A stretch of 64,000 bases of DNA from Thecamonas trahens ATCC 50062 (lineage: Eukaryota; Protista; Apusomonadida), in contig NW_013657617.1 of the NCBI RefSeq assembly GCF_000142905.1, forward strand, positions 47,567 through 111,566, given 5' to 3'. Shown in pieces: positions 1 through 64,000 of the stretch. Every line of letters begins with the position of its first letter. The first letter of the stretch is position 1. Below the pieces are notes generated by a model that saw only the letters and a program-made list of their open reading frames with translations, searched no databases and was not told where the DNA came from. A program made the translations under genes and the position numbers.

Positions 1-687
1 TTCCTCTGGTGCGCCGACTCGATTAACGAGCGGCCCGACGAGTACTGGCGCATGGTCATGGACATTGCCCGCTCGTTCACCATTTCGCGCATCAAGCGCT
101 GCGGCCAGATCATGGGCCGCTCCGAGGGTGACGACCAGCCGGCCTCGCAGATCTTCTACCCGGCCATGCAGGCTGCCGACATCTTCTTCCTCGGCGCCGA
201 CATTTGCCAGCTCGGCATGGACCAGCGCAAGGTCAACATGCTCGCCATCGACTACGCCAACAAGATCGGCGTCCCGCCGCCGGTCGTCGTCTCGCACCAC
301 ATGATCATGGGCCTCACCGGCGAGAAGATGTCCAAGTCGGACCCCAACTCGGCTATCTTCATGGAGGACGACACCGCCGCTATCCGCAAGAAGATCAAGG
401 CTGCCTTTTGCGAGATCGGCAACATCGAGAAGAACCCCGTTCTCGAGTACTGCAAGTACATCATCTACCCCGCCGGCGTGGTCCTCACCATCGATGGCGA
501 GGAGTTTGCCACCTACGACGCCGTCGAGGCCGCCTTTCTCGACGGCTCGCTCCACCCGGGCGCTCTCAAGCCCGCTGTCGCCGACGCCATCGACAGCCTT
601 GTCGAGCCCGTCCGCCAGCACTTCCGCAAGGATCCGGTCGCCCGCGAGCTCCTCAAGAAGGTTCAGTCGTTCAAGGTGACCAAGTAA
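1..687 (+). CDS. YARS: Tyrosyl-tRNA synthetase, cytosolic (archaeal/eukaryotic type), 5'-truncated by the window edge
   Basis: Frame is open from base 1 (FLWCADSINERPDEYWRMVMDIA). Contains QIFYPAMQAADIFFL, QLGMDQRKVNMLA and the class I KMSKS motif (KMSKSDPNSAIFMED). Stop TAA at 685-687. Confidence 0.93.
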   Translation, partial: FLWCADSINERPDEYWRMVMDIARSFTISRIKRCGQIMGRSEGDDQPASQIFYPAMQAADIFFLGADICQLGMDQRKVNMLAIDYANKIGVPPPVVVSHHMIMGLTGEKMSKSDPNSAIFMEDDTAAIRKKIKAAFCEIGNIEKNPVLEYCKYIIYPAGVVLTIDGEEFATYDAVEAAFLDGSLHPGALKPAVADAIDSLVEPVRQHFRKDPVARELLKKVQSFKVTK

Positions 688-904
688 GGCCCTCCGCCCT
701 CTGTGAGCCTCCAGTAAACTTGCCTGTCCCAGCCGCTTGTCCCCACACCGCTAGTCCCCTACAGCATGGGAAATTCCCTGCCGCAACCTCTGCTGACCTG
801 TCAGGGGCCACGTGCCGTGCAGGACGCTGATCTCGACCGACCTATCACGGGCGGCGCTCCGACTCCCCGGAGTCGTCGCTGACAACGTCAAGTTCATCGT
901 GTTC

Positions 905-1055
905 TTGGGGTATCGGTCCGGACACGGTCTGAAGACGGTCCTCAAGGAGCGGTCCGGGAACGCCCCAATGGCTTTTGTACGGTCTCAGGAACGGTCTGGG
1001 TACAGTCTCAATAACGATCTGGGTACGTTCTCGGAGCGGTCTCGGAGGTCCTGCA
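905..1055. repeat. Degenerate ~11-12 bp periodic array of CGGTC-like motifs
   Basis: CGGTC or one-mismatch variants start at 914, 925, 936, 950, 980, 992, 1003, 1015, 1026 and 1037. Confidence 0.55.
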
Positions 1056-1289
1056 GTGGTGCTAGGGCGTCGCTGTGGGGGAGATACACCGTACAGGCCA
1101 ACAAAGTGGTGAAAATCGAGTATTACGGGGCCATGCGGCACTGTTCCACGGTCATACCACGGCGCACCAAGCGATGGCAATCAGCACAGCTTACCATCGG
1201 GATCGTAAAGGAAGAACTCGATCTGCGCACAGTCCAAGCCGTGGTTGGACATCGACGTCAGACACGGTGACATCGTGCGTTGATGTCGC

Positions 1290-1460
1290 AAATGCTAAAA
1301 ACTGTCAAATATTACCCCCAAACGAGCAAAATTATTCATTTTACATAATTCATGTCAGATATACACTTTAATATTGCAATTATGGTTTCTATTGCATATT
1401 TGTATGTATGCATATTTATATAAATATATAAATATATAATTTGGATTAAGACGTAAAGTC
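1290..1460. other. AT-rich island with (TATATAAA)n-like tract
   Basis: Strongly AT-rich stretch including atatttatataaatatataaatatataattt, in an otherwise very GC-rich window. It lies between the convergent TyrRS and permease genes. Confidence 0.8.
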
Positions 1461-1769
1461 GATGCCTGGGGGAAAATGCATCATTGTGTGACTTGTCCAC
1501 ACAATGCCCACATCTTATGCATGTCAGTGCTACCCATGCGCGTGTGGTAGCCTTTGTGGGCCCGTCTTTGGAATGCTTGTTGTAGCCACTCCTCATACAC
1601 CAAGTCTGGTCTCAATGTGCTGCGTACTGCGTGCTCCAGATGCCGAAAACCCGGTTTAATGGTGACCATTTGTCGCGCGGAGCCGACGCCGCACAACACC
1701 CAAGCTCTCGCGAGCCCCTCGGTGGTGGACACCACTACATCACATCTTGACACGGGTAGTTTATGGCGA

Positions 1770-2852
1770 TCAGGCCTCGTTGATCGACGGAGCAGCTTTG
1801 ACACTCTCCCCAGGCGGTATCACGGCCGAGAGAAGCGGCGGCGACTCCTTGGCCCTAGCGGCTGCGCGCTGTTTGAGCAGATGCCCGCCGTAAATGTAAA
1901 GGGCGATGCCCGGAACAGTCATGGCACAGGCGACAGCCTTTTGCCATGGAAAGCTCTCGTGGAAGAGCTTGACGACAAGGATGACGACGATCATGCGGCG
2001 GGCGACGTCTGCGACGGCGGCGAAGAGGGCGGACGACTTGGAGATGACGGCAAACTTGAAGAACATGCCAGTCTGCTTGGTGAGGGCGACGGCAACCATG
2101 CAGAGGATGATATACAAGTGACGGTTATCCTTGTGGCTGGCATCCGTCCACACGGCGCTGTACTCGGTCCACTCGCGCGAGATGAGCCAGCAGACGATGA
2201 TGACCAGCCACGCCGAGATGCCGTTGAAGAAGGCAGCCTCAGCGACGGTCCGCATCGACGTCGACTTCTTAACGTCCTTGAGCAGAAACGAGGCAAGCAC
2301 GGCCTGCGAAGCGTTGGAAAACGCAGATATAATGGCGAAGATAAAGCCGAAGAGGTGCTTCGAGCTCGTTATGCCATTGGACTCCTTGTGGTCCGACTTG
2401 TGCGAAGCAAGAACGGCTGTCGACGTAAGAAGCAGCACAACCGACGCCGCATGGTACCGCGTTAGCTCTTTTTTGAGGAAGATTCGCGACTCAACGACGT
2501 TGAACACAATGTTCGTCGACTTGAGCAGCATGTAAGTCGAGCCGGGCAGCCAGTTGATGGCAAAGGCGAGCGTAATCATGTGGACCGAGTCGAGGACGCC
2601 CATGGCGCAGAGCTTGGCCGTCAGCTTGAGCGTTAGCGGGACCCGTCCATCATCGACCTCGTGCGTCAGCTTGTGCCCGAGAATGACTCCGAGATGGACC
2701 GGCCAGCCCGAGGTCATCAGCACCGCCGTCAGCCACGGGAAGACGTAGCCCCAGTGGTCAAGCAGCTTGGTCACCGTTGGCGGTGTCGCATACATGGCGA
2801 TGAAGCACATCGTGAGCACCACAATCACGGCCTTGCCACCATCCGAGCCCAT
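1770..2852 (-). CDS. Purine permease (PUP/PUNUT)-like DMT-superfamily transporter
   Basis: About 10 hydrophobic segments. FPWLTAVLMTSGWPV, WLPGSTYMLLKSTNIVFNV and FHESFPWQKAVACAMTVPGIALYIYG resemble plant PUP motifs. Start placed at MGSDGG; the ORF extension upstream is low-complexity flank. Confidence 0.75.
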   Translation of the reverse strand: MGSDGGKAVIVVLTMCFIAMYATPPTVTKLLDHWGYVFPWLTAVLMTSGWPVHLGVILGHKLTHEVDDGRVPLTLKLTAKLCAMGVLDSVHMITLAFAINWLPGSTYMLLKSTNIVFNVVESRIFLKKELTRYHAASVVLLLTSTAVLASHKSDHKESNGITSSKHLFGFIFAIISAFSNASQAVLASFLLKDVKKSTSMRTVAEAAFFNGISAWLVIIVCWLISREWTEYSAVWTDASHKDNRHLYIILCMVAVALTKQTGMFFKFAVISKSSALFAAVADVARRMIVVILVVKLFHESFPWQKAVACAMTVPGIALYIYGGHLLKQRAAARAKESPPLLSAVIPPGESVKAAPSINEA

Positions 2853-3550
2853 TTGCCTTGGCCTCTGTCCTCTGACAAGATGATGATGCGGTGCCCATTG
2901 TCCATGATGATATGTTGTTGTCGCAGGGGGGAGAGGGGTCATGCCGAGCGAGTCATCCCCCACCGCCGCACCCCATCCATACACCGCCATCCCCATCCGC
3001 ATTCGCATCCGCATCCCCATCAATACGCCCCCTTTGCAATGAGTCCAGCACCACAACCAGGCCCCCTGCCCCTCCCCCTCCCCTCCCCCCTCCCCCCCCC
3101 TAGGCGGTGGCGTGCCGGTCTCCTGTCCGTCCCCGACCACGACAGGTGCTGCTTCCCTGCTCCGGTCCCATCCCCCCCCTCTCTCCCCCCTCATCCCCTT
3201 CCCCCCATGCCCCTCCCCTCTCTCCTCCACCCTCCACATACCCTATGGCAACAAAGTGGAGTCCTCCTCCCTCCCGTCACCATCCCCGTCTCCCCCCCCC
3301 CCCCGTCTCCCACTGCTGCCTTGCAAAGAGCCACTGCTCCCGTGCACATCTTTGCAATCTTCACTTTTCATCACGCCGCTTTTTTCCCCCTCACCCAACC
3401 ACCCCACCCATCCATACCCATCCATACCCATCCATACCCATCCATATCCATCCATATCCATGCCTGGCACATCCCCTCCGTCCATCGGCGCCCCCAAGCA
3501 GCGGCGACCGACAATCATCGCAGCGAACAACCCGGCCGGACAGAGGGCAA

Positions 3551-5580
3551 TCACAGTTTGGTGGAGAGAATGGCCTTGTACGTGTCCTTGGGTAGGTTGA
3601 CCTTGCCCATGGCGCGCATCCGGGCCTTGCCGCGCTTCTGCTTCTTGAGCAGCTTGTCCTTGCGCGTCCGATCGCCGCCGTACAGGTGACCGATGGTGTC
3701 CTTGCGGAAGGCCTTGATGGTCTCGCGAGCGACGATACGGCCGTTGAACGAAGCCTGGATCTTGATCTCAAACAGCGTCCGCGACATGGCCTCCTTGAGC
3801 TTGGAGACGTACTTGACGCCCATGGCGCGCGCCTCGTCGCGATGGGCCACAAACGAAAGTGCCTCAACCGGCTCGCCGTTGAGCATGACCGTCACCAGCC
3901 CGAGCGGTGCCTTGGCGTAGCCTGCGGCCTGGTACTGGAACGACGCGTAGCCGCCGGTCCGCGACTTGAGCTCGTCCACAAAGTCCGTGACGACCGAAGC
4001 GAGCGGGAGGGCGACAGCGACCTCGAGCGCGTCGCCACCGACGGTAGCGGTCTCGGTCACCTCACCGCGCCGGCGGAGGACAAGGTCCATCACGCCCGAG
4101 AGCCGGTCGGCCGGGACAAGAATGGTTCCCGTCACCCGCGGCTCGTACGTGCCCACGATCTTGCCCTCGGATGCCGGCCACGCTGCACCAGTCTCGACAA
4201 GCACCTCCTCGCCGCCAGCAAGAACCACCCGGTACGGCACCGACGGCGCCGTGAGGATAACGTCGGCTCCGTGCTCGGACTCGAGCCGCTGCCGAAAGAC
4301 GTCGGCGTGGAGGAGGCCGAGGAAGCCGAGCCGAAAGCCCGAGCCGAGTGCGGCTGTGGCTGTTTTGGCCACAGAGACCGCCGGATCGTTGAGCGCGAGC
4401 CGTGCCAGCGCCGACGCCAGGTCCTCGTACTCATCCGGCTCGCCCGGATACAGGCCAGCAAAGACCATCGGTTCGCCACCGATGCCAAGCGCAAGCCGCT
4501 GAGCAGTTGTGACTCGCTCAGCGCCTCGGTAAGCGCCTCGACGTGCTCCGGCGGCGCAAGCAGCGTGCCAGCAACCTGAACACCGGCGTCCTTGACGCCA
4601 GTGGCGGCAAAGCCGGCCCGCCCGGCCCCGAGCACTGGACATGGCTGCTCGTGCGGATGGAGGGTGCCAACCTCGCCGAGTGTAAGCTTGAACGGCTTGC
4701 GCCCAGCAGCAGAGCCGAGCGCGAGCGGCGCAAGCGCTGTCCCGGCCGAGAGCTCGCCGGCCATGACCGCCACCGACGCCACAATGCCACGGAATGTGTC
4801 GTAACGCGAGTCAAAGGCGACCGCGAGCGGAAGATCAGCCAGGTGCGGCGGGAGCGGGAGCGGAGATGGCGGCGGGATAGCACGGACCAGAACGTCGAGC
4901 AGCTCCGGCACGCCCTCGCCGGTCTTGGCCGACACCAGACAAATGTCTGGCGACTCGGGGTCGATGCCGAGCGTGGCTTCGAGCGCCTCGAGAGTGCCGT
5001 CGATGTCGGCCGCCGGCAAGTCGATCTTGTTGAGGACTGGAACAATGGCAAGGCGGGCAGCAGCTGCGAGCCGGGCCACAGCAAGCGTCTGAGCCTGCAC
5101 GCCCTGCGCCGCGTCGACAAGCAGCAGGACGCCGTCCACGGCCGCCAGCGAGCGCGCAACTTCAAGGCCAAAGTCGGCGTGGCCGGGCGTGTCGATGAGA
5201 TTCAGCACCTTGCCACCATACCGCAACGTCGCCGAGTTGGCTTTGACCGTGATCCCGCGCTCCTGCTCCACCTCGAGCGTGTCCAGCGCTTGCTCCCGCC
5301 CGCCGCGCCGCCGACCCTCTTCGCCGCCACACGCGTCAATGATCCGGTCTGCCAGCGTCGACTTGCCGTGATCAATGTGCGCCAGAATGGCAAAGTTCCG
5401 CACTTCGCCCAGTGCCACCGCCCCGCCCTCGTCCACCGACGCCGCCAGCCCATCGGACGCACTGCCCGCCGAGACCTCGCCAGCCGCTCTACTCACCGCG
5501 CCCGTCGCATGCCGCATCCATGTTGCCCTCCACAGCGCCGTCCGTGTTTGCGCCACCACACGACCCACCCGGCGGAACAT
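3551..5580 (-). CDS. GUF1: Translation factor GUF1/LepA (EF4), mitochondrial; one-base frameshift at ~4472
   Basis: RNFAILAHIDHGKSTLADR, ERGITVK, LNLIDTPGHADF and NKID lie in ORF 4132..5751. PMVFAGLYP, LGSGFRLGFLGLLH and YGGDRTRKDKLLKKQKRGK lie in ORF 3551..4642. One added base in gcg-aa-ccg restores AKPMVF. Arg-rich presequence MFRRVGRVVAQTR. Confidence 0.93.
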
Positions 5581-6057
5581 AGTCGTCTGTGTGGAGTATG
5601 TGGGGGGGGGGGGAGTGCGGGAGAGCGAGGTGTGCGAGGCGGGGGAGGGAGAGCGAGAGGCAAAGGTGACGGAGAGACGGATCCCAGTGATCCCACAGCC
5701 GAGAGCCATGGCACAGACAAGACGGACCACGTGGGCACATGGTATGGTCACACTGGTGGTGGTAGTAGTGGTGGTGAGATGGTTGGGGAAGACGCCTCAT
5801 GCGGGTCGATGAGGATGAGTTGATCGATACGATAGGAGGACAATGTCCACATCTGTCCCTCCCTCCAAGCCCCCCCCCTCCCCCACCCCCCCTGTATGAC
5901 ACCAATGGGGTGAGTGTGGCACCCTCTCCCGAAAAGAAACCCAGCCACCCCCTTCCCCCCCCCTCCCCTTCCGCCCAGTAGTCCATCACCACCACAGGCA
6001 CCTCCCCCCCACCCACCCACTCGCTCCCCCCCTACCACCACACTCTCACCCCCACCC

Positions 6058-9000
6058 ATGGGCAACACCACCTCAACCCTCCCCCCGGGAGCCGACGAGG
6101 TGGAGACCATGCACCAAGTACGCCCCCCTCCCTCCCTCCCTCCCCCTCCCCCCTCCCTTCCTCNNNNNNNNNNNNNNNNNNNNNNNNNNNNNNNNNNNNN
6201 NNNNNNNNNNNNNNNNNNNNNNNNNNNNNNNNNNNNNNNNNNNNNNNNNNNNNNNNNNNNNNNCCCCCCCTCCCCCTCACCCCTCACCCCCTTCGCACAG
6301 GACTCCCTGCTGGTCTCCCTCATTACGCCATCATCCCTCGCCGCACCCAAGTTTGTGGCAGAGGCTGTTGCCACATACCGCTCGCCGGCCTCGTCGTCGC
6401 CTGAGCTCAACGACGGCTCGGTGCCTCAGGCCACTATGGCCGCCCTTGGCTCGTCGGCTCTGGCGGCGGCCGCGGCAGAGTTCCTCATTCCGCCATCGGC
6501 CCGCCGCTCCGCTGCTGCCATGCGCAAGCAAGTCACTGTCTCCACCGCTTCCACCACCCTCTACACCCAGCTGGTCCTCCTACGGGCCACCCTCCTCCGC
6601 CGCCTGGCTCAGGCTCTGGCTCGCTCCGCTGCGGCTGCGGCTGCCACCGCCCCGCTCCGCCCGCTGCCCGACGCTGCTACTCGGCCCATCGGTGCTCCGC
6701 TGGCGTCGGCCTCGCAAGCGGTCACCGCTGACGGCGCACTTGGCATCCACACCTCGCTCGGCGTCCTGGTCACCCTACTCAAGGCCGCTGCCCGCGCCGA
6801 CCCGGACGTCGGCCTCGAGACCCTTGCCTCGTTTGATGCCCTCCTCCACACCATTCCGCTGCTCGGCCTCTATCTTGGCGCACCCGAGCCGGCGGTCGAC
6901 GCGCTGGTTGGCTTTATGCACCACACGCTCGACATGCCTCAGGCCCCGCCGAGCGCAAAGTCGGCCGCCCTCGCCGGCCTTGTTGGCGTCGCCCTCGCCA
7001 AGGGCTCGTTCACCGAGCTGCTCTTTGTGGCCCATACTCTCCTCACTGCCCCGCCTGCGGCTCCGCTTGACGTCTCGACCTACCTCGGCCGCCTCGCCAG
7101 CTACAACCCACACATTCCGCTGGCTGCTCTCGACGCCAAGGCCGCTCTCTCGTTCTCTAACGAGTACACCGCCCCCGCTGCTGGCTCGCAAGGCTCGGCG
7201 GCCTCGGCCGATACACCTGCGGCCTTCCGCGAGCCGGGCGCCATCGCCACCGACGGCACCTACCTCTACATCCACGACGCCCACGGGCTCGCCAAGATCG
7301 GCACCGGAGCAAACGGCTCCATCCAGGGCCACGTCTATGCTGCCCGCCCGCTCTTCCGCGCCTCCGACGCTGCCTCGCTCCTTTGTGTCTGTGACAAGCT
7401 CTACTACCGCTCTGCTAGCATCGCGCCAGCAGCTTTTCTTGTCCTCTCAGCCTCAAACCTCGCCGACATTGGTGCCATCCTGCCTGACGGCTCGGGCTCG
7501 GTCGCCTCCGATCCGACCTCCGAGACCTGGCTTCCTGCCGAGTTTACTCCCGAGCCCAAGGCCTCGCCGCCGACCTTTGCTTCGCCGGCAACCACCGACG
7601 GCCGCTACATCTACGTCGCCATGGCTGTCTATGGCTATGCCCCAGACGCGCCGCCGGTCTCGGCGCTTGCCTCGGCCGTTGCTGGCGAGTCGCGCTCGGC
7701 CGTGTCGGGCGCCGCTGACGCGCTTCCGCCGGTCACCCCGACTCCGACCTCGGCCTCGGCCGCCCGCGCGCAGAGCATCACCTTCCCACCGCCATCGGCC
7801 GGCTCATCTGACGACGCTGCCACATCACTGGCCGGCCCCGCCAGCTCCAGTGCAGGTCCGAACCCGGCAGCGCCGGGAGCTGCAAACCCTCGCGTCGTCG
7901 TCGCTACTTTTGACCCGCTCTCGGATCCACCCATGAAGCACATCGCGTCGACGCTGCTCTCCGGCTCAGAGACTCTCGTCGGCCATGTCCTCTCCACCCG
8001 TCAGTGCTACAACACCGACACCCGCATCGCCGTCGACACCTCGCTCGTCTTTCACGCGCCGGGCAAGGTCGCCGCCTGGTGCATGGCCGGCCGTGGCCAG
8101 GGCAACTTTGTCTTCCAGGTCTACCGCCGCGTCGCCGGCGACCACTACGTCCTTGTTGGCGAGAATGAGGTCGAGACCATCTCCGGCCTCCAGGTCTTTG
8201 ACATTCCTCCCGACGAGCGTATTGCAGTTCTCCCCGGCGACTGCATCGGCTGGCGCTGGGCCATCGACCGTGGCCAGGTCTACTACGACCGCAACGTTCC
8301 GGGCACCTCGCCCTCGTTTGTCAAGTACAACTCGAACACCCACGGCCCGCGCGATGCCGTCGGCGACACTGTCCACTTTACCCGTACCGAGTCGGTCACC
8401 ATGTCCATCGCCGCTGTCCTCGACCCGGCGCCGGTCGCCACGCACACCGCCACCAGCCCGGCCTCTTCCAGCGGGAGCGTGCCGCTCACGTTCTGCGCCA
8501 CTGCCGGCCCTCTCGCCCTCCCGACACCCGTCCTCAACTACGGCGCGCTCTACTGCAACGGCTCGTGCGTGGCCATCCTCGCTCCGCCAAACAAGCAGCT
8601 TCACGATGGCTTCCCCAATCACGCATCCACCCGCCAGTGGTCGCTTGCGTCAGGTGCACTCCTGGACCACACCGACGCTGGACTCAACCCGCAGGGCATG
8701 CCGACCGTCTACGATGCCGACGCCAACGTCGTCTGGAACTACGCTCCGGGCACGCGCAAGGTCTTCCGCTGGGCTTGTGGCCCGCTCCGCCCGGCCCTCA
8801 CTTTTCCGGTCTCGTCCGAGACCGCCGCCGCCGCCCGCTTCCCGCTCCATCCGCTCGACGTCCCAGCCGCGCTTCCGGCCCTAGCTGCTGACCTCCCGCC
8901 GGCTGCCTCACCGGCCGACGTCGCTTATGTCCTCCTCCGCCACGCGGATCGCATCGCCCTTCACCACGCCCCGCCACCGGCCGCCGCCGCCGCCCACGCC

Positions 9001-12000
9001 GCTCCGACGTTGTCCGCCGTCGCTGCCTCCTCGTCGGCCGCCACCGCGGCCTCGCTCTGCCGCGAGCTCTGCGTCCAGCTCCACCCGTCAACCTTTGCGC
9101 TCCTCCTTTCGCTTCTTCGCCGCTTTGCTGCCGCCCTCCCGCGCGTCCTCGCCCTCCCGTCCACTGCTCCCGTTCCAGACGACCTCGCCACTGCCGGCTA
9201 TCTCACCATGGCTGTTCTCCGACTGCTCAAGGTCAATCTTGCCGTTCTGGTCTCTTCAGGCTATCCGCTGGAAGCTTTTGACTCCAAGCCGCTGCCCGAG
9301 ACTGCTGCTGCTTCTGCCGCTGGCGGCGCCAGCCCGGCTACCCTCACTTGGGCCTCACTCTCAGCGGCAGACGTCGCCGCTGCATCTGCTGACCTTCTCC
9401 CGCCGCCGTTCAACGAGTCCTTCCCGCCGCTTGCCATCGAGCACGAGCTCGACGGCGAGGCGCTGGCCCTTCTCTCGCTCACCGACTGCGTCTTGCTCGC
9501 CGACAACAAGCTCGGACGCGGAAAAAAGCTCCACGCCGCCCTCACGGCCGCTCTCCGCAAGCCTCCGCAAGCTCACGCTCCGGCCACTGATGCCAGCTCG
9601 GGCGCTCCGTCATCGCGCAAGCGGCCGGCGCGCCTCGACACCGGCAGCTCGAGCGCCACCAAGCCGTCGCGCCTCGACGGCTCGCCCTCGGTCTTTGCCA
9701 CCATTCGCAACGAGCTCGTCGCCCTCACCTCGCACTCGCATGCTTGGATCCAGGACGAGGCCTGTGGCGTCCTCACGATGGGCATGAACGCGTTCTATCC
9801 CACTCGCGAGGACCGTCTCCTCCTCCTCGGCTCCACCCTGGCCAAGGTCGATCCGGCCGCTGCCTCGCCCGACCCGTTCGTCGCCGCCGTCCTCGAGTAC
9901 TTTGCAGAGCCCGCGACCGTCGCCGACCTTTTTGTCGCGCCGCTCACCGATGCCCTCACTGGCAAGCCGAGCCTCCCACCGGCCTTTGCCACCATCATTC
10001 ACAATCTCATCCGTATCATCCGTGCCGAGGCCGAGGGCCTCCTGGCTTCGCCGCCGGCTCCGTCTTCCGACGCCTCAGACCTGCCGCCAGCACCGTCGAC
10101 CGCCGCCCGTATGCTCTTCTCCTTCCTCACCCACCTCCTCGCTCGTGCCACGGCCTCGTCCGGCGACCTCCTTGACGCCACCGTCACCCTCGCTTCGGAC
10201 CTCCTCGGCGCCGCGGCAGACGTTGTCACTGCCGTCGTCGCTGCCGCGCCTGACAATGCCGCTCTTGCAGACTCGGCCTCGCACGGCGCCGCACTCCGCG
10301 CCTCGTTTGTCCCCACCATTCTCCCAGGCCTTGTCTCGGCGCTCCCGGTCCTCGTCGCTTCGTCGGTGGCTCTCGCGGCCAAGCTCTCGCCGCGCCTTGT
10401 CGCACTCTTTACCGTACTCGACACGCTCAACGCCCGCATCCCGGGCATTGCCGAGACCGACGCTGAGCTCCTCACCGCCCGCGCCTCGACCTACACCAAG
10501 TCGATTGTCGAAGAGTCACTCCACCCTTACCCGACCCATGCCCGGGTCGACAAAAAGGTGACAATCCCCAACGCCACGTCTCTTACTCTCATCTTTTCCA
10601 AGTCGTGCCGGACCGAGGGCGGCTCCGACTACCTCGACATCTACCAGGCTGCGCACCACTCGAACCACCTCTACCGGTTCTCCGGCGCGTACAACCAGGG
10701 CTCGTCGTCGTTCCCGGCTGAGCCGGTCACCATTCCGGGCGACACTGTGTACTTTTACTTTACCTCGGGCCCATACTCGTACTCGCACTACGGCTGGTCG
10801 GTCACCGTCTCGGCCCAACTGCCCGACGTCATCGGCCCGGTCCCGTTCTCGCTTGACCTGCTCAAGAACGTCGGCTGGGCCCTCGGCTCGCTCGCTGCTG
10901 TCTCGGTCGCCGGCGCGCCACTCACCGACGAAGAGGCCGCTCTCAAGTCGCTCCTGGCGTCGCCGCTGCTGGCCCGCGGCTACGCCGGTTCCCCGCCCGA
11001 CTCGCCTTTCCTTGACGACATGCTCGCGTCCGAGCCGACGGCTTCACCGGCCACCGCCGGCTTTACCATGTTTCTGGAGATGGCTCAGGCCAACGCCACC
11101 GGCGTCTCGCTCGGCAAGAAGGCCCGCGGTGCACCCATCGACTTTCTTGTCGAGCGTGCCGTCCTCGCCGCCGCCATCTACCACACCGGCCTCCTGCCCG
11201 ACACTCTTGTCTACGCCGCGGCCCTTGCCGATGCCGGCGACAACGCTGCTCTCCGCCCGGCCATGCCCAAGCCGCTGCTCCACCTCTGGCGCCGCGCCCA
11301 CAAAATCAAAAAGTGGGTCATGCGCGAGTACGAGGACCGCGAGTCGGCCCGGGATCTCGAGCGCGCCGCCGACTCGGACCTCGGCGCTGCTACCGCCACT
11401 TCCGCCGCCAGCGACCGCTCCTTTGCGGCCGAAATTGTGCGCAAGGCCAGGTTCCTCCTCTCCTATGCGCCAGCTGCGCTCCCACCGCATGACGCCGCCA
11501 ACTCACCCGCTGTCCGCGGCAACCCGACGCTTGGCGCGCTTGTTCCCGCCGCCAACTCGGTCCTCGCGTCTTGGCGCCATGCCGAGGCCCGCTTTGCGGC
11601 GTTTGACCTGAACGCAGCTGACGCGCTTTGCAACGAGCTCGATGTCTTTCTCCGCACTCCGCTCAACGTGGCGGACCTGGCTTCGGTTGTTGCCACCCGG
11701 AGCGAGCGGGCGCAGACCCGTGCTGCCGGCTACGCTACGCTTGCGACACTCATCCGCGACGTCACCATCCGTTCGGCTGTCTACGATCTCCTCCGCCCCT
11801 CGTGCGACTCGCTCGATGTTTCGGTTCGCTCGGCCTCGACCGGCGTCCACCACCTTGACGCGCTCACCACCGCGCCGCAGACCCAACTCCACGCGGTCCA
11901 AGACGCGTTTGCCACCTTCCTTGCCGCTGTCAACACTGTTGTCGGCGACGACGCTACCGCGCCGCCGGTCCGGGCCGCTGCGCTGGCCGCGCTCAACCTC

Positions 12001-15000
12001 CGCTTCCTCCCCTCGGACCGCAACCTGCTCCTCTCATCCGGCGTGATGGCCACGCTGTGGCACCTTGCTACTGCACCGGCTCCGGCGTCTACGCTCTCAC
12101 ACGCCGCGGCCGCTGCCGGAGCGGCGGCCGAGTCGGAGCCGTCTGCTCCCGCAAGCGACGGGCCGTTGCCCGACGCCGAGCTCGCGTCTGTGCTCGAGCC
12201 AGTCTTTGGCCTCGCTGCGGCGCTCTCGCTTCGCTCCGCGGCGCGCACCATGTTCAAGACTCTGGCCGCAACTTGCATTGCCGAGCCGTCGTCAGCCCGC
12301 CTCGCCGACACGCATCCGTTCGAGGCCACATCCATCCTTGCCGCGCTCCGCACTGTTGTTCTCGACACCATCTTTGACGACCTTCGCGACGGGCTCACCT
12401 CGGGCCTTTGCGCCGGCCTCGACGACGCCTTTCTCGACCTCAACTTGCCGTTTGGTGCCGATGTCGTGGCAGCGGCGATTGCCAAGTCATCCGGTACCAC
12501 CTCGCCGTGGTCGCCCTGAAGGGCAAGCCGACTGCTGCTGCGTCTACAGCCGATGGCGATGTGAGCACTACCAGCGTTCGGACCGTCCTCGCCAAGGTCT
12601 TCCAAGGCCTTGGGGTGCCAAGCGGCGTTTACGACGACATTCTTCACGGCCACACGCCGTCGTCGCTCCTCGGCACGCTTTATGCTGCTGCCAAGTCGCC
12701 GCTCCTCCACGCCTACCTCCTCGATGCACCGGACAAGTTCCGGGTTGTCCTTGACGTGCTGGTGGCACCGGCGGCTTCACCGGCGACCCGACAAGCCATC
12801 TTCCGCACACTTCGTGCCATGCTCCCGTGCATGGCGCCAGACGCGCTGGCGTCTGCAGGCCTCGACATTGTTCCGTTCCTTGTTGCCCGCATCGGCGCCG
12901 TCGTGGACAAATTTATCGTCTCGTCGTCCAGCGACGTGGCCGAGTCGGCACCTGACGGAACTGTCGCCGATGGCGACGGCGACGCCGACGGCGATGCTGC
13001 TGCAGCCGGCGCTGGAGCAAGCAACGACGACGATGCTGACAAGAATCTCATTCTTGAAGTGGTCATGCTTCTGCGGACGCTTCTCAAGTCGAGCAGCTGG
13101 CGCAGTGCCATCCAGACGTTTATGTCGGGGGCGCTGGCGCAGGTGCCGACCCTCCTTACCGTTGCACCCTCGCCGGGCAACGTCGCCATCTGGTCGGCGC
13201 TGGCTGCGCTCTACACCATGGGCGGCATCTCGGACCGTGCACGGCCGGGCGGGCGAGTTGAGTTCCTCCGGCCGGATGCCACCCGGACGTCGACTGGCAT
13301 TGTCATCTCGATCGCCACCGCCGGCAACGTCAAGGAAGCGCGGGTGCTGGCGGACGAGGCGCTTGACGGGACACGGGCCTCGCTGAGCCCAGAGTCGTAC
13401 CCCGTCTCGGAGCTCACCATTCTTCCCGAGGTCTCTGTCGACCCGGGCCTCTTCCCGCTCACGTCGGAGCTTCTTCCGCTTTTTGGCCTCTTCCTCAGCG
13501 AGCCGCCTTCGCCGGCCTCGCTTACATACTACCAGTTCAAGTCGGCGGCGCTGCAAGTGCTTGGCGAGCTCCTCTCACACCCACCGTCGATTGCGCGTTT
13601 CCTGTCGGCCGGCATGGCGCCGCTGCTGGTCTCAGCCTCGCTCACGCACACCTCGCTGACCAAGGGCGTGGCGCTGCCGCTTGTCGAAGAGCGCGCGCTG
13701 TACCTGCAGCAGTTTATGCTGCCGTCGGCCTCGGGCCTTGGTGTGACGCTGACACTTTCGGACGGACAGGGTCCAAAGAAGAAGAAGACGCCAGAGCAGC
13801 TCATCGACGAGTTCCTCGCCAAGTCTGGCATGGCGCCGAAGGAGTACAACGACCTGCGCCAAACGTTTATCTCAGTCGACGTCGACGGCGACGGCTACAT
13901 CACCCGTTCCGACGTCCAAGCCTACCTCACACCGCTCTTTGGCTACGAGGTCGAGGGCCGCGAGCTTGAGGAGCAGTTTGGCCAGTTTGACCGCGCTCGC
14001 AAGGGCCGCGTCTCGCTCCTCGACTGGCTGCACTCGTCGTCGGGCCTTCCAGTCCCGCCCGACTCGGACGACGAGAGCGGCGGAGGCGGGTTTAGCTTTG
14101 GTGGCGGCAAAAAGGTGAAGCGCAAGCGACTGCATCTTCGGGTCGATCGACCGCTTGCGGTTGTCGGCTACATTGACGTCGCTAACGAGCTCAACGGGCT
14201 CGACCTTGAGGCGTGGACAGACACCGCGCTCGACTTGGTGCCTGCCGAGCCGCTCACCGCGCCGACCGACGGCCTCGAGAATGGCGCGGCGCTCGCCGGC
14301 CAGCTTGCGCTTATCTCCATCGATCCAGACCGCACGACCGAGGCTGAGCGCAAGGCGCAGATTGCTACCGCCCAGGCCGCCGGCGCCTTTGGCGTTGTCC
14401 TCATCTGTCCGAGCGACGACCTTCCGCCTGACAATCTCGGGCCCGACCTGGGCGCTGATGAGGCGATCAAGGCCGTGGCCGGCGGTGGCTTTGCCACGCC
14501 GCCGCAGAGCTCCGGCCAGCCGAGCGGTGGCTTCACATTTGGCTCATCCACCTTTGGTGGCTCGTCCAACGAGCCGGCCTCGCTTGTGGCCTCTCAGTCC
14601 AACGCGGGCCTCTTTGGCTCGAGCAACAGTGGCGCTCCAGCGAGTACCGACTGGAGCGCCGAGCCGGTCTCAGCTGGCTCGTGGGGTGCATCGGCAACAC
14701 CGGCTGCTGCTGTTGACGCGTCGTCAGGAAACAGCAACGGCGACGGGGCGACCGGTAGCTCGGGCGATGCAGACGCCAAGCCGAGTGCCAAGCCTGATGT
14801 CGATGCCGATGCCGTCGCCGACACCGACGCCGAGCCAGTTGTTGCCATCACCATTCCGGTCCTCTACGTCTCGGCGTCGGACGGCGCACGGCTACTGGCG
14901 GCACTCTCGGACGAGGCTGACAAGGCGGCGGCCGATGCTACCGAGGCGGCGTCGAGCGCTGATGCGACTGCAGCAGCCACACCCGCGCCCAAGGACGCGC

Positions 15001-18000
15001 TCCGAGCGGCGGCTGTCGCTGAGCTCGAGGCGCTTGGCTTCCCGCCGGTGCAGGTTGCCAAGCACCTTGCCGCAGCCGAGGGCAACGTCTCTGAGGCTGC
15101 GGCATCGCTCTTTCTCATCAAGCACGCCGGAGCCGAGTCGGAGAACGAGGTGCTGGCGTACGCCTCTCTCGTCGCTGCTGCTCGTGGCGATGCGAGCTCC
15201 GCGGCGACGGGTGCCGGCGAGTCAGTCAAGGCAACTGACGGCACAGACGCCGCCGACGGTGCGGACGCGGCACTGGCTGCGGCCGACAAGCAGCCGAAGA
15301 AGAAGGGCACCAAGCACAAGAAGCACAACAAGCGCGGGTGGCGCAACAAGCGCCAGCGCAAGACGTCCGACAAGGAAGCCGGTGAAGGCAAGGGCAAGTC
15401 GGGCAAGGGTGCCAAGGGTGGCAAGACCAAGGCCAAGGACAAGTCGGGCAGTAACGAGAAGGACGGCAAGGCCAAGGATAGCTCTGCCTCTGGCAACGAC
15501 GAAATGGCAGTTGGCGACCTGTTTGGCGAGAAGAAGAGCGGTGGATCGGCCAAGCTGCCTGCCGGTGACGAGGGCGTGACCCGGGCAGTGTACTACGACC
15601 TCGACGCTGCAGGCATAGCCGGCGCGCGGACGACGGCCGTCGAGACCGAGGTGCTCTGGCCTTCGATGGAGGGCGTGGACGACGTGTCTTTGGTGGTGAC
15701 GGACATGCAGGCCGCCCTCTGTACACTCTACACCCGCAAGGCTGTCCACGCGCTCCTTGCTGAGGCTGCGTCTGCGCCACAGCAGGCGCTGTCGGAGCTG
15801 ATGGGCTCTGACCCGACCAAGCTGGTGGACTTTCTCTCCCTCACGGCGTCGTCGCTGGCCAACGATCCGTCTGCGGTGGCACCGTTTGGCGTCGACTCGC
15901 CGCTGACGCACCTGCGGCCAGCACTGATGGCTGGTGTTGTGGCTCCGGGCCCCGGCGGCGAGGCCCTCGGCACGTTGCTTGTTCGCTACGCGGTCGGGAC
16001 GCTGTACCGGGCGGAGCATCTCGACGACGGCCTTGGCGGCGGAGCCGGGCGAGTCTCGGCCTTTGCCTCGGTCCACCCCGCGGTCAACTCGTCGGCGTCG
16101 ATGGGGCCAACGCACGTGAGCGTGCCGGACGCAGCGAACATGCTGGTGACTTTTGATCCCCGATCGTGCACCGGCAACGCGGGCAACGAGCTTGTGTTCT
16201 ACAGCGACGCCTCGTGCGAGACTGCGGTGCACAAGTGCGGCGGGAGCAGCGCCGGCTTTGTCTCGTTTGTGGTTCCGGGCTCGGAGATGTGGTTCAAGTA
16301 CACCCAGACGATGGAGATTTCGGACGCGGCATCGTCGTGGGGCTGGCGGTTCATTGTCTCGCCGTCGGCGCTGCCGTCGAACGACGCGGCGCTCGACGCG
16401 TTCCCCAACGTTGAGCTGGCGTGCTGGGTTCTTGCCACACTGCTGGACGCGCTCGAGTCGAAGGCTGCTGGGGCAGCGCCCGAGCCGACGGCGGCCCTGG
16501 CGCGGCAGGTCTACAAGCCTTATGTGTTCTCTCTCCTTGTGTCTGCACTGAGCGTGACGGTGCTCAACCAGAAGATCCGGGTCCTCCGCCTCCTTACGTT
16601 CCTTCTGCGGTCGGCGCACCGGTTCGAGGCAGCCAGCGAGTTGCCACTGGACGAGTTGCGGGCGACGGTCCACGCGTCCATGAGCTCGCGGATGCGGTCA
16701 GAGACCGGCTCGCAGTTTTACTCGCAGTACCTGCAGAACCTCGCCGAGCTTGCAGTTGCACTCGACTCGGTCGAGGCGAGCGTGGCCGCGAGTGCCGAGG
16801 CTAGCGCCGACGGCAGCGCCGCAAAGAGCAAGGGCAAGGAGGAGAGCCAAGACAATGGCGCAAGTGTGAGCGCAGCTCCGGCACCGGCACCGGCCGATAC
16901 AGAGCTGGAGTGGTTCGGCAAGTTCAAGACATTTGTGTCGCTTCTGGAGTCGTTGCGCGAGCGCAAGACCGGGTTCGACAGCTCAGTCCTTGCCGACGCA
17001 ACGGCGTCGTACTGCGCCATGCTCCGCAAGGCCGGCCCACTCAACTACGAAGTGGTGTCGACTTCGGGCGGGACGGCCAAGAGTGGGACCGGGGAAGTGG
17101 GCAACATGCTCATCGACGACGGGAGCGTGTATGCGGCAGAGAAGTCGACCAACGTCGACGTGGTGCTCAAGTATGCCGGAACGGCGCCCGAGGCCGGGGC
17201 GGTGGTCACTGCGCTGCGTATGAAGACGCCGAGCTACCCGAATCGCGGGCCAGTGCAGGATGTGTTGGTGTGGGTCATGAGCGAGGAGCCGGACCTCGAG
17301 GTTCTGGCCAAGTACAACGACGCGACCAACGACGTGTTTGCGACGGCAAGCACCACAGCTGCATCGCTGGCGTCAAGCAACGCGCCGCGTGACGAGACGC
17401 TGCCTGTGGCGATGCTCTCGCTGTACTCGTGCGACGCAGACACGGGCGAGATGGCGGTGGCCAAGGCCGGCGGCAGTGACGAGCTGCCTGCAGGCAAGTA
17501 CGTGGTGGTCAAGCTCATTCGGCCATCGGCGGGAAGCAGCGTGGACATTGCGTTCTTTGGCGTGTCGGGCTATCCCGCCGGCGACGGAAGCAGCTCGCCG
17601 CTGGGCGAGTCTGTCGACGAGGCGTCGTGGAACCACTGCCCGACAGAGGGCGAGGAAGTGTGGAGCCGGGCGGCGGACGAGGCACTTGTTGCACTGGTCA
17701 ACGCGCTGTGCACGCGTGAGTCTGTGGCGCCCGCGGCGCTCCCGCTGGCGTCTGTGACGTATGAAGCAGACCGTGACGAGCTGTATGCTGGCGCGCTGGG
17801 CGGAGTGCCGAGCGACGCGCTTCAGGCGCGATTTGTGGTCCTCCGCTACGTCAACACGCTCTTTGCCGAGTGGGGCAAGCTGGTGGACTTGTCTGCAGTG
17901 GAGAACCGGGTGTCGCTGGCGGCACTGGTGGGCGATCTCCGGCCGCTGCTGTTCTTTGGCACCAAGAACACCCTCTTGCGGTCTGTCCTCTCGGCGACAG

Positions 18001-19268
18001 CGCACTACACACAGGCACGGATCCAGGTTGATCGGCTCGCGGCCAAGCAGGCTGTGACGGCAGAAGAAAAGGCCGAGCACTGCGTGTTTGTGCAGGCTGC
18101 GGCGCAGCTGAACAAGCAAAACCCGCGTGTACTCCGGGCTATGGACGGACAAGCATTCTACGTCCAGTTCCTCCGCGAAGGTGCCAACGATTCGGGTGGG
18201 CCGTACCGTGAGCTCATCACCGACGCGGTGGCAGAGATCATGTCTGACGATCTGCCGCTGTTCATCCGGTCGCCCAACGCGGTGGGCACCATCGGGTCGA
18301 ACCGCGACAAGTACCTGCTCAACCCGTCGGCGTCGAGCGCGGCGCAGCTCGAGCTTTTCCGATTCTTCGGCAAGCTGCTTGGGGTGGCGATTCGGACGCG
18401 GTTTGCGTTGGATCTGCACCTCCCGCGGAGCTTCTTTGCAACGCTTGTGGGCGCGCCTGTCGGGGTGTGGGACCTGCGGGCGGTGGACGAGGCTGTGGTC
18501 AACTCGCTCACGGCCATCCGCGACTTTACCGAGGTGTGGGGCATCGAGCCCGAGGCGTTTGAAGAGTACGTCATGGACGACTTTACCACGCTGCTCTCGG
18601 ACGGGTCGCGGGTGGAGCTGTGCCCCGGCGGGGCGGAGAAGCGGGTGACGTACGAGAACCGGCTCGAGTTTGTGGACCTTGTGCTCGAGGCGCGACTGCA
18701 CGAGGCCGACACGCAGATGCGTGCGGTAGAGGAGGGCCTCGGTTCGATCGTGCCCCTGGAGATGCTGCCGCTGTTTACGCCGTCAGAGTTGGAGACGATG
18801 ATCTGCGGAACGGCAGCGGTGGACGTGGCGCTGCTCAAGGCCAACACCATGTATTCCAAGGGAGTGTCTGCCGACTCGCCGCACGTGGTTCTGTTCTGGC
18901 AGGTGATGGAGAACGAGTTTAGCGACGCCGAGCGGCGGCTCTTCCTCCGCTTTGTCTGGGGCCGCTCGCGCCTCCCGTCGTCGTCGGCGGCGTTTGACGA
19001 AAAGTTCAAGATCCAGGCCTTTGTGCTCGACGATGGCGACGACGCCGACCGGCACCTCCCGCAGTCGCACACCTGCTTCTTCTCGATCAACCTCCCGCCG
19101 TACTCGACGGCAGCGGTGATGGCGCAGCGGATCCGGTACGCCATGACCAATTGCCGTGCCATTGACACCGACTTTCTGCCTGCACCTCCAGCAGCGTCGT
19201 CGTCGGCGGGCGCGAGCACTGGCGGCGGCATCGGCGGCGGCGAGTACGAGTACGACTCGGACTACTGA
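6058..19268 (+). CDS. Giant HECT E3 ubiquitin ligase (~4,340 aa; HECTD4/MYCBP2-like modules); exon 1 6058-6117, exon 2 6301-19268 with a frameshift at ~12485
   Basis: C-terminal HECT domain (EGANDSGGPYRE, FLRFVWGRSRLP, catalytic LPQSHTCFFSINLPPY). Also TDGTYLYIH..GLAKIGTG (MYCBP2/HECTD4-like), a SAM-like segment, two ESxHP-type CUB-like domains, EF-hands, PA and UBA. Codon bias switches frame at gcc-aa-gtc (~12485). Confidence 0.88.
6118..6300 (+). other. Phase-0 spliceosomal intron of the HECT gene (contains a 100-N gap, 6164-6263)
   Basis: Donor caa|GTACGC, branch-like CTCAC, acceptor ttcgcacAG|gac. True length unknown because of the gap. Confidence 0.8.
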
Positions 19269-19318
19269 ATGCTGCACCGGCGAGCGTTTTAGATGTAAAC
19301 AAAGTCGCGGCGCTCACA

Positions 19319-22300
19319 CTACACAGTGAGCTCGTAAGAGGAGGAGCCCGAGGGAATGAGCAGCTGGTTGTCCAGCATGTGCTGGAGGGCAACTGTGCCA
19401 TCGGCGGCAACGGTGGCGTGGATGAGCCAGTCTTTGACGGCCGAGTGCGAGATGCGGGCAGGAGTGGGTGGCGGGGGGAAGAGGCTTGCGTTGCGCGCGG
19501 CAGCAATGATGGTGAGGCTGTCGACGAGGATCCAGGTCGAGGCGCCGGGCGAGCGCGGACGCGGGGCGTCGGCGTCGACGGAGCCGACGGCGAGGAACAT
19601 ATTCTCGTCGACGCGCAAGCGCGCGGCGGCTTGTCGTGCGCAGTCTGCGACGGCGGCGGCAACAAGGACAGCTGCGCGGCGGGTGCACCACTCGACCGGG
19701 TCGTCGCGGTCAGCAGCGGAGATGTAGTCGGCGGCGAGAGCAGCGGTGGCGGCGACAGCACAGCCACGCGAGGGGAATCCCTCCATGGCGTGCTCGATGC
19801 CGGACCGGCGCGTGCCAAGGATGCGGACCGGATCAGTGGCAAGGTCGAGGCCGGCAAGGCGCCAGATGAGTCCACTGAGGACGGTAAGGGCGAGCGAGCC
19901 CGGGCACGAGGCGTGGGCAAGGAGCGACGCCCGCACAGACATGTACGACGCACGCACGCGCTCAAGCGTGGCAATGACCATCAGCATGTGCAGCGCGCCG
20001 TCGACCGACGAAGGGGAGAGATCGAGGTCGTAAAGTGCGAGACAGGCGACCCATGCAGCACGCCGGTGGCCGGCGACAAGCAGAGCACGAGCGTGGACAA
20101 GCCAAGCGCTACCGTAGACGACTGGCCCGGCAGGCGCAGCACCAGCGCGGATGAGAGGCCTGATGATGGCGAGGGCGGCGGCGGGATTGTTGGCGGCGAG
20201 GGCGGCGGTGGCACGGGTAACTGCGACGGGCCCCGTCGGGCGCAGCGAGGCCAGCCAACGGAGGGCCAGCTTGGGCGCGTCGGCACGGGCAAGAAGAACG
20301 CGAGCGACGACATGATGCGGATGGACAGACTGCGGCAAGGGGTCGGAGGCGACAGCGGCGGCAATGTCGTACGGGGCGACACGGACGCCGGCGATGAGGG
20401 TGAGGCGGGTCTCAAGAGCGGCGTGCCGAGCGGGCGGAAAGTGAAAGGCGGCAAGGAGGCTGAGGACAGCGGCGATGGCGCGGTGTGAGGTGGCGTCGGA
20501 CCCGATAGCACCGTCTTCGAGCTCCTCAAGACAGGCTGTGGCGTAGTCAGCGATGGCGTTAGCACAGGTGGTGTTGTCGCCGGGGTACACGGGCGGCGGA
20601 TCGAGGAACGACTCGGCAAAGGTGGGGATGGCCGGCGAGTAGCGCGACGAGGCGATGGCGGCCTGGGCACGGAGCATGGGGGTAAGGACCGGAGGGGCCG
20701 ACGGTGGGCGGATGCGATCGAGGAGCCACAGGCGCTCGCGGGCGTAGGCCGGGCTGCGTGTGGCGCGGGAGGCACAGAGAGCGGCAAGAAGGTCAAGGAG
20801 GAGGGCGATGTCCCAGGCGCGGCGGGCGTAGGGAAGGACAGCAAGCGGGTGGGCGACGCGCGGATCGCCAGCGGCGGCCATAGCGCGGCCGATGTGGTAG
20901 GCCATACACTCGGCATGCGAGAGCGGAGTCGTGGCGTAGACGGCTGACCACTCGACGGCATGAGCAAAGGCAACAGCGCGAGCGGCGCGGACGGCGACGA
21001 GCACGCCCGCGGCGATGGCGCCGTCAAGCAGGGCGCTGAAGGACGCACGAGCAAAAGAGATCGTGGAGAAGGGCGGGGCGGCCGAAGCGGCAACAGCCTT
21101 GAAGGCTGCGACGAGGACGGTGAGTGGCGCGCGCCGGCCAACAGCCGCCACCAGCTGCAGAAAGTGGGCGGTGCCCAGAGAGTCAGCCGGCGATCCGTCG
21201 ACAAAGGCCACCCGCTGATGGATGGCCCGAACAACTCGCGCCGCGCATCCATCGCTCGGCGCGTGCTGCATGCTGCGTACGCTCGAGGCTCTCGCCAGTC
21301 TGGCGGGAGGCTCGGGCGTCGGCGGACGTTCAGGAGGCGCTGGATGGTGGGGCGCAAACTCGGGCGCCGACATCATGGTCGCCTCGCTGCCCGAGCACGA
21401 GCTGGAAGTGGCGGCGGCCGGCGCAACCTTGCGGGTCGCGCGGCCGGTGTGGGATACGCGGCGTGATGGCGGGAGCGGCGGGAGCTGGAGCCGGGCCGGG
21501 TCTGTGGGGGGCTGCGAGCTGGGCTCGGGCTCGGGCTCGGCGCGGTGCGCGCGCGCCGAGGCACCGACGGTGGAGCCCGACATCATCATCTGCCCGCGGA
21601 CAGGAAATGAGAGTCTGCGACACGAGAGCTGAGCCGGCGATGGCGAGGGGAGCGGCGGCATGTCGTGGCTATTGAGTGGTGAGACGTTAGGGCACCTTGG
21701 GCGGGACTGGGCCGGCTTGGGTGCTGTCGAAGGAGCAGGAGAGGACGGCAGCGAGACTGTGCTAAGGCCTGGCGGCGGATGATGGGTGGATGTGGAGGCG
21801 GATGAGGCCTGGAGTGTGAGCGATAGTTGCGAGGCCGGGATGCGCCGCCCACTGTGCGATTCGTCGTGGGATGAGTCTGTGGCAGTGCGACCAAGGGTGT
21901 CGTAGGTGAGGGCGATGCGTGAGCCCGAGTACGAGGTCGGCTGCATGCTATCGGGGTCGTCGGACGAGACGCCTGACCCGCGCATGCCCATGGCCCACAA
22001 GGCCGAGTGGATCGAAGAGCCACAGGAGAAGCCGGCGCCTGTGGGCGAGACCGGCGGCGAGTCGACGGAGGCGGCGGCCGAGGGGCGATGGCTGGGATGG
22101 GGAGGTTGTCGAGGGTGAGCGTGAGTGAGGAGAGCGAGGCGTCGCGCTTGGCGCCGAGATCAGCGTGGAGACACATCGGGCAGATGCCTGCAGCGGCCTG
22201 GCCCAGGACGGCGCGCATGGGCAGACCACCAACATCCGTCGCGGCCTGCGGGCAAGTGTAGAGCCGAACGGCGTAGACGCCATCGAGCGTCTCGGCGCCG

Positions 22301-25029
22301 GGCACCGTCGACGCGTACAGCATGTCGGTGATGCCTGCGGCGCCCCAGGGACCGAGCTCGGGATCGAGGACTGGCCCAGGCTCCTCAGCGGTGGTGTGCG
22401 CTACTACGAGGAGACCCGAGACATGGGCGGTGACAACGTGCCGGAGGATGGCGTGGCTCGCCGGATCGATGGCCGCATACTGCTCGACCATCAGTGCGGT
22501 GGTGACCGGGTGGGTGCGACGGGTGCGGGCGGCAAGCCAGGCGCACAGTGCACGGGCGACCAGCGAGGCCACGTCGTCGGCGGCCCCCAGCAGCGGCGCG
22601 TCGTTGATGAGGCCTGGCGCAGCAGCGGCGATAGTGCCGACCGACGACGGCGATCTAACTATGCTGGACTGCATCGAGCGGGTTGAGGCAAAGGAGTTGA
22701 CTCGAGGATGCAGGGTCGGCTCCATCCATGGCCGCCGCAGAGCCAGGGCCATCGCCAACAGCGAATTTGCGGGCGAGATCCTGCTTGGACCACGAATGAC
22801 GTCGGCGAGGATGGCTGTGTGGGCCTTGTCGAGCTCAAGCGCGGCTGCGTCGGCGATAAAGGCATTGACGACGGCTACCGGCGCGGTTGAGGCCTTTTGG
22901 AGCGGATCGCCGCCATAGAGCACCCACAGTAGGCGCTGCACTGTGTGAGGAAAGGCAGGATAGGCGGCAGCAGCTGAGGTGTGGATAGACGGCGTCACAG
23001 CAGCGAGGATGACGGCGGAAGGCTCTGATCCGGAGGGATGGACGGGTGCAAGCTGCGATGCCGCGCGCAGCTGGCGACGGAGATGGAAGAGCAGCAGAGG
23101 GATGGCATCGCTCGAGGGCGCGTGCTGGTCGGCAGTCGCCACAGTGATGACTGCGGACGGCCCTCTGAGACGGCGCGGAGAGCGAGCTCGAGGTGAATGG
23201 CACAGACGGCGGAAGGCACGCCGATGGCGGCGCGCCATGCGGCGATGAGGGCAACAACGCTCTCGCTTGGCAGCGCTCGGCCGTGAGCGAGGCCACGAAA
23301 GACTGCCGCAGCGGCGTCAAACTCTTTGTGGACAAGGTAAAGATGGGTAGCGTAGCGGGCGCGGATGAGTGGATAGCGGATGAGCCGGCTCAAGCGCAGG
23401 TTGCGGATGACATCAACGCCAACCCGACCGAGGATGGGTGCCAACCGGCGATCGATGACGAGAGCAGCGATGGGCGCTGGGCTGTGCGAGGCGAGGGCAC
23501 AGAGAGTGCCGGCGACGAGACCGGGAAGCAACGAGCAGAGAGCTAGGATGCGAGGAGCACCCGGCGCAATGGCCAGGGCGTGACATTCTCGCAACCTTGC
23601 GCCGGAACTCCGCACTCCATGCGGCGATGAGGGCAACAACGCTCTCGCTTGGCAGCGCTCGGCCGTGAGCGAGGCCACGAAAGACTGCCGCAGCGGCGTC
23701 AAACTCTTTGTGGACAAGGTAAAGATGGGTAGCGTAGCGGGCGCGGATGAGTGGATAGCGGATGAGCCGGCTCAAGCGCAGGTTGCGGATGACATCAACG
23801 CCAACCCGACCGAGGATGGGTGCCAACCGGCGATCGATGACGAAAGCAGCGATGGGCGCTGGGCTGTGCAAGGAGAGGGCACAGAGAGTGCCGGCGACAA
23901 GACCGGGAAGCAACGAGCAGAGAGCTAGGATGCGAGGAGCACCCGGCGCAATGGCCAGGGCGAGCGCGGCGGTGCTGATGCTGGCGTAGCAGGCCGAGGT
24001 GAGGATGTCGACCCGGCGGCGGCAAGACGGCGCGAGGCGCGCATGGGCAATGGCAGTGGCCGCAGCAGTAACAGCAACAGTGGCGGCGGCAGAGACAGAC
24101 GAGCACAGCTCCATGACGACGACGACAGCGACGGCAGCGAGAACGCGGGCGATAACAGCGCAGCCACCGGTGATGGCAGCAAAGACACCCGGAGCAAGCT
24201 CATCGGTGGCGTAGGTGTCGACGTGAAAGGCAGTAATGATGCCAAGGGCCAGGTGTGCAGCGATAGCGAGACCAAAGACGGGAGCTAGGCCACCAGCGCT
24301 AGAGCTGGCGCCTGCTACACACAGTGCCAGAACCGGGAGGAAGAGCGGGCCGTAGATGACAGCGCCGGAGAGGCGGAGGATCGCAACGAGCACAGCAGGC
24401 GGCCCAGTTGGGCGGCATGCCACTGCAACGGCAACAGCCATGGCTACCATCAGCGGCAGGACCGTGGTGGCCAAAGCGGTCGGGACGATGGCAAGCGGGA
24501 CGGTATGGAGGGCATCGCAGAGGCAATGCGGCGTAAACGCCAGAGCGATGAAGAGGGCAGCATCGACGAGGCGAGTCAGAAGGCCAAGGATGGCGGTACC
24601 CGGAAGTGGACTATCAACGAGCGCAATGATTGTGCCGTGAAAGGCCCGCGAGAGCGGTGCGGATGAGTGGGGGAGTATCTTGCTGCGCGACATGACACCT
24701 TGGATCTCGGCCGGCTCGCAGCGATCGCGTAACAGCCACATCATGTGGCTGCGCGGAGTGCGCACAGGCGGAGCCTCCGGCGGACGAGGGTCAGCGACAA
24801 ATGCGTGTGAAGATGATGATGACGACAACGACGACGATGACGGAGCCCTAGTTGGCGACGAGGGTGCGGGCGGGAGGGAGACGCCCGAGTCGGTCGATTC
24901 GGTCGAGGTCGTACTGGCGCCGTCCGAACAGCGCGCAGACGAGTGGGACGCCATACGAGATGTTTGCGACGAGAGATGGAAGAACGACGATGATGACGAG
25001 GAAGCAGTAGCATTTGGCGGAGCGGGCAT
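19319..25029 (-). CDS. Large hypothetical protein: N-terminal multi-TM region and Ala-rich helical/TPR-like C-terminus; interrupted by a 346-bp duplication and frameshifts at ~23162 and ~22083
   Basis: Coding-like codon usage runs across ORFs 23413..28110 (part 3' of the gap), 22995..23717, 21586..23238 and 19319..22000. Hydrophobic segments at ~23850-24600. Start and gene unity are uncertain. Confidence 0.5.
23235..23962. repeat. Tandem duplication of 346 bp (23235-23580 and 23617-23962) with a 36-bp spacer
   Basis: Direct comparison of the copies shows about 4 substitutions (e.g. gacgagagc/gacgaaagc, tgcgaggcg/tgcaaggag, gacgagacc/gacaagacc). Period is 382 bp. Confidence 0.92.
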
Positions 25030-25286
25030 CTGCGCTGAGCGAGAGAACGAGCGCGAGAGCCGCCGAAGACGCCCTTGCTGTTGACTTCGTCTGGGCGAGG
25101 CTGGAAAGTCTCGCGGCGCGGTCGGAGCGGCGACGCCAGGGTGTGCCGTCGTCAGCAAGAGGCGATGGTTGATATCGATAGGGCCGTTGTTCACAATGGC
25201 TGGCACGATGGGGTCTGCCGGCCCGTGGCCTCTTGTGGGCGGTCTCTCCGGAGCCGCTGTTTCTGAACCGCGGCGACGTTTTTGGT

Positions 25287-25428
25287 CATGATGATGGGAC
25301 GAAAGTGATGATGGTGATGACGATGACGAAGGTGATGACGATGGTGATAACGATGAGAATGATGATGATAGTGATGATGACGATGACGACGATGATGATA
25401 ACGATGATGACGATTGATGATGATGATG
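25287..25428. repeat. Degenerate (GAT/GAC)n trinucleotide tract
   Basis: Runs of gatgatgat/gacgatgac next to AT-richer, non-coding-looking sequence. Confidence 0.8.
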
Positions 25429-25725
25429 AGTCCATAGAGAGCCATGATCTTGGCGGTAATGGTGAGCTTGGGAATTTGGATAAGACAGAAAAAATTGGCA
25501 CATCCGTTTCCCCCCCAAAAAAACGTCAGCACGGAACGGATACCCGNNNNNNNNNNNNNNNNNNNNNNNNNNNNNNNNNNNNNNNNNNNNNNNNNNNNNN
25601 NNNNNNNNNNNNNNNNNNNNNNNNNNNNNNNNNNNNNNNNNNNNNNNNNNNNNNNNNNNNNNNNNNNNNNNNNNNNNNNNNNNNNNNNNNNNNNNNNNNN
25701 NNNNNNNNNNNNNNNNNNNNNNNNN

Positions 25726-27930
25726 CGGGTAGAGGCGCGGCCACGGCGAAGTGCCGGCAAGGGCTGTGGCGAGCGCGCCCAAGTGGTCGGCGAGCTCACC
25801 GCTGTCCGCCAGCGTCAGGTAGCCGCCCGAGACAAAGGCATTGTCGATGCGGAGCGGAAAGGCCTCGGCTGTGGTACGCGCCACGAGGCTTGTGGCCAGG
25901 CACTCGAGCGAGGTGGGCACGTACACGGCGAGGACATCTTCCCATCCGAGCGGAGCGCCAGCAATGCGCCCGGCGAGGTGGGCGAGGGTGGCGGCGGTCT
26001 TGACCGCGAGGACAAGCGAGTCGGTGGCGGTGGCGAACGGCGCAAACGACGCCATCTGCAGCTGCTCCAGCATGGCGATGGCCCGGGCATGCGCCTTGCG
26101 CGCGGCATGGACACGAGAGCCGAGGCAAGCCACTCTGGCGGCGGCGGCCCCATCGTCATCACTCCCGACACCGGCGGCAACCACGTCCGGATGCGCAAAG
26201 TATGCGGCGTGCCCGACAACGTCGCGGAGCTCGCCAAAGTGACTCAGCGGCGTGAGCGCGCGCAGCCCGTCCTTGGCGGTGGCGACGGTGGTGGCCATGG
26301 CGGCGCAAAAGGCTTCAAATGGCGAGCGTGCAGCCTTGGCGGCAGCGAGCGCAGCGGCAGCCGAGCTTGGCGATGCTGACGACGCCGTGGCCGAGCGCAG
26401 CGGCGACGCCGGCGGCGATGGGCGCGGCGAGCCTGCACCCGACGGCGGCGTCCGAAGCGCAGCCTTGCGCGAGGCCATGGCCAGAGAGGCCAGCGCCGCC
26501 GGTGAGCCAGAGCGCATGGCGCTCGTCACGGCCAGCCGCGGCGTGACCGGCGCGGCAGCGGCGAGATCACCCGAGGCCACAAAGGCGGCAAGCGCTGGGG
26601 CGTGATCGTCACGGTGTGCGGCGAGCCACGCGGTGAGCCGCGAGGTGAGCTTGCGGAGCGCACGCGCAAGAAGTGCGTCGCGAAAGGCGGCAAGGTGCGG
26701 GCGCGGTGCGTCGGGCGGCGGCGGGTGTGAGGTGAGGAGCGACGAGACGACGTCGACGACAGACTTGAGCTCGGCATGCGAGAGGGTGAACAGCTTGGGT
26801 CCGCGTGCCAGGCTCTGAACCCGCAGCTCGACGATGCGCAGAAGAACGGCGCGCTTCTCGGCCAGAGCTGCAGCATGGTCGTCGTCGAGAACGAGGGCGT
26901 CGAGCTCGTGTGCCAGCGCCAATAACTCGGCCAGTGCGAGCGAGGTCACGTTCTCCGGGAGCGAGACAACAGCTGACGACGGCAGCGAGCCGAGCGTCTC
27001 GCCCACAATCAGCGTGGCGCTGGCGTCGGCAATGGCTGTGGCGAGCGACTCGGCGGCGGCGGAAGCGTCGTCGGGCACAACCAGGATGTAACGTGTGGCG
27101 TCCGAGTCGTGGAACCGCGAGTCGAGTGGCACTGGCGGGCTTGGCACCGGCTGCTGCTGCTGCGGCAGTGCAGCAGACAGATCCAGAGGTGGGACTTGCG
27201 GCGGGAGGCCGGTGGCGGCCGGCGAGAGTGAGGTCTCAGCGACCTCGCCCAGCGACGGCGGCTCGTGCGCACGGGCTTTGGCGTTAGTGTCGGCATCTGC
27301 GTCGTCCGTGGCAGCGGACTCGAGCGTCCACGGCGGTGGAGTAAACAGGGCCCGCTTTGCAGCCGCGAGGCTTCTCGGCGCGTCCTCTGGCGGCCTGTCC
27401 GCCGGCGGCCCTCTTGACGATGGTCTCGGCGACGGCCTCGGCGACGCCCTAGGCGACGGCCTCGGCGAGCGGAGCTGTGACAGCGCGCAGCCCTGGAGCC
27501 AATCCAGCGCGCAGAGGACGTTTGCGAGATCGATGGCAGCCAGTCGCGGGAGCCTCTCTCCGCCGCGCAGCGGTGGCTCTGCTCGCAGGCTCCCCGCCGG
27601 CGCGGCGTTGGCCCGAGCGAGTCGCGAGTTGTGCGTGGCGGGCGGGGCGGATGGGGGGTGGCCGCGGTCGGCAACAAATTGTTTGCCATGGTCATGCCCA
27701 CCCCCCGTCGGTCCACCCGACGCGCCCCCCGCCCCGCCCACCAGTCGGTCGGCGAGGACGGCATGGAGGGCGGCGTGGAGAGCGTCGGCCACGGCACGTC
27801 CACCGAGTCCGCGGCCGGACGCCGGCACGGTTGCGGTGAGGGCCGAGAGCAGAGCAGCAGTGTCGGTGGCTGTGAGGACGTGTCGTGGTGGCCGTGCCCG
27901 CCCCCGCAAGCGAGAGCCGCGTCCGCCCAT
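25726..27930 (-). CDS. Hypothetical Ala/Pro-rich protein, 3' end lost in the assembly gap; possible N-myristoylation (MGGRGS)
   Basis: Long open frame with GC3-biased codons, starting after a C-rich leader and running into the N gap at 25547-25725. No family recognised. Confidence 0.6.
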
Positions 27931-28042
27931 GCTGGAGGCTGTGTGTATGTGTGTGGGGGGGGGGGAGGGGGGGGGGGGGGGGGTGTCCTTCGGGGACAAT
28001 CGTTGGCTTTTGACAGTTGCAGAATAATGGTTGGCCAACGAT

Positions 28043-28683
28043 TGTGAGGGGAATAATCGATGGTCATTGATGGTTGTTGTTGGGCTGTGAGGGGAATAAT
28101 CGATGGTCATTGATGGTTGTTGGTGGGCTGTGAGGGGAATAATCGATGGTCATTGATGGTTGTTGGTGGGCTGTGAGGGGAATAATCGATGGTCATTGAT
28201 GGTTGTTGGTGGGCTGTGAGGGGAATAATCGATGGTCATTGATGGTTGTTGTTGGGCTGTGAGGGGAATAATCGATGGTCATTGATGGTTGTTGGTGGGC
28301 TGTGAGGGGAATAATCGATGGTCATTGATGGTTGTTGGTGGGCTGTGAGGGGAATAATCGATGGTCATTGATGGTTGTTGGTGGGCTGTGAGGGGAATAA
28401 TCGATGGTCATTGATGGTTGTTGGTGGGCTGTGAGGGGAATAATCGATGGTCATTGATGGTTGTTGGTGGGCTGTGAGGGGAATAATCGATGGTCATTGA
28501 TGGTTGTTGGTGGGCTGTGAGGGGAATAATCGATGGTCATTGATGGTTGTTGGTGGGCTGTGAGGGGAATAATCGATGGTCATTGATGGTTGTTGGTGGG
28601 CTGTGAGGGGAATAATCGATGGTCATTGATGGTTGTTGGTGGGCTGTGAGGGGAATAATCGATGGTCATTGATGGTTGTTGTT
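28043..28683. repeat. Minisatellite, 43-bp unit TGTGAGGGGAATAATCGATGGTCATTGATGGTTGTTGGTGGGC, ~15 copies
   Basis: Unit starts at 28043 and recurs every 43 bp to 28645. Copies are near-perfect, with occasional gttgttgtt variants. No spacers. Confidence 0.97.
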
Positions 28684-28785
28684 AGTCCCCCTCCCCCCCC
28701 CCATGTGCGACCCCTTCCCCCTCCTTCCCTCCCTCCCTCCACCCCCCTCCCCCTCCCCACCACCACTCCTCCCCACCTCCCCACC

Positions 28786-29035
28786 ATGCGCAAGTGCTCG
28801 ATATGCGGGCGTGACCAGGACTCCTCGGCCTTCTCCAAGTCGCAGTGGAAGAAGGGCACAGCAGCAAAGTGCCGGACGTGCGTGGCCTCTCCCCCGCCTG
28901 CCTCCCTCCCAGCTGCCGACCACGAGCCCGTGCCTCCCGCTGCTGCTCCTGCTCCTGCTCCCGCTGCTCCTGCTCCTGCTCCTGCTCCCGCTGCTCCTGC
29001 TCCTGCTCCTGCTCCCGCTTCCGCCACTGCTCCCG

Positions 29036-29066
<31 letters not shown>

Positions 29067-31080
29067 CGCTGCTCCCGCTGCTCCCGCTGCTACTCCGATG
29101 TCCAGTGCCGGTGAGGACCGAGCTGACGATGGTGCTGATGATGCTGATGCCAAGCCTGCTGAGCCCGAGGTCGAGACTGAGGACGGAGCTGATACCGATG
29201 ATGACGGAGCTGATGATAGTGCTGATGACGGTGCTGATAATGCTGATGCTGAGCCTGCTGAGCCCGAGGCCCAGTCTGACGTCGATGCTGATGCTGATGC
29301 TGAGCCTGCTGAGCCTGCTGAGCATGCTGAGCCCGAGGCCCAGTCTGACGCCGATATTGGTGCTGAGCCTGTTTCCGAGCCCGAGTCCAAGGTTGATACT
29401 TATGCTGATGACAGCACTAGTGCCGAGCCTGAGCCCGAGGCGGATACTGGCCTCGCCAAGCCTAACCAGACGGTCGTGTCGTCCACCGCCGACTCCACTC
29501 CTGTTGTCTCCACCTCGGGCTCTGCCGAACCCGAGGCTGAGCCCGAGTCGACCGAGTCGGCTGAGAACTCTTCTACTGGCGACGATGCCGCTGGCGTCGC
29601 CCCGCACCCTCGCCGCCGCAAGCGCCACGTCCGTGTCCGCAAGAAGCGCAAGGCTAAGGGCAAGTCCGCTGCTGCTCCTGCATCCGAACTCGAGCCCACT
29701 CCCACCCCCAAGACCAAGAGCAAGAGCAAGACCAAGGTCAGGGCCAAGGGCAAGGTCAAGGCCAAGACCAAGAGCAAGACCAAGGTGAAAACCAAGACCA
29801 AGACCAAGACCAAGACCAAGACCAAGACCAAGAGCCGCCCGCCTGCGCCCGCATCCGCGCCCAACAAAGGCAAGGACGAGGACTCGCAGAGCTCTGCCGA
29901 TGAGGTCGTCGCTGCACCGCCGCCGCCGCCGCGCTCGGTCTCGGCCGCTGCGCAGTCGCCAGACGGCGACAGCGTGCCTGTTGTTCCGGGCGTCGCGCCC
30001 GAGCTGGTGCTCAAGTACATGCAGACGCCGCTGGATCTCACCCGCGAGGAGCACGTGGCCACATTCCCGCAGTCGTGGGCCGCTGCTGCATCGGCTGTCG
30101 GTGGTGGCAAGCTCCCGCGCTATGCACTCCTCCCACACACGTATACCTCGTTCTGGCGGCCGGCGCCGCCGGCGCCGCCGACGGCTACAGCGCAGGAAAA
30201 GGCGCGCGTCTTTGCGCTGCGTCCGACCAAGGGCGCAGCCACCCCGAAGGCGGCCAACACTCTCCGCCTCGCCACCTACAACGTGCTTGCGTCCGACTAC
30301 GGTGGCGCCGTCCGCGTCGGTGCCGTTTGTGACGTCCTCTGTGACATGGTCGACGCCACCGACGTCGTTGCCCTCCAGGGCGTGACCAAGGCCATGCTCG
30401 CCGGCCTCCTCGCCCGCCCACGGCTGCAGGACGCGTACTTTGTGTCGGACATCGACGGCTCGACCGTCGTCGGTACGCCCGGCGGCGGACTTGTTCTCTT
30501 CTCCAAGTACCCGCTGCAGAAGATGGTCCTCCACACTCTGCCCGCCAACGGCCGCCTCCTCCTCGCCACGCTTGTCCTCAACTCGCGCAAGTTTGCCGTC
30601 GCCAACCTCCATCTCCCGTCGTCTGTCGCCGCCGAAGTCGATGCTGGCCTCTACGCCGCCTTTACCAAGCTCATCCCCTTCCACGACGCCCTCGTTGCCG
30701 CAGCCTTTTCCCCCGCCGCCGACCCGGCCGCCCTTCCGTTCACCTACGGTGACGTGTGGAAGCTGCTGGCAACCGACGACCCGGGCTTCACCTACAACCC
30801 GGCGTCCAACGCCATGGCCGCCCATCTTGCTTCCGAGGACGCATCGTCACCACCGCCCGCTTCCCGTCCAGACAGGCTGCTCTTCCGCTCCGCTGGCGGC
30901 CTGTGGACGCCGGTCGCCGGAGGCCTCGTCGGCACCGTCCCCGTCCCCGAGTACGCCCATCTCCTGCCCTCGACCCACTACGCGCTCCACGCCACTTTTG
31001 CCACCACCGACCCGGCCGTCGACGACCTCGTCGCCAAGGCCCGCAAAAAGGCCAACGCCGGCGGATGCTCGGTGATGTGA
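28786..31080 (+). CDS. Stc1-like Zn finger + low-complexity linker + degenerate EEP (TDP2-like endonuclease/exonuclease/phosphatase) domain + C-terminal CaaX
   Basis: KCSICGRDQDSSAFSKSQWKKGTAAKCRTC; LRLATYNVL, DVVALQGV, ANLHL, PGFTYNP..N, RPDRLLF, PSTHY; ends in CSVM. ATG in ccaccATG context. Confidence 0.8.
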
Positions 31081-31109
31081 AGTAAAGCTCTCTAGCTAGC
31101 TAGCTTGTG

Positions 31110-33848
31110 TTACCGAAAGTCGGCGTCGTCGGCGTTGCGGGCGACGATGGCCGCGGGCGGCGGAGGCGGGAGCGGCGGCGGAGCGAGCTCGGGCTCGGCC
31201 ACCACCGTCCACTCGGGCCGGACGTGCGAGGCGGCGCCCCAAAGGTAGAGGCACTGCGGGAGGCCGCGCTTACTCGGCTCGCGCGCGTCCGGCAGTAGCG
31301 TCGTTATCATCTCCTGCAGATCCGTCGGCCGATCGGCCTTGCCGGCAAAGTCAAAGATGACGTCGCACGACCGCTGGTGCCGGAGGTTGAGCTTCTCCTG
31401 CGGCGCGCGACGAAAGACGAGGCACGTGTCGTGCGCCGCCCGCAAAAGGCCACTGCTGCTGCCGGTGATGCGGTGGCCCCGGTCGGAGAGGACCACGGCC
31501 ACGTTCTCCACGTACTTGGCCGCCCACTGCGTCTCCACAAGAAAGAGGACTTGAGGGAGCAGCGCCTTGGGCACCCACACGCAGAGCATGCCCTTGGGAA
31601 AGAGCTTGGCCGTCAGGCCGAGCCGCTCCACCACCCGCCGTGGCGTCAGCCCATCGCGGCCCCACGGCGGATCCATGATCACCGCCGAGTAGCTCGCGCC
31701 GTCGGCTTCGAGCGCCGCGAGCGTTCGCGCGCCAAAGTACAGCGGCGCGCCGACGGCGCCGCCTGGCGCCACCATCGGCCGCACCTGCCGCGCAAACTTG
31801 GCCACCACGCGCTCGACCTTGACATCGCCCGCCCGCCCGCGCGAGCTCGAGCTAGCGCTCGACCGCGACTTGCTCCTGTTGCTCTTCTTCCATCCGCCGA
31901 CCTGCGATCGCAGCTGCTCGCGCCGCCGCCCGCCGCTGCTTCCGGTGCCCCACCTCGCACCGCCTTTCTCGCTCGCCGCCAGCGCCTCCCACAGGCTCCG
32001 CCGGAACTCGAGCGAGTCGGCGACAGCTTGGACTGGATCGCGGTTCCGACGCTGGACCATGGTCCGCTGAACCGCGGCCTCAGCTTCGGCTGCTACCTCG
32101 GCCGCCGTCATCGTCGCCGGAATGAGCGCGCCCACCAAGCCAAAGTTGCGGACGCCGGTCGCTCCGCCCTCGAGCTTCCTCGCCCGCTTGGCCGGTCGCG
32201 CTGCGGTCTCGGTTCCGTCCTCGCCGTCCTCGTCGGGCACGTAGTACGTCACAAGGTCCTCTAACGTCCGCTTGAGCGTCGCGCCGTGCTTGCGAAGCGA
32301 GGGCAGCGAGGTCGACGCCGCGGCTATTGCTGCCGCCGCTCCCATCGCGCCCTTGCGCGAGCTCGACCCGCTGCTCCGCTGCTTGGTCGCCTGGCCAAAG
32401 GTGCTCGAGAGCTGGCAGAGCTCAGTGATGAAGCCGTCGACCTTGGCCTCGAGCGCCAGGCCCTCGGGCGTGTTCCACACCGGCGCGAGCTCGAACCAGT
32501 CCGGCTCGGCCTGCTGCGCACAAAACGCAGAGCTGGTGGCAATCTCGCGCGAGAGGTGAACCAGCTTGCCGTCGTCGGTCATCACGTACTCGTCAGTCTT
32601 GATCTTGCCGGCCTTGACCAGCCGCCGGTAGTGGTTGGCGCACTGGTAGCCAACTCGCCGCGGCAGGACTTTGGAGAAGATGCCCCACAGCGAGCCGATG
32701 CGCAAGCCGCGCTCCTTAAACTCGGCCATCCGTGCAGCAAACGCAGCCTCCTCGGCCGTGCTCCACTTGCCGTTCACCTGCGTCTCGTCGATGTCCGTCA
32801 GCCGGTAGTAGAACGCGTCCGGGCACTCGCGCCGTCGCCGCCATGCCCGCACCCGTGCCACGCTCCACTTGGCCACGTTAGTCTTCTGATACACCGCCCC
32901 GAGCCCAACCACGTCGTTCTTGCTCCCGTCGGCCACCTCCATCGTCACTCGCGTCGACTCTGCCACCACCCGGGACTTTGACTTGCCCTTGCCCTTGCCG
33001 TTGACCTTCTTGCTCGTGCCCTTGCCCTTGCCGTTGACCTTCTTGCTCGTGACCTTGCTCTTGCCGTTGACCTTGTTACCCGTGTCATTGCCCTTGCCCT
33101 TGGGCGAGCCAGCCCGACCCAGCTCGGGCGTTGCCGCCGCTGCCGCCGCATCCCGCACCGCCGTCCAGCTCTTCTCCTCATCCCGGCTCTTCTCAGCCTT
33201 TTCCTCCTCTGCATCAAGCATATCCCATGCCGAGTTGTCTACCTGGAGCGCTGCTGTCGTTGCAGAGGCGTTGGTGGTCACCGACGCCTTGGCCGATGCT
33301 CGCGACTTGGCCGATCTCCGAGACTTGCTCGACGTGCTCGACATGCTCGACGTGCTCGACGTGCTTGACGTGCTCGACGTGGTCGACGCGCCCAACTTGC
33401 TCGACGCGCCCGCCGACCTTTCGGCCGCAGCCAGCCACCCGGTGATGGTGCCAGAGCCGGCCGAGGCCGATCGAGTCGCTGCGGCCCGTGTCGATGCCGG
33501 GCGCTGGCGAGCGGTAGATTCCACGACCTTTTTCGCCTCTGGCCCGAGCCGGGGCGTCTCCGGCTCTGCGGCCCAGAGGGCGACTGCGGGCGGTGCTGCC
33601 GAGCCCATGCGCGTCGGAGACGTTTCACCATAGCCTCCGTCCCCATGCGTGCTTGCCCGGTGCTGCGGTGTGACATGCGTCCGTACCGCCGTCTCGGACG
33701 CTCCCACTCCGCCGTCGCCTAGGCTCCGGCCGGCCAACCAACTGCGACCTTTTGCTCCGCTCCCGCCACTGCTCGCCACCTGCCCAACCTCTCCCACGCT
33801 CCCTGCGAGCGTCCGCCGCAGGTTGCGTGACGCCAACCGCAGTCGCAT
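31110..33848 (-). CDS. Myb/HTH (p1/AMTP1-like) + MT-A70 family N6-adenine methyltransferase (MTA9/AMT6-7-like) fusion
   Basis: AFYYRL..Q.NGKWSTAEEAAF...WGIFSKVLPRRVGYQCANHYRRLV at ~32555-32880. SAVIMDPPW (DPPW at 31662-31673), GMLCVWV, KYVENV, LRHQRSCDVIFD, MITTLLP and LYLWG at ~31200-31740. Single open frame. Start uncertain (33848 or further upstream, up to 34088). Confidence 0.8.
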   Translation of the reverse strand: MRLRLASRNLRRTLAGSVGEVGQVASSGGSGAKGRSWLAGRSLGDGGVGASETAVRTHVTPQHRASTHGDGGYGETSPTRMGSAAPPAVALWAAEPETPRLGPEAKKVVESTARQRPASTRAAATRSASAGSGTITGWLAAAERSAGASSKLGASTTSSTSSTSSTSSMSSTSSKSRRSAKSRASAKASVTTNASATTAALQVDNSAWDMLDAEEEKAEKSRDEEKSWTAVRDAAAAAATPELGRAGSPKGKGNDTGNKVNGKSKVTSKKVNGKGKGTSKKVNGKGKGKSKSRVVAESTRVTMEVADGSKNDVVGLGAVYQKTNVAKWSVARVRAWRRRRECPDAFYYRLTDIDETQVNGKWSTAEEAAFAARMAEFKERGLRIGSLWGIFSKVLPRRVGYQCANHYRRLVKAGKIKTDEYVMTDDGKLVHLSREIATSSAFCAQQAEPDWFELAPVWNTPEGLALEAKVDGFITELCQLSSTFGQATKQRSSGSSSRKGAMGAAAAIAAASTSLPSLRKHGATLKRTLEDLVTYYVPDEDGEDGTETAARPAKRARKLEGGATGVRNFGLVGALIPATMTAAEVAAEAEAAVQRTMVQRRNRDPVQAVADSLEFRRSLWEALAASEKGGARWGTGSSGGRRREQLRSQVGGWKKSNRSKSRSSASSSSRGRAGDVKVERVVAKFARQVRPMVAPGGAVGAPLYFGARTLAALEADGASYSAVIMDPPWGRDGLTPRRVVERLGLTAKLFPKGMLCVWVPKALLPQVLFLVETQWAAKYVENVAVVLSDRGHRITGSSSGLLRAAHDTCLVFRRAPQEKLNLRHQRSCDVIFDFAGKADRPTDLQEMITTLLPDAREPSKRGLPQCLYLWGAASHVRPEWTVVAEPELAPPPLPPPPPAAIVARNADDADFR

Positions 33849-34084
33849 CGCTCTCACGGCTCTTGTCGTCGAGTGTGCTCGTCTGCTGCCGAGACGGGGC
33901 CTCACCTGGCCGCTGTTCCTCACCGCCTCGCCTGTGATCGTGGCCATGATCGTCAACGTGATCGCGATTGCGATCGCGATCATGATCACCTTCGCCTTCT
34001 CCTCGTCGCCCTGGCCAGCGCCATGCGTCGGCTGCTGCGGCACGATGGATGCGACACCAACGGCGTTATGCCCTGTATTATGAG

Positions 34085-34716
34085 TCACATCATGGTATCA
34101 GCCTCACCCATCTTCTGCTCGACGTCCATGTCGTCGTCCATGTTGTCGCCTACTCGGCTGATGATGCCCCTCGAGAGACTCGACGCGGTGCGCCGGTGCG
34201 TCGTTGCCAATGCAATCAAGCACATCTTCAGCGGCGGCCCTCTCGGGGCGAGGCAGTGCTGCCGAACCGAATTTCCCCACTCGGCGCCTTCCACAATCAT
34301 CGCTCGCACCATCTCGGCAGACTTCTCCTGTTCTGTTGCCGTCCCATCGACGTACGCCGTCCACAATCATCGCTCGCACCATCTCGGCAGACTTCTCCTG
34401 TTCTGTTGCCGTCCCATCGACGTACGCCGCGATCAGGACGGAAGAGTGTGATCTTCTTCATCCCCGTCTCCGTTCGCTTTACGCTCAACCGGTGTGAGCG
34501 GTAGCAGGACGGAAGAGTGTGATCTTCTTCATCCCCGTCTCCGTTCGCTTTACGCTCAACCGGTGTGCTTACGCAGACCGAGTCTGAAGCAGACCACCAG
34601 ACCATGGCGCATGATCCTCCAGCGCGACTTGCTCTTATCAGAGTGGCGTTCAATCGAGCTACCCATGCAGGACCGTGACTCCGACCGTGCAGAGCGCAGA
34701 CGATCGAGGTTCTCAC
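34085..34716 (-). pseudogene. Degraded inverted fragment resembling the C-terminal domain of the adjacent Cys-rich membrane protein
   Basis: AYVDGTATEQEKSAEMVRAMIVEGAE aligns with AFVDGSVTDQAHSPQMVRAMMVNGAE (~38675-38750). Frameshifts and internal tandem duplications are present. Confidence 0.7.
34290..34567. repeat. Two adjacent tandem duplications (70 bp x2 at 34290-34429; 63 bp x2 at 34434-34496 and 34505-34567)
   Basis: Exact duplicated text with periods of 70 and 71 bp. Confidence 0.93.
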
Positions 34717-35067
34717 GACAAACTTGGAGCTGGTTTCGTCGAACGCGCCTTTGGCCAGGACCTCCCCCCTCTCCTCCCCTCCCGACTACACACATCTGGC
34801 CTGTATGCATATTTTCGCCCACCCCACTCGTAGTAAATAATACCACAACGTTCAGCCAAGCACGTGACCCCCTTTCTGTCTCCACCACCACGGCACTTCG
34901 TCAGCACGCGTTCGCCACACGCTACAGAGCACACGTTTGTATTCCTCTCTCTCCCTCTCTCTCTCTCTCTCCCCCCCCCCCCCCATACCCCCTCCCTCGC
35001 ACCACATAGCATATTGCACAGCTGTACACACCATCTTCTTTCCTTTATCTCTCTCGCCAGAGTAGGC

Positions 35068-38000
35068 ATGGTCGCGACCCGAGACGGCGGCAGGTCAGCT
35101 CGGCTGGCTGGTGGCCTTTTCGCCGCACTGGTTGTCGCTGCGGTGCTTTTTCCGTCATTGGCCTTTGGCAGATGCTGGAGCTCGCCGTACATTTCCGATT
35201 TGGCCCAGGATGAGAGCGAGTCATCGCAGACTACGATCAAGGTCACATGGGAGCCAACGACGAAAGGTGGCGCATGTGGTGCACGGACGGCTGTTAAGCA
35301 CTGGCGCATTATGCCTGACGCCAGTTGGGAGACTCTCTCCAACGACAACGGTCTCTCGTCAGCTCTGGACGAGTATTCAAAGTCCTCGCTCCTGCCGGGA
35401 ACAGAGTACAAAGTTCGTGTGAGGGCGTACCAGTTTCTTTTCATTCATGACAAGTACATCGACACTCGGACGGCGTGCCCGCTTGGCACAGCGTGGAACA
35501 ATCCCTTATGTACACTCTGTCAGGTCGGCTACTACCGTGACGATCCCACCTTTGGAGCGGCGTGCACCCAGTGCCCGCTTGCTGTCTCAGGCGTGACGAC
35601 TGTAGATGCGGGTTCCACAAGTGTCACCGAGTGTGTTTGCCCACCGGGCAAGGGGCGGAGTAGCCCTAACGATGATTGCGTGCCGTGCGGCGTGGGCAAG
35701 TTCAAGAGCGGGTACGGCAACTCCGAGTGTATTGGGTGCTCTGTGCCGTTCACCACGACAGTCGGTGGGGCCGACACTGAGGATGACTGTGTGTGCGACG
35801 CCGGGCACTACCGCGACGGAGCTGGGCAGTGCCCGGCGTGTCCACTTGGCACGTATAAGCCAACTGCAGCCAATGCAATCGCATGCAACTCGTGCAAGTC
35901 GACCGAGACCACGGCGGCCATGGGTGCGCTTACCGAGTCCGAGTGTGTGTGTAGGCCCGGGTTTGAGCGTGTTGCTGGTGTGTGCGAGCCGTGTGGCAAG
36001 GGTACGTACAAGGACACTGCCGGCGACGGAGCGTGCTCGCTCTGTCCGGGCGGCACGTCCTCGAACACCGTCGGCGGTGCAGACGTGGCATCATGCGACA
36101 CGTGTAAGCCTGGCTTCTTTGGCGACGACTGCAGCGGCGTCTGCTCCTGCTCGGTCGATCAGGTGTGCCTAGATGGGCGGTTTGGGTCTGGTAACTGCAC
36201 TTGCTTTGTTGGCTCGGGGCTGTCAGGCGCTGGATGCGATCAATGCGAGGCTCCGCAGTACTTTGGACGGCCTTGGTGCAACTCCACGGTCGAGTGCGTC
36301 AACGGCGTGCCCGACTATGGATTTGACGGCAGTGGCAAGTGCCGCTCGTGCCAACTTGCAGCGTACGACTTTGCCGCCGACCCGACGTGCGCCACGTGCG
36401 CGGCGCTCAACTTTGGCGTCAGCTGTTTGCAGTGTCCCATTGGGCACCACGGCTCTGGTGACAACACCGATGGCCCTTGCGAGCTGTGCAGTGCAGGCAC
36501 GTTCAAGGATGTCACAACAGCCCTGCAGCGATGCAAGCCGTGCGACGCGGGAACGGTGTCACCGAGCCCAGGCGCGGCATCCTGCCAGCGGTGCGAGCTG
36601 TCGACTTACCAAAGCGATCCAGGCGCGGTAAGCTGTCTGCCATGTGGCCGCGGACGAGTGACCGCAAGCGATGGGGCGACGACGGTTGCGGCATGCACCC
36701 CGTGCCCTCCAAACTCGTACAAGGTAGAGGAAGGGTTTGGCACGTGCGTGGCGTGTCCGGGCAACCAGACGACCAACGGGGAGGTGGGCACGATCGAGGT
36801 CGAGGGCTGCGGGTGCGAGCCCGGCTTTGGACTGGTGGGTGATGTGTGTGTGGCTTGCGAGCCCGGCGATGTGGCGCTGTCGTTTGATCGGGAGGCATGC
36901 ACGCCGTGCCCAGTGGGAACGACATGGGCGTCTGCGGCTGGCGGGTGCGTGTCATGTCCGTTTGGCGGATATTGCGCGGGGCAGACGGCCAAGCCGATCC
37001 CCAACTCGGGCTTCTACCCGCTGCCTGGCCAGGGCGTGACGTCGGGACTGTACGAGCCGTGCACCCCGGCGGGCGTCTGCCTTCGTGGCGGAGTCTGTCG
37101 GTTCGGTCACATTGGCGAGCGGTGCTCGCAGTGCATCAAAGGATGGGCCAAGAACCCTAGCTCGGGCCTGTGCGAAAAGTGCCCGTCGTCGATCCCGTTC
37201 ATCTTTATGGGCCTCGCGGTTCTCGGCATCATCCTCTGTATCCTGCTCATCAAGCTCGCACGCAAGAATACGGCGTTCTTCACGGCCGCTTCGGTCGGGT
37301 TCAACTTTCTGCAGCTCATTGCGGTCCTCGCCTCGTTCCAGATCAAGTGGCCGGGGTGGACACAGCGGTTCTTTGAGATCCTGTCTGCGGCCAACATCGA
37401 CCTGCAGCTGTTCAAGCCCGAGTGTCTTGTTTCGAGCTCGTCGGACGCGTACTTTACGATCTGGGCCACCAAGCTTGCAGCCCCTTGGGCGCTGCTCGTG
37501 ATGTTTGCGGTCGGCTTCAGCATTTTCCGGCTCTACGCCGCTGCGCGCAAGTGGACGGCACCGGCCAAGGCGTCGATGAAGTATGCGTTCACCAACGCAT
37601 CGGTCATGGCCATGTTTGTCATGTACCTGCTAGTGACCAACACGGCGCTGGAAATCTACCCGTGCACCAAGCAGGCCGACGGCAAGTACACGATGAACCG
37701 CGAGCCGTCGATCCGGTGCTACCAGGGCAAGTGGTTCGAGCTTCTGGTGGGCTCGATTTGTGCCATGATCATGTTTTCGCTCCTCATGCCGCTCGGCGTA
37801 CTCAAGGTGCTCCACAAGCGGCGGTTCAACCTGTGGAAGCGGAAGAACCTTGCGCGATACGGCCTGCTGTACCTGCGATACCGGCCCAAGTACTACTTTT
37901 TCGAGATCCTCGTCCTTGTCCGCAAGTTTGGCGTGGTGTTTGGCAAGGTGGCGTCGTCTGCGAGCGTGGTGGGCCAGGTGCTCACAGCGCTGGCAGTGGT

Positions 38001-38940
38001 GTGCCTCTCGCTCGGACTGCAGCTCAAGACGCATCCGTTTGCAACGATGCGGATCAACCGGCTGGAGACGCTCATGCTCTCGTGCGCAGGCTTTGTGCTC
38101 GCGCTGGCGTTTGTGTACGCGGCCGCTGACGGCGGGCTCAATGCGTCGTTTGCCAACACGCTCGGAGTGGTGCTTGTGGGCGTGGTGTGCGTGGCGATTG
38201 TGATTCTTCTGGTGGCGATTGTTCTGGAAATCACGAAAATCCACCGAATGCTGCGGCGGGGGCTTGTGGGCAAGTATGTGGTGGACCGGCTCGATGTGTG
38301 GCGCCCGTTCTACACGAGCGGCATGTTCCTGTTGGAGCACACCCAGACGACGGTGGGCGAGGCGGCGGCAAACATTGTGATGACGTTCTCGACGACCGAG
38401 CCTGTCGAGCTGGTGGCGGAGATGTTCCTGGAAACAGTCATCACGCACCGGAGCGAGAAGCGGACGACGGACGATGTGGTGCTCCACGGCTGCCTTCAGC
38501 CGTCGGACCAGGCTGTCGAGTCACGGAGCGACTTTCTGCAGCACACCGTCACCATGCACGCGCCGGCGCCCGGTCACTACGTGGCGACGATCGCGGTGAT
38601 GGCGGCCGGCAGGACGGCGACCACGCCGCGCGAGCCAGCAACGGGGATGCGCGGGTGGCTGGAGAAGCTCGCGGCCTTTGTCGACGGCTCGGTGACCGAC
38701 CAGGCGCACTCGCCCCAGATGGTCCGCGCCATGATGGTCAACGGAGCCGAGCGGGCCATCCGATTCCGCGTCACAGCCTCGCCCGAGTGGGCTGCTGAGG
38801 ACGCCATGGCTGGCACTGCCGCCGCGGCCTCGGAGTTTGCAACCGATGTCGACGAGGATGCGCTCCTCTCGCGGCCGTGGAGCATGTCGCCCGAGGAAAT
38901 GGACGCTCTGGACGAGGAACACGAGCTTCAGGCACTGTAA
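35068..38940 (+). CDS. Cell-surface protein: signal peptide, FN3-like domain, GCC2/GCC3 (ephrin-receptor-like)/EGF Cys-rich repeats, ~8-9 TM region, cytosolic tail
   Basis: Hydrophobic leader GGLFAALVVAAVLFPSLAFG; TTIKVTWEP..LLPGTEYKVRVRA; many CxxCxxGxYK repeats; NFLQLIAVL..IKWP, YGLLYLRYRPKYYFFEILVLVRKF and HPFATMRINRLE in the TM region. Confidence 0.85.
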   Translation: MVATRDGGRSARLAGGLFAALVVAAVLFPSLAFGRCWSSPYISDLAQDESESSQTTIKVTWEPTTKGGACGARTAVKHWRIMPDASWETLSNDNGLSSALDEYSKSSLLPGTEYKVRVRAYQFLFIHDKYIDTRTACPLGTAWNNPLCTLCQVGYYRDDPTFGAACTQCPLAVSGVTTVDAGSTSVTECVCPPGKGRSSPNDDCVPCGVGKFKSGYGNSECIGCSVPFTTTVGGADTEDDCVCDAGHYRDGAGQCPACPLGTYKPTAANAIACNSCKSTETTAAMGALTESECVCRPGFERVAGVCEPCGKGTYKDTAGDGACSLCPGGTSSNTVGGADVASCDTCKPGFFGDDCSGVCSCSVDQVCLDGRFGSGNCTCFVGSGLSGAGCDQCEAPQYFGRPWCNSTVECVNGVPDYGFDGSGKCRSCQLAAYDFAADPTCATCAALNFGVSCLQCPIGHHGSGDNTDGPCELCSAGTFKDVTTALQRCKPCDAGTVSPSPGAASCQRCELSTYQSDPGAVSCLPCGRGRVTASDGATTVAACTPCPPNSYKVEEGFGTCVACPGNQTTNGEVGTIEVEGCGCEPGFGLVGDVCVACEPGDVALSFDREACTPCPVGTTWASAAGGCVSCPFGGYCAGQTAKPIPNSGFYPLPGQGVTSGLYEPCTPAGVCLRGGVCRFGHIGERCSQCIKGWAKNPSSGLCEKCPSSIPFIFMGLAVLGIILCILLIKLARKNTAFFTAASVGFNFLQLIAVLASFQIKWPGWTQRFFEILSAANIDLQLFKPECLVSSSSDAYFTIWATKLAAPWALLVMFAVGFSIFRLYAAARKWTAPAKASMKYAFTNASVMAMFVMYLLVTNTALEIYPCTKQADGKYTMNREPSIRCYQGKWFELLVGSICAMIMFSLLMPLGVLKVLHKRRFNLWKRKNLARYGLLYLRYRPKYYFFEILVLVRKFGVVFGKVASSASVVGQVLTALAVVCLSLGLQLKTHPFATMRINRLETLMLSCAGFVLALAFVYAAADGGLNASFANTLGVVLVGVVCVAIVILLVAIVLEITKIHRMLRRGLVGKYVVDRLDVWRPFYTSGMFLLEHTQTTVGEAAANIVMTFSTTEPVELVAEMFLETVITHRSEKRTTDDVVLHGCLQPSDQAVESRSDFLQHTVTMHAPAPGHYVATIAVMAAGRTATTPREPATGMRGWLEKLAAFVDGSVTDQAHSPQMVRAMMVNGAERAIRFRVTASPEWAAEDAMAGTAAAASEFATDVDEDALLSRPWSMSPEEMDALDEEHELQAL

Positions 38941-39076
38941 GCTCCCGATACGAACACACACAAGCCATGACGCGGTGTAGTGCTGGCATGCGGCAAGAAG
39001 CAGTGATGGCTCGTGGTGTGTCGGGTGAGATGCGCATGCGTATGCGGACGACCGAGTTCAATACATGATGTGGATT

Positions 39077-40885
39077 TCACGGAAGCTTGTAGCCCGAGGC
39101 CTTGGGCGACTTGAAGAGCGAGGCAGCGGCGTAGGCAGCCACGGCGCCGATGAGGGCTGCAAAAACAAGCGAGGCGAGCGAGTAACCGTCGGCAGCGGGG
39201 CCGGCAGCAGGGCCGGCGTGTTGGATGGCGGTGAGAGTGGTGGTGATGGTGGAGAGCTTGGAGTCGAGGGCGGCAATGCGGTCGAGGGCGAGGCGCGACT
39301 CGGACTCGACGCGCTCAAAGTGGCGGACAATCTCATCAGCCTGGTGGGCATGGACGAGCTCAGTGACTGAGTCGGAGAGCGTGTTGAGGACGCCGCGGAT
39401 GGAGGCGGAAGACGCATCAGCGCCGCTGCCGCTTGCTGAGCCGGCCGGGGCCGAGGCGAGGCGGGCGGCGATGTCGGAGAGCTTGCCGTCGAGGACGGCG
39501 ATGGCTGCTGCGGTGTCTGCGGCGGCAGCGGCCGAGTCGCGGGCGGCAAAGGCGCGCTTGTGTGCGTCGCGGGCGACGGCCTCTGCAGCGGCATGGTGAG
39601 CAGAGGCGGCGGCGGGCGGAATGTCCTCGGTGACGAGCGGGTGCTCGTCGATTTCGCCGCGGACGGCAGCTTCGACCTTTGCCTGCAGGCCCGGGAAGCG
39701 CGAGTCGCGAGTGGCGTCTGCGGGCGGATGGGTGAGACCGTGCTCGAGGTCGTAGACCTCAAAGGCGAGGAGATTGGTGCGGGCAAAGGCCGAGTGCGAG
39801 GAGGCGGCGGTGAGGGCGAGGTGGCGGGCGCCGTCGAGGTTTGCGTCAAACGAGGCGCAGGGCGCAAAGGCCGAGTTGGGCTGGCCGACGTCCGAGATGG
39901 AGATGTCGACACGCTTGGCCTTCGAGGTGTACTTGATGTGGACGAGGACCTTTGCGGTGCCCGGGGCGGAGGCCGGGACCGGCTGGTGCGAGACGAGGCG
40001 GACCGGGCAGTGGCCGTGCGAGGTTCGGCGGCCGTCGGACCACGGGTCAAACTCACCGAGGTTGCGGGAGGAGCCCCAGAGCGACGATGGCGAGAGCATG
40101 GAGGTAATGACGGCGGCTGCGCCGTCGCCGTCGGTGTCAAAGACGTCAAAGAAGACGCCAAGGCCGTCCCAGACGCGCGGCGCGCCGTACACGGTACCGC
40201 CAGCAGAGGGCGGAGCCTGGGCCGGCAGCGGCGACCGGGTGAGCCAGAGGGCGGTGCCCTCGTAGCCCTCTGACCGCTGCGCCTCATGGTCCTTGGTCAC
40301 CGTCATCTCAAGTGCCATCTCGAACGACTCCCACATGAGAGCGTTCTGTGCGGTGATGCGCGTCGACTGCGATGGTCCCGAGATCAGCTCCACGGCGTCT
40401 GATGTGACTCGTGCGCTGCCTGTTGCCGACCAGCCTTGTGGCACTGTGCCCAAATGCGTGCGTGCGTGCGTGCGTGCGTGAGTGTGAGTGTGTGTGAATG
40501 TGTTTGCGCGCGAGTGAGAGAGAGGGAGAGGGACTTGAGATTTTTCTCCAGCACCCAGCACCCGCGCACCCGGCGCAAAAAAAATTTCTCCGCACACCAC
40601 GTGCATTCCCCCCCCCCCCCCCCAACCCGCCACAGGGCGAAAAACCAGTGAGCAATGAGCAGCGCTGTGGGCACTGGCTGCCCGGCGATGGGAGGGGGGG
40701 GGGGGATGGGGGAGGGTGTGGAGGGAGGTGCAGGGGGCAGGGGCAGGGGGGTACGTACGGCTGCCGCCGTAGAACGGGGCGTGGAAGCCAAAGAAGGAGG
40801 CGGCTGCGGAGGCGGTTGGTGCGAAGACAGCGGTAGCGACGAGTGCTGCCAGGAGCATTGCGACCGCAGACGGGGGCACGCGCAT
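39077..40885 (-). CDS. L-type (legume-like) lectin cargo receptor, ERGIC-53/VIP36/Emp47-like; exons 40885-40759 and 40443-39077
   Basis: Signal peptide; EGTALWLT, GTVYGAPRVWDGLGVFFDVFD; coiled-coil stalk; C-terminal TM and a short Lys-containing tail. Splicing gives FYGGSLPQGWSATGSA (497 aa). Confidence 0.82.
   Translation of the reverse strand: MRVPPSAVAMLLAALVATAVFAPTASAAASFFGFHAPFYGGSRTYPPAPAPCTSLHTLPHPPPPSHRRAASAHSAAHCSLVFRPVAGWGGGGGMHVVCGEIFFAPGARVLGAGEKSQVPLPLSHSRANTFTHTHTHARTHARTHLGTVPQGWSATGSARVTSDAVELISGPSQSTRITAQNALMWESFEMALEMTVTKDHEAQRSEGYEGTALWLTRSPLPAQAPPSAGGTVYGAPRVWDGLGVFFDVFDTDGDGAAAVITSMLSPSSLWGSSRNLGEFDPWSDGRRTSHGHCPVRLVSHQPVPASAPGTAKVLVHIKYTSKAKRVDISISDVGQPNSAFAPCASFDANLDGARHLALTAASSHSAFARTNLLAFEVYDLEHGLTHPPADATRDSRFPGLQAKVEAAVRGEIDEHPLVTEDIPPAAASAHHAAAEAVARDAHKRAFAARDSAAAAADTAAAIAVLDGKLSDIAARLASAPAGSASGSGADASSASIRGVLNTLSDSVTELVHAHQADEIVRHFERVESESRLALDRIAALDSKLSTITTTLTAIQHAGPAAGPAADGYSLASLVFAALIGAVAAYAAASLFKSPKASGYKLP
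40444..40758 (-). other. Phase-1 intron (315 nt) of the lectin gene
   Basis: Donor c|GTACGT, CACTCAC branch-like motif, acceptor cacAG|tg. Interior is low-complexity. Confidence 0.8.
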
Positions 40886-40979
40886 GGGTCTGGGTATAGG
40901 TATGGGTATGGGTATGGGTGTGGGTATGGGTGTGGGGAGGGGGAAGGGGAGGGGAAGAGGTGTGGTAGTTGTTGGTATT

Positions 40980-41213
40980 TGAACGAGTAATAATCGATGG
41001 GTGGGCAGGGGATGATCAGTTGAACGAGTAATAATCGGGGATGATCAGTTGAACGAGTAGTAATCGATGGGTGGGCAGGGGATGATCAGTTGAACGAGTA
41101 ATAATCGGGGATGATCAGTTGAACGAGTAGTAATCGATGGGTGGGCAGGGGATGATCAAGTGAACGAGTAATAATCGGAGATGATCAAGTGAACAAGTAA
41201 TAATCGATGGGTG
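40980..41213. repeat. Higher-order tandem repeat: alternating 41-bp and 29-bp units (70-bp dimer x3 plus a partial unit)
   Basis: TGAAC unit starts at 40980, 41021, 41050, 41091, 41120, 41161 and 41190. The short unit equals the long unit minus 12 nt. Confidence 0.95.
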
Positions 41214-41309
41214 AGGGTGCCTGCCAGGTGACGACTCCCTCAACTAGTGGCAATCGATGGGTATGCCCCCCCCCCCCCCCCCCCGCCCCATACCCCACAC
41301 CTGTCTCCC

Positions 41310-43883
41310 ATGCCGCCCACCACCCCCCTGCTCCCCCCCTCCCCGCCCACCACCACTCCATCCCGCCTGCGCCTCCCGCTACTCCCGGCCCTCGCCACCA
41401 CCCTCGACACCACCCACACCGGCCGCCTGGCCGTGTGCGCCAGCACCAGTGCCGCCCTGCTCGCCTCGGCCGTCTTTGTGGCCGACACGTACTACGATGA
41501 TGAGTGGGCGATGTCTCGGCAGACTGCGGATCACAGTCACGGGCCACGCCCACATGCACTACACGTGCTCCTCATCGCCTCCCTCGTCTACTTTGCCCTC
41601 TCCCTCCTCCTTGCCCTCGTCACCGCCCCCTCGCTCCTCGCCCTCCTCCTCGACCCGCTCGTCTCCATCGATGCCGCCCTCCTCGTCGCTGGCGGTATCT
41701 CCGGCGGACGATTCCGCACAGACGCCACGGCTATGATCTACCCCTTTGTCCTCGTCCGGGCGTACGTCTGCTGTGCCCGGATCGTGTCCTCGCGGATGGT
41801 CCTGGCGTCACGGCACGTGGCCCGGCAGAGCGTCGAGCTCTATCTCTTGCTCGTGGGGCTCACAGCCGCCACCGCCGGCTTCATCCAGGTATTTGAGTCC
41901 AAGTACGACGGGAGGGAGATGGCGTACCACGACGCCCTGTTCTTCACCGTCGTCACGGCCTCCACCGTCGGCTACGGCGACATTGTCCCCAGCTCGGTCG
42001 GCGGCCGCATGCTCATCATGGTTCTCATCGTCGTCTTTATCGTCGTCGTCCCCTGGGAGATCGGGAGGCTCATCGAGCTCATTTCCTCCTCCCCGCCCTC
42101 ACTCGACCCGCTCGTCGCCGCCCCGGCCGTCCGTGCCGTCCTGCTGGGCGCGCCCTCGCACGACGCCATGGCTGACTTTCTCGACGAGTTCTACCACGCT
42201 GACCACGGGACCTCGCTCGCGACGCAGCTCGTGGTCCTCTCCGACCTCCGCCTCTCGCTTCCTCTCCGCCATCTCCTCTCTGATCCCTTCTACCGCAAGC
42301 GCGTCGTCTTCCGCACCCTCCGCGGGCCGCGTGACGACGCCTGGGCCCGCCTCGCCACTCCGGCCACCACCACTGTCTTTCTCCACCCGTCGTCGTCCGC
42401 CCCGCTCGCCTCGCCTGCTGACCTCGATGCGCTCACTGCGCTCCGCGCCATGGCCTCACGTCGCCACTCGGCCACCGTCCGCATCATTGCCACCGCCGCA
42501 GATGCCGCCTCGGTCCCGCTCCTCCACGCCGCCGGTGTCGACCTCGCCCTCCCGGCCGCCCATCTTGCCTGGTCGCTCTACGGGCTCTCCGTCCTCGTCC
42601 CGGGCGTCTTTACCCTCTTCCGCAACCTGACCCGATCCTACGCCCGCGCGTCAGCCTCGGCGCTGCCCTCCTGGCGCGCCGCATACCTTGACGGCGCCGC
42701 CAATGAGCTCTACGCCGTCGACCTCACGCCGCACTTTGTGGGAACCTCGTTTGTTGCTGCTGCCGCCGCCATCTACGCCCGCTTTGGCGCCGTTCTCATC
42801 GGTGTCCACACAGACAACGCCGCCGCCCTCGACGCCGGCGTCGGCCTCGTCCTCCGCCCTCAGCACCGCGGCGTCGTCATCGCCCACTCGGCGGCCACCG
42901 CCCACGCCGTCTCGCTCCTCGCGGCCTCGGCGCCGCCCGTCTGGACCGATGATCAGCCGCTCAGCCCGCACTCTTCGTCCGACTCATCGCTCGCCTCGTC
43001 CGAGCTACGCTCGCTCACCATCAACGCCCACCCATCACCCGCACCCGACGCCGTCGTGACTCCGCCGTCGTCGCCGCGGGTCGCCATCTATACCGATGGA
43101 GGCGCCTCGCTTGGCCCGGTCCTGGCCCCGCTTATCGGCCGTACTACCGTTGAACTGCGGGTCCCTACGCCCAAGTGCATCGACGCCGCCGCTGCGGTAG
43201 CCGCGCGCGTCGGCGCAGCTGGCGACGTTGTTGTCGTTGTTGCACCGTCCTCGGATCTCCTTTGTCCACACAGCAGCGAAGACGAGGAGAACGCACGATC
43301 TTTGCTGCAGCCGGACGTGGTTCTTGTTCTCGCCGGCGACGGGCGTGCAGGCGCGCAAGAGGTGGCCGAAGAGGCGGCGTACACCGTCGACGCGCCCGGC
43401 ATCTTGGCGATGCTCGCGGCGCGGTCGGCGTACCGGGCGCAGACGCGTGTGGTGGTCGAGCTTGTTGAGCCGTGCAACATCGCGTTCCTCCCGCCATACT
43501 CGCCCTCACCCCACGCCCACCGGTCGCCGGCCTTTGCCAGCGGCGACGTGGTCTGCGGGCGGATGCTCGACTCGCTCCTCTGCTACGCGCACTTTTTCCC
43601 GGCCATCGCCGGCGTGGCCAAGACCTTTACCGACTGCGCCAGTGCCTTTGACGCTATCGCACTCCCGCCTCACGCCGTTGGCGCCTCGTGGGGCAGCGTG
43701 TGGCGGCAGCTACTCGATGGCGCCGCCGCCGTGGCACTGGCGCTGTGGCGCGAGCGCGCACCTGGTCGCGGGGCGCCCAGCGAGCGGTTTGTCTACACCA
43801 ACCCGGACGAAGGTACAGTGATGCTCGCCAGCGACTGGATCCTGATCCGCCGGCTACGGCCTGCTACAGCTGGCACGGGGTGA
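41310..43883 (+). CDS. Slo/BK-family potassium channel alpha subunit (TM domain + RCK gating ring)
   Basis: Pore ALFFTVVTASTVGYGDIVP (TVGYGD 41964-41981); FLDEFYHADH, PGVFTLFRNL, YLDGAANELY, VVVELVEPCNIAFL, FASGDV and RFVYTNP are Slo-type RCK motifs. Start uncertain. Confidence 0.87.
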   Translation: MPPTTPLLPPSPPTTTPSRLRLPLLPALATTLDTTHTGRLAVCASTSAALLASAVFVADTYYDDEWAMSRQTADHSHGPRPHALHVLLIASLVYFALSLLLALVTAPSLLALLLDPLVSIDAALLVAGGISGGRFRTDATAMIYPFVLVRAYVCCARIVSSRMVLASRHVARQSVELYLLLVGLTAATAGFIQVFESKYDGREMAYHDALFFTVVTASTVGYGDIVPSSVGGRMLIMVLIVVFIVVVPWEIGRLIELISSSPPSLDPLVAAPAVRAVLLGAPSHDAMADFLDEFYHADHGTSLATQLVVLSDLRLSLPLRHLLSDPFYRKRVVFRTLRGPRDDAWARLATPATTTVFLHPSSSAPLASPADLDALTALRAMASRRHSATVRIIATAADAASVPLLHAAGVDLALPAAHLAWSLYGLSVLVPGVFTLFRNLTRSYARASASALPSWRAAYLDGAANELYAVDLTPHFVGTSFVAAAAAIYARFGAVLIGVHTDNAAALDAGVGLVLRPQHRGVVIAHSAATAHAVSLLAASAPPVWTDDQPLSPHSSSDSSLASSELRSLTINAHPSPAPDAVVTPPSSPRVAIYTDGGASLGPVLAPLIGRTTVELRVPTPKCIDAAAAVAARVGAAGDVVVVVAPSSDLLCPHSSEDEENARSLLQPDVVLVLAGDGRAGAQEVAEEAAYTVDAPGILAMLAARSAYRAQTRVVVELVEPCNIAFLPPYSPSPHAHRSPAFASGDVVCGRMLDSLLCYAHFFPAIAGVAKTFTDCASAFDAIALPPHAVGASWGSVWRQLLDGAAAVALALWRERAPGRGAPSERFVYTNPDEGTVMLASDWILIRRLRPATAGTG

Positions 43884-43912
43884 GCGTCGGCGTGAAACGG
43901 GCCGGTGGCGGC

Positions 43913-44185
43913 TCAGGTCCGCGCGCCGGCGGCAACGACCGTGTTGAGCTGTGACGCCGGCGCTGCGCGGAGCTGGGCAAAGGTGCCGGCCTCGACGATG
44001 CGTCCGCTGTCAAGGACGACGCAGTGCATGTCCGGGGCGATGGAGGCGAGGCGGTGGGTGATCATGAGGGTGGTGCGGCCCTCCATGAGAGCCTCGAGCG
44101 CCCGCTGGACCACGCCCTCGGAGCCTGGGTCGAGCGCCGAGGTCGCCTCGTCCAGGATGAGCAGTGACGGGTTGGTGAGGACGGT

Positions 44186-44218
<33 letters not shown>

Positions 44219-46084
44219 CGAGAGCGTCACCCCGCGCTCGCCCACAAGCGTGTCGTAGCCGTCGGGGAAGGCGGTGATAAAGTCGTGGGCATGCGCCTGG
44301 TCGCACGCCCGCTCGATGTCGGCCTGGCTCGCGCCGGGCGCGGCGTACGCCACGTTGTCGCGGATCGAGCCAGAGAAGAGGACAGCCTCCTGCGGGACGA
44401 CGCCCACAACCTGAGAGCGGAGCGTCCGGAGATCCCACAGAGCCACATCTTTGTCGTTGACAACGACCCGTCCGCTGGTCGGCGGGTACAGGCCGGTCGC
44501 CAGGGCCACGATCGACGACTTGCCCGAGCCCGACGGACCAACTAGCGCGGTCCGCGTTCCAGGCTCGAGCCGGAACGAGAGCTCGTCAAAGATGCGCGTC
44601 TCGGGCCGGCTGGGATAGGCAAAGCCGACGCGGTCAAAGTGCAGGTCAGCTGGGAGTGGAGCCGGCGCCCGAGGAGAGGCGATGACGGCCGGGGCAGACG
44701 GGGCCGGGATGGGGTGGTGATCTGCGGCGGGAGGGGCGGCGTCGAGAAGAGCAAAGACGCGAGCAGACGCGCCGACGCCCTTCATGACCTCGCCGTAAAC
44801 ACGGAAGACGCCGCCGACCGAGACGCCGACGTAAATGGTGTACATGAGGAACGAGGTGAGATCGCCGAGGGTCATGGCGGCGGCGGCGACCTGCGATGCA
44901 CCGACGCCAAGGACGCCGAGGACGGTGACGTTGCCAGCAAGGCCGATGCCCGAGTAGAACAGCGCCGATGCCTTGCCCTGGGCCACAGCGAGGTCGTAGA
45001 TGCGGGCGACGGCCGAAGCGTACGAGACCGACTCGGTCTCCTCCTGGGCAAAGAGCTTGACGGTGCGGACGTTGGAGAGGCGCTCCTCGGCGAGCGCCGA
45101 GGTGGCGGCGAGCTCGTCCTGCACCCCGCGCTGTAGATCGCGGACGTGGCGGCCAAAGAAGACGGCGCCGGCGGCGATGGGCGGGACAAAGCCGAGGGTG
45201 GTGAGGGCGAGGACCGGCGAGAGGTAGAACATCATAGCGACGCCGCCGATGCCTTGCAGAACATTGCGGACGGCGGATGGCACGTTGTCCACCAGAATGG
45301 AGCCCATCAGCGCCGTGTCGGCAGAGAGGCGGGTGACCAGCTCGCCGGAGCGGGCGGTGTCAAAGAAGGCGGCGTTCTTGCGGACAAGCGACCCAAAGAG
45401 CGAGCTTCGCAGATCGGCGATGACCGACTGGCCAGCGGCAACAAGGAGGCGGATGCGGGCGTAGTTGGCGGCAGCGCCGGCAGAGAAGACGGTCAGCCCA
45501 GCAGCGGCGAGCATGACCATGGTCTCGGGATCGGCCACCAGAGCCGTCAGCGAGTCGAGCGACTTGCCGACCGCCGCCGGCACCACCAGATTGACACCCG
45601 ACGAGACGGCGAGGCAAGCCAGCGCCACCGCGATCTTGCTCGTCTGCGGGCGGGCGAGGTCAAGGAGGGCAGCAATGGCCTTGCGATCTGGCGATGGCGA
45701 CGAGGAAGACGCCATCTTTGGCGAGGAAGAGGAAGAGGAGGACGACGACGATGATGTGGGCGACGATGACGAGCTCGACATCATCTTTGACGAGGACCAC
45801 AGAGCAGGGGAATGCGGCGATGTGAGCGAAAACCGAGGCGAATATACCGAAGAGTGCCACAAACGAGATTGCGCAGCGGGGAGACCAGCCGGCGAGACAG
45901 TGGCCATTGCGCGGCCTTTTTGTAGCGACGGCAACTTGCCCAACTCTGCTGCTGCTCTGCTGGGTCGGCCAGGGCGAGCCGAGCTCATGGCCATCATGAC
46001 CACAGACGGAGGCCATACGCGGAGTAGGGGGAAGAGACCATGACGAGGAGGCCCACAGGAGATACGGGTGGCGAGGCGGAGCAT
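43913..46084 (-). CDS. Mitochondrial ABCB half-transporter (ABCB10/Mdl1-like)
   Basis: FFDTARSGELVTRLSADT, AEERLSNVRTVK, FAYPSRP, Walker A GPSGSGKS, signature LSGGQRQRIAIAR, Walker B LILDEATSALD. Long Arg/Ser-rich presequence. Confidence 0.92.
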
Positions 46085-46273
46085 GGTGGGTGGAGGGGGT
46101 GGAGGGGGTGGAGGGGATGGGTGGGGTGGGGTGAGTGGGCGTGGGTGGGTGGGGCGGGGAGGGGGAGTTGGGGTTGGGGGTTGGGTTGGGAGGGGGGGGG
46201 GGGGGGGGGGGATGATGGGGAACGGGCATACTGGTGGTGTTTGAAGAGAGACATGAAAGGGAAACAGGGAGGA

Positions 46274-47590
46274 TCACGCCTGACCCTCGAGCGACTCGGC
46301 GCACTGCGAGGAGCAGCAAGGCTTGCCGGCTGCTGCGATGAACTGAAGGCCGTCAAAGCCAGCAGAGCAGACAGCGCACTTGAAGCATGAGGTGTGGAAG
46401 CGGCTGGACATGGCCTCGATAGACTCCTCGGTCGAGAGAATCCGTGCCGAGCACGCTCTGCAGTGGACCTGCGGCAGCCAGTTCTCTACGCACTCCTGGT
46501 TGCAGAACACCTTGCCGTCGAGGTGTGAAAAGGTGAGCGAGGGAAGGTCGACGCACACTGCAGGCACTTGAGGCACTCCTCGTGCCACGTCTTGTCCAGC
46601 GCGAGGAGGTAGGTGCCCACAAGCGTGCCCGAGCACACGCAGCATGTCTCGCTCCCGGTCGCCTCGCGAACCTCAGCCGATCCCGCCGCTGAAGACCCAC
46701 CCGGCGCAGGAGCTGACGCCTCAGACTGCGTCGCGTGCTGGCACGCCGGGTGGTACGTCGATCCGTTGACCACCACATACTGCCCGCCGTCCTCGATCGC
46801 CCCGCCGCACTCGCCGCACGGCTGTCCAGCATCGACGCATCCCTGGTTGCAGTACGGCGCATCCTCCGCCACAACAAACTTGCCCGCCGGGAACGTCGCG
46901 TTGCACCGCTTGCATCGCAGGCACTCATTGTGCCACTTGGCCCCGAGTGCCGTCAGTGATGAGACCGCCAGGGAGATCTGCTTCTTGCACCCGGCACACA
47001 CGTCGGTAGCACTGTTGGGGGAGCAGGAGTGAGTCACGGCAGATGTACAAAAATATAGTATTTGGCTGCAGCCACACACCGGGTCACTTACTTGCGCGCG
47101 TCAATGCAGCTCTGCGAGCAGTACGGGTCGCCTGCGAGCTTGAGAAACTTGTTGTCGGAAAAGCCTGTGTTGCACTGTGTGCATGTGAAGCACTCTTTGT
47201 GGAACTTCTGGTTGAGCGCCTCGAGAACAGGCCTGATACCCCCACACCGCACCAACATCCGTGAGTGCTTCCCCCCCTCTCCCCCTTCCCTGAAAAAATT
47301 TACACACCAACCCATAGTCACCGGGTCACCTCCCGGCTCATCGAAACCGCCCGCACGATCACGTCACCTGACCAACATCACGCCACAGGGCGCAACAGGC
47401 ACGGCCCCTCCAGCCCCCTCCAGCCAAACTCCAGCCCCCCCTCCCCCTTCCATGCCCCCACCACCTCTACCACCACCACTGCCACCACCATGTACACCCC
47501 CTGCCCAAACTGCTGGTCATGGGCGACTACGTACGCCTCAAAGGGGAAGCCCGAGCCACACTTGAAGCACGTCGACGTTGCTGCTGCCAT
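46274..47590 (-). CDS. Multi-LIM protein (4 LIM + one internal half-LIM); exons 47590-47535, 47232-47092, 47011-46274, with a frameshift at ~46542
   Basis: Phase-2 introns gc|GTACGT..tcAG|g (302 nt) and aa|GTAAGT..acAG|t (80 nt) assemble CFKC..FHKECFTCTQC..YCSQSC. Further repeats CAGC..WHNECLRC, CCVC..WHEECLKC and CRAC..FHTSCFKC. Confidence 0.85.
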
Positions 47591-47838
47591 TCCGAAGAAA
47601 AGAGAGAGGAATGCCGTGCTGTTGCCGCTGCCGGTTGCGCACGTGCCGACTGGCGGTGGTACTTTTGGCGCTAAAATTCGGTGTGATGCGAGCGGTTTGG
47701 CTCTCGGATCGGGAGCAGATGTGATCCAAAGGGGGATGGGTGAGGTGCGTGTGTGTGCGTACGTGTGCATGTGTGTGGTGAGCATGCGGTGTGCGTGCGT
47801 GTGAGAAGGAAAGGTGTTTACCCAAACAGCAAAAGCCA

Positions 47839-50800
47839 TCACTCGGCCACAGCCCGCGTCGACAGCTTCGACGTCGTAGCTGTTAGGGGTGATCGAGATC
47901 GGCTTCGCGACTCGGTGTTCCGAGCTGTCCTCAGACTGGATGGCGAGGGCGAGGGCGAGGGTGAGGGCGAGGGTGAGGGCGCGAGCAGTGACCGCGGTGA
48001 GCGGTGGGAGAGAGGGCCGACTCTGTTCCGCCGCGACCGGCTCCGGGCCATTGATCGCCGCCGTGGGCGCGCGACAGAGAGGGACGCAGACGCCGACCGC
48101 GGCACTCGCGCAAGATTGCGTAGCCGGTCGACCGTCGCCGTCGTCCGCCGCCGCCCGGACCGACTCTTCGGAAAGCCTGCCATCGCTGGCGCCGTCCGGT
48201 TGAGCGCATTGGCTAAGGACTGCGGTGGCGACGATCGCCGAGGCGGCACGTCGGAAACCGCTTCTTCCGACAACGTCGAGTCCGAGAGGTCAACTTGCCC
48301 GTTGGCAATGAGTATGCCCTCAGACGACTCAAGGCTGTTAAAGGCAGCCTGGATGCGCGAGAAGCCGCGCGTTTTCGCCGGCGATGCGTTCGACCACAGG
48401 TCAGAGCCCGAGTCGCCAGCCTCATCCGACGGGTACTGCAGCGTCGGCACCGCATCGTCGGCCGACCGCACCCGCGGTGAGCTTGCAGAGTGCGGCGAGA
48501 GCAGGCCTCTACTGCCGGACCGCATCCCTGACCGCCCGGTCGATGTCCGGATCCGCGCCACCGCCGACGCCCTGTATTCCGGCGAGCTGGCGACGGGCGA
48601 GAATGACGTCTCGATGTCATCCACCATATCCGACTGGATGTCGATCTCCAAATGCGCGTAAGCCGACGGCGGCGCGCAGACGTCTTTGTCGGGCAACGAT
48701 GACGATGACGATGACGATGACGATGTCGACGACGAGACCGTTGACGACGAGGCAAGCGACGACGACAACCGCGCGATCGGAGGCGGCAGCTGAGCGCCAA
48801 CAACGGGCGTCATGCCACGCAGCTGGCCACCACAGCACCGCCCCGCTGACAGCCGAGGAATGACCGCCTCGTACAGCTCGAAGCTGCGGGTTACTATTTC
48901 TCCCCGAGCCGATCCGCAAGTGTAGCGTCCAAGATGGGTGAAGTCGAGCTCGGTTCGGGCGCAGCCGGCCACCACATCGGCGTCGACCACAATCTGGCCG
49001 CCAACCCCACAGTCGCCCACCGATTGCGCGTCGACCATATCAGGGCCCTCATATGAAAACCGCTGAGTCCGCTCCACAAACTCGCGGCTTGGCTCGGCCA
49101 TAGAGATGCCCATCCGCACACGCAGCCCGTGCCAGATCGCACCCGGCCCGTTCTGGGAGACCAGCGTCTCATCGTCCAGGATGGCCGCCGGCCACGGTAG
49201 CTCCATCAGCCTCTCCTGGATGGTGATGGCGGCACGTACCGCCGAGACCGCGTCGCGGAAGACAACCACAAAAGAGTCGCCCTCGGTCCGCACCTCGTAT
49301 CCGTTGTGCTGCGCAATGGCACTGCGGAAGGTGGCGTTGTGCATGTCGATGGCGTCCGCCATCGCTTCTGGATACGCCTCCCAGAGCATGGTCGAGCTCT
49401 GGACGTCTGAAATGAGGACCGCCAGTCGCCCGTCCGGCGCGTTCTGGTCCGCCATCTTCCCTAGGAGGTACGCCGCGTGAGCTCTACGGCGGCGAATGCG
49501 GACGAGGACGAGAAAGGCAAAAGCGAGAGCCACGCAACCGGCGGCCGACGACGACGCAATGGCAATGACCTCGGGATCACGGATGCCGGGCGTTGCCTGG
49601 AACGCCTGCTCGCACGTGGCTCCGTTACCACCACACACGCCGCAGCCGTCGATAACCACGCCCGAGTTGGGCACCGCGTCGCATCCAGCGCAGCTCGTCG
49701 AGTTTCCATAGCACACGCCACACGCGTCCTCAAGCCGTCCGCCACCAAAGCAAACTCCGCAGCTATCGCGCGCAGCGTTACGACCAAAGCAGACCTGGCA
49801 GGCGTCGCGATCGGCGTTACCACCAAAGCACACGCCGCACGAGTCGCGACCTGCATTGCCACCAAAGCACACTCCGCAAGCATCCAGGAAGATGTTCGGC
49901 GCGATGCCGGTTGTCCCGCCGGTGCACATGCCACAGCTGTCGATGGACGCGCTGCCGCCACAGACACCGGCGCAGTCGAAGGTGGCATAGGGGCCGAGAG
50001 CCGGATTGCATGATTGGATACACGATGTCCCGTTCCCGCCGCACTCTCCGCAGGCGTCAACCACACCGCCAAAGCCATCGCAGCCAATACAGGTCGAGTT
50101 GTCGCCGGCACACACGCCGCAGACATCGGCCGTTCCGCTGGAGCAGCCTTCGCAGCGGGCAAAGCAATCCCCACAGGAATCAAGGTGCATAAGCGCCGGC
50201 CGACCGGTAGTCCCACCGACGCACACGCCGCATTCGTCGATGATGGCACTCCCGTTGCACACGCCAGCACAGTCAAAGACGACCGTGACTGCTGAGGAGT
50301 TGTCACAAGTGGCGAGGCACGAGCCGACAGCCGGGCCGCCGCACACGCCGCAGGCATCAAAGTAGGCGCCGCCAAGCGGGATCGGCACGCCGTCGCACCC
50401 GAGACAGCTGCTTCCGTCGCCATCGCACTCACCGCACACATCTGGCACGGCGCCCGAGTTGGGCACACCGTCGCATCCCGCGCAAGTCGCGTTGTCACCG
50501 AAGCACACGCCGCATGCGTCGAGAGCCGCGCCGCCGCCAAAGCACACACCGCAGATATCGAGATCGGCATTGCCGCCAAAGCACACGCCGCACGCGTCGC
50601 GATCCGAGTTGGCGACATGACCGGACGCCGGGCCCGAGCATACGTTGCAGTCATCGCGGGAGTCCCGTGGATCGCAGGGTGTTGGTGGGGAGGGTGGGGC
50701 CGATGGTGGCGGCGGCGATGGATGTGGAGGAGGAGGAGAAGGTGGCGGCGGCGGTGATGGGGGTGATGGCGGTGGCGAAGGGGGTGATGGCGGTGGCGAT

Positions 50801-52028
50801 GGGGGTGGTGGAGGAGGAGAAGGTGGCGGCGGCGATGGGGGTGGGGGTGGAGGAGAGGGTGGCGGTGGCGGAGGCGGCGATGGAGGGGGTGGTGGAGGAG
50901 AGGGTGGCGGTGGAGGAGGCGGTGATGGAGGAGGAGAGGGTGGCGGTGGTGGCGGTGGAGGAGGCGGTGATGGAGGAGGAGAGGGTGGCGGTGGAGGAGG
51001 CGGAGGAGAGGGTGGCGGTGGAGGAGGCGGCGATGGAGGGGGTGGTGGAGGAGAGGGTGGCGGTGGAGGAGAGGACGGCGGGGGTGGAGACGGCGATGGA
51101 GGTGGTGGTGGAGGAGAAGGCGGCGGTGGAGGCAGCGATGGAGGTGGGGGTGGAGACGGCGATGGAGGTGGTGGTGGAGGAGAAGGCGGCGGTGGAGGCA
51201 GCGATGGAGGTGGTGATGGGGCGCAGGCACGCATGTCGGCGGTAGTGCAGGCGAGAATCCAGATGCGGTGCACGTCTGCGTTGCTGGTCCCGACAAGACA
51301 AACCCTGCGTTGCATCCATACGTAGCCGTGTCGCCGTGGAAGAGCCGGTCGGTGTAGTCGGCGGTGATGGAGACAGTGCCATCGATCGGAGCAGTCGGCA
51401 CCGGCAAGCATGACGGACAGATGGTCAAGTTCATGACAGGCGCGTCTGTGTTTGAAGAGTAGCTCGTGAGCTTGGCTGGAAGGCCTTGGTTCTTCTTGCT
51501 GATGCCATGCAGGATTTCAAAGGCGCCAGAGCATTGGCTCGACGGCAGGCTTCCGCTGTAGCGATAGAACGATGCCGAGTTGGTCAGGCTCAACATGAGC
51601 GCGTAGTACTTGCCAGGCTGAAGGGGCAGTCGAGTAGGAAACGAGATGTCGGCCGTTGTGTCGCCTATGGCATACGTCTCGCCCGAGATGAGCGGACCAG
51701 AGGCGGAGAAGTCGCCGCCACCAATTTTTAGATCGTATTTGTTGAGTGTGTCCGTCTCCGACTCGTACAATGCGTACGACATACCTCCATGCGGTGCCGA
51801 GAGTCGGATAGTTGCGCCACAGAGCGTCGCCATATTTCCTTGATCCGGGCTCATGTAACGAAAGGCAATGCCCACGCCCCATTTCTCGTTCGCACTCGTA
51901 AGGCTTCCCTCCAACCCGCCCGAGCAAATCGCCTCTGCCACGCACAATTCACAGCTCAGCAGCGCCACAAAAAGCGCAGCAGCAAGGCCATGCACAATCC
52001 CTGGGCGGGATATTGTGCAGCACAACAT
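47839..52028 (-). CDS. Receptor-type class III nucleotidyl cyclase: signal peptide, Sushi/CCP, extensin-like SPn stalk, DxCGVCxG repeats, TM, cyclase domain; frameshift at ~51220
   Basis: ORF 49461..52028 carries the signal and Sushi (GDTATYGCNAGFVLSGPATQTC). ORF 47839..51411 carries the stalk, Cys repeats, TM and LISDVQSSTMLWE, GYEVRTEGDSFVVVF, GLRVRMGI. Confidence 0.85.
50683..51221 (-). repeat. Coding Ser-Pro(n) extensin-like repeat
   Basis: About 180 codons of SPPPP(P) repeats. Confidence 0.9.
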
Positions 52029-52358
52029 GGCCTAATTGGCGACTGCGTGTATGTGTGTGTGTGAGTGTGTGTGTATGCAGGGAGATGAGGGGGAGGGGGG
52101 TGTGATGAAGATGTGTGTCGTGACCCTCCTGTGGTGGTTCCCGCTGCGGTTGATCTTCGATTCTGCCGCAGCCGCACGCGTGTCACAGTCCTGGCACTTA
52201 ACTCGACCATAAATTTTTTCATCCCTTACCCACCCCCCACCCCCCACGTACGCTTCACCCACTCGCGCCGCTTGACGGCGACAACCTCTTCACGACTCGA
52301 CGACGATACGTTGAGCGTTTGCTACTTGACGCTGCGACCGAACAAGAACAGGATAGCT

Positions 52359-52598
52359 ATGGACAGCATGGGCGTAGGAATGCAGGCACTGGAGCAGCAG
52401 GTTCAGCTCTTTGGCGAGCTCACCTCGCTGACGGAGCGGTTTTTCAAGCTCTGCGTCAAGAGAGTCGACAGCGGGAGCTTGAGCGATGCCGAGGCGCTCT
52501 GCTTGTACAACTGTTTTGCGCGGACGCAGGACACGTTCAACACGGTCGGCGAGTATGTCCAGAGCGAGGCGCAGCGTATGGCCGCAGAGAACCAGTGA
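52359..52598 (+). CDS. Small Tim chaperone (Tim9/Tim10/Tim13 family)
   Basis: 79 aa. LTERFFKLCV...LSDAEALCLYNCFAR follows the zf-Tim10/DDP pattern, but the first Cys is replaced by Phe. Confidence 0.75.
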   Translation: MDSMGVGMQALEQQVQLFGELTSLTERFFKLCVKRVDSGSLSDAEALCLYNCFARTQDTFNTVGEYVQSEAQRMAAENQ

Positions 52599-52603
52599 TT
52601 TCC

Positions 52604-52680
<77 letters not shown>
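52604..52680. repeat. (GAT)~25 microsatellite
   Basis: Perfect trinucleotide run 5 nt after the small Tim stop. Confidence 0.97.
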
Positions 52681-52953
52681 CTATGGTGATCGATCGTGTC
52701 CTCGTGGTCGTCCTCTGATCGCACGCGCCTGTGGCCATCAAGCCTGTAGTGGCTATGCTTGCATGCGTTATTCGTCCTGCTCTCTCTCTCTCTCTCAACC
52801 GGCCACGGCATGTGCAGATCGCTATCGCTGCTACCCGGCCGCCGTGGCGGCGGCTGGTGTGGTGCAGAGGCGAACAAATGCAGCGGATGGGTTGGTCTGG
52901 CCGAGTCACAAGGTCACGATGATGTACTTTACTCCCATGTTAAACGAGTGCGC

Positions 52954-53652
52954 TCACGCTGCATCGTCGTCGACGTACTTGGTGTACTTGGCTGACGAGC
53001 CCTTGGCCTTGGCGGCGGGGTATTTGCGGGCGTTGAGCTCGAGCTTGCGGAGGACAGCATGCGAGAGATCGATGCCTGCCGACGAGGCAAGGCGGATGAG
53101 GTACAGCAGGCAGTCGGCCATCTCCTCGCCGACATGAACCCGATCGTTGTCCGAGAACGAGGGCAGTCCGGGGAGCACCTCGCCGCGCCATTGGAAGATC
53201 TCGGCAAGCTCGCCGATCTCGCCCACAAGGGCAAGAACAATGTTGCGCGGCGTGTGGAATTGATGCCACTCGCGCTCGGTGCAGAACGCCTCCAGCCGCC
53301 GCCGCAGCGTCTCCAGCGCCAGCGGCGAGAACGGGACGTTCGGATACGCACATGCCGCCTCCTCTGCTCCTGCTGCGCCTTGCTCATCGCCATCATCGCC
53401 ATCATCGCCATCATCGCCATCATCGCCATCATCGCCATCGTCGCCATGTTGCTCATCCCCCTTCATCCGCTCTGCCAGCCATGCGTCTGTCTTGTCGGTC
53501 TCCCACCCGAGCGTCTCCGCCGCCAGCCCCACCACAGCGTCGGTGCTCAACCGGCCCGATTCGACGAGGGCCAGCAGCATCTTCTCGCCTGCGGCCTCAT
53601 CGCTACAGGTAGTGTCAGAGCGAGAAACTTGGTCAGAGGCATTGTCGGACAT
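52954..53652 (-). CDS. DCTPP1: dCTP pyrophosphatase 1 (MazG-like all-alpha NTP-PPase)
   Basis: EREWHQFHTPRNIVLALVGEIGELAEIFQW, VGEEMADCLLYLIRLA and KLELNARKYP. N-terminal extension carries (GDD)n. Confidence 0.92.
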   Translation of the reverse strand: MSDNASDQVSRSDTTCSDEAAGEKMLLALVESGRLSTDAVVGLAAETLGWETDKTDAWLAERMKGDEQHGDDGDDGDDGDDGDDGDDGDEQGAAGAEEAACAYPNVPFSPLALETLRRRLEAFCTEREWHQFHTPRNIVLALVGEIGELAEIFQWRGEVLPGLPSFSDNDRVHVGEEMADCLLYLIRLASSAGIDLSHAVLRKLELNARKYPAAKAKGSSAKYTKYVDDDAA

Positions 53653-53855
53653 GTTGCTGGAGATGACCGGTGTTGAGGTAGAGTAGCTGCTGTCGTTCGC
53701 CGTGGCGAGGTGCAGACAAGTGGCGAGCCGGTTCCAGCGGTGGGATCACCGCCGCTCGGTGCACGCCGCTCCGGCCAACGAGGCGCACACTGCCTTGGCT
53801 GCGCGTCAGACAGCAAGTTGTTTATCAGATCAGTGCGCTGGCAGGAGAGCAAGCA

Positions 53856-56546
53856 TCAAACAAGAATTACCGTGTCGTTCAGCAGTTTGGCCTTCTTGGA
53901 CGGCGAGGCGCCGGCCGACAGGTCGGCAGAGGTGGGATCTGTGCTGGCGGCGGCGACGGCGGCAGGATCTTGGTCAGCGGCGTCATCGCGCGGACGCTTG
54001 GCAGTGGGCGACTTGGCAGTGGGCGCCTCGGCAGTGAGCGCCGACGGTGCTGCCGTGCTCGGCAGCAGCGATGCAAAGTCATCAAAGTCTGAGTCGCTCG
54101 ACGCGGTGCGCTTTGGTGTAGCGATGGATGCCTGTGTCGTCTTGGCGGGCGTCGGGGTCACCTTCTTGGCGGTCGATTTGACCTTGGGCGCCGTTTTCTT
54201 CTTGAGGATCGACTTCTTTGCGGTCGACTTCTTTGTGGCCATCGCCTTCTTGGCTGTCGTCTTCTTCTTTGCGGTCGACTTCTTCTTGGCCGGCACACTG
54301 CCGCTCGAGGCCGTCGTGGTGGGGGTGGGGGTGGCGGCGGCAACGGCTTGCGGCGCGGCGGCGCCTTCCATCGGCTGCGGGACAGAGTCGGCGATGGAGA
54401 TCGAGCCACTAAGCACGTTGTTGAACCACTGCTCGTCGACAACTCTGATGCCACGCGCGGCGGCGGTCTTCATCTTGCAACCGTCCTTGTACTGGTCCGC
54501 GGTGCCGACGGGGATGACGAGAAAGTCGACGTTGGCCGTGAGCCGCGAGCGGCTGAAGAAGCCGCCGCCGTTGTTGAGCACGGCAGCCTTCAGAGTCGAC
54601 TTGCCGACCTGGGCAAAGACCTTGCCGGCGAGGTTGCCGACCTTGTTGCCCCAGACGATGCCATCCGATCCACCGCGCTTGGCCGGCGTCGCCGACGTCG
54701 ACGCCGACGCTGACGCTGATGCGGTAGCCTTGCTGCCCGAGGGGCCGGCGCCACTTGGGCCAGCCACGTCCATTGGCGTCGGTGTCGCGGCAGTCTTGGA
54801 ACCGGCCTTGGCCTTGCTCTTGCTCGCCTTGGCCTTGCTCTTGCTCGCCTTGGCCTTGGCCTTTGCTGGCGTCGCCGTGGCCTTGGCCTTGCTCTTGCTC
54901 TTGGCCTTGCCCTTGTTCGTCTTAGCCACGCCGGCGGCTGCAGTGGGAGCTACCGGCGCGGTAGGCACCGTCGCCGGCTCTGCAGTGGGCGCAGCTGAGA
55001 TGGAGCCACCTGCCGGGGTCGGGATCGGGACGGAGAGGTTGGCAGCGACCGGCGGTAGCGCCGAGCCAGCGGGAGCGGCGGGAGTGGCAGCGGGAGCGGG
55101 AGCGGGAGCGGCGGACGACTCGGTCTTGGACTTGGAGGCCTTTGCAGCGGCCTTCGAGGCTGCCTTTGCCGCGGCCTTTGTCGCCTTTCCGGCCTTTGCC
55201 GCCGCGTACTCTGCGTAGATGAGGCGGAGGAGGGTGTGGTTCATGGTACCTTCCGGGAAGAGGGCAACCACGCCGGCAACCTTTGCAGTTCGCTCGAGGT
55301 CGAGCTCCCGCTGGGTATCACGTGTGAAGCGGACCGAGATGAGGCGAAGGCGAATGAACTCGTCGAGGACGCGGAAGAAGAGGTATACCGACTTGAGGAC
55401 GACCGGAGCGAGCGCAAGCTGCAGCGGCGGCGGCGCATCGTGGGCGGACAGCGGCTCCAGCGCCGCATCGTCTCCCTGCTCACTCTTTCGCAGCAGCTTC
55501 GTCACGTCGTCAGAGGCAAACTTGCGGATGAGCGCGGCTTCGGCCGAAGACCATGCGGCCGCAGTCGGCGGGCGTGGTGTCGGCTCGTCGGCCTTCTCGA
55601 CGTGGCGCTTGATCTTGGCAATGAGCACGTTGAGCTTGTCCTCCAGCGACCCGATCTCATGGACGCGCTGGACACGGAGAATGTGGTGGCGGATGGTGTT
55701 GGGCTTGACCTCGAGAAAGGTGGCCAGCAAAGTGGCAACGTCGTGCGAGTCGTCGTTGTGGCTCTCGCCGGTCTGGACGAGCTCGAGCAAGGCGGCGTCG
55801 AGCGTCTCGGAGCGGGCAAACTGGTGCCGCTCGTGGCACCCGTTCTCCTTCAGCAGCCGGGCGAGGACGTCAAACTTGGCCGCTGTTTCGGGCGCCAGCG
55901 TCAGCACCTTGTCCGGCCCGCGCTCCGGATCCGAGTTGACCTTGGCCAGCATCTCGGTCGCGTCCGACGCCACGATGGCGAGCTGGCCACGGTTGACAAA
56001 GAAGCCTTTGTACACGGTTTGCATCGGCGGTGCCTCGGCAATGGCCTGCGAGTCATCGATGAACGGATCCGCGTCGTCGTACTTGTCCGTCGTGTTCCGC
56101 AGCACCTTTTTGTGCACCCGTCGCTTGCCGACCTTTCCCAGCACGTCCTCCAGCCCGTCAAAGTCCGAGTCAACCGAGCTCTCGCCATCGTCGTCGTCAT
56201 CAGTGCTGAGCTCGACCTCCTCAAAGCCATCTTCACCTGGCTTGCGGGCAGAGGCCTTTGCGCCCTTCTTGGGCGACTTGTTGGATGATTTTCCGCTACG
56301 GCCAGCATTGACATCATTCCCATCATGATGATAATCATCATCATCCGTGTCCGAGTACAAATTCATCGAACACTCTGAAGAGTATGACTCTGGAGGGTAC
56401 GAGTCCGAGTAGTCATCATCATCATCATCATCAAAGTCCGAGTCCGAGGCCAAGTCCTTGCGCTGCCTCTTGTGGTCAGCATACATGTACTCAAAGTTGA
56501 TTTCATTGCCCTTGGTGTACGCAAGGTCCACAGGAAGTCGCTGCAT
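53856..56546 (-). CDS. Ubinuclein/Hpc2-like (HRD/HUN) histone chaperone subunit with a BRCT domain and H1-like Lys-rich tail
   Basis: YDDADPFIDDSQ...YKGFFVNRGQL (HRD, ~55980-56085). LAGKVF..G...NGG...VDFLV...KMKTAAARGIRVVDEQW (BRCT, ~54410-54640). Tail AKKKSTAKKKTTAKK. Confidence 0.8.
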   Translation of the reverse strand: MQRLPVDLAYTKGNEINFEYMYADHKRQRKDLASDSDFDDDDDDDYSDSYPPESYSSECSMNLYSDTDDDDYHHDGNDVNAGRSGKSSNKSPKKGAKASARKPGEDGFEEVELSTDDDDDGESSVDSDFDGLEDVLGKVGKRRVHKKVLRNTTDKYDDADPFIDDSQAIAEAPPMQTVYKGFFVNRGQLAIVASDATEMLAKVNSDPERGPDKVLTLAPETAAKFDVLARLLKENGCHERHQFARSETLDAALLELVQTGESHNDDSHDVATLLATFLEVKPNTIRHHILRVQRVHEIGSLEDKLNVLIAKIKRHVEKADEPTPRPPTAAAWSSAEAALIRKFASDDVTKLLRKSEQGDDAALEPLSAHDAPPPLQLALAPVVLKSVYLFFRVLDEFIRLRLISVRFTRDTQRELDLERTAKVAGVVALFPEGTMNHTLLRLIYAEYAAAKAGKATKAAAKAASKAAAKASKSKTESSAAPAPAPAATPAAPAGSALPPVAANLSVPIPTPAGGSISAAPTAEPATVPTAPVAPTAAAGVAKTNKGKAKSKSKAKATATPAKAKAKASKSKAKASKSKAKAGSKTAATPTPMDVAGPSGAGPSGSKATASASASASTSATPAKRGGSDGIVWGNKVGNLAGKVFAQVGKSTLKAAVLNNGGGFFSRSRLTANVDFLVIPVGTADQYKDGCKMKTAAARGIRVVDEQWFNNVLSGSISIADSVPQPMEGAAAPQAVAAATPTPTTTASSGSVPAKKKSTAKKKTTAKKAMATKKSTAKKSILKKKTAPKVKSTAKKVTPTPAKTTQASIATPKRTASSDSDFDDFASLLPSTAAPSALTAEAPTAKSPTAKRPRDDAADQDPAAVAAASTDPTSADLSAGASPSKKAKLLNDTVILV

Positions 56547-56549
56547 CAC

Positions 56550-56580
<31 letters not shown>

Positions 56581-56695
56581 GTCTCTCTCTCTCTTCACAC
56601 ACACACTCTCCTCCGCTTCGACTGTGCTTGTCTCCTTCTCCCCGCTAGCGAGAGTGAGGTGGTATCGGCGACTCGTCGTCCGTCGTCTGCTCGCA

Positions 56696-56697
<2 letters not shown>

Positions 56698-56741
<44 letters not shown>
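56698..56741. repeat. (CTGG)n tetranucleotide microsatellite
   Basis: About 11 perfect copies. Confidence 0.9.
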
Positions 56742-56742
<1 letters not shown>

Positions 56743-57824
56743 GGAGAAGAGGGGGGGAGATCTTTAGTTGTTGGCTCTGGTGAGGACAGATTCTTCGTTG
56801 TCGACTTGGAGGGTGGTGCAGCATGGCTGTTGTGTGGTGATGGTAGGCATCGGATGGCAGAGTGGGAGCAATGGCGTAGAGTCGTGCGGCAGTGGCAAGG
56901 GTAGATTCCTGGGGCGGAGGGGTTTGAGGGAGGATGACGACGACAGAGACATAATAGACTCACTAGAATGATAGTAGCTAGCTTTGTAAGACGATGTACA
57001 GCATTGTAAGGGATGTGTGAAGTAGCTAATAGGAATCAGAGGGCTTGATGGTTCAGCATCGAGACAAACCCATTTTACGAGCGGCCAAATTGTACGAGTC
57101 GGCATTATTTAAGAGCGGCGCCGACGCGACACAAGTCAGAAACGGTTGAAGTCGCTTTCGTTGTCCACCTCGCGCGTACGTGGCCATGAGCAGCCGAACT
57201 GGTCATGTGTGCCTATAATGGCCATTTTCTGCCCATTACCTTGCACACCAGCATGTGTTTCCCCCCTACCCCACCTCCATGTCCCCCCCTATGCCCTTGG
57301 TACCCCCTGGGAGGAGGTAGTCCTCGGCGTGGGATGGTGATTTTTACGTTTCGCCTCGTCGCGCCTTCGCGGCAAGCCACCACCGGTGCGGCCCAAGGAG
57401 GGGCCATAGCCAGGCCACCAATGGTGTGAGGGAGAAGCAGACCAGACATACATATACAAGGATCAATGGCGCATGTATATGTATGGTGGGAGTCATGCTG
57501 GGTGCATGCTACCTTCCCACAGGAGCACGTATACCCCCCCCCCTGGGTAGCGCCCTACCCCCCGCCCTCCTCCCCTCCCCCCCCTCTTCAGGTCGCACAA
57601 GGTCGCAGTCATGGCTGACGCCAACTCTGTCCCTGCGTCATCCCCATCCCCATCCCCATCCCCATACCCATACCCATGTCCATGCCCATGCCACTCACGC
57701 AATCTCCTCCCCTCCCTCCCCCCTCCCCGCCACGACGTCGTCGGCCCTCTTCCCCCCTCCCCCTCCCTCCCCCTCCCCCTCCCCCTCCCCCCTCCCCCTT
57801 CGCCTTCCTCTCCGTGTCGCACTA

Positions 57825-58002
57825 TGGCTGGCTGTGCGACTCGGCTGTGTGATTCGGCTGTGCGACTTGGCTGCGACTCGGCTGTGCGACTTGGCTGTGC
57901 GATGCTGATGATGTGGTGGCCATGGATGGTGTGATGGCCATGGATGATGTGGTGGTCATGGATGATGTGGTGGCCATGGATGATGTGGTGGCCATGGATG
58001 GC
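57825..58002. repeat. Short tandem repeats (~13-bp GGCTGTGCGACTC, then 18-bp ATGATGTGGTGGCCATGG) upstream of the BET gene
   Basis: About five degenerate copies of each unit. Confidence 0.8.
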
Positions 58003-58132
58003 TGTCATGCGGTATTCTGATCTGTGGTATGGCGATGACCTGGTGATCTGCCTGTGATCGATCTATATGGTTGATGGGTCATCGATGTATGGTCGGTGGT
58101 TGCTCTGGTGGCGCTTGCGAGGACAGATTAGC

Positions 58133-58765
58133 ATGGAGTTTGGTGGTGGTATGTCGCATCAGTCCGGTCCTGCCGCGGCTGCTACTCCGCCTCCTCCTCT
58201 CCCTGGTAACGCTGCTGGTGCAGCCGCCGGCGCTGCTGCCGGCGCCGCTGGCGGTGGCATGGGTGAAGTGTTCAACGGTCACGAGATGATGGGTGCGACG
58301 ACGGCGGCGCCTGCGGCGCACGCCTCGGGCTCCAACTACCCGACGCCGACGGCCGAGCTTGCAAGTGCGGCGTCATTTGAGCCGCCGGCGCTTGCCGCAA
58401 GCGCGCCTGCGCCTGCACCGTACGACGCGACGGCGGTGCCTGCGTCGATGCCTGCGTCGATGCCGCCGCCGTCGCAGCCGATGGGTGCGTACGACGGTGA
58501 GGCCGAGGCCGAGGCCGAGGCTGCAGCACAGGCTGCGGTCCAGGCTGCAATGTCGTCGGCGACATCGGGCGGGATGGATGCCGTGGCGCCGGACGCGCTC
58601 GTTGCGGGTGCCCCTGCGGTCGGTGAGAAGCGGTCGGCCGACGACATGGCCGGCAGCGACGGCGGCGACGACGACGGCGAGGCGTACAAGCGGCAGCGGA
58701 CGCTGGCGTCGTCGACGGGCTCGACTATTAACCCGGCGGACATTATGAACCAGCAGGCTGCTGCT

Positions 58766-58796
<31 letters not shown>

Positions 58797-61270
58797 TTCC
58801 GGGCGGTAATGCACAGGCGTACACTGCGCCTGTGCAGACGTCTTCGTACGCGTCGTACACGGCAGCGCCGCTGCTCCGCGATATGCGGTACCGGCTCTTT
58901 CTCACGCAGTCTGAGGCTGCGCGGGTGACCAAGCGGCTCCGCAAGGGCTACGTCCTCGTCCCGCTCACCTCGTCGGGAACCGAGTACCACGAGGAGGCGA
59001 TGACCGGGCGCGACAAGGGTCGGCGGCGGCGCAAGCAGACCGACTACAAGGCGATGATGTCGACAAAGATCATTGACGACGACGAGGACGACGACTCGGC
59101 AGCACGCGGCGGCATGCCGTCGAGCGGAGCGTCGGAGAGCCAGGCCAAGGCGTCGCGGTCGTCGGCAACGCGCAAAAAGTCCAAGAAGAAGGCCAAGCAG
59201 GTCGATTACTCGGACTTTGACAACGTGGTTCGCGACGTCAAGCGTATCATCAGGAAGTCCCTGTTGACCAAGAACGAGGCGCTGTGGTTTAAGGACCCGG
59301 TCGACCCAGTCCGTCTCGGCATTCCGCAGTACTTTGAGATCATCAAGCAGCCGATGGACCTGGGCACGGTGTTGGAGAACCTTTCGGCGGGCGTGTACTC
59401 GACGGTGGAGGAGATCGGCGACGACGTGGCGCTCATTTGGTCCAACGCGGCGCGGTTCAACGGCGAAGAGGCTGTTGTGACCCAGAGCGCGCGAGTGCTG
59501 GAGAAGGCGTGGCTGAGGGAGTACGAGCGGATCTGCCGCAAGGTCAACAAGGCGCGCAAGCAGTCTGAGCGCGCGGCCAAGGCCGCAGCACGTGAGCAGG
59601 CGCGGTTGGACAAGCAGGCAGCCAAGGCACAGCGCGAGCTTGAGAAGCAGCGCAAGCGCGAGGAGAAGCGGCAGCGGCAGGAGGCGGCGCGGGCGGTGGC
59701 CGATGGCCGTGTCCCGCCGCCGATCTTGCCGTCGGTCCCGCCGCCGCCGCCGGCTGCGCCGCAGCTTCCGCCAGCATACTCGCCGCTGCAAGGCGGCGGG
59801 ATTGATCCGTCGGCGCTTGGCGGCCTTGGCCCGATCCTTCAGCAGACCGAGGCTATGAAGCAGCAGATGCAGGCGCTTGGCATGTCGACCGGCGGGCTGG
59901 CCTCTTCGGTTGTCCGCGAGGCCGCGCCGCCGGGCATGTCGTCGGCCGAGCTCGAGAAGATGCTCGAGCGCAAGATGGAGAAGCGGATGGCTGAGAAGTT
60001 CTCCGAGTTTGAGGCCATGGTCAACTCGATCAAGAGCTTGGCGGCCAACATGATGACGACGCAGTCGCAGATGATGCAGCCGAGCATGATGGGTGGAATG
60101 GGCATGGGCATGGGCATGGCCACGCCGCCGCACATGATGGCACACTCCGCGGCAGGCAAGGGCTCGAGCTCCAAGGGCAAGTCGTCGTCGTCCAAGCGCC
60201 GGCGCAAGAAGAAGTCGAGTCGCTCCAAGCGCCCACCGGCGCCGCAGTACGACTCGGACTCGTCGGACGACTCGGTGTACATGCACGACCACGTCCGCTA
60301 CAAGCCGATGGACTACAACGAGAAGAAGCGGCTGACGACCAACATCAACCGCCTCCCGTCGTCCAAGCTTGTCCGCGTCATCGAGATCATCAAGGAGTCG
60401 ATGCCGCTCGAGAACCAGGACGAGGAGATCGAGATCGACATCGACGCCCTCGACAACAAGACGCTCCGCAAGCTCGAGGCGTACGTCAACGAGTGCCTCG
60501 CCAAGCGCAAGAAGAAGAAGAAGAGCAAGAAGGAGCAGCCGCCGCCGCAGCCGTCGGCCGTCACCACGCCGTCGACGCCGTCGACAGTCAACACCCTCGG
60601 CGTGGCCCCGCCACCGCCGGCCACGCCCGCAACCCCGGCCACGCCCGCCGCCTTCCCGCCACCGCCGGCCTCGTCGCTCTACACCCCGTCGGCGCTCGGG
60701 TCGTCGGACATGGTCTCTTTCGGCATGGCGACCACCGCGCCCATGGCGCAGGCGCCGACGCCGCTGGCGGCTGCCGCGCCGCTCGCTGACCTCGCCCCGA
60801 CGCCGGCACCCGCCACCGACACCGACACCGCCGCGCCGCCGCCGCTCTCGCTCAACGAGCAGAGCTGGTCCTCGCTCGCCAACGACGAACCAGCGCCGTC
60901 GCAGCAGACCGGCGACGCCGCCGCCCCCTCGGCGGCCTGGTCCGAGCTCCAGGCCCAGACCCAGGAGCAGAAGCAGCTCGCCGAGCAGGCCAAGGCCGAG
61001 CAGGAGCGGCTCGTCCGCGAACGCGCCGCCGCCGAGCAGGCCGCCGCTGCTGCTGCTGCCGCCGCCGAGCAGGCTCGTATCGATGCCCTCCGTGAGGAGG
61101 AGCGCAAGCGCCGGGAGGCCGCCGCCCAGCAGGGCGCCGTCGACCTCTCCTTCCAGCGCGACGCCATGCGCGACTTTGAGGCCGCAGGCGTCGCCGGCGG
61201 CTCTAACTTTGGCAACAAGCACGAGCTCCTCGCGCTCCACCAGGAGCAGCAGCAGCAGAACCATCCGTAA
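58133..61270 (+). CDS. BET/GTE-type bromodomain protein (single bromodomain + ET domain + BRD4-like C-terminal motif)
   Basis: WFKDPVDPVRLGIPQYFEIIKQPMDLGTV..LIWSNAARFN; PMDYNEKKRLTTNINRLP..EIEIDIDALDNKTLRKLEAYV; REEERKRRE..VDLSFQRDAMRDFE. Start at 58133 or 58151. Confidence 0.92.
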
Positions 61271-61944
61271 ACTGTGTGTCTTGTGGCTCACCCATTTTGA
61301 CAGCGAGTGGTGGCAGAGCCTGCCACTCGCGGCTGCAGCGCTGCTTGTGGGCGTTGTGGGAGTCCCGGTGTGTGGGTTTGTATTTTGTGGCGATGCGTCG
61401 GCCGTACTACATCCCGCTGTACAACGAGGTGGACATCCAACTGGGGGCATGCCTGCTGGCCATCCTGCTCGTCGGGTCGTCATCGTACTCGGAGCGGTCA
61501 TCACAGAGCAAGGGCATCGAGGCGTTCCTGGTGGTGGCGACGGTGTCAGCAATTGTGGTCCTGATTGTAGTGGCGATCCGGGCGGTCACGGTCGACATCC
61601 TCATCATCCGGCGCGAGCGCGAGGACATGTACCTGACTGCCGAGAAGCGGCAGCAACAGGTTGCGGGCCTCATCACCGACGAGCTGCAGGACATCGAGGC
61701 TGATGCCAACCTGTTGCTCGCCGCAGGGGAGTTCCTCGAGATACTTGAGGACACAGTGCAAGCGCGCGCGACCGGCCCGCGACGCCAGGCCGGGCGGCGC
61801 AACTCGGTGGCGCTTCTGCCGATGCTCGGCAGTGTCGAGATAGACACGCTCAATACCGATGACGAGTGCACTGCGGACACTGGTGTCGGGCAAGGCATGG
61901 TGTTGGACAAATGCGACAGCAAAGGGTGTTTGTCACGCCCATGA
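61266..61944 (+). pseudogene. Fragment encoding the last TM helices of the Cys-rich multipass family
   Basis: RKLCVL..., a frame change, then RRPYYIPLYNEVDIQLGACLLAILL..IEAFLVVATVSAIVVLIVV. This parallels RKFGVV..THPFATMRINRLETLMLSC..LGVVLVGVVCVAIVILLV of 35068-38940. No room for the rest of a gene. Confidence 0.55.
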
Positions 61945-62089
61945 TTCCGTTGGACGGCGCCGACATGGGCGTGTCATCGTCGTCGTCGTCGTCATCGTCG
62001 TCGTCGTCGCTGTCGGGTGAGGTTGAGTTCTCGTGAACACGGCCGGTGATGTCAGACAGCAGAGTAAAGCGGAGAGAGCAAGATGGCGA

Positions 62090-63268
62090 CTACGGAGTCC
62101 AACGTGGTACTCGGGCGGGCTGCTTGGAGCGTTTGGAGCGGCGCCTGGAGCGGTGCTTAGAGGTCGATCGGGTCGGTTGGTGCCTTGAGGGCTTGGTCGG
62201 CGAGAGGTTGGTGACGACGGCACCGGCAGTGATACGGACATCTCGCTCGCGATGGCGACGGTATGCCGACGCGAGGTCAGCGGTGGGCGGAAGGGCGTCG
62301 CAGGGGTCGGGTCTATCAGCGGCGACGCGAGCGCGGATGCTGGCGATGCGAGAGGATGCAGCACATGCGTCTGCGGCGCGAATAGCCGCAGCGATGGCAG
62401 CGGGGCCGCTGCCTGGGGATAGTACGGCGAGGGCATCCTTGCCGCGCGTGCGCTCAAAGGCGGACCGCTGCTGGGCACCTTCAATGTCGCGGGCGACGCG
62501 AGCAAGGCGGACGCGAGTCTTGATCTCGCGAGCACGGTGGAGGGCGGCAGCCTCGCGGGCGGCCTTATCGCGGGCGCGGCGGGAGCGGGCGGAGCGGGCG
62601 GAGCAAGCGACGGCTTTGTTGCGTGCGCGAGCGGCGGACTCGGCCTCGGCGACGGCGCGTTTGCTCGCAGCGCGTGATGCCTCGTTCTGAGCGGCGCGGA
62701 GGGCGAGAGCCCTCTTCTTCCATCGCGCCATCTTTGCAGCAACCATCTTGCGCTCGGCTATGTCGACGCGGACGGCGGCGGCGAGCGAGGCCGAGGCGAG
62801 CGAGGACGAGCGCGAGGAGGCGAGGCCCGAGGCACGCGAAGAGGCGCGGATGGCGGCGATGGAGGCGTGGCGGGCAGCGGCCTCTGATGCGGCGTGCGCG
62901 GCGCGGCGGAGCTCGAGCGCGTCCGAAGCACGGCGCTCGCGATCGGCGACGGCAGCTTGCGCGACCAGGGCGTCCGAGGCTGAGGCTGCAGCGCGCCATC
63001 GCGAGGTAAAGGTGGAGCGGATGGAGAGGCGCGGCTTTGCGTCCGAGTGGGTACTGGCGGTGACGATCGAGTCCGAGGTGGCCGAGCGCGGGCGGACTGG
63101 AGCGGGGAGCTCAGGCGGATCGACGACGTCTGCCGATGACGTCGACGAGAGATCAAACAGATTGTCGTCAGTGATATGAGTGGGGATGAGTATCACGTCC
63201 GTCTCGCTCTCTTTTGCCACTGGTCCGTGGCCGTCTGTTGACTCTGCTAGCCCGACCTCGTTCCCCAT
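62090..63268 (-). CDS. Hypothetical Ala/Arg-rich coiled-coil protein
   Basis: ~390-codon ORF with coding-like codon bias. No family recognised; an upstream exon is possible. Confidence 0.55.
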   Translation of the reverse strand: MGNEVGLAESTDGHGPVAKESETDVILIPTHITDDNLFDLSSTSSADVVDPPELPAPVRPRSATSDSIVTASTHSDAKPRLSIRSTFTSRWRAAASASDALVAQAAVADRERRASDALELRRAAHAASEAAARHASIAAIRASSRASGLASSRSSSLASASLAAAVRVDIAERKMVAAKMARWKKRALALRAAQNEASRAASKRAVAEAESAARARNKAVACSARSARSRRARDKAAREAAALHRAREIKTRVRLARVARDIEGAQQRSAFERTRGKDALAVLSPGSGPAAIAAAIRAADACAASSRIASIRARVAADRPDPCDALPPTADLASAYRRHRERDVRITAGAVVTNLSPTKPSRHQPTRSTSKHRSRRRSKRSKQPARVPRWTP

Positions 63269-63385
63269 CACGTGCAAGGTGTGCGACGCGGCGTGTTCCT
63301 GAGGTAGTTAAGCGATAAGTGTCGAGTGCTTGGGAAGCCTGATCCGTCTTGTAGCGCCTGATGTGTCAGCCTGAAGTGTCAGATG

Positions 63386-63700
63386 CTGCCGCGATCTGTC
63401 CGTTGCGTCTGCCGCGATCAGTGCGTCTGCCTCAATCAGTCCGTTGCGTCTGCCTCGATCAGTCCGTTGTGTCTGCCGCGATCAGTCCGTTGCGTCTGCC
63501 TCAATCAGTCCGTTGCGTCTGCCTCAATCAGTGCGTCTGCCTCAATCAGTCCGTTGCCTCTGCCTCGATCAGTCCGTTGTGTTTGCTTCGATCAGCGCGT
63601 CTGCCTGAAGTGCAAGAGGCTGCCTCGATCAGTGCGTCTGCCTCAATCAGTGCGTCTGCCTCAATCAGTCCGTTGCGTCTGCCTCACTCAGTCCGCCTGT
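63386..63700. repeat. Degenerate minisatellite mixing 23-bp (RATCAGTCCGTTGCGTCTGCCTC) and 18-bp (RATCAGTGCGTCTGCCTC) units
   Basis: About 14 copies seen directly. Confidence 0.88.
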
Positions 63701-64000
63701 CGTTGCTGAGGGTGCGGTGATGCGCTGGAGTGTAGAGGCCTTCTCCTTCCTCGTCTCCACGCTATGCACGAGTAAAACACGTGGGAGTGCACGTGTGGTT
63801 GCTCTCAGTACTTGGAGTCGTGTGTGGTGTGTGTGTGGTGGTGGTGGTGGTGGTGGTGGTGCGGTCGGCCGTCCGGCACTCCTCTCGTGGCTTCCGCTGC
63901 TGATGGTCCACCGTGGCAGCTTGGCAAGCGCATCGGATGGGCGGAGACAGGCAAGGCTATTGTGTATGCAAGGGGCCGGGGGGGGGGGGGGGGGGGTCGG

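Follow-up and report, generated by a model that had tools for sequence, protein, structure and literature searches.

A second, Myb-bearing AMT6/7-type protein of Thecamonas trahens as a candidate partner of AMT1

In current descriptions, the eukaryotic 6mA writer consists of AMT1 together with AMT6 or AMT7, p1 and p2; DNA binding falls mainly to p1, and AMT6/7 are said to lack DPPW. Within the 64,000-nt stretch of Thecamonas trahens DNA analysed here (contig NW_013657617.1; hereafter, the window), a minus-strand gene encodes a Myb-like module and an MT-A70-fold domain carrying DPPW. A sequence-only reading had taken the product for a single-chain fusion of p1 and MTA9, acting either as a scaffold for AMT1 or as a self-targeting adenine methylase. 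Is the Myb module p1, is the MT-A70 domain an enzyme, and with which partner would such a protein work?

Reading frame, start codon and integrity of the gene

The open reading frame listing placed both modules in a single stop-free frame (Table 1). The presence of a Myb-like module and an MT-A70-fold domain in one uninterrupted frame was thus confirmed, and every motif quoted in the sequence-only reading was found in that frame. The spacing between the two, previously put at ca. 270 aa, was ca. 310 residues as measured from the end of Myb helix 3 to DPPW.

Table 1 Features of the target gene, with positions in the window
Feature	Position	Strand	Basis or remark
Maximal stop-free frame	31110..34088	-	992 codons from GTG; stop codon 31110-31112
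Three most plausible starts, ATG 33344, 33221 and 32942	32942..33346	-	GC1/2/3 profile, methionine positions, N-termini of relatives
Extended Myb module (aa 395-512)	32553..32906	-	strongly basic, pI 10.5; profile, alignment, model
Post-Myb motif W.TPE....E..VD.	32430..32477	-	common to fungal/algal Myb-AMT6/7 and the Myb-CAF1A of this genome (alignment A2)
Linker motif ..VQRRNR.P	32034..32060	-	shared with closest relative P0001; similar motif in P0002
MT-A70-fold domain, MTA9/AMT6-7 type (aa 777-966)	31191..31760	-	sequence matches, alignment, model, fold searches
DPPW, motif IV (aa 806-809)	31662..31673	-	intact; followed by a short loop without the tyrosine-bearing insertion loop of AMT1/METTL3
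YVEN (aa 859-862)	31503..31514	-	AMT6/7 signature; Y, E and N invariant, V nearly so (alignment A3)
LRHQR..DVIFDF (aa 902-914)	31347..31385	-	R-H aligned with MTA9 R378/H379

The start had been placed at position 33848, which is the ATG of codon 81 of the maximal frame. GC3 was 0.84-0.92 from around codon 300 to the end of the frame, 0.68 at codons 251-300 and 0.86 at codons 201-250; over codons 1-200 it was just 0.68-0.78 with high GC2, and the coding-type GC3 signal was lost upstream of around codon 200. The 5' limit is uncertain, and translation more probably begins at one of the three ATGs listed in Table 1 than at 33848 or the GTG. Relatives with short N-termini (P0001 from a metagenome and P0075 from an alga) begin 7-25 residues ahead of the conserved WS of the module, and in the fungal members the N-terminus is extended by roughly 40-215 residues. 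The public RNA evidence consists of three small contig sets of low depth and unclear kind from one sample; since these contigs span 32593-34359 only, they neither link both domains nor fix the start.

Could the gene be an artefact, that is, a chance GC-rich ORF, a pseudogene, or a read-through of two neighbouring genes? This GC-rich DNA holds many long spurious ORFs, the first ca. 200 codons are not coding-like, the RNA contigs miss the 3' half of the gene, and searches of protein libraries did not recover the protein. Nevertheless, full-length proteins of other organisms show both domains, the post-Myb motif and the linker motif in the same order, GC3 stays at 0.78-0.92 in all blocks from codon 301 on with the linker included, and confident models were obtained for both domains. 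On this evidence, an artefact is highly improbable.

The Myb module and the separate p1 gene

The model of the N-terminal module (pLDDT 86.9) has a three-helix core, with 5 residues inserted ahead of helix 2, to which two helices are added at the N-terminus and a beta-hairpin at the C-terminus. The Pfam Myb/SANT profile (PF00249) scored the target alone below threshold (E 0.17; 12.5 bits vs a cut-off of 24.4), with the paralogues passing, and a 7-sequence profile of the module matched c-Myb repeats at 1e-17. When the model was aligned by VIA, a SNAPC4 Myb repeat was matched with Z 6.4 and rmsd 1.5; the best VIA matches were Myb/SANT domains, and other small helical DNA-binding domains were among the structure-search matches. 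With its three helices and the regular spacing of its aromatic residues, the module conforms to a Myb/SANT repeat. The corresponding modules of other Myb-AMT6/7 proteins are also basic (pI 9.0-10.6).

That this module is p1-type was the core of the sequence-only reading, and two points speak for it: Myb-like and MTA9-type domains do share one frame, and the literature calls p1 Myb-like or homeobox-like. Both p1 and p2 and the module of the target are of a DNA-binding three-helix (Myb/homeobox-like) type associated with AMT1 complexes. However, neither the module nor its 7-sequence profile matched p1 or p2 chains even at E 10, on a scale where genuine p1/p2 relatives score 1e-3 to 1e-33, and hhalign of the p2-like domain against the module profile gave a probability of 40%, reflecting generic similarity only. 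The signature region of p1 (a conserved stretch surrounding the PGW linker and helix 3) is absent from the target; its matches are c-Myb, SNAPC4 and Reb1-type repeats. The added elements differ as well, being N-terminal helices and a beta-hairpin in the target and an N-tail, the PGW linker and alpha5/6 in p1. In p1, a middle helix-turn-helix binds the N-terminal helix of AMT1; a phmmer search of the PDB gave no p1 match for any region of the target, and structure searches with the module returned Myb/SANT and small helical domains with no p1 or p2 chain among them. Profile, alignment and model identify the N-terminal module as a basic Myb domain that resembles c-Myb R2, carries additional elements and bears no relation to the homeobox-like domain of p1/p2. 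A Myb domain that fails to match p1 is one of the outcomes that the sequence-only reading had itself named as refuting it.

A search of the genome for separate AMT1, p1 and p2 genes, which the sequence-only reading had called for, was successful. A 223-aa p1 is encoded by a gene of its own (L043, E 3e-33 to Tetrahymena p1), as are a p2-like protein (L039, 1e-4 to p2) and AMT1 (L001, 4e-71 to MTA1). The MT-A70 inventory of the genome comprises one AMT1, one canonical AMT6/7 (L003) in addition to the target, and one AMT2/5 (L002), with no METTL3, METTL14 or METTL4 in it, and equals the MT-A70 counts published for Thecamonas trahens (supplementary table, PMC12695648). With a highly conserved p1 encoded apart, a p1-MTA9 fusion pre-assembled as a scaffold for AMT1 has next to no chance of being correct. 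The ApT 6mA predicted along with it is still a fair prediction because the genome encodes AMT1.

The same Myb module occurs in this genome on CAF1A, an RBBP5-like WD40 protein and U-box ligases. A homologue search with the module alone found only CUE-Myb-U-box proteins (Balamuthia, Polychytrium, Rhizoclosmatium and Dispira; L006 and L008 here), whose extended module, including the N-terminal WS...PN.YYYR extension, is 45-47% identical to that of the target. Unlike Myb-AMT6/7 proteins, they lack the MT-A70 domain, the 5-residue insertion and the post-Myb motif.

The MT-A70 domain and its active site

Pfam did not recognise the MT-A70 domain of the target. The top matches in the PDB by phmmer were Tetrahymena MTA9/AMT7 (E 3e-5), followed by MTA1 (3.5e-4 or weaker), all weak in absolute terms, and no METTL3, METTL14 or METTL4 chain was matched at E<=1. 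The canonical AMT6/7 of this genome matches ciliate MTA9 far better (3e-17) than the target does. An exhaustive phmmer search with the domain gave 258 relatives, and YVEN was found by pattern search in most of the 150 matches listed; RHQR is common to the aligned subset, in which the YVEN and (E)LRHQR..DV columns are invariant or nearly so (alignment A3). ITTLLP and LYLW are also present in the MT-A70 part of the frame. In trees rooted with AMT1 and AMT2/5 as the outgroup, the target fell within AMT6/7 (SH-aLRT 99); these were quick searches with poorly resolved backbones, and the trees covered AMT6/7, AMT1 and AMT2/5 only.

The AF2 model of the C-terminal 253 residues (pLDDT 81.5) adopts the MT-A70 fold, with a Foldseek E of 6e-12 and, by VIA, Z 18.0 and rmsd 3.6 over 172 residues to MTA1. 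For each MTA1c entry, the top chain by VIA was the catalytic MTA1 and not MTA9; since MTA1 scores best structurally, the fold alone cannot tell MTA9 from MTA1. PDB matches, shared motifs and trees nevertheless agree in assigning the C-terminal domain, with its MT-A70 fold, to the AMT6/7 (MTA9) type rather than to the METTL3, METTL14 or METTL4 type, and on this point the sequence-only reading was upheld.

Does this domain methylate DNA? Its DPPW is intact by alignment, as had been noted. The signature [DNSH]PP[YFW] is, however, kept by about one-third of AMT6/7 representatives (18/56), namely 6 of the 14 Myb-type and 12 of the 42 canonical ones, and its retention here is thus less special than it had seemed. 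Of the AMT1 residues D79, P80, P81, Y97, S202 and K204 named in bioRxiv 10.1101/2025.07.08.663716, only D-P-P(-W) survives in the target by alignment. Compared with AMT1 and AMT2/5, the target has a loop behind DPPW that is shorter by 10-20 residues and has no tyrosine, and the Ser/Lys pair, the C-terminal E..R.NN and GN, all retained in AMT1 and AMT2/5 of this genome, are replaced. The same preprint names these positions as the adenine/cofactor aperture of AMT1 and METTL3. Out of the set that marks active MT-A70 enzymes (DPPW, the loop tyrosine, the regulation-loop S/K and the C-terminal cofactor residues), the target therefore has DPPW alone.

An active self-targeting adenine methyltransferase, working alone or as the second active site of a dimer, would accord with a DPPW that is perfect in the target, P0002 and all fungal Myb-type members, with a DNA-binding module adjoining the MT-A70 part in one protein, and with a fold at least as close to MTA1/METTL3 as to any pseudo-enzyme chain. 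Against this stand the degenerate residues described above and the finding that SAM/SAH is bound by MTA1 only in Tetrahymena (PMC12485025). Moreover, the motif reads NLDW in P0001, the closest relative, and NAPL or NPPV in the algal members, so it is dispensable and free of catalytic constraint across the subfamily. Since the rest of the cofactor/adenine pocket is degenerate, a self-sufficient methylase is very unlikely, and the target is probably non-catalytic. The full DPPW of the target and the fungal members is left unexplained if the motif has no function.

METTL14, the partner of METTL3, is likewise a degenerate MT-A70 protomer; it assists a catalytic subunit and adds to nucleic-acid binding. 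METTL14 differs from the target in its clade, its RNA substrate, its EPPL in place of DPPW, its RGG repeats in place of a Myb domain, and its absence from this genome.

Distribution and proposed role of Myb-bearing AMT6/7

The combination of Myb and AMT6/7 domains recurs in Kickxellomycotina, Mortierellomycotina, Entomophthoromycotina, trebouxiophyte algae and one marine metagenome. Hypothetical proteins of Podila, Entomophthora, Dimargaris and Dispira carry the Myb module, the post-Myb motif and an AMT6/7 domain with DPPW. Since early-diverging fungi and green algae share this conserved architecture, the locus does not represent a one-off fusion. A single clade of Myb-AMT6/7 gave p 0.51 in the AU test, so a single origin was not rejected. 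P0002, the closest relative of the MT-A70 domain, is a predicted protein without Myb; a 131-residue gene fragment lies directly upstream of it on the same contig.

Tetrahymena AMT7/MTA9 and AMT6/MTA9-B (PDB 7yi8, 9u92, 9o6k and 9vu6) share the MT-A70 fold with the target and include its best PDB sequence match. Like them, the target has YVEN and an ELRHQR-type motif including the p1-contacting R-H, and has lost cofactor-pocket residues; in both organisms, AMT1, p1 and p2 co-occur with two AMT6/7 paralogues that differ in their N-terminal regions. In contrast to the target, the ciliate proteins lack DPPW, contain a large insertion region, and bear disordered N-terminal tails (with a PIP box in AMT6 and binding of IBD2 in AMT7) where the target has a folded Myb domain. 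The two Tetrahymena complexes are directed by the N-terminal regions, in which AMT6 and AMT7 diverge (PMC12485025; bioRxiv 10.1101/2025.07.08.663716).

Because ciliate AMT6 and AMT7 form two AMT1 complexes differing in N-terminal targeting regions, we propose, with a probability of roughly 0.6, that the gene encodes a second, Myb-bearing AMT6/7 that would serve as an alternative non-catalytic partner of AMT1, with the Myb module targeting DNA. The target would pair with AMT1, together with p1 and p2, in place of the canonical AMT6/7; the Myb module would tether or direct the AMT1 complex to particular DNA; methyl transfer would remain with AMT1; and DPPW would be retained for structure or DNA contact and not for methyl transfer. 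AMT1, p1, the p2-like protein and the canonical AMT6/7 are all co-encoded with the target. In the DNA-bound Tetrahymena complex, E376, R378 and H379 of MTA9 contact the N-terminal region of p1 (PMC12485025); R and H of this triad are kept in the target, and E376 is replaced by Asn in the alignment. The retention of p1-docking residues argues that p1 is still needed in trans, which again speaks against a fusion with p1.

A role independent of AMT1 was also considered, in which the target is a partner of the ZZ-finger enzyme AMT2/5 or a Myb-type chromatin/DNA-binding factor with a repurposed, dead MT-A70 domain. The genome does contain an AMT2/5 gene, AMT2/5 are described as de novo 6mA enzymes of Tetrahymena (PMC12077518), and the Myb module is also found on the chromatin proteins mentioned above. 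However, the published inventory of Mortierella verticillata contains two AMT6/7 but lacks AMT2/5 (PMC12695648), and a Myb-type member is present in the related Podila epigama, so AMT1 would be the only catalytic partner available there. The p1-docking residues are conserved besides, and we regard independence from AMT1 as unlikely.

The proposal of an alternative AMT1 partner can be extended. Myb-AMT6/7 could be an ancient second lineage predating the split of fungi and their relatives from green algae, forming a DNA-sequence-directed AMT1 complex that, for example, seeds ApT 6mA at motifs; DPPW-keeping protomers, in this protist and early fungi, might then engage the flipped adenine or even methylate. 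We consider this extended version distinctly unlikely.

Duplicates of Mta9 have been described in Rhizopus microsporus (Mta9_A/Mta9_B), Mortierellomycotina and Entomophthoromycotina (PMC12019607). The available text of that study places the event within the fungi and says nothing of a Myb domain in Mta9; the duplication reported there covers two of the three fungal subphyla with Myb-type members, Kickxellomycotina not being named. The Myb-type AMT6/7 may explain this 'Mta9 duplication'.

For this locus, the annotation is corrected to an extra AMT6/7-type subunit, which is not a p1-MTA9 fusion and is probably no enzyme. Two observations go unstated in the literature consulted: DPPW is kept by many non-ciliate AMT6/7, and a basic Myb module is borne by a conserved AMT6/7 subfamily of early fungi, green algae and this protist. 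If the module directs AMT1 to specific DNA, it would offer a testable route to the placement of 6mA domains outside ciliates.

Reading frame and surroundings of the Myb-MT-A70 gene

The minus-strand gene that carries a Myb-like module and an MT-A70-fold domain (hereafter the target) was confirmed to be a single uninterrupted frame holding every motif quoted in the sequence-only reading, ITTLLP and LYLW included (see table). The start proposed there, 33848, is an ATG at codon 81 of this frame. From around codon 300 to the stop codon, GC3 lay at 0.84-0.92, and it was 0.86 over codons 201-250 and 0.68 over codons 251-300; over codons 1-200 it was just 0.68-0.78, with high GC2. In a full-length alignment of Myb-AMT6/7 proteins (A2), the relatives with short N-termini, P0001 (environmental) and P0075 (algal), start 7-25 residues ahead of the WS conserved in Myb modules, and fungal members have long N-terminal extensions. 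Based on the GC3 profile and the N-termini of the short relatives, the true start is more likely the ATG at 33344, 33221 or 32942. A Pfam scan of the target gave a sub-threshold Myb match (E 0.17) and did not recognise the MT-A70 domain.

The convergent neighbour (28633-31080, plus strand, 815 aa) ends 30 bases from the target stop codon. It shows a weak match to an Stc1-like zinc finger, extended regions of low complexity and, at its C-terminus, an endonuclease/exonuclease/phosphatase domain. The divergent neighbour (34864-38940, plus strand, 1358 aa), which combines six cysteine-rich repeats of the ephrin-receptor-like kind with a TRP-like multi-pass membrane region, is separated from the target ORF by 775 bases of lower GC (~0.59). 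Three small public contig sets from one sample, whose kind (RNA or DNA) is unrecorded, matched parts of 32593-34359 at 99-100% identity and stopped short of the MT-A70 half. These contigs diverge from the assembly at 34359. One of them returns to it at 34505, having 80 different letters where the assembly has 145; this mismatch upstream of the target could reflect either allelic variation or an assembly difference.

Features of the target gene (window coordinates) and related loci of the same genome
Feature	Location	Strand	Remarks
Target, maximal stop-free frame	34088-31110	minus	992 codons from GTG (ORF listing)
Target, Myb-like module	aa 395-512, 32553-32906	minus	same frame
Target, DPPW	aa 806-809, 31662-31673	minus	same frame
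Target, YVEN	aa 859-862	minus	same frame
Target, LRHQR..DVIFDF	aa 902-914	minus	same frame
L001, AMT1 orthologue	G000:C27:38623-42126, ORF 1495-2064	minus	MT-A70 domain only
L002, AMT2/5 type	G000:C31:271074-274607, ORF 37-2817	plus	MT-A70 + finger repeats
L039, p2-like	G000:C65:151444-154575, ORF 1486-2466	minus	homeobox-like domain + ING-type PHD finger
L043, p1/AMTP1 orthologue	G000:C20:454830-458006, ORF 1435-2106	plus	223 aa
L005, CAF-1 large-subunit homologue	G000:C14:511910-515191; module C14:513410-513691		CAF1A domain
L006, (CUE)-Myb-U-box protein	G000:C17:460647-463964		
L007, Myb module	C22:189673-192951		no other recognised domain
L008, (CUE)-Myb-U-box protein	G000:C16:461485-464790		
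L009, RBBP5-like WD40 protein	G000:C55:87914-91189		
L010, Myb module	C19:360537-363827		no other recognised domain

Family and active site of the MT-A70 domain

When the target was searched against all PDB chains with phmmer, the best matches were the Tetrahymena MTA9/AMT7 chains 9u92_B, 7yi8_A and 9o6k_A (E ~3e-5), with MTA1 next, and no METTL3, METTL14 or METTL4 chain matched at E ≤ 1. An exhaustive phmmer search of 1.84 billion cluster representatives yielded 258 relatives of the MT-A70 domain, the top one 40% identical over a full-length match and the environmental P0002 52% identical over a shorter stretch. Since no match exceeded 52% identity, the target protein itself did not turn up in that library. 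YVEN was present in most of the best 150 of the 258 relatives (pattern search), and RHQR was common to the aligned subset. In a tree with AMT1 and AMT2/5 of the same genome as the outgroup, the target was nested in the AMT6/7 family (SH-aLRT 99), clustering with P0002 and P0001 (support 98). For the C-terminal 253 residues, AF2 (pLDDT 81.5) predicted an MT-A70 fold (Foldseek E 6e-12; VIA Z 18.0 to MTA1 and 17.6 to METTL3), a comparison that cannot tell MTA9 from catalytic subunits, the AMT6/7 assignment being drawn from sequence and trees. The PDB search, the YVEN and RHQR motifs and the trees thus support the MTA9/AMT6-7 membership proposed earlier.

The domain alignment with AMT1 and AMT2/5 of the same genome bore out the intact D-P-P-W. 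In the target, the loop after DPPW is 10-20 residues shorter than in these two proteins and has no tyrosine, the Ser..Lys pair is changed to Ala/Asp..Arg, and other residues stand at the C-terminal E..R.NN and GN positions. The latter positions are presumably SAM contacts, judging by METTL3 structures. AMT1 residues D79, P80, P81, Y97, S202 and K204, conserved in METTL3, form an aperture between adenine and SAM (bioRxiv 10.1101/2025.07.08.663716), and MTA1 alone binds SAM and SAH in Tetrahymena (PMC12485025). Loss of the tyrosine loop, the Ser..Lys pair and the C-terminal residues despite DPPW does not support the suggestion of a self-targeting methylase; a pseudo-enzyme is the likelier reading of the sequence.

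AMT6/7 proteins are described in the literature as lacking the motif. The pattern [DNSH]PP[YFW] was kept in 6/14 Myb-type and 12/42 canonical AMT6/7 representatives; outside ciliates, many proteins of the family keep DPPW, DPPF or NPPW (18/56 scored representatives). DPPW was well kept in the fungal members and the target; in P0001, the closest full-length relative, the motif reads NLDW, and in algal members NAPL or NPPV. These counts and variants indicate that DPPW retention is common outside ciliates and uncoupled from an intact pocket.

Myb module and separate 6mA-pathway genes

The Myb module had been taken for p1-type. Alone, it gave weak matches to c-Myb repeats in the PDB, and the same extended module clearly recurs in six other proteins of the genome (L005-L010). 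A profile of these seven modules (A1) matched c-Myb at 1e-17, as well as B-Myb, SNAPC4, WER and Reb1. Chains of p1 and p2 were not matched at E ≤ 10, though the PDB includes them and the true relatives L039 and L043 do match. Comparison of the p2-like domain of L039 with A1 by hhalign gave a probability of 40%, a generic similarity only. As modelled by AF2 (pLDDT 86.9), the module has two additional helices at its N-terminus, the three helices of a Myb domain and, C-terminally, a beta-hairpin; its closest structures were T. vaginalis Myb3 (Foldseek E 0.017), a SNAPC4 Myb repeat (Z 6.4, rmsd 1.5), RAD, Reb1, CoREST SANT and c-Myb R2, and p1 and p2 were absent among the best structural matches. 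With a separate p1 gene (L043) also present, the p1-type assignment was not borne out. The proposed p1-MTA9 fusion is not supported, the module being unlike p1, an outcome that the sequence-only reading had itself named as counting against its p1 part. The pI of the target module is 10.5 (9.0-10.6 in other Myb-AMT6/7 proteins), and this strongly basic character fits predicted DNA binding.

The modules share the pattern WS..AR..A..PN.YYYR..PGE..G.W..EE..F...WG.F..PGRVGYQC and occur on several chromatin proteins of the genome (CAF1A-domain, RBBP5-like WD40 and two (CUE)-Myb-U-box proteins). The L005 module has both the 5-residue insertion and the post-Myb motif of the target, yet is acidic (pI 5.6). 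The CUE-like-Myb-U-box layout of L006 and L008 is kept in P0159-P0162, unnamed 'hypothetical' proteins of Balamuthia mandrillaris and of chytrid and kickxellomycete fungi, whose modules are 41-47% identical to that of the target.

A six-frame search of the genome (28.7 Mb) with PF05063 located three loci besides the target (L001, L002 and L003) and no METTL3, METTL14 or METTL4; this MT-A70 inventory is the same as that in the Thecamonas trahens row of the PMC12695648 table. L001 is the AMT1 orthologue (E 4e-71 to MTA1 vs 2e-38 to METTL3). Its open frame (189 aa from ATG, 214 aa open) holds the MT-A70 domain only; the N-terminal helix region, to which p1 and p2 bind in ciliates, must be either encoded by an upstream exon or missing. 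L002 carries an MT-A70 domain in which DPPW is present and the pocket intact. After this domain, its translation shows repeats of cysteine/histidine-rich, ZZ-type fingers, a layout described for AMT2/5 (PMC12695648), by which L002 is classed as AMT2/5 rather than AMT1. L003 is a canonical AMT6/7 (E 3e-17 to MTA9) in which SPTL replaces DPPW.

L039 (326 aa) matched p2/AMTP2 chains at E 1e-4 and p1 at 1e-3, and its PHD finger, through which the 6mA complex might be linked to H3K4me3, matched the ING5 PHD at 7e-12; p1 with a PHD is reported in ichthyosporeans (PMC12695648). A genome search with the N-terminal part of L039 located L043, which matched Tetrahymena p1 (E 3e-33; residues 10-176). The match covers the N-terminal DNA-binding region and takes in the PGW linker, named as a conserved region of p1 (bioRxiv 10.1101/2025.07.08.663716). 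Conservation of p1 between the ciliate and Thecamonas is thus very strong. The separate AMT1, p1 and p2-like genes sought were all found; together with L003, these loci show that AMT1, AMT6/7, p1 and a p2-like protein are each encoded by a gene of their own, four in all, and therefore the target is a further member of the family. By a correlation reported in PMC12695648, the complete AMT1 kit predicts ApT 6mA in this genome; a literature search found no paper joining Thecamonas with 6mA and AMT1.

Conservation of the architecture and a proposed role

The target architecture is conserved and not a one-off fusion. When the best 150 of the 258 relatives were scanned with A1, at least nine cluster representatives proved to carry an N-terminal Myb module (E < 1e-16), besides others that are truncated at the N-terminus. 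The members, all hypothetical proteins where named, come from Kickxellomycotina (Dimargaris xerosporica, Dispira parvispora), other fungi (Podila epigama of Mortierellomycotina, Entomophthora muscae) and green algae (Myrmecia bisecta, Nannochloris); P0001 is an intronless gene on a Tara Oceans marine metagenome contig. In A2, the module, the post-Myb motif (W.TPE....E..VD.W) and the AMT6/7 domain are colinear across full-length proteins, and Myb-AMT6/7 modules have a 5-residue insertion before helix 2 that U-box-type copies lack.

Two mutually exclusive N-terminal types were seen in the family, YVGYAED / LF.RTS (45 representatives and L003) and Myb (~14). On a tree of the MT-A70 domain only, the Myb type formed three supported groups (fungal, algal and that of the target). 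Two changes of the Myb label suffice on this tree, against a shuffled mean of 12.7, and forcing all Myb-type rows into one clade gave a slightly better likelihood (+0.8; p-AU 0.51). Because of these results, a single ancient origin of Myb-AMT6/7 is compatible with the sequences, though not proven. The Rhizopus study (PMC12019607) reports Mta9 duplication in Mortierellomycotina, Entomophthoromycotina and Mucoromycotina, and two AMT6/7 are listed for Mortierella and Umbelopsis in the supplementary table of the Nature Genetics survey (PMC12695648); no Myb domain on Mta9 is mentioned in the available text of either, and full-text literature searches returned no description. The Myb-bearing AMT6/7 lineage common to early fungi, green algae and Thecamonas is a real variant of a known subunit, apparently without earlier description.

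In the DNA-bound Tetrahymena complex, the N-terminal region of p1 contacts E376, R378 and H379 of MTA9 (PMC12485025). These residues fall in the E-L-R-H of the family motif ELRHQR in the phmmer alignment, where the target has N-L-R-H. AMT1 forms alternative complexes with AMT6 and with AMT7, which are held to be directed by the divergent N-terminal regions of these two subunits, the AMT6 route using a PIP box and the AMT7 route IBD2 with H2A.Z/H3K4me3 (bioRxiv 10.1101/2025.07.08.663716; PMC12485025). From the p1-contact residues and this precedent, we propose that the target would replace canonical AMT6/7 as an alternative AMT1 partner, in a complex that would go on using p1 and p2 in trans and that the Myb module may additionally tether to DNA or chromatin, possibly with sequence specificity.
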